Shown: positions 1 through 33,813 of the stretch, one piece after another
Numbering within the stretch: position 1 is the stretch's first letter
Layout of the letters: every line of letters begins with the position of its first letter
Assembly (NCBI RefSeq): GCF_004010195.1
Contig: NC_057753.1
Coordinates: 1,477,420-1,511,232, forward strand
DNA from: Chiloscyllium plagiosum
Lineage: Eukaryota
Length of the DNA stretch: 33,813 nt
Reading direction: 5' to 3'
Program-made: the position numbers and the translations under genes
The notes under the pieces: generated by a model
Told to the model about the DNA's origin: nothing
Database searches by the model: none
Seen by the model: the letters and a program-made list of their open reading frames with translations, nothing else

Positions 1-233
1 TGGAGTTTGCACGTTCTCCCCGTGTCTGCGTGGGTTTCCTCCGGGTGCTCCGGTTTCCTCCCACAGTCCAAAGATGTGCAGTTCAGGTGAACTGGCCATG
101 CTAAATTGCCCGTAGTGTTAGGTAAGGGGTAAACGTAAGGGTATGGGTGGGTTGCGCTTCGGCGGGGCGGTGTGGACTTGTTGGGCCGAAGGGCCTGTTT
201 CCACACTGTAAGTAATCTAATCTAATCTAATCT
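1..233 (+). mobile_element. HE1-type V-SINE, 5' part outside window
   Basis: V-domain (TGGAGTTTGCACGTTCTCCCCGTGTCTGCGTGGGTTTCCTCCGGGTGCTCCGGTTTCCTCCCACA), CR1-like 3' end GGGCCGAAGGGCCTGTTTCC and (TAATC)n tail. Confidence 0.9.
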
Positions 234-375
234 ACGAAGAGGCAGGCATAGCTGGGGCCCATGCGGATGCCCATGGCTACTCCTTTGGTTTGGAGGAAGT
301 GGGAGGATTGGAAAGAGAAGTTGTTCAGAGTGAGGACCAGTTCAGTTAGTCGAAGGAGGGTGTCAGTGGTTGGTA
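234..375 (-). mobile_element. Penelope-like element, reverse transcriptase fragment (inverted)
   Basis: Minus strand reads PTTDTLLRLTELVLTLNNFSFQSSHFLQTKGVAMGIRMGPSYACLFV, typical of PLE RT (G-x-A-M-G motif). Confidence 0.85.
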
Positions 376-725
376 CGGTGGCCACCTCTATATTGGGGAG
401 ACAGGCCGCCTACTTGCGGAACGTTTCAGAGAACACCTCTGGGACACCCAGACCAACCAACCCAACCACCCCGTGGCTCGACACTTCAACTCCCCCTCCC
501 ACTCCATCAAGGACATGCAGGTCCTTGGACTCCTCCATCGCCAGACCATAGCAACACAAAGGAAGAGCGTCTCATCTTCTGCCTAGGAACCCTCCAACCA
601 CAAGGGATGAACTCAGATTTCTCCAGTTTCCTCATTTCCCCTCCCCCCACCTTGTCTCAGTCCCAACCCTCGAACTCAGCACCACCTTCCTAACCTGCAA
701 TCTTCTTCCTGACCTCTCTGCCTCT
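376..725 (+). mobile_element. Penelope-like element, GIY-YIG endonuclease fragment and 3' region
   Basis: Reads GGHLYIGETGRLLAERFREHLWDT (YIG motif, R-x-x-E-H), then frameshifted EERLIFCLGTLQPQGMN C-terminus. Confidence 0.85.
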
Positions 726-1249
726 GAATTGGCTGGGTTTGGTACAGAGATGAAAGGGTATTGGGAGGCCTTTTTGTTTATACGATAACAGATGAGCTTT
801 TATGCTTTAGAAGTGACCTGTATAATGAAAGGGGAGTGGTCAATCCTAGAAGCTGAAGTTAAGTTCGAGTCAGTTCAGCAGTGGGCTTTATGCAAACAGG
901 CTGCTAGATTCTCTCTCCTTATGCCCCTCTAATTTCAACCTGTAAGTTTTGTTTCATTCTTTGCTCTGTGTTTAAGGGGTTTGTTTATTGGGACCGTTGT
1001 CTATATTCGGAACAGCATAATTAAGTCTAGTTTGAGGTAGTCTGAATTCTGAGGGTATTCTATATTCTGTTTTTTTGTGTTTCATTCTATAATTGTGTGA
1101 ATTTTTTTTTCTGTTTTAAAACCTGGTAGTCAACTGAGCTAACTTACTCCGGTTAGTTTTCACTGTACACTTACTGAAAGAAATTGCAAAGTTACGGTCT
1201 GGGCTGCCTGCTTAAGAATGTTTTGAATGGTCTGGCCGAGTCCATAACA
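726..1249 (+). repeat. Possible partial solo LTR
   Basis: Non-coding T-rich block ending in ...CATAACA, like the LTR-like end at 16887. No 5' TG or TSD seen. Confidence 0.3.
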
Positions 1250-1424
1250 CTCCATCATCACCAAGACCGTCTAAGGCCATCCCAGGAACATTATCTAATT
1301 CCTCCTGAGTTTCAATATATCTGCTGCTGAAACGTTTATCCATTTCTTTGTCACCTCTAGACTTGACAATCCTAGCCATACTCCCGCCCTGTAGTCTTGA
1401 GGTCATTCAAACCTCTGTAGTGTA

Positions 1425-2078
1425 CATGAGCAGAGAGATCTCGGTGTCCACGTACATAGATCCCTGAAAGTTGCCACTCAGGTTGATAGGGTTGTTAAGA
1501 CGTCATACAGTGTGTTAGCTTTTATTGGTGGAGGGATTGCGTTTCGGAGCCACAAGGTCATGCTGCAGCTGTACAACACTCTGGTGTGGTCACACTTGGA
1601 GTATTGTGTACAGTTCTGGTCCCTGCATTATAGGAAGGATGTGGAAGCACTGGAAAGGGTGCAGAGGAGATTTACCAGGACGTTGCCTGATCTGGAGGGA
1701 AGGTCTTAGGAGGAAAGGCTGAGGGAACTGAGGCTGTTTTCATTAGAGAGAAGGTTGAGAGATGACTTTAAAGAGACATATAAGATTATCAGAGGATTAG
1801 ATAGGGTGGACAGTGAGAGCCTTTTCCCTTGGATGGTGATGGCTAGCATGAGGGGACATAGCTTTAAATTGAGGGGTGATAGCTATAGGACAGATGTTAG
1901 AGATAGCTTCTTTACTCAGAGCTATGAGAGCATTGAGTGCCTTGCCTGTAACAGAAGTAGACTCACCAACTTTAAGGGCATTTAAATGGTCATTGGATTG
2001 GCATATGGATGAGAATGGAATAGCGTAGGTTAGACGGGCTTCGGATTGGGTTCACAGGTTGGCGCAACATCGAGGGCT
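1425..2078 (+). mobile_element. CR1 LINE 3' fragment
   Basis: MLQLYNTLVWSHLEYCVQFWSLHYRKDVEALERVQRRFTR (CR1 ORF2 C-terminus), with stops and frameshifts. Confidence 0.9.
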
Positions 2079-2134
2079 CCAGGGAAAACAGCCTATTCAG
2101 CCTCTCGCTATAGCTCAAACCCTGGCAACATCTA

Positions 2135-2298
2135 TGCGCAATTTAGCTTAGCAGATCCACCTAAGTTGCAGATCTTTAGACTATGGGATGAAACCAGAGC
2201 ACTGGGAGGGAACCCACGCAGAACATGTGAACTCCACACAGTCACCCGAGGCTGGTGCTGTGAGGCAGCAGTGCTAACCACTGAGCCACCGTGCCACA
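2135..2298 (-). mobile_element. HE1-type V-SINE fragment
   Basis: Reverse complement of tRNA-like head GGCACGGTGGCTCAGTGGTTAGCACTGCTGCCTCACAGC plus V-domain. Confidence 0.85.
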
Positions 2299-2309
2299 TG
2301 TAGCTACGC

Positions 2310-3036
2310 TGGGATCCACGGTGACCTGGCTGCATGGATTCAGAATTGGCTTGTGAGAAGAAGGCAGAGGGTAGTGGTGGAAGGGTGTTTTTCTAACTGG
2401 GTGTCCATGACTAGTGATGTTCTGCAAGGATCCATACTGGGACCCCTATTGTTTGTGATATATATAAATGACTCAGATAAATATGTAGATGGCGGTTAGT
2501 AAGTTTGCAGTCGATACAAATACCTGATGAAGGAGCAGTGCTCCAAAAGCTAGTGCTTCCAAATAAACCTGTTGGACTATAACCTGGTGTTGTGTGATTT
2601 TTAACTTTGTATACCCCAGTCCAACACCAGCACCTCTAAATCATCAATGCAAATATTGGTGGAGTTGTGGATAGTGTCGAAGGTTGTCACAGGATGCAGC
2701 GGGATATGGGCGGAGAAATGGCAGATGGAGTTTAATCCGGGTAAGTGTGAGGTGCTGTACTTTATGAGATCAAATGTTAAAGTATGCAGATAATGGCAGG
2801 ACTCTGAACAGCATTGATGTACAGAAGGATCTTGGGGTTCAAGCCCATAGTTCCCTGAAAGTGGCTACAGAATTAGACAGGGTGGTAAAGGTGGCATATG
2901 GCATACTTGCTTTTGTTGTTCGGGAATAGAATACAAGGGTCAGGATGCCACATTGCAGTTTTATAAAACTAAGGTTGGGCCGCACCTAGAATATTGCATT
3001 CAATTCTGGTCGCCACATTACAGGAAGGATGTGGAG
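2310..3036 (+). mobile_element. CR1 LINE ORF2 fragment, host of nested insertions
   Basis: GIHGDLAAWIQNWL..RRQRVVVEG, PLLFVIYINDSD, and HLEYCIQFWSPHYRKDVE. Confidence 0.88.
2523..2643 (+). mobile_element. Short hammerhead-bearing PLE-terminus element, family B
   Basis: CTGATGA-A-GGAGC-AGT-GCTCC-AAAAGCTA (G12 mutated). Inserted in CR1 with degenerate TSD TCGATACAAATA (2511-2522) / TCAATGCAAATA (2644-2655). Confidence 0.75.
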
Positions 3037-3037
3037 T

Positions 3038-3392
3038 TTAGAGTCATAGAGATGTACAGCACGGAAACAGACCCTTCGGTCCAACCCGTCCATGCCAACC
3101 AGATATCCCAACCCAAACTAGTCCCACCTGCCAGCACCTGGCCCATATCCCTCCAAACCCTTCCTATTCATATACCCATCCAAATGCCTCTTAAATGTTG
3201 GAATTGTACCAGCCTCCACCACTTCCGCTGATAGCTCATTCCATACATGTACCACCCTCTGCATGAAAAACGTGCCCCCTCAATCTCTTTTATATCTTTC
3301 CCCTCTCACCCTAAACCTATGCCCTCTAGTTCCGGACTCCCCCAATCCAGGGAAAAGACCTTGTCTATTTACCTCATCCATGCTCCTCATGA
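3038..3392 (-). mobile_element. CR1/HER1 3' end
   Basis: Reverse complement of the 3' end seen at 9105-9507. Confidence 0.9.
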
Positions 3393-3589
3393 TATTAGTG
3401 ATCCACTCCTAATGCATTCTACCTCTTGGAAGGAATGATTAGCTTCATCTCAGCCTCTTACTACCTTGCATTATGGTGGGAAAAGATTTATTGAGATTGC
3501 TGATGCAGGAAGTGCTAATAATCGAATGGTCAGAACCAGGGTAGTGCCCAACATTGTACAACTAAAATAAAAAGGTGCTTATGATCGTT

Positions 3590-3829
3590 AAGAGGAGAGG
3601 GTTTATCAAGATGCTGCCTGGATTAGAGAATAAGAGGTAAAACAGGGACTAGGAAAACTCGGGTTGTTTTGTCTGGAGCAGTGGAGGCTGACGGGAGACT
3701 TGATAGAAGTCTATAAAATTATGAGATGCATAGATAGGGTTGACGATCAGAATCTTTTATCCAAGACTATCTAAGACTAGAGTGCATGCATTTAGGGTGA
3801 GAGAGGGACAGTTCAAATGGATGCGAAGG
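3590..3829 (+). mobile_element. CR1 continuation of the 2310-3036 element
   Basis: Resumes with R.FIKMLPGLE and LEQWRLTGDLIEVYKIMR. Confidence 0.8.
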
Positions 3830-4321
3830 TACGCACCTCCTGACACCCCAAAGTCTATCCACCATCTACAAGGCACAAGTCAGGAGTGGGGTGGAACACT
3901 CCCCACTTGCCTGGATGGGTGCAGCCATTCAATCTCTCCACCACCGGGGCTCAGTAGCAGCAGTGTGTACTATCTACAAGATGCACTGCTAAAATTCACT
4001 TAAGATCCTTAGACAGCCCCTTCCAAACCCACGACCACTTCCATCTAGAAGGGCAGCAGTTACTTGGGAACACCACCACCTGCAAGTTCCCCTCCCAAGC
4101 CACTCACCATCCTGACTTGGAAATATACCGCTGTTCCTTCACAGTCGTTGGGTCAAAATTCTGGAATTCCTTCCCTACCAGCATTGTGGGTCAACTCACA
4201 GCAAGTGGACTGCAGTGATTCAAAAAGGCAGCTCACCACCACCTTCTCAAGGGCAAATAGGGATGGGCTGTCAATGCTGGCCAGCCAGCGACACTCATGT
4301 CTCACAAATAAATAAAAAAAA
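3830..4321 (+). mobile_element. Second CR1-group LINE family, 3' end with A-rich tail
   Basis: LLTPQSLSTIYKAQVRSGVEHSPLAWMGAA. Homologous to the minus copy at 18480-18990. Ends AAATAAATAAAAAAA. Confidence 0.8.
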
Positions 4322-4451
4322 TGAGGGGCAAGTTTTTTACATAGAGAGTGGTTGATGTCTGGAATGCGCTGCGGGGATGAAGGCAGTTATGATAGGGGCA
4401 TTTAACAGTCTTTTAGATAACCACATGAACGTGCAGCAAATAGAATGATAT

Positions 4452-5005
4452 CCCATCGGAAGGATGTTGTGAAACTTGAAAGTGTTCGGAAAAGATTTAC
4501 AAGGATGTTGCCAGGTTTGGAGGGTTTGAGCTATACGGAGAGGCTGAGCAGGCTGTGCTGTTTTCCCTGGAGTGTCGAAGGCCGAGGGGTGACCTTATAG
4601 AGGTTTATAAAATCATGAGGGGCATGGATAGGATAAATAGACAACGTCTTTTCCCTGGGGTGGGGGAGTCCAGAATGAAAGGGCATAGATTGAGGGTGAG
4701 AGGAAAAAGATATAAAAGGGACCTAAGGGGCAATGTTTTCACGCAGCGGGTGGTGCACATATAAAATGAGTTGCCAGAGGAAATGGTGGAGGCTGGTGCA
4801 ATTGCAACATCTAAAAGGCATCTGGATGGGTATATGACTAGGAAGGGTATATGACTAGGAAGGGTATATGACTAGGAAGGGTTGAGAGGAATATGGGCCA
4901 AGTGCTGGCGAATGGGACTAGATTAGGTTAGGATATCTGGTCGGCATGGATGAGTTTAGCTGAAGGGTCTGTTTCTGAGGTGTACATCTCTATGACTTGA
5001 TGATT
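4452..5005 (+). mobile_element. CR1/HER1 3' fragment nested in older CR1
   Basis: RKDVVKLESVRKRFTRMLPGL..GDLIEVYKIMRGMDR and canonical 3' tail. Host CR1 tail resumes 5008-5112. Confidence 0.9.
4828..4881. repeat. 17-bp tandem repeat x3 (GGGTATATGACTAGGAA)
   Basis: Three consecutive identical units inside CR1. Confidence 0.95.
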
Positions 5006-6076
5006 CTAGGACCAAGGGCAGGTAGAAAGAATCAATTTATTTTGGCGTCATGTTCAGCACGACACCCTGGGCCAAAGGGCCTGTTCTCGTGCTGTAACTG
5101 TTCTATGTTCTAAATGGGATAACTAATCCTTTTCTGCATGCAATTAGTGAATGTGGTTGGACCCGAGAGTTTCCAACTCAGATCAGATTTACAAAGTTTA
5201 TATAATAAGTTCCACACTCTCCACATTTCCTGGTTGATCAAAAGGAAATTAGGGACAGATGCTGGAAATATTAAACAAACATGGAAAATTCTGTCAATAC
5301 ACTATAATTGAGCAACCTTCAGATGAATTAGTATTTATTAATTTATATAATTTGGGTATCTCTGACTGGGCTAGCATTTTGTCAATTTCTAGCTGATAGG
5401 GATTCTTGAATCCCTTCACACATTTCCATGGTTTGTCCCTGTTGTGACTGTGTTTATGTCCTGACAAACCAGATAGTCTAATGAAGCCTTGACCACACTA
5501 ATATGGGAATGGTTTCTCCCCACTGTCAATGGTGCTACATCATCCATGATTATATTCAGGTTATCATTAACTGTGTGACTCCATCAGATGCTAATGTGAT
5601 GTTTGGTTTCAGTTTCCCAACTGTAAATCGTCCCTCTCCCCAATACCCTTTGAAATCAACGTTAAAAAGAAATCAATAGAGTGACAAAGAATAAAATATA
5701 AAGTATTGTGAAATTGAAGTGATAACTTGCAGGGCAGGAACGAGGAAATAGTGTCCCTGAAAACTGCTGAATTGTCATAAAACTGGTTGCCTGTTATCCA
5801 TCAGGGAAGAGAACCTGCTACCTGGTCTGGACAAACACAAGACTCTGGTGGAAGAACAGAGAAAGAGACAGGGGTGAAGGAGAAAGATGTTATCTATCTG
5901 CAACTTGAATAGAATTCTGACAGAATCTCTGAAACTCCCAACCTCCACCACGGTGAAGGGCCAGGTTGGCAGGTGGAGGTGAACACCATCACCTCCAACT
6001 TCCTTCCCAGTCACACACCTTCCTGGCTTCTCAGATACCTACTACAGGATGTACACAAACTTCTTCCATTTAAGTA

Positions 6077-6410
6077 TTGGTTTATAAAATCATGAGGGGA
6101 ATGGATAATGTTAATAACAAAGGTCTATTCCTCAGGGTAGGAGAGTCCAAAACTAAAGGGCATACGTTTAAGGTGAGAGGAGAAAGGTATAAAAGGAACT
6201 TGAGGGACAACTTTTTCAGAGAGGGTGTGGTGGAGGCGGGTACAATTACAACACTTAAAAGACATCGAGTCGGGTACATGGATAGGAAAGGTTTAGAAGG
6301 ATGTGGGCCAGATGTGGGCAAATCAGACTAGTTTAGTTTGGGAAACCTGGTCAGCATGAATGAGATGGGCCGAAGGGGCTTGTTCCTTTATGTATGACAC
6401 TGTCTCTCTA
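6077..6410 (+). mobile_element. CR1/HER1 3' fragment with internal deletion
   Basis: VYKIMRGMD..GHTFKVRGERYKRNLRDNFF..VVEAGTITTLKRH. Confidence 0.88.
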
Positions 6411-6779
6411 TTGAGAAGATTGAAGCCATTGTGTTAAGTTCCTTCTACAAACTCCACTCCCTCCAAGGAATGAGGAAGTTTAATTGTGAGGCAGGTTCAC
6501 TGAAACTAGGGCTTGTTCTCTTATTGAACAATTAATGACAGTGTTAAATAACCAGTGCAGCTACAACACCAGCCACAATTAAATCAATGTAACAGTGCTA
6601 GCTGACTCTTGCCCTCATTCCTGCCCTTCATTGAAGTCTGGACAAAGCAGCTGAACTTGGCATCATGGCTTTCAGGTCAGTGTGTACAGATGTGACTTCA
6701 GATCAACAGTGAAGGAGATACAGATTCAAGGATGTTTTGTTGCCTGTCCCCACTGCGCTCCACATTCCTTCTTTACAAA

Positions 6780-7370
6780 TAACCACAGAGCGGCCTCCCG
6801 ACATACCTTGATTGAACCTGCCTCCACCAAACCCTCAGTCCATTCATTCCAAGTACATAGCTGTCGCTATTTAAAAATGTTCTCCACCTATCATTTTTGA
6901 TCCTTTTACAAATTACTTACATTCTTGAGCTGTTCTCAATTGTCTCATGATTGGGGACATTTGCCCCCTAATGATTCTGTTCAGCTCTCTCGTGATTTTG
7001 AATCAGATCTACTCTTGGCTTTCTTGCGTCCATTGCAAACAGTCTTAACTTCTCCAATCTATCTTCAAAACTGAAATTCTTCATCGCTGAGCCAGTTCAC
7101 ATGAACCTTCTCTGTACTTTCACCACTCCCATCACAACCGTCCGAAGGTGTGGTGCTCAGAACTGGAAATAGAACTTCAGCTGATAGCAAACGTCTGTCT
7201 TCAATACCACCTCCTTGCTCTGGCCACTAATAATAACACCTCAGATATTTTATGTTTTATTAACGCTGCTCCTTTAAAGTTGTACCCTTTATCTGCATGT
7301 TCATCCCCCCAATATTTATGACCTGATACTTCTCCACATCAAACTTCATCTACTTCTGATCCATTCGCCT
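6780..7370 (-). mobile_element. Old degraded CR1
   Basis: Reverse strand QLKFYFQF.APH-like motif near 7150-7185 and GTGGAGGCAGGTTCAATC near 6810-6830. Confidence 0.6.
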
Positions 7371-7388
7371 GACTAACCTAGCTAGTTG

Positions 7389-7475
7389 AAAATGTGTTGC
7401 TGGAAAAGCGCAGCAGGTCAGGCAGCATCCAAGGAACAGGAGAATCGACGTTTCGGGCATAAGCCCTTCTTCAGG
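7389..7475 (-). mobile_element. Short hammerhead-bearing element, family A (intact core)
   Basis: Minus strand CCTGAAGAAGGGCTTATGCCCGAAACGTCGA. TSD AACCTAGCTAGTTG (7375-7388) / AACCTCGCTAGTTG (7476-7489). Confidence 0.85.
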
Positions 7476-7499
7476 AACCTCGCTAGTTGCTTTTTTTAA

Positions 7500-7610
7500 A
7501 TAAAATCCCTACCATGTGGAAATTGGCCATTTGCCCAAGTCAAAACCGACACTCTGAAGAGTATTCCATCCAAACCCATTCCCCTATCCTATATTTCTCC
7601 TGACTACGGC
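7500..7610 (-). mobile_element. HE1 SINE 3' tail fragment
   Basis: Similar to the reverse complement of 11330-11415. Confidence 0.6.
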
Positions 7611-7612
7611 AC

Positions 7613-8558
7613 ACTGAGCCTCTTGCTGAGATATTTGTATCGTCGATAGTCACAGGTGAGGTGCCGGAAGACTGGAGGTTGGCAAATGTGGTGCCACTGT
7701 TTAAGAAGGGTGGTAAGGACAAGCCAGGGAACTGTAAACCAGTGAACCTGACGTCAGTGGTGGGCAAGTTGTTGGAGGGAATCCTGAGGGACAGGATGTA
7801 CATGTATTTGGAAAGGCAAGGACTGATTAGGGATAGTCAACATGGCTTTGTGTGTGGGAAATCATGTCTCTCAAACTTGATTGAGTTTTTTGAAAAAGAG
7901 GATTGATGACGGCAGGGCGGTGGATGTGATATATGTGGACTTCAGTAAGGCGTTCGACAAGGATCCCCATGGGAGATCGATTAGCAAGGTTAGATCTCAT
8001 TGAATACAGGGAAAACTAGCCATTTGGTTACAGAACTGGCTCAAAGGTAGAAAACAAAGGGTGGTGGTGGAGGGTTGTTTTTCAGACTGGAGGCCTGTGA
8101 CCAGTGGAGTGCCACAAGGATAGGTGCTGGGTCCTCTACTTTTTGTCATTTACGTAAATGATTTGGATGCGAGCATAAGGGGTACAGTTAGTAAGTTTGT
8201 GGATGACACCAAAATTAGAGGTGTAGTGGACAGCGAAGAGGGTTACCTCAGATTACAACAGGATCTTGACCAAATGAGCCAATGAGCTGAGAAGTGGCAG
8301 ATGGAGTTTAATTCAGATAAATGTGAGGTGCTGCATTTGGGAAAGCAAATCTTAGCAGGATTTATACACTTAATGGTAAGATCCGAGGGAATGTTGCTGA
8401 ACAAAGAGACCTTGGAGTGCAGGCTCATAGCACCTTAAAATGAATAGGAAGGGTTTGGAGGGATATGGGCCGGGTGCTGGCAGGTGGGACTAGTTTGGGT
8501 TGGGATATCTGGTCGGCATGGAGCGGTTGGACCGAAGGGTCTATGACTCTGACTCTAT
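7613..8558 (+). mobile_element. CR1 ORF2 RT fragment joined by deletion to its 3' tail
   Basis: PEDWRLANVVPLFKKG..QHGF..DFSKAFDK..SGVPQG..SKFVDDTK, with stops. Jumps to 3' tail at about 8440. Confidence 0.93.
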
Positions 8559-8979
8559 TTGGTTTCTGGAGCTTTTTCCTTATTATCTTCTAAACGGATC
8601 TAGATCAAACACATGGATTTTCCAAATGCTCAGCTTCCAGCAGTTTCCTGTTACAGGATGCTTGTCTCTTCAGCTACTCTAGATGTTTTTCCATTTCCCC
8701 AGGCCCTGACTTTTCAGAGACTGCTAAACAAACAGTACCTTTATGCTCTGATTGAACTTGCACACACTGCCAGTCTTTCTGGGATGGTTCTGTCTTTTGT
8801 GATACTGGATTCCCGCAGCGAGGCAACGAATCCTCTTCTGCCCTTTTCTAATGCACTGAAAAATTCTGAAGGAATTTAAGGACTTTATTTAGATGCATGT
8901 CAACAAAACATCAAACCTAGAATCAAAGGTAAACGGGAATGTAGAGTTGATGTTGCGGTTAATTTGACTTTGTTCCTAC

Positions 8980-9111
8980 TGTTATGAAGATGTGGGTGTA
9001 CCTTTTAAGAGAGTTAAAAGCAGCAGAACCACTGGACACAGCACCAAGTGTTCTCAATAAGGCAACAATGTTATACTGGGTCGAACAACTCGATTAGTTC
9101 GTTGCCTGGAG
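8980..9111 (+). mobile_element. 5' part of LTR-like repeat
   Basis: Starts TGTTATGAAGATGTG. Alignable to 16246-16376 (CTTTTAAGAGA..GTTGCCTGGAG). Confidence 0.6.
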
Positions 9112-9507
9112 CGTCGGAGGCTGGGGGGTGATCTTATAGGGGTTTACAAAATTATGAGGGGCATGGATAGGTAAATAGGCAAAGTCGTTTCCCTACGGTC
9201 GGGGAGACCAGAACTAGAGGGCGTAGGTTTAAGGTGAGAGGGGAAAGATTTGAAAGAATCCTAAGGGGCAACTTTTTCACACAGAGGGTGGTACGTGTAT
9301 GGAATGAGCTGCCAGAGGAAGTGGTGGAGGCTGGTACAATTGCAACATTTAAGAGGCATTTGGATGGGTATATGAATAGGAAGGGTTTGGAGGGATATAG
9401 GCCATGTGCTGGCAAGTGGGACTAGATTGGATTGAGATATCTGGTCGGCATGGACGTGTTGGACCGAAAGGTCTGTTTCCATGCTGTACGTCTCTATGAC
9501 TCTATGA
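9105..9507 (+). mobile_element. CR1/HER1 3' end
   Basis: RGNFFTQRVVRVWNELPEEVVEAGTIATFKRHLDGYMNRKGLEGY and (CTATGACT)n tail. Confidence 0.93.
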
Positions 9508-9720
9508 CCTAACCTACACATCCCTGAACACTACGGGCAGTTTAGCTTGGCCAATTCACCTTAACCTGCACATCTTTGGACTGCGAGAGGAAACCGGAAC
9601 ACCCAGAGGAAACCAACACAGACACTGGGAGAATGTGCAAACTCTACATAGGCAGTCGCCCAAAGCTGGAATCGAACTCAGGTCCCTAGCGCTGTGAGGC
9701 AGCACTGAGCCACCATATCA
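9508..9720 (-). mobile_element. HE1-type V-SINE
   Basis: Reverse complement of head and V-domain. Confidence 0.85.
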
Positions 9721-10058
9721 CCAATGAAGTTTCCACATTATCCTCATAATCTACTTTGCTTCATGTAATCCACATATTTTAAAATTGGCCCCGTATGCCA
9801 ATGTTTATATCATTAATATTGTGAAAATCAAGATTCCCAGGAATGAAACCAAGGCGACTCCAGCTAGATCCCATTTGTCAACCAGAAATTTATCTACGAG
9901 CCAGTACTCTGTTTCCTTTCACTCAGCCATTCTATACTTTTTCCCCCAATGAACTTAAACTTTGATCACAGGTCTGTTGTGGGACACTGGGTCACAAGCC
10001 TTCTGGAAGTCTTGGTCCACGTCAACAACTCAACCCCTTGTGCTCAAACCCCCTCAGA

Positions 10059-10247
10059 TATGGAGACGCCGGTGTTGGGCTGGGGTGGACAAAGTTAAAC
10101 ATCACACAAAACCAGGTTAGCGTTCAACAGGTTTATTTGGGAGCACTGTTCCTGCTAGCTGCCTGACGAAAGAGCAAGTGCTGTGAAAGCTAATAGTTCC
10201 AAATAAACCCATTGGACTATAACCTGGTGTTGTGTAATTTTTAGCTT
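10059..10247. mobile_element. Inverted pair of family B PLE-terminus sequences
   Basis: Minus copy 10059-10148 and plus copy 10161-10247 (CTGACGA...GAAAGCTA). Flanked by AACCCCCTCA at 10047-10056 and 10252-10261. Confidence 0.75.
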
Positions 10248-10408
10248 GGCCAACCCCCTCAAGCTCAACTGTTTATACTGCTCTTACTTAAGCCACTGTG
10301 AATGGTCCATACACTTTGCTTGCTATCTATGGATTCAGTCATTCTATACCTTGGTCTCACACCATGGTTCTTAATGGGAGGGGGGAGAAAAAGATGTAGT
10401 TTTGTTTT

Positions 10409-10765
10409 ATGATTTGGAGGTGCCGGTTTTGGAATGAGGTGAACAAAGTTACAAATTACACAACACCAGGTTATAGTCCAACAGGTTTATTTGGAAGAAC
10501 TGGCTTTCAGAGCGCTGCTTCTTCATCAGGTAACTATTCGGGCAGGATCGTAAGACACAGAATGTACAGCAAAAGATCACAGTGTATCATTTTAGTTGTA
10601 TGACACTATGATCTTGTGCTATAAGTTCTGTACCTTATGACCCTGCCCCACTAGTTACCTGATGAACGAGCTCTGAAAACTCATGCTTCCAAATAAACCT
10701 GTCACACTATAACCTGGTGTTGTGTGATTTTTAACTTTGTCCACCCCAGTCCAACACCTCCACAT
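10409..10765. mobile_element. Long imperfect palindrome of family B PLE termini
   Basis: Arms 10409-10589 (minus) and 10600-10765 (plus), each with a CTGATGA..GAAA core and AAATAAACCTGT..ACTATAACCTGGTGTTGTG. Confidence 0.85.
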
Positions 10766-10855
10766 GAAGGGAGGATTGACAAATCAAGCCAAGCCAAGTA
10801 GTGTTTTGTGGATTTCTGTCCCAGACTGACAGCGATGAGCTTTATAAACCAACAG

Positions 10856-11020
10856 GGTGGTGGAAGCAGAGGATTGATGGATCAGAAACTCAAAGCAAAT
10901 ATAACATCAATGTCTGTGAGAATCACTCAATGCATCAGGGCCTAAATCTGAACGTCAAAGGAAACAGATTTTGTTGTTCTGTCTGTGGGAGAAGATGTGC
11001 CGTAACAGTGTGACTGCACT
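10856..11020 (+). pseudogene. 5' remnant of a C2H2-ZNF exon
   Basis: Acceptor CAACAG at 10855. Sequence resembles exon starts at 22663 and 21631. Ends in a broken finger FCCSVCGRRCAVTV*. Confidence 0.6.
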
Positions 11021-11073
11021 GAAATACCACAAAGTCTGGTCAAAGCATATCTAGAGAATTGTGTTCTGTTCTG

Positions 11074-11415
11074 AGGTGACTCAGTGGTTAGCACTGCTGC
11101 CTCACAGCGCTAGGGAGGCAGGTTAGATTCCAGCCTCGGGTGACTGTCTGTATGGAGTTTGCACATCCTCCCCAAGTCTCCGTGGGTTTCCTGCGGATGT
11201 GCCGATTTCCTCCCACAATGCAAAGATTGTGCAGGTTAGGGTGAACTGGCCATGCTAAATTGCCCATAGTGTTCAGATATGCAGGTTAGGGGCATTAGTC
11301 AGGAGTAAATATATAGTAGTAGGGGTGGGGAATGGGTCTGGATGGGTTACCATTTCAGAAGGTCAGTGTGGACTTGCTGCGTCAATAGTCCATTTCCACA
11401 CTGTAGGGATTCTAT
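11074..11415 (+). mobile_element. HE1-type V-SINE, near full length
   Basis: GGTGACTCAGTGGTTAGCACTGCTGCCTCACAGC head, V-domain, CACACTGTAGGGATTCTATG tail. Confidence 0.9.
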
Positions 11416-11529
11416 GAAAGCTTCGGACTGATTTGATGCCCTTGCAGTGAATGCAGCATAAATTTCCCTGAGTGTAAACTGAACTCCAATGTTTAGTTTA
11501 TGAAAAAAGATCACACAAGAGTGACAATG

Positions 11530-12200
11530 CAACAAAGGGAGCTATTCAATCCAATGAATCCAGGCTAGCTCTCTATAGCAATCCAGTGACACCCATTCCC
11601 TTGTGTTCTCCCTGTATGCTTGCTTTATATTTTTCTCAATTGCTGGTTAAGTTTCACTTTGAAATCAATCACTGTTCACATTCACTTCCCTCAGAGTTCC
11701 AGGCATCACCATTTGCTGTGGAAATATTTTCTCATCACATCCCTGTCTGTCGGTTACTCAGAAACTTTAATCTTTCCTCATTCTGTGCACAGTCAGCTTT
11801 TGGGAAATGATTGTCTTTTGCTAACTTTAATCAGTTTATAAATCTTGTATGTCTGTGAAATCTTCTGCCACTCCCCTTTACTGAGTCCATTCTGATAAAT
11901 TACCCTCAGCATGCCATAAAGGGCACTTACACCTTTTGTTAAACTGTGACCAGAATTAGACATAGCACTTGAATTGTGGCTCACTGAGAGCTTTAGAAAC
12001 GTTCACCATTACTTTTTCCTTTTGATCTCAATAGCAATATTAATGCAGCTCAAGATCCAATTTGTTGCTGAATGAATATATCTCATGACCTTCAAAGACT
12101 TGTGTACATGAAACACCAATCTTTCAGTACCTGCTCTCTATATAAAATTGTCCCATTTGTTATATACTACCTTTTCCTACTGCTTCTGCTAAAATACGCC
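11530..12200 (-). mobile_element. Highly degraded CR1
   Basis: Residual similarity to other minus-strand CR1 3' regions, e.g. around 11940-11985. Confidence 0.45.
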
Positions 12201-13344
12201 ATCACATTTTGAAGGAGGTATTCAATGGAATTCAACGTTAGACTTTGTTCAAAGTTTTTCAGACGTGATTGGTGTCTGATAGGGGAGTTAGACAAACTCT
12301 TTCCATTGAGTTGGAAATCAAGGATGAGCAGGCCTCGTCTCAACATAGTGTTAGGTTACAGCACCTTTCCAAGTGTTTGAGATCCTGACAACTCTCTGTT
12401 GGTGCAGAAACAGCTGAACTCCATGAGGCAAAGGTTCAAAAGTGACCAACTGAGAGGTGTTCCTTGACCTCCCATTGAGCTTCACTGGAGCAGTGTAGAA
12501 GGCTAAGTACAGCGTGGGAGTGGAGCAGACTGAATAGATATTGCTCTGTGATGTCATCACACAATCTGTGCTTGCTGCTCCCAGAGTGGAGGAGATCACA
12601 TTGTGAGCTGTGGGCAAGTAATTAAATTGGGGAAAATATAATTGAATCATTGTTTGCTTTCACCTTTAAACTTTTTGAGGACAGCTGAAGAATTATCAAT
12701 TATAAAATGCAGTAAACTGATTGCCGGAATCCTAAATCCTATCCCAGCTGTAGATAAAATAAACCCCAATTTCAAACTGAATATGGGGGTTCAATCCTGG
12801 ATGTGATTAACCGCAAAATTCAACTCCTGGAGCAACTTCTGGTCTCACTGGGTCAAATGGCTGACTCCTGCTCCCACGTTTCTATAGTTCACGATATTTC
12901 TCAGCGGACTGAACAACAGATGAAATGCCTTCTGAAACATGGAGGGGGTGAATCATCCCTCTCCAGCCTGAACCTGCTGCTGAGTATCCTGGAAGTGATG
13001 CTTTTCCTGTGCAGGAGCTGCTCCAGTCCTTCTAGCTTGGTGAGTTTGAGAGGTTCTGTCAACATTCTCGTCAAACTGCGGAGAGATGAAGCCGTCTCCT
13101 TCCCCACTCCACCATCTTTGTTCTCTGACACAGTTGTCCAGACTGGGTGATGGATTCCCTTTCCTTAAGGATATTACTGAAGTAGTTGGGGTTTCACAAA
13201 AATCCAGCAGCTTTCTTGATCACATTATCCTCTTCCCAACCCTGCAAATTAACAGATTTATTCAGCTGATTTGTTCCATCCTTCTGCTGTTTTTGTGAGT
13301 TCTTAGTCACATTTCCATATTTCTGTTTGAAATTCAGTTCAAAT

Positions 13345-13714
<370 letters not shown>

Positions 13715-14269
13715 CAGCAGCGATTGAATTTTGCAGTGAATCATATTTGGAAGCGAACCTATTCCATTGGTAAGTCTTTCTGCTGATGTTAATGAACTGC
13801 ACTTCAGGTATAGGTTTCAGTTTTCTGGATAAATGTCAGCTTTGGATTAAACATAAAATATGTGAAGATTTTTAAAATATCTGTAACATATGTACATTAC
13901 TATTGAAGGGTTCTCCGTCTCCCCTGCCTCCTCCACCCTGACCTCCCACAGCATCGGTGAGGAGTTCATGAAGCTTCCTTGTCTCAGTCTCAGTGACAAT
14001 GTGATCATCCGTCTCTGCTGTGTCCTTCTCGTCCACAGGCTCACCAGGCCAAACACCCTCGCAATTTTCTCCTTGCATTATTCAGGAACTTCCATCTCAC
14101 TCCAGTTTTCTCTTGTCAGGCCCTACCAAAGCTTATCGTGACCTATTCTCACTGAACTATCGACCGTCTAACTCTTCTGTGTTCACTGATGTTGTTAATG
14201 GATTTGTCTCTCTCTCTCTTGGTTCTCCTCGTCTTCTTTAAACCCATCATCATGCAACGTAAGAGAAAG

Positions 14270-14990
14270 CAAACTTTGACTCAACCATCCTTACAAACCC
14301 TTGCCCTGTCTGCATTGTCCCTTTCCTCTCTGAAGCCACCTTTGGTGTACCCCCAAAGGATCTATCGTTGCCCTCCACCTACATGCTGCCATGAGGTGAC
14401 ACCATCCAAAAGCGCCATGTTTAGATTTTCATGTGTACGCTGACAATGCCTAGCTCTAACTCACTACCGTCTCTCTTCATTCCTTCAGCGACGCTATATT
14501 TTCAATTTCCTTACCCCATATCCAGGAGGCCATGTCTTCAGTCGTCATTATAAATTCCATCCCCTAATTAACACTCTTCACAGTCTTGCTCTCACATCTG
14601 ACCCAAGATGAACTTCCACCACATATCCACACAATCTCTAACCTTATCATTTGCCTCCTTATCTGCTGCCGAACCCCTCATCTCTGTGTATGTTGTCTTA
14701 GACTTGATAATTCCAATGCATTCGTGACCAGTCTCTCACATGTTCATGCAGCCCCAGATCTGGAAGCGTAAGATCAACCAAAACTGTGCTGCCGGCATCT
14801 CACACAAGACCCCTTCTCCCACCACCTCTGTGCTCACTGATCAACGATAATTTATATCCTTGTTATTAACACTTACTGTGGCCTTGTTCAGCTCTATCAC
14901 TGACACTTGCAATTGCATCAACTTCCAAAGGATCTGTCCTTGTCTCATGTTGACCCCTTTAGTCCCCCCCCGATTTTAATTTTTTCAGTA
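14270..14990 (+). mobile_element. Degraded L2 LINE, RT region (possibly extending upstream to about 13910)
   Basis: Frameshifted GVPQGSI..YMLP.GDTI..FHVYAD near 14344-14450 and RLDNSNA near 14700. Confidence 0.7.
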
Positions 14991-15029
14991 GTGGTGTCTA
15001 CGCGTGTGTGGGAAACTCTGAAATTTCTT

Positions 15030-15580
15030 TGTGGCTGTACAGGATCTTGGTATGGCCACTTTTGCAATACTGCATTCAGTCTCCCTGCGATAGGAAAAAC
15101 ACTGTTAAACTTGAAAGGGTGCAGAAAAGGTTTACAAGGATGTTGCTAGGTATGAGCTGTTAAGAGCGGCTGAGTAGGATGGGGCTGTTTTTCCTGAAGG
15201 GTTGGAAGCTGAAGGATGACCTTATCGGGATTTATGAAATCATGTGGGGCATGGATAGAGGGAATAGCCAAGGTCTTTTTCCCAGGGCAGGGGAGTCCAA
15301 ACAATAGAGGGCATAGGGTTAAGATGAAAGGCAAAAGATTTAAAAGGGGCCTAAGGGGCAATGTTTTTACACACAAGGTTATGGAATCAGCTGCCAGAGG
15401 AAGCAGTGGAGGCTACCATTGCATTTAGAAGGCATCTGGATGGGTGTCTGAATCTGAAGTGTTTAGAAAGATATGGGTCAAATGCTGCGAAATGGGACAA
15501 GATTAATTTAGATATCTGGGCGGCATGGACGAGTTGGACCAAATGTTGAGTTTCCATGCTGTGCAACTCAATGACTCTCT
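15030..15580 (+). mobile_element. CR1/HER1 3' fragment
   Basis: KLERVQKRFTRML..RGNVF..LWNQLPEEAVEA. Confidence 0.88.
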
Positions 15581-15699
15581 CTTAAATAAGGATACTTGCT
15601 GAAAATGGCATCGCCAATAAGCACCTTTCTAATGTCACTTTCATTGACTCGGTGTCAAATGTTTCTACTCTGAAGCTTGGGAAATTTTATTGCACTTTT

Positions 15700-15958
15700 G
15701 AGATGTGTAAACTTTGGAGGTGCATAGACAGGGTTGAAGGAAAAAAGCTTTACCCACCAGGTGGAGGAATCAATGATGACAGTCAAGGGGCAAGAGTTTT
15801 AGAGGGCATGTGAGGAACTTGGTTTTGAACCTGAGGGCAATGGGAATCTGGAACTTGCTACCTGTTAGGTGCGGTAGAGGCAGAACATTTAAGAACTATT
15901 CAAATGTACAGCTGCAATGTCAACGCATGCAAGGTGATGTGCCAAGCGCAAGTAGCTA
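15700..15958 (+). mobile_element. Degraded CR1 3' fragment
   Basis: GGCAAGAGTTTTAGAGGG..GGAATCTGGAAC..GGTAGAGGCAG..ACATTTAAG. Confidence 0.6.
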
Positions 15959-15959
15959 A

Positions 15960-16245
15960 TTAGATTCCCTATAGTGTGGAAACAGGCCCTTCAGCCCAAC
16001 CCGACCCTCCGAAGAGAAACCCACCCAGACCCATTTTCCCTCTGACTAAAGCACCTAACACTGTGGGCAATTTAGCATGGCCAATTCACCTGACCTGCAC
16101 ATCTTCGGATTGTGGGAGGAAACCGTAGCAAACCCACGCAGAAATGGGGAGAACGTGCAAACTCCACACAGACAGTTGCCCGCCGCTGGAATTGAACCTG
16201 GGACCCTGGTGCTGTGAGGCAGCAGTGCTAACCACTGACCCACCG
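15960..16245 (-). mobile_element. HE1-type V-SINE
   Basis: Near full-length reverse complement copy. Confidence 0.9.
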
Positions 16246-16887
16246 TGAAGATGTGAGTTCACTGCACTTTTAAGAGAATGAAAAGCGAACATAACTACGT
16301 GACGGCACTAAACATTCTGAACAAGATATCATGTAACCTTTTGATCCAGCAGCTCATGTAGCTAGTTGCCTGGAGACAAAAATAAATTTGAATTCAGCCA
16401 ATCACTTTAAATTATGTCCCCCCCAAAAAATACCAAACTCCAATCAAGTTTGAATTCAGCATATTGACAATATTAAAACCAATGACACAATCTGAGGCTT
16501 TGGGAGCAGAAGATCAGGAAGAATTAAACACAGAACTCTGTGAAAGGTACCTGTCCAGAGAGTTTGCACAGAGGAAAAAGAACGTCACCTACCTGGAGAG
16601 CAAATCTACAGAGGAAGATACAATAGGTGGCTGGTTTTAAACTTTGAATTTTGGTAAATCTTAATCAGGGGTTTTATCGGACTACTACTGTAGAAGAGGA
16701 AGGTAAAAGATAGGTTAGAGAAAGGAGTTTGGAATAGTTGTTAGTTATTATTATCTGTGATACTTTAAGAAATAATGTTAATTTTTACTTTAAATAGTTC
16801 TTGGCTTCTCAAATTTTCACAGATTACTGCACCTTGTCTGTTTTGCTGGTTGAAATTAAGCAGAAGGGTTTACCCTGTGACGTAACA
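16246..16887 (+). mobile_element. Solo-LTR-like repeat
   Basis: 5' end matches 8980-9111. Contains CCAAT boxes. Ends CGTAACA, inverted-complementary to the TGTTATG start of the other copy. Confidence 0.6.
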
Positions 16888-16951
16888 TGAAGTAATTGCT
16901 TTTTAACTGTTGCAGACTCGATAGGCCACCTCAGTATCACAAACTTTCCCC

Positions 16952-17080
16952 ATTCCTGAAGAAGGGCTTATGCCTGAAACGTCGATTCTCCTGTTCCCTG
17001 GATGCTGCCTGACCTGCTGCGCTTTTCCAGCAACACATTTCCAGCTCTGATCTCCAGCATCTGCAGACCTCACTTTCTCC
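16952..17080 (+). mobile_element. Short hammerhead-bearing element, family A (long form)
   Basis: ATTCCTGAAGAAGGGCTTATGCCTGAAACGTCGA. CCACCTCAGTATCA duplicated at 16926-16939 and 17079-17092. Confidence 0.85.
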
Positions 17081-17984
17081 ACCTCAGTATCAACGTGCCA
17101 GTGTCTTTCCAGTTCATCTAAACCATTTCCTACAGTCACCACATTTTTCCGGACTCTCCTCACTGTGACACTCTTGTGTCTGGAGTGGCCAGATGGTCAA
17201 CTGAAACCTCATGCTCTAGCTATGGTTTCATCCGACTGTGAACAGTGGTGTTTCCTTCCAAGTTCAACATCTGACGGAATTTCAATTATGATAAATCTGA
17301 CAAATCGTCCTGATCCTGTTGTGATGTTTAGTTTCAGTTTCCCGAATACAAATCTTTGTTTTCAGCGTCTGATTTAATTGAATGAAAATGGCAGAAAGGT
17401 GAGAGAGAGAGAGGCACAAAAAATGCAAAGGTAGGTTGTAAATTTTGGGGGGGGGTGGAGAGAAAAATAACGTACTGTGATGTTGAAATTGCTTCCTTGT
17501 CTTTCCTTCCATTATACTGTCACTCTGCCTCATTAATCAGATATTGGTAATGAAAGGCGAATGCAGCTCGATGGACAAGTTTTCTTCATTCTGAACAATG
17601 GCGGAAAGCTCCTCCCATCTTTCCAAACATGGCTGCCTCCAGAAATGGTGGCCGCACATGAATAATTTCGACCTGTGCCCCCAATAGAGATGGTGACCAA
17701 TCCCCAGGCCTTTCTCTGGGGAAGAAACCTGGAGTCGTTGTCCCATTTCACTGCAAGCAGAGGACCGACAGGGGTTTGCGGGTGACAGAAAATATTTTGA
17801 AAGCCAGTCCGCCATCCATTGGCTGATCCATTGCTTACTCCGATCCCCCTCATTCTCAGCCTCTGTGGAGTTGAAAAACTGACCACTGACAACCTGGTGA
17901 AGGATTAGGATGACGTATGTGGTTCACGGTAACTAGTAGTGGACAGGAACTATGCATGCTCCAACTCACAACAGGGATGAATGG

Positions 17985-18200
17985 AATAGATTTAATGTCA
18001 TGTGTTCACATGAGTACAGTGAAACGTTTACAAGTTACCACTTACAGAGCCATACTAGGTAACAGGGTACCTAGGTACAGATTATCCAGTACAAATTCAC
18101 AGGGGAAAGAAATAGAAGGTCCCGCATTATAGATCTTCAAAATTACAAAATGATTGAAATAAATTAGAAAAATAAAGAAATAAAAAGTTCAGAAGAAAAG
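17985..18200 (-). mobile_element. 3' tail of an unclassified non-LTR element
   Basis: Minus strand ends TTTCACTGTACTC..ATGACATTAAATCTATTC, a LINE-like tail. Confidence 0.35.
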
Positions 18201-18479
18201 TCTTCCCATGATCATTCAATAAAGAACAAGGATCCATGCTGATTGAGGGCGGCTCCACATCAATAGGAAGAGAGGGGGCAGGAGTGGGTGACCACTTGGG
18301 AGTAGCTGGTACTCAACTAATCAAAATTAATGAGGGGCAGGGCTGAAGGACAGTGAGAGTGTAGCTGGTCATCCAATCAAGGGGAGTGAATAAGCAGCAG
18401 GCCCAATCATTCCTTGACCTTTTCTGCCCTGAGGAGGATGACCTCACCTGATCTTTCTTGTTCCCCAGTATGATGTGGG

Positions 18480-18990
18480 TTGGACCAGCGTTTATTGCCC
18501 ATCTCTCTAGTTGCCCTTGAGAAAGTGGCAGTGAGCTGCCTTCTGGAACCGCTGCAGTCCATGTTCTGTAACTAGATTTATAATGCCCTGAGAGAGGGAA
18601 TTCTAGGATTTTGACCCAGTGACAATGAAGGAATGGAAACAACTTTCCAATTCAGGATGGGGAGTGGTTCAGATGGGAACTTGTGGGTGGTTGTGTTCTC
18701 ATATCGACCAGCCTTGTATTTTGAGACAAAAAGTGCTCAGGACTTGGATGGTGCTGTCTTAGGATTTTTGGTAAATTCCTGCACTGCATCTTGTAGGTAG
18801 TATGTGCTATTGCTATTTGGTATTGGTGGTAGAGGGAGTGGATACTTGTGCATGTGGTGCTAATGAATTCAGCTGCTTTGTCCTGGATGGTGTCAGGTGT
18901 CTTGAGCATTATTGGAGCTGTACTTTTCCAGGCAAGTAGGGCATTTTCCACCGCACTCTGACCTGTGCCTTGTAGATGGTGGACATTCCC
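18480..18990 (-). mobile_element. Second CR1-group LINE family, 3' end
   Basis: STIYKAQVR..LAWKSTAPIMLKTPDTIQDKAA. Homologous to 3830-4321. Confidence 0.8.
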
Positions 18991-19059
18991 TGCCTACTTT
19001 CAAGTCATCAAAACATGTAGCACCGATATTGTCATTCTATTTGTTGAAGTTATTGATAT

Positions 19060-19800
19060 GAATTGTAAGAAAATTGAGGTCCCAGTACTGATCCCTATGT
19101 CACTTCACTGCTGACCAACATGAAAATCATCCAGCTATGTCTACTCTCTGCTCCCTGTTATCTAATCAATCCTGTATTCAGGTTAATATCACGCTCTTCC
19201 TTAGAAGCTTTTTGTGTCATCACCTTTTAAAATGTCACTTAGAAATCTCACACAATTGGGAGGTACATTTTGCCCGTATTGATTCCTCAAGGATCACTAA
19301 TAAATTTCTCAATTGCTATTTCCCTTAGTAAAACCTTAGACTCTGCTGCTTGCATTTTGATTTTCTAAGCGTCCTTCTCTAACTTCCTGAACAGATTCTA
19401 ACAACCTCTCTGAAATACATATCAGGTTCAGAAGACCGTTGATTGCTGCTTGCTGTCTCTTGATTAGAGGAATTATATTTGTGATTTTCAAAATTGATGG
19501 GATCTTCACGGAATTGTGAATATTTTGGAAAATTAGGACTAGGGCATGTAGAATCTCCACAGCTACCATGTCTCAGATCTCAAGATGCAGGCTCTCAGGT
19601 TCTGGGTACATGTCAACCTTTAGTCCTAATCATGATCTCGGTATCCTTTCCTTGATGATTGTGATTCTTTCAACTTTCTCGCTCCCTTTCATGCCTTGAT
19701 TTGCTGTTATGTTTGTGATGTTATTTATATACAATGCAGACACCTAAAAATATCTGCTCAACATTTCTGTCAATTCTTTAATACCCAATATTCATTCCCA
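19060..19800 (-). mobile_element. Degraded CR1 ORF2
   Basis: EILHALVLIFQN..IPSILKITNIIPLIK (cf. VPEDWRLANVVPLFK). Confidence 0.65.
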
Positions 19801-20069
19801 AACTCATCCCGTAGAAGAATAATACACTTTTCATTTTAGAACACTAGCAGAACCTCGATTTTCATATTTCTAGCTAGTTTATCTCATACACCCACATCAA
19901 TTATTTTTTAATTTGATTTAAATTTTTGTTAAATTCATTCTTATCTTCATACAGTTATAACTTTCTTTTAATTTTATGCGCTCTTAGTTTGGTACAGATG
20001 TGCAGCGTTCTCCTAGAAACTCTCTTTCACACTGGAAAGTAACTTTGCAGGATGTAATGAAATATCTTG

Positions 20070-20356
20070 GGGTGTGGCTCAGTAGTTAGCACCGTTGCCT
20101 CACAGCACCAGGGTCCCAGGTTCAATTCCAGCCTCGGGTGACTGTCTGTGTGGAGTTTGCACGTTCTCCCCGTGTCTGCGTGGGTTTCCTCCCATAGTCC
20201 AAAGATGTGCAGGCCAGGTGAATTGTTCATGCTAAATTGCCCAAAGTGTTAGGTGCATTAGGCAGAGGGAAATAGGTCTGGGTGGGTTACTCTTCGGAGG
20301 GTCGGTGTGGACTGGTTGGGCCGAAGGGCCTGTTTCCCCACTGTAGGGAACCTAAT
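20070..20356 (+). mobile_element. HE1-type V-SINE
   Basis: Head with A/B-box-like motifs, V-domain and tail. Confidence 0.92.
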
Positions 20357-20687
20357 CTTCTTAAACATCTGACACTATGTCTCATTCAGTCACCCAGGAA
20401 ATTCATTCCGCAGTTCAGTTTAATCACTTATGTCTTCATACCCTGGCCCTCGCCTTTATTTGACTTCCCAAATCTAGTCTTAGACTGACTTTTCTCTCCC
20501 TAAACATGAATGGGAAATTCCATCTTGCAGTGATGACTGTTACTGAGAGGCTGCTTCATTATGAAGACATTAAATCAGGTCACGCTTGGACAGAAAAATC
20601 CAATCACTGCATTTACTTGTGAACTTGCTGCATCTCAATGGGTGGGACAACTGAGTGAATTCCTTCCCACACGCAAAGCAGGTGCTG

Positions 20688-20884
20688 TGTGAGCATGCTG
20701 ATGTGTCAGCAGAGTGACTAACACAGTGAGTCCCTCACACACTCTGGACAGGTTAATGGTGGTTTGTGATCATGCTGATGTGTCAGCAGACAGACTAACA
20801 CAGTGAGTCCCTCACACACTCTGGACAGGTTAATGGTGGTTTGTGAGCATGCTGATGTGTCAGCAGAGTGGCTAACAGAGTGAA
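20688..20884. repeat. 77-bp tandem repeat of a zinc-finger unit (about 2.5 copies)
   Basis: CATGCTGATGTGTCAGCAGA recurs at 20694, 20771 and 20848. Confidence 0.93.
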
Positions 20885-21541
20885 TTCTTTGCCACACTCA
20901 GGGCAGGTGAAAGGCCCCTTCCCAGTTTGAACGTCCTGGTCTGATAGCAGCTTGGATGAATGAGTAAATTCCTTCCCACACTTGGAACATATGAACAGTC
21001 TCTCCCCAGCGTGAACCCGCTGGTGACTCAGCAGGGAGAATAACTCAGCGAATCCCTTCCCACACTCAGGACAGGCCAGTTGTTTCGGCTGAGTATGAAT
21101 TTTCTGGTGTTTCAGCAATCTGGATCCCCGAGTGAATTCTTTCCCACACTTGGAGCAGGAGAATGTTTCCCCAGTGTGAGTTCGCTGGTGTACAGAGAGA
21201 TGGGATGATCGCCTGAAACGACTCCCACAGTGAGAACATCTGAATGGCCTTTCATCAGTGTGAACACGTTGATGGGACAGCAGGTTCCCAGTACTTTTAA
21301 AGCACATCCCACAGTCTGGACATTTAAAAGGTCTCTCATCGGTGTGAACCCGCTGGTGTCTCAGTAGGTCAGATGACAAGGCAAATCTCTTCCCACAAAC
21401 AGAGCAAAAGAATGGCTTCTCGCCAGTGTGAGTACGTCGGTGGGTTTCCAGCTGAGATGGATATCTGAATCCTACTTTGCAGTCCACACATTTCCATGGT
21501 TTGTCGCCAGTGAGCTTATCAACACTGTTTTCTCCATCCAT
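20795..21541 (-). CDS. Tandem C2H2 (Kruppel-type) zinc-finger protein, 248 aa from first in-frame ATG
   Basis: Open frame with CxxC-x12-HxxxH units and TGEKP/TDERP linkers. Fingers 1-6 and 8 intact, finger 7 lacks both His, finger 9 is truncated by a frameshift. No effector domain seen. Acceptor TTTCACAG at 21632-21633. Confidence 0.88.
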
Positions 21542-21779
21542 ACTCAAGATTCTTATCAGGCTATGGTAAATTCAGCAACTTTGTCAGCTCTGATGTGACG
21601 TTTGCGTTGTAAATCCTCCATCTTAAATGTTCTGTGAAATTGAATTAAAGCATAAAAAAGAAACTGAAAGAGAACTCTTGAGAGAAAACAGGCAGGTTGT
21701 GCAATTAACTGAATGAATGTAGTAACTTGTGGGGCAGTACATTGAACTCTCCTGAAGTGTTGAGACATCCAAAACTTTG

Positions 21780-22225
21780 CTGCTTATGGACTATCACCAA
21801 GTCTTGTTCACCCAGCACCCTGTGCACAATGATCGACAAAGGTGATTAATAAGTACCAAAACTTAAAATTGCTCATCCCAGCTTTCCTTCATAGTTGTCA
21901 TCATCCTATCTCTAATCTCTGTACTGGAGTATCTTTGTGCTCATCAAGTTTAGGCCATTTCAGCATTCCCAGTTTTAATTGCAACTTACTTGGTGGCTTT
22001 TCCAGGCCTCAAGCCCTGGAATTTCCTTCCTAAACCTCTCCAACTCTAACTCAAATTTCTCTTAAGATATTTATTAATGTTACCTCTCAGATTAAGCTTT
22101 TAGTCACTTGCTCTAACATCTCCTAATGTGGCTCAGTATTAAGTTCTGCTGTCTAACGTTTGTGTGAAATTCCTTGGATTGTTTTATTATTTGAAAAGCA
22201 CTGTACAAGAACAAATCATTGTTGC
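21780..22225 (+). mobile_element. Degraded L2-type 3' end, intronic
   Basis: CCCTGGAATTTCCTTCCTAAACCTCTC..GTGAAATTCCTTGGATTGTTTTATTAT..TGTTG resembles an L2 tail. Confidence 0.55.
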
Positions 22226-22565
22226 TGACTTGGACATACAATAATGATTCTTCATCATTACTGAGAAAGTAGCTGGTAAATCTTTTACATGCAGCATTGT
22301 GGGAACACCTTCACCACACAGACTGTAATAGTTGAATAAAGATCAACTTCCCAGAGCCAACTGGGAACTGAAAATATCTTCCATCTTGCTTGTGATGTAC
22401 AAATGCAAAGAATAACCTTTAAAATGGATTCAAAACATTTATAAGAAATATCTGGCTGAGTCAAGCACTCACTGATCACAAGAAAGCTACAAAACAGAGA
22501 TCTATGTTTATGGGTAAGAAGGTGTGAGGAAGAAATTTTATGAGTGCTAATATCTTTGAACTTAC

Positions 22566-22663
22566 GTTCAAAAGCCGATAAGACTCAGGTTGACTGATCC
22601 TGGCAGCATTCGATGTGATGCCTGTTTGAAATTTCCTGCCCTCAAAAATCCTCTTTCAATATT
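22566..22663 (-). other. Predicted 98-nt non-coding exon 2 of ZNF gene
   Basis: Acceptor TTTACTTTCACAG at 22664-22665 and donor GTAAGT at 22560-22565. Stops in all three frames. Confidence 0.55.
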
Positions 22664-22736
22664 CTGTGAAAGTAAATTGCAAAGTTATCACTGTCAGTCC
22701 AGGATAAGAAATGTGAAGAGCCAAACACTTCAATCA

Positions 22737-22963
22737 TTGAATCCCTTTAGTGCAGTTGAGGCCATTTGGTCCATTGAGTTTGCACCGACTCTCCAAAGCT
22801 CATCTCACCCAATCCCCGTAATCCAAAATTCACCGTGGCTAATCCACCTAGCCTACACATCTGTGGACTGTTGAAAGAAACTGGTGCATCCAGAGGTAAC
22901 TCATGCAGACATGGGTAGAACATATGAATTCCACACAGACAGTCCCAGGTGCTATGAGGGAGC
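22737..22963 (-). mobile_element. Degraded HE1 V-SINE
   Basis: CCACACAGACAGTC, GGTGCATCCAGAGGTAAC and tail-like sequence. Confidence 0.75.
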
Positions 22964-23254
22964 ACTTCTCCTAGTTTGCTGTGTGCAAATCGTACCAGCC
23001 TCAACCCCTGTAAAATGGCACTCCAACATGTATTCCAGTAGGAATTCACAATAATCCCTCCTCCCGACGCAGGATGGCCCCACGTGTTGCCAGCTGCACG
23101 CTATCCTCTTTGCAGGAATCACCTGTATTCAGCATTGTGAATCTCTGTGCTGGACCTTCATGCGGCTGAATAAAGCCTTTGGACTCGTGGTGCAGGACGA
23201 ACCATGAGGTAGCAGGAAAGCAGAACTTGCTTCCTTTTGTGCAACCCCGCACCG

Positions 23255-23718
23255 CCTTCCCAATCAGACATTGGGCCAATGCATCTTAATGGACCAAGTT
23301 GTCAATCCATTCTGAACAATGGGCAGCAAACCCCGCCCACTATTGCCCCAGAGCACGAGCGGCCGCACATGCGCCCTGCTGCCCAGCTCCCCCACCCCAC
23401 AGAGAAGGCTGACGTCACCACGCGGTATAAAATTAGGAGCTGGGACCCAGTTCCCTGCAAACGGCGAGACCGTTTCAGATTTGTAATTCACGGAAGACGC
23501 TGACGAAGTCTCTTTCCCCTCCCCCCCGTTCGCTTCCTCCGTCCCGTCTGAACCTCACCCTTTACGGAACCGACACAAACAGTCCTCCCTCCGCAGGACC
23601 CCATTCCGCGCATGCTCTATACGCTGCACGGCACTACGCCTGCGTCTCGCTCTGTTTTGTGACCAGGTTACATTCACCGCCGCACTGCATGCTGGGTTAA
23701 CAGCACGCCATTTAATAT
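23255..23718. promoter_or_regulatory. CpG-rich promoter region
   Basis: Most CpG-dense non-repeat segment of the window. CCAAT boxes 23260-23281, GC box near 23330, CRE TGACGTCA 23410-23417, TATAAAA 23426-23432, NRF1-like GCGCATGC 23608-23615, ZNF143-like CGCACTGCATGCTGGGTT 23681-23698. Confidence 0.7.
23559..23610 (-). other. Predicted first exon of ZNF gene (5' boundary uncertain)
   Basis: Donor AGG|GTGAGG at 23558, just downstream of NRF1-like and ZNF143-like motifs. Confidence 0.5.
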
Positions 23719-23809
23719 CCCTGAAGAAGGGCTTATGCCCGAAACGTCGATTCTCCTGTTCCTCGGATGCTGCCTGACCTGCTGCGCTTTTCCAGCAACA
23801 TATTTTCAG
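23719..23809 (+). mobile_element. Short hammerhead-bearing element, family A (intact core)
   Basis: CCCTGAAGAAGGGCTTATGCCCGAAACGTCGA. Perfect 13-bp TSD CGCCATTTAATAT (23706-23718 / 23810-23822). Confidence 0.9.
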
Positions 23810-24069
23810 CGCCATTTAATATGCCAATCTAGGTCTCGACTATTTTTTCAGTTTTAAGTTCTTCCAAATTATGGATTGAAGTTTAAGTTTTTAAATCTTC
23901 AATTTTAAATGTTCTAGACGCTAAATAAAAAAGTTCAGAAGCGGCGTTTATAGTGATAATCATTTGAGGCAGAGACTGATGCAATAATACACGCAGCATC
24001 TTATGTGTTAAGGATCATTGATGTAAGTCGTAGAGTTATACAGCGCGGATACTGCACATTTGAATAAAA

Positions 24070-25050
24070 AGTATGGATGTCAAATATAGGAGAAATGGTT
24101 AGTAGATTTGTAGATGACACCAGAAGTGGTTAGTGTGGTGCACTGTTCAGAAGGTCATCTCAGAGTAGAATGTGACCTCGACCAAGGAGTGTCAGATGGA
24201 ATTTAGTTTAGATAAATGGGAGATGTTGCATTTTGGTAAGGCAAATCAGGGCAGGATTTATATATTTAATGCCATGATCCTGGGGAGTGTTGCTGAACAA
24301 AGATGTTAGGTGCAGGTTTATGGTTCCTTGAAGGTAGACAGGTCACAGGTAGACAGCTAGTGAAGAAGGTTTAGTACAATTGCCTTTAATAGTCAGTGCA
24401 TAGAGAACAGGAGTTAGGCTGCCATGGTGTGGCTGTACAGGACATTGGCTGGGTCACTTTTGGAATACTGTATTCAGTTCTGGTCTCCCTCCACAGGAAG
24501 GTCTCCTTCCTGTCAGCATAATAGAGGGCCAAAGGACCTGTACTGCACTGCAATGTTCTATGAAGGGTATTGTTAAAATTGAAAGAGTGTAGAAAAGATT
24601 AAAAGGATATTACTGGGTTTGGAAGGTTTGAGCTAGAGGGAGAGGCTGAACAAGCTGGGGCTATTTTCTCTGAAGTGTCAGAGGTTGAGGGGTGATCTTG
24701 TAGAGGTTTGTAAAATCATGAGAGGAGAAGTGGATATGTGAATAGCCAATGTCTTTTTTCCAGGGTAGGAGTGCCCAAACTAGGGCATAGATGAGAGACA
24801 AACATTTACAAAGACCTAAGGGGCAACATTTTCATCTTGAGGGTTGTATGTGAATGGAATGAGCTGCCAGATGAAGTGGTACAGGCTGGCACAATTTGTT
24901 TAAAAGACATCTGCATGGGCTTATGAATAGGAATAGCATAGATGGATTTGGGTCAAATGCTGGGAAATGGGGCGAGATTAATTTTGAATATCTGGTCAGC
25001 ATGGAAGAATTTGACTGAAGGATCTGTCACCACGCTGTATCACTCTCTAA
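24070..25050 (+). mobile_element. CR1 ORF2 3' part
   Basis: RFVDDT, LEYCIQFWSP, GDLVEVCKIMR, WNELPDEVV and 3' tail. Confidence 0.88.
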
Positions 25051-25059
25051 ATTACAAAA

Positions 25060-25680
25060 AGCAGTGAACCCAGCACTGATCCTTACATCACACAGACGGA
25101 CACAGGCTTCCAGTCTGAAAAACAACCTTCAACATCACCCTCTGTAGCCTATCCCCAGGGCCATTTTGTATCCAAAGGCTTGCTCTCCCTGAATACCATG
25201 TGGTCTAACCTTGCTAGCCAGTCTACCAAGTGAAACCTTGTCAAATGCTTTGCTGATGCCCATACAGACAATACATTGCTCGGCATTCACCATTATTCTT
25301 TGTCACTTCAAAAATTTCAATCAAGTTAATGAGACACGATTTTCGATGCCCAAAGATATGTTGGCTATCCCTAAACATTCCTTACCTTTTCAAATGGGTG
25401 TACAGACCCAGTGCCTCAGAATTTGCTCCAGAAATGTTCTCTCCACTGACTTCAGGCTCATCGGTCTATTGTTACCTGGCTTTTCCTTACCACCTTTCTT
25501 GAAGCATGGCCATTGGCCAGTCCTCCAGCATCTCATCAGTGACTAATGTTGATACAAATATCTCAACAACAGGCCAAGCAACCACTTTCCTAGATTCTTG
25601 AAGAGTTCTAGAATGCACCTAACCAGGTCCAGAGGATTTATCCACCTATAAGCATTTCAAGATATCCAAACCTCCTCCAC
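25060..25680 (-). mobile_element. CR1 ORF2 RT fragment
   Basis: Minus strand GKEKPGNNRPMSLKSVE, SKAFDKV and GSVLGS motifs. Confidence 0.8.
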
Positions 25681-25759
25681 TTTGTTTTGGACACTTCTCA
25701 TTATAAAATTAGAAAACACCCATGCCATCTGTTGCATCTGTCCAGTTGTCCAAATTACC

Positions 25760-26330
25760 ATGTTATTTGATTTATTTCCCTGACTTTCTTTTCATAGCGT
25801 TGCACATTTTTCATGTTCAAATAAACATGCGATTCCCTTTTGGATTCCTCAAGTAAATCTGCCTGCACCAGATTCCTGGGTTGTGCTTTCTAGATCCCGA
25901 CCATGTGCTCTGTCTGAAAAAGTGTTTTTGACTTGTGTACGTTTAGCCTGTTTTACTAATTACTTTCATCTTGCCCTCTAATATCCAATCCATTCATGAG
26001 AAGAAACATTTTCCCCTTATTTATTCTATCCAAACTCCTAGGAGTTTGAATGTTGTACTCAGATCTCCTCTTGACTTCTCTCCTCCAGGAAAACAGCCCT
26101 AACTTCTCTAATCTATCTTCATGTTTCAAATTCTTCATCCATGGAACTATTATTTTAATCTTCTTCTCTCCAATGCTTTCAGTTTCTTCCTAAAATGTGG
26201 CACCACAAACATACGCAATATTCTACCTGAAGTCAGATTGGTGATTCTTTTCAGTTCAACATCATCTGCTTGCTGTCACACTCTTATAGCATTTATTAAT
26301 ACATCTTAGGACATTGCAAGCTTGATTGAA
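25760..26330 (-). mobile_element. Degraded CR1 3' fragment
   Basis: HEDRLEKLGLFSWRR. Confidence 0.7.
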
Positions 26331-27101
26331 AGCTTTCACACTTTCACTGATTAAATATAGTCACTCTGGTCCTGCACCTCCTTTACATTTAAATCCTATA
26401 ATCTGTATTTTCTTTGCATGCTCATTGAACGAAAACATATCAGCACACACCTCCCGTATGCACACCCACCGACTAATTTTTTTAAGTTCCTTTGAAATTC
26501 TATAGCATTCAAACCATATCTTACCAACAACCACTATTGTCTATCTCTATCAGTTTCAGAATTCAGTAAGATATCTTGTCATTTCCAGCATGGAATTTGA
26601 AAGCAGATTCGTAGAACTTCTGTCTACTTTTAGCTAAAGCCTGTTACGTACCTTCTTGCAGGGCATAGAGTCATAGAGATGCTCCTGAACAATATATTAT
26701 CCTAGTTCCACTTTCTTCAGCTTTAAAGTAATGATTGAAATACTCACTTCTACAATTTAAAATAAAATGCACACAGCTAGAGGGACTGGTATAGAATAAT
26801 ATGCAGTGTGCACATATGTGCAACTAGTATATTGGAGAATCAGGATGATTAGATCTCACCGTACGTTACACTGCCATCTGTAAGCTTATCACTTTGGAAT
26901 GCCTTATATTCCTTCTCTTTGATTTATAGGTAGGTTGGATTTGTGATCAGGCTATGTTACAACAAGCAGTCTGGTACCAGGAAGAGCAGAGGGAGCTTGG
27001 AACAAGGCCAGGCAGAAGCTGTAAGAGAATAAGACAGTCAATAAAATTTTATCAAGAATTGCAATGGGAAGAACACCAAAGTAGAAAGTTACGTTCAACT
27101 T

Positions 27102-27220
27102 AAGGGCCTGTGCCCGAAACGTCGAATCTCCTGTTCCCTGGATGCTGCCTGACCTGCTGTGCTGTTCCAGCAATAAAGTTTCAACTTTGATCTCCAGCAT
27201 CTGCAGACCTCACTTTCTCC
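27102..27220 (+). mobile_element. Family A element lacking the CUGANGA half-core
   Basis: AAGGGCCTGTGCCCGAAACGTCGAATCTCCTG... ending in the same CACTTTCTCC as 17080. Confidence 0.8.
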
Positions 27221-27239
27221 TTATAAATTCTGAACAAGT

Positions 27240-27335
27240 ACTGAAGAAGGGTCACTAGACCTGAAATGTTAACTGCTTTCTTTCCATCGATGCTGCCAGA
27301 CCTACTGAGCCTTTTTCACCAAATTCTGATTTTGT
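27240..27335 (+). mobile_element. Older hammerhead-bearing element, family C
   Basis: CTGAAGA-A-GGGTC-ACTA-GACCT-GAAATGTT, then GATGCTGCCAGACCT shared with family A. Confidence 0.65.
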
Positions 27336-27569
27336 ATGAGACCGTAAGATGCAGGAATAATAATTCATCCCATCAACTGTATTCTCCAATTTCTCCATGG
27401 CTGATCTGATGACACTCAACTCCACTTTCCTGTCTCATCCCCATAACTCTTGATTTGCTTAATTATTTTTAAAAAAAACTAGTTATCTCAGTGTTGAATG
27501 TACTTATCGACAGATCCCCCAACAGCCCTTTATAACACAGAAGTATCACTCCTGAGAGAAAAAAAAGAC

Positions 27570-29070
27570 AGCATGTAAACAAACTTGTCCATGCTGACCA
27601 AATTGTCCATCCACTCCAACCCCCTTTCCCTGCAGCTGGCCCATGTCCTTCTAATCCTTTCCTATCTGTGCTTTTGTGCAAATGCCTTTTAAAATGTTGT
27701 TAATGTACCCACCTCCACCATTTCCATTGGCAGCTCATTCCATATGCGTACCACCCTCTGTGTAAAAAAAGTTGACCTTCAGGTTTCCTTTTATCGTTTC
27801 TCCTCTAGCCTTAAACTGATGGCCTCTCGTCCTCTAGATTCCCCAACACTAAGAAAACCATTGAGTGCCTTTACCCTATCCTTGCCTCCCATGATTTTAT
27901 ACATTTCTATAAGATCCCCTCAGTCTCCTACACAGAATAAAAACGTCCTAGCTTGTCCAACCTCTCCCTATAACTGACTGTTGAGCCCAGGTAACATCCC
28001 TATAAAATTTCTTCTGCACTCTTTCCAGTTTAATAACATCCTTCCTATCGCAAGGTGACCAAAAGTGAACACAATACTCCAACTGCGGCCTCATCAACGT
28101 CCTGTACAATTGCAGCATAACTTCCCCAACTTCTGTATTCAATGCCCTGACTGATGAAGGCCAGTGTGCCAAAAGTCTTCTTCACTGCCCTGTCTACCTG
28201 TGTCTCCACTTTCAGAGAACTGTGCACCTGAACTCCAAGGTCCCTTTCTCCACTGCAATCGTTAAGGTCCTACATTTCACCATGCACTCCTACCTTGATT
28301 TGACTATCCAAAATGCCAGGTCTCACAGCGGGCAGCATGGTGGTACAATGGTTAGCGCTGCTGCCTCACAGCGCCAGAGACCCGGGTTCAATTCCCACTT
28401 CAGCCAACTGGCTGTGTGGAGTTTGCACATTTCCCGTGTCTGTGTGGGTTTGCTCTGGTTTCCTCCCACAGTCCAAAAATGTGCAAGTTAGGTGAATTGG
28501 TCATGCTAAATTGCCCATAGCGTTAGGTGCATTAGTCAGAGGGAAATGGGTCTGTGTGGGTTGGTCTTCGGAAGGTTGGTGTGGACTTGTTGGGCCGAAG
28601 GGCCTGTTTCCACACTAAGTAATCCAAATCATATCATCTAAGTAAACTCCATTTGCCATATTTTGGCCTACTTCCCCAACTGCAATTTTCAATAACCTTC
28701 CTCGCTGATCACGATACCACTTATTTTAGTGTGTTCGGTAAACTTACAAATCATTGATATAGATAACAAACAGCAATGGGGCAAATAGTAAACCCTGAGA
28801 CACTCCACTAGTCACAGGTCTCCTCTGCTTCTGACCATCAATCTAATTGTATATCTAGTTTGCCAGCTCCCCCGATTTCATGTGACCTAATCTTCCAGAG
28901 AAGCGTACCATTTGGCACCTTATCAACACCCTTACTAAAATCTACCATCTTGCCTTCATTAACCTTCCTTGCTATTTCAAAGAACTCTAATAAATTTGTG
29001 AGGAATGGTCTCCCATGCACAAAGCCATGTTAAGTACTCCTAATCAAACCCCATCTTTCTAAATGCATGA
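27570..29070 (-). mobile_element. CR1 ORF2 fragment interrupted by a SINE
   Basis: MLQLYRTLMRPQLEYCVHFWSP..KLERVQKKF and LTNLLEFFE..DFSKGVDKVP. Confidence 0.88.
28329..28635 (+). mobile_element. HE1-type V-SINE
   Basis: Full head, V-domain and tail. Confidence 0.9.
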
Positions 29071-30084
29071 AGAGCTTATCAGTTGCACTGATAGCTGAAA
29101 TCTCCTCCAACCGAAAGCACAGACAAGCCTTCATCATTCCACATTTAGATGCTCATGTTATTCAGGCCCTGATGCCTCTCTCAGATTTTGATTTAATGTT
29201 TGAATTGAGTTTCCTGTCTCTCAGTGCTTTGCATTCACTGCCCTAAACGTTTACAAAACCCATTGCTATCACCAGGGACAAACATTTCTCTTGGTTTAAG
29301 TTTGCTGACTATAAATCCTGCCACCTAACCATCTCAGAAAGGAAGATAATTTGCACTCTTCTCCACCTCACTCCACATTATGTGCATGTGCCCTATAAAG
29401 ATGGTGGCAATAACCCATGCCTGACCAAAAGAAAAAAAAATCATCTATTCTGGACTATTTGCTTCACGAGCGGTATCAGTAGATTCAGATTCAGAATCTG
29501 CAGTTACTCTGGGTCTTAATGAAGTTTCCCTGAGCTATTTGCAGACTTCCTGCCCATTCAGTTTCTCACTCAAACGTTTCAGCAAATGTGACAATAAAGC
29601 TAATTCTAATTTTAATTCTAATTCATCAGTAAGCTTACATGGTGAGGAAGGACAGCGACACAGCTGTGAGTATATAGTTCAGGGAATTTGGTGGCAATGT
29701 GGCATTCGATGCAGACGGGAAGAGGTACAATTTGCTTGCTTTTTTATGCTCATATCTTTGTAAGGTTTTCTGAACAACATAAATTGAAACCCAGGATCAG
29801 GGTTCCAGCAAAAGAAAATGGAGTGACATGAAAGCATAATTTCATTGTTTGTTGATAGCTACTAATTTGATTATATGGTACAGGTTACTTTCAGATTGAA
29901 GGTAAGTAGGGGAAATATTTGTGGAGGGGTACAACATTCCTGAAAACCAATGTAAGGACTAAATAATTAAAAGAGAGATGCAAGGCCAAGAAACATGTTG
30001 TACCTACATGGTATGGGAACTGGAACTCCATTCTGGTTCATAGTGACCAAGTCTTGGAAGCCAGTCAAAACTGCAAATACTATA

Positions 30085-30246
30085 AATCTGAAACAAACAC
30101 ACAAATAGCTGGAAAATCTCAGAAGATCTGGCAGCAGCTGTGGAGAGAGACCAGAGCTTATATTTCCGATCGAATGATCCTTACCCAGAACTGATAGTTC
30201 TGATTTCTCTCCACAGCTGCTGGCAGGCCTGCTTAGATTCTGTAGC
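30085..30246. mobile_element. Degenerate family C sequence with an inverted partial copy
   Basis: GGCAGCAGCTGTGGAGAGA (about 30129-30147) faces TCTCTCCACAGCTGCTGGC (about 30206-30224). Confidence 0.5.
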
Positions 30247-30254
30247 AAGTCTTG

Positions 30255-30440
30255 GTGCTCGAGAGTCGATGAGCCGGAGTCTGAGCTCCGAATACTGCGA
30301 CACACTAGAGGTAGAGTGTTACCTGCATGCTGAGTTTCAGGAGGTAGTCATACTGCCTAGATTAACTAACTCGATTCAGTCAGGGACAGGAGGGTGTGGG
30401 TATGAGCGAGGCATGAATATAGTGATGTTCATGTCAGTTG
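30255..30440 (+). mobile_element. Degraded CR1 ORF1 fragment
   Basis: RVDEPESELRILRH..YLHAEFQEVVI, parallels RVRELELELDELRI..YREVVTP at 33.5 kb. Confidence 0.6.
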
Positions 30441-30447
30441 TGGCCTC

Positions 30448-30870
30448 AGAATCATGGAGTTGTACAGCACAGAAACCGACCCTACTGTCCAACTCGTCCA
30501 TGCAATATCCTAAATTAGTCTAGTCCCACTTGCTAGTATATTGCCCATAACCATCTCAACACTTCGTTTTCATGTAAGATGCCTTTAAGTATTGTAATTG
30601 TACCAGTCTCCACCACTTCCTCTTGTAGGTCATTCGCCTCTTCCCATTTCCTGGGAAAAAGCCCTTGGCTATTTGCCCTATCCATGCCCTTCATACTTCA
30701 GGGGAAAAAAAAAACACCCCTTCCTATTCCACATCCCCCTGTAAACCAAATGCTCCATCCCTGGCAACATCCTTGTAAATCTTATCTGCACCCTTTCAAG
30801 TTGATCAACATATTGTCTATTGCACGGAGATTTGAAAGCAGTATTCCAAAAGTGGCCTTGTCGAACAGCT
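30448..30870 (-). mobile_element. CR1/HER1 3' fragment with deletions
   Basis: Reverse of tail and LKGCR*DLQG region. Confidence 0.8.
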
Positions 30871-32042
30871 GAGCAGAATCAAAGAGCTGAATGGCATATT
30901 CCAGACTCTTATTCAGATGTTCATGTGCATGGTCATATTGAAGCTTTCCACTCAGATGTAAGCATGAACAGTAGACCTATAAGTAAAAGGTTATACTTTG
31001 GACTGAATTCAGTGTGGCCTTTGAGTAACACTTGAGAAAAAAACTTTAGCATATGGCTGCTTATGAGGAGAATCAGCGCCACCAACAGAGCCAGAGATTA
31101 AGTGGGAAAAACAATTGACTTCAACTTATTTCAAAGGGAGAGAAATGAAAAATGAAGAACTGGAGAAACTGGAGATGAATGGGGAGGATGTGGTTTAGGA
31201 CACAGTCCCCAAATAAATCCTCCCTTGGCCGGTGTTTGTAGCTGGGATCACTGCAGGTTTGCAGCTGCCATCCTTGGGCTTCACAATGCATGCCCAATTG
31301 TCTCGGTTACTTATTTATTGCTTCTTGTCGTCATCATAATTCACAAAGAAACACTTACAAGCTTTTGGAAATCCTGGAATGATGCCTTGTTAATCAAGGC
31401 CAAAGTGGTTAATGTATATCAGCAAAACCTGTGGAATTCCTGAAATAGCCCTCCTCCAGTCCAAACATAACTGTTAATGACGACTACGTTATGTCATTCA
31501 ATCAGGTCAAACATTTCACGTCAATGTTGCGACTGTCACTTTTATTTCATTAACTCCATGATTTTCTCACCAGACTGTTATGGAACAATTTATTAAATCA
31601 TTTTCTCCATGTTCATTGTATCAATACTATTACCAACATTCTAAGACCTCAACCAAAAATAAAAAGGCCACAGAAAATCTTGGGAGGTGATTTTCTCTCA
31701 ATAAATCTGTGCAAGCTTTCCTGAATGAACAAACAATTGTCAGAATGCCTGTTAACTGTTTACCAAATTGCTATTTTTAAACCATTTCCTCCTGCTGAGG
31801 TTAAACTAACCAGCATCAGATGCTGCTGTTAATCTTTCTCTGATGGTGAGTGAAGATTTGATATTATTTGTCAGGAACTATGATGTACATTAGTGAAGTG
31901 ATTAAGTCACAACGACTGTACAATTTAAAGGACCTCTGATAAAGAACTTGATAATTAAATTTCACAAGATATAAGTGACCAATCACAAATGGAGATTTAT
32001 AAGTGAATTACTAATGCAGACCAGTCAGTTCTATTGGGTATT

Positions 32043-32305
32043 TCATAGAATCCCTACAGTGTGGAAACAGGCCAGTTGGCCCAACAAGTACACAACAACC
32101 CAAACTCATTCCCTTCCCCTACATGTCCCCTGCCTAATGCACCTAACCAACACATCCCTGCACACTATTGGCAATTCAGCATGGTCAATTCACCTAGTCT
32201 GCACATCTTTTGATGGTAGGAGGAAACGGGAGTATCTGGAGGAAACCCATGCAGAGAATGTACAAAGTCCACACACAATTGCCTGAGTTTGGATTTGAAC
32301 CAGGG
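32043..32305 (-). mobile_element. HE1-type V-SINE
   Basis: CATAGAATCCCTACAGTGTGGAAACAGGCC tail and V-domain on the reverse strand. Confidence 0.85.
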
Positions 32306-32329
32306 TTTATCATTGAAATTAGCATCAAT

Positions 32330-32880
32330 CAACATTCAAGGAAAAGAGTTTCAGTACTCCACTACTACTGATTTCTAGCATCTCTTGTGAAGGGCCTGGC
32401 ACTAATTCTCAGATTATATTCCCAGTTCCAGAATCTCCCATTAATGTAAATAGTTTACCTTTATTAACAGTGAAAAACAGGTTAAAATCTTAAATACCTT
32501 GATTGGATCACCCCATAACATTACAAATTGTAGGGAATAAATGCCTAAATTGTCTAACCTGTTCTCATACCTGCACTTCAGGGGTTAAGTTATTATTCTT
32601 GCAAACCTGCATGGAGCACCATCCAGGGCCAAAACATCCTCCCGAGAGTGTGGTGCCCAGACTGGTTTCCAGCATTCTAAGTAGGATCTAATCAAGATTT
32701 TGTATAACTGCTGCATAACATTTGCATCATCCCTTTCCTGCAGCCCATTGGATATGAAAGCCAGCATTCTATTAGCCTTCTTGACAATTTTCTGCACGTA
32801 TTGATGGCATTTTAAAGAGCCATGCACCAGAACCCCCAAATCACTTTGGACATCCATTGAATTTAATATTTTGCCTTCTA
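32330..32880 (-). mobile_element. Degraded CR1 3' fragment
   Basis: DLGVLVHGSLK..VKKANRMLAFI..LYKILIRSYLECW. Confidence 0.82.
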
Positions 32881-33412
32881 TAAAATATTCAGATCTGCGC
32901 AGAAATTAGGAATAAATGCTTTATAAAAAGAAAAGTAATCACTCTGAACACAGGTTCCCTGAAAGGGCGAGGTCATAGGAAATCTATCACATGACATTCA
33001 TTATATCTCAAGTGATGGACATTATGTGATGCTTTGAGATTAAATTAAATTAAATCTTCATTAAACAAAACAGTTCAGTATTAAGTTATCCAGTTAAGAC
33101 AGCATTCAGTACATTCTTACATTACATTTCCCTCCAGCTAGTAGCTTCTCCATTCTAGTGGCCCTGGGCTACAGATTTCACCACCATATGCACGTTCATT
33201 ACCGACGTTTTGCTGGTTCCCATTTCCAATTTGAGGGGTATGAGAATACTCTCTTCTCTGAGCAACCCCACTCCAGCTTTACAACCTTCCCACCTTTTGC
33301 AGCCCAAGTTCCCTCCTCTGTAACTCCTGTCTCGCATTGCATTCACCTTTCCAACGTTGTGGTTTGCGAACTTCCGGGCCTGCCGGCCTCTGTTTCACCT
33401 TGCAGCCCATAG

Positions 33413-33813
33413 GCAGTGCAATGTTCCTCCTGCAACATGTATGAGGTGAGGGATGCCATCGACGTCCCTGCCGATTACACTTGCAGGAAGTGCACCCATC
33501 TCCAGCTCCTCCAAGACCGTGTTAGGGAACTGGAGCTGGAGTTGGATGAACTTCGGATCATTCGGGAGGCAGAGGGGGTCATAGATCAGAGTTATAGGGA
33601 AGTAGTAACTCCAAAGATGGCAGATAGATGGGTGACAGTGAGGGGGACTGGGAGGAAGCAGCCAGTGCAGGGACCCCCTGCGGCCGTTCCCCTCAAGAAC
33701 AAGTATACCGTTTTGGATACTTGTGGGGGGGATGACTTACCAGGGGTAAGTAACGGGGCACAGGTCTCTGGCACGGAGCCTGTCCCCGTTACTCAGAAAG
33801 GAAGGGTGAAGAA
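33413..33813 (+). mobile_element. CR1 ORF1 N-terminus, uninterrupted to window end
   Basis: AVQCSSCNMYEVRDAIDVPADYTCRKCTHLQLLQDRVRELELELDELRIIREAEGVIDQSYREVVTPK..VPLKNKYTVL: CxxC/CxxC knuckle plus heptad leucines, no stop. Confidence 0.85.

Follow-up and report, generated by a model that had tools for sequence, protein, structure and literature searches.

The window analysed here, 33,813 nucleotides of Chiloscyllium plagiosum DNA, contains five copies of a short repeat (family A) that carries a minimal hammerhead motif, and we confirm that the ribozyme-bearing units flanked by target-site duplications (TSDs), which had been noticed in this sequence, are real. The units are likely to be extremely 5'-truncated, dead-on-arrival end modules (the end of a pLTR with or without a tail) derived from a Penelope-like element (PLE) with an endonuclease, and the source element was probably of the Neptune type.

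Family A units are discrete insertions

The focal copy of family A, a 91 bp unit with a short 3' end, extends from 23719 to 23809 on the forward strand. It is framed by a 13 bp TSD, in which the left copy (23706-23718, +) matches perfectly the right copy (23810-23822, +) identified by a flanking direct-repeat search. Three other units are bordered in the same way: an 87 bp unit with a short 3' end on the reverse strand (7389-7475; TSD of 14 bp with one mismatch at 7476-7489 and 7375-7388), a 119 bp unit with a long 3' end on the forward strand (13470-13588; TSD of 17 bp with one mismatch at 13453-13469 and 13589-13605), and a 139 bp unit with a long 3' end, also forward (16940-17078; perfect TSD of 14 bp at 16926-16939 and 17079-17092). 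The duplicated flanks of 13-17 bp that had been predicted for four copies are thus upheld; they are flush with the units, and an equal score was reached at only 2 of 150 random positions in the window. The fifth copy (27102-27220, +), which has a long 3' end, displayed no convincing duplication in the flanking direct-repeat search. The original prediction placed the third unit at 16952-17080 and gave a size range of 87-129 bp. The actual span, which includes 16 nt upstream of the core, 12 of them upstream of stem I, corrects this range to 87-139 bp. Over their shared part the copies are 84-98% identical.

The motif around which the five copies were predicted to be built is supported, from its sequence features, as a minimal hammerhead of type I, like those of Penelope elements. 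The pattern CTGAWGA-A-GGGC-N4-GCCC-GAAACGT matched four times in the window, at 7448-7474 (-), 13472, 16956 and 23721, with 0, 1, 1 and 0 mismatches, respectively, against 0.00 matches in 100 shuffles. A generic scan for perfect hammerhead cores gave five matches against a shuffle mean of 0.03. The 27102-27220 copy begins inside the core and, as had been described, lacks the CUGANGA half. In the focal copy the motif, recognized by both pattern and core scans, occupies 23721-23748 of the forward strand and comprises C3-A9 (23721-23727), the extra A (23728), stem II (23729-23732 with 23737-23740), GAA (23741-23743), the palindrome ACGU (23744-23747) and C17 (23748); by hammerhead convention the predicted cut lies between 23748 and 23749. 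The core (CUGANGA ... GAAA ... UH, one additional base ahead of stem II, and a G10.1-C11.1 pair) is intact in four of the five copies. Stem III of all copies is the loopless palindrome ACGU, stem I is weak, with about two pairs followed by a U-U mismatch, and the sole stable hairpin of the motif is stem II. Of the single stem mismatches previously ascribed to two copies, that at 13472 is a true A-C mismatch, which breaks the first stem II pair, whereas that at 16956 is a G-U wobble.

These characteristics are similar to those of the minimal hammerheads of metazoan PLEs (Cervera and De la Pena 2014, PMC4209133), which share the type I core, the additional base between positions 9 and 10.1, the G10.1-C11.1 pair, the palindromic stem III and the presence of several families per genome, the motifs being mostly single and ascribed to truncated PLEs. 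The stems of family A (4 bp in stem II; about 2 bp and a mismatch in stem I) are, however, shorter than those of Schistosoma (7-8 and 4-5 bp, PMC4209133). Sharks are not named among the hosts of minimal hammerheads in the accessible part of that paper.

It could be argued that the motif is fortuitous, or resides in a repeat that is not mobile, a view to which we attach almost no probability. It would be consistent with the Rfam scan of the window, which returned no hammerhead family at E<=5, and with the unremarkable folding energy of the whole units, which are no more stable than shuffled sequences (z -0.83 to +0.96). It is already refuted, however, by motif counts far above those of shuffles, by the zinc-finger register and empty sites described below, and by compensatory stems between families. 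Stem II covariation, suggested as a further check, was not evident within family A, where no compensatory change reached 4% of depth in the contigs of three species, but was clear between families: compensating changes in the pairs of stem II and stem I distinguish families A, B and C and their marine relatives, in all of which stem III remains palindromic (ACGU or AGCU).

Families B and C are themselves represented in the window. Family B units, with a 5 bp stem II, are located at 27241-27335 (+), 20 bp after the 27102 family A copy, and at about 30093-30182 (-); they share with family A the downstream GATGCTGCC-type motif and an MLPDLL-like frame. Family C units, characterized by an AGCU palindrome, occur at 2524 (+), 10057-10147 (-), 10163 (+), 10406-10532 (-) and 10659 (+), and include two pairs arranged head-to-head in inverted orientation.

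The units are discrete insertions, as originally proposed, because the register of an interrupted zinc-finger array is restored by one unit and one duplication, and because empty sites exist in related species. The 13470 unit is inserted in a decayed C2H2 zinc-finger array (13354-13770, +), in which successive linker codons are 220 bp apart, the sum of a finger (84), the unit (119) and the duplication (17). An open C2H2 zinc-finger frame of 258 amino acids is present on the other strand at 20798-21571 (-). With respect to empty sites, contig sets derived from the DNA of three species were aligned to 16790-17239, and the 16940-17078 locus lacked the unit in organisms B and C. In a contig of organism B (depth 9.8) the left piece ends at 16928 and the alignment resumes at 17082 (position 74 of the record), a skip of 153 bp that corresponds to the 139 bp unit and the 14 bp duplication; this skip was deduced from substitution and insertion rows of equal depth rather than read off a joint row. 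A 914 nt contig of organism C passes straight from 16931 to 17099. As this site is short of 14 further bp relative to a clean empty site, a later deletion may underlie the absence of the unit in organism C.

Ends, joints and the predicted cut site in three species

The high abundance anticipated for family A was evident in all three species, with tens of thousands of matching contigs per run. The 16790-17239 region was matched by 73,821, 45,383 and 55,580 contigs, numbers that also cover a small adjacent repeat and the core common to family B and hence are not copy numbers. The loose ends and joints reported below are from the best-supported rows (810 loose-end and 63 joint rows are left out), and the contigs themselves drop rare variants.

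The largest 3' loose end listed was at 17080, represented by 1178, 1178 and 1478 contigs in the three species; beyond it there are three shared letters and then unrelated sequence. The second, at 17036-17040, is followed by about ten family letters before the flanks become unrelated. These two 3' ends, about 35 nt apart, agree with the window copies, whose 3' ends are positioned 86 and 89 nt (short) or 117 and 123 nt (long) from C3. Family A thus displays an optional tail of 30-40 bp that gives rise to two 3' ends, matching the two reverse transcriptase (RT) start sites and 30-40 bp tail described for anole Poseidon (PMC11167929, PMC8557442, PMC3846280). The long 3' end (17068-17080) resembles a 3' splice site, with a pyrimidine run and then AG, and the same is true of marine relatives (L010 and others); in family A TAG comes next. 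It may represent an intron end beside the tail.

The 5' ends are more complex. In the window three of the five units start 1-2 nt before C3, another begins 16 nt ahead of the core and the last within it. In the contigs the top 5' loose ends listed were at 16951-16952 (334, 257 and 257 contigs), and positions 16952-16954 are the site of many joints. Longer forms also exist, as 39 contigs run upstream of 16939 with an agreement of 0.85, and a second version of the upstream sequence branches at 16951. The pile-up at 16951-16952 is due in part to a subfamily difference in the sequence that precedes the reference copy, and thus overstates true 5' ends. In organism C the loose ends at this position have no common consensus (0.32). 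Random truncation alone leaves the three units starting 1-2 nt before C3 unexplained.

The main alternative proposal is that family A is a dedicated SINE-like, non-autonomous family, in which a short RNA starting just upstream of the hammerhead, generated either from its own start site or as a processed end within a master pLTR, is copied whole in trans by a Penelope enzyme, so that each unit would be a complete copy of a short template instead of a truncation. The clustered starts of the window units, the 16951-16952 loose ends and adjacent joints, and the lack of a shared consensus in organism C are consistent with such a model, as are the reports that PLE pLTRs carry promoters (Schostak et al. 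2008, PMC2377424) and act in trans (PMC3846280). We consider the proposal improbable, however, as upstream-continuing copies exist in two sequence versions, the subfamily difference inflates the pile-up, and two window copies do not share the common start. Furthermore, Pol III A and B boxes are found in none of the five units, whereas the control, a SINE-like repeat at 20074, has both. This control repeat, a putative HE1/V-SINE, is present at 46-219, 11076-11414, 16035-16244, 20074-20354 and 28340-28628. It is similarly doubtful that a programmed boundary, formed by the start of an RNA or by a fixed stopping point of the Penelope RT, coincides with the 5' edge of the hammerhead. If it did, sharks would have amplified a self-contained ribozyme-headed, SINE-like Penelope parasite of ~90-130 nt to very high copy number, and the hammerhead would be a structural or protein-binding signal rather than a cutter.

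Inverted joints were observed in all three species, and connect 17040 to 17080 (short end to long end) and 16953 to 17000 (5' end to an internal piece in inverted orientation). All three species also contained head-to-tail joints leading back to 16952, but those listed were rare, with 1-3 contigs per row compared with more than 1000 long-end junctions.

There was no evidence that the templates of these copies had been cleaved. In run X1 the depth was 7.82 million at both 16983 and 16984, on either side of the predicted cut, and there was no excess of copies starting at that site. We favour an uncleaved template because the depth has no step at the cut site. The core letters decay like other CpG sites: the CpG positions of the core were changed in 7.7, 8.7, 10.5 and 5.2% of depth, compared with 8.2% at a non-core CpG.

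These data bear on the possibility that the units are solo copies of a non-LTR retrozyme, in which a tandem array is transcribed, self-cleaved as dimers and circularized, and the circle is then reverse transcribed. Family A resembles such elements in being non-coding, in its type I hammerhead and relationship to pLTRs, in its likely mobilization by PLEs and in its dispersed monomers (PMC7229834; Li et al. 2026). The head-to-tail joints back to 16952 might be taken as support, as might the dispersed, pLTR-derived monomers reported in vertebrates, including one chondrichthyan (bioRxiv 10.64898/2026.07.22.740005). Non-LTR retrozymes, however, form tandem arrays with at least two ribozymes, and circular RNAs where tested (PMC7229834), and their ribozyme is canonical rather than minimal (Cervera and De la Pena 2020, PMC7229834). 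In family A no tandem array of at least two ribozyme-bearing units was found, the window holding five single copies and the contigs only rare tandem joints. None of the five window copies is permuted at the cut site, as a circular origin would predict, all being collinear and ribozyme first, and two different 3' ends are attached to one 5' region. The 12 additional bases with which the 16940 copy begins (16940-16951) were considered as a circular junction, but this was ruled out by the contigs of the three species, in which they continue into the upstream consensus and not into the 3' end of the unit itself. Together with the absence of a depth step at the cut site and the rarity of tandem joints, these features make a retrozyme origin very unlikely.

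Relationship with Penelope-like elements

A rearranged PLE open reading frame (ORF) relic at 236-716 is not joined to a family A unit. It comprises an inverted RT piece (236-370, -) head-to-head with a piece that contains the C-terminus of the GIY-YIG domain and the start of the 3' region (+, from ~380). Its best protein match is a Chiloscyllium protein (88% identity). The relic appears to have affinity with Neptune or Nematis because its nearest proteins carry a CxxxxCxxC linker, a trait of these groups (Craig et al. 2021, PMC8557442). The Pfam scan took in 145 of the 345 stop-to-stop frames of at least 45 amino acids. No junction of family A with a shark endonuclease ORF was found in the relic, which stops near 716, before any hammerhead, or in the 30-letter loose ends.

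Relatives of the shark Penelope proteins were identified at 94 loci in metagenome and metagenome-assembled genome (MAG) contigs, which appear to be host-derived, and none were found in viral contigs. The bacterial MAG records L081-L094 contain eukaryotic PLEs, which points to host contamination. At 21 of the 66 loci that retain the endonuclease end and at least 300 nt beyond it, a strict minimal hammerhead, mostly with a near-family-A core, follows the endonuclease end by 92-153 nt on the same strand. The 3' ends of the relatives are bimodal (n=53), with 23 at 89-107, 26 at 146-161, none between and 4 shorter. Their tail is ~50 nt, compared with ~35 nt in family A, and they resemble family A in the ribozyme alone (26-35 nt, E 0.002-0.009). 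Because the likeness beyond the ribozyme is not significant, the marine relatives would appear to share an architecture with family A rather than its parentage. With respect to the mobilizer, the proposed Penelope RT/GIY-YIG protein is likely, given the joints, the two ends and the layout of the relatives, but contiguity with the ORF is seen only in those relatives.

Scans for the pattern of the shark copies gave 0 matches in viral contigs, 0 in genome contigs and 0 in metagenome contigs. Twelve bacterial matches from a further genome scan were discarded, as they lacked any extension and 11 of the 12 corresponded to Walker A-like peptides on the other strand. A frame beginning MLPDLL is open in all five family A copies and recurs in family B. 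Its role as the start of an ORF was not supported: searches, weak with such short queries, gave 0, 3 and 2 matches, none of them an RT protein.

A close parallel is the Poseidon element PAc of Anolis carolinensis, in which internal initiation at two sites defines a 30-40 bp tail, the template is uncleaved with no RNA ends at the cut site, and insertion in vitro does not depend on cleavage (Frangieh et al. 2024, PMC11167929). In family A, likewise, two 3' ends separated by the length of a tail lie downstream of a hammerhead, no ends are seen at the cut site, and the template is apparently uncleaved. In contrast to PAc, the nearest proteins of the shark relic have the linker indicative of Neptune or Nematis (PMC8557442), and while the PAc ORF starts inside the ribozyme (PMC11167929) the MLPDLL frame matched no RT protein. 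Clustering of 5' truncations at the ribozyme edge, as seen in family A, is not reported in the accessible part of the PAc study (PMC11167929).

EN-positive PLE units consist of a pLTR with an optional tail and an inverted 5' copy, and also occur as solo pLTRs (Arkhipova et al. 2013, PMC3846280; PMC8557442). Their insertions display TSDs, strong 5' truncation, an optional tail and inverted or partial-tandem joints (PMC3846280, PMC8557442), and in family A we found the TSD, an empty orthologous site and both types of joint. The family A TSDs (13-17 bp) are longer than the 8-10 bp of Adineta, and the units are shorter, and far more numerous, than the ~200 bp pLTRs of that rotifer (PMC3846280). 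Further literature on these systems is provided by PMC6765202 and PMC6155905.

Origin and significance of the units

The explanation that we consider quite probable is that family A consists of 3' end modules from a Neptune-type element, produced by an internal start, copying of the uncut ribozyme and early truncation, and subject thereafter to neutral decay. In this scheme the RT/GIY-YIG protein of the element would nick the target, and reverse transcription would be primed inside the element RNA at one of two sites ~35 nt apart, generating 3' ends that lie 86-89 nt (short) or 117-123 nt (long) from C3. Copying would pass through the uncleaved hammerhead and often halt at the edge of stem I that faces upstream. 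Another nick, offset by 13-17 bp, would create the TSD, and each inserted copy would then decay neutrally. The identity of the enzyme, the internal priming and the cause of the 5' end clustering are steps that we infer. The original prediction offered mini-retroelements or terminal stubs; the second option is preferable to a separate class of mini-retroelements, since some forms extend further upstream and the pair of 3' ends agrees with the known pLTR-plus-tail anatomy.

As a class of element family A is ordinary, its kind having already been described in other animals. The original view of the short unit with duplicated flanks as unusual is not supported: truncation at the 5' end, TSDs, solo pLTRs and the wide occurrence of single minimal hammerheads are all published (PMC4209133; PMC3846280; Goubert et al. 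2022, PMC8969392). Such hammerheads probably derive from truncated PLEs, and their cleavage is low even as dimers (PMC4209133). No paper devoted to these shark families was listed by the literature searches, while Dfam and Repbase, in which a library name may exist, lay outside the search.

Family A has also been read into shark gene models, including a PDZ-domain protein, a FUBP3-like protein (Chiloscyllium) and a whale shark prediction (P0122, P0124, P0125, P0126), through either exonization or annotation error, and its intrusion into host gene models matters for shark annotation. This study adds two independent empty-site checks, a two-end pattern in three species and a matching layout in endonuclease-linked relatives. 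With over 1000 independent junctions in each species at a single 3' end, family A offers an in vivo test bed for the internal-initiation model demonstrated in vitro for the anole element, and shark genomes are well suited to asking what the Penelope hammerhead does if the RNA that is copied stays uncut.
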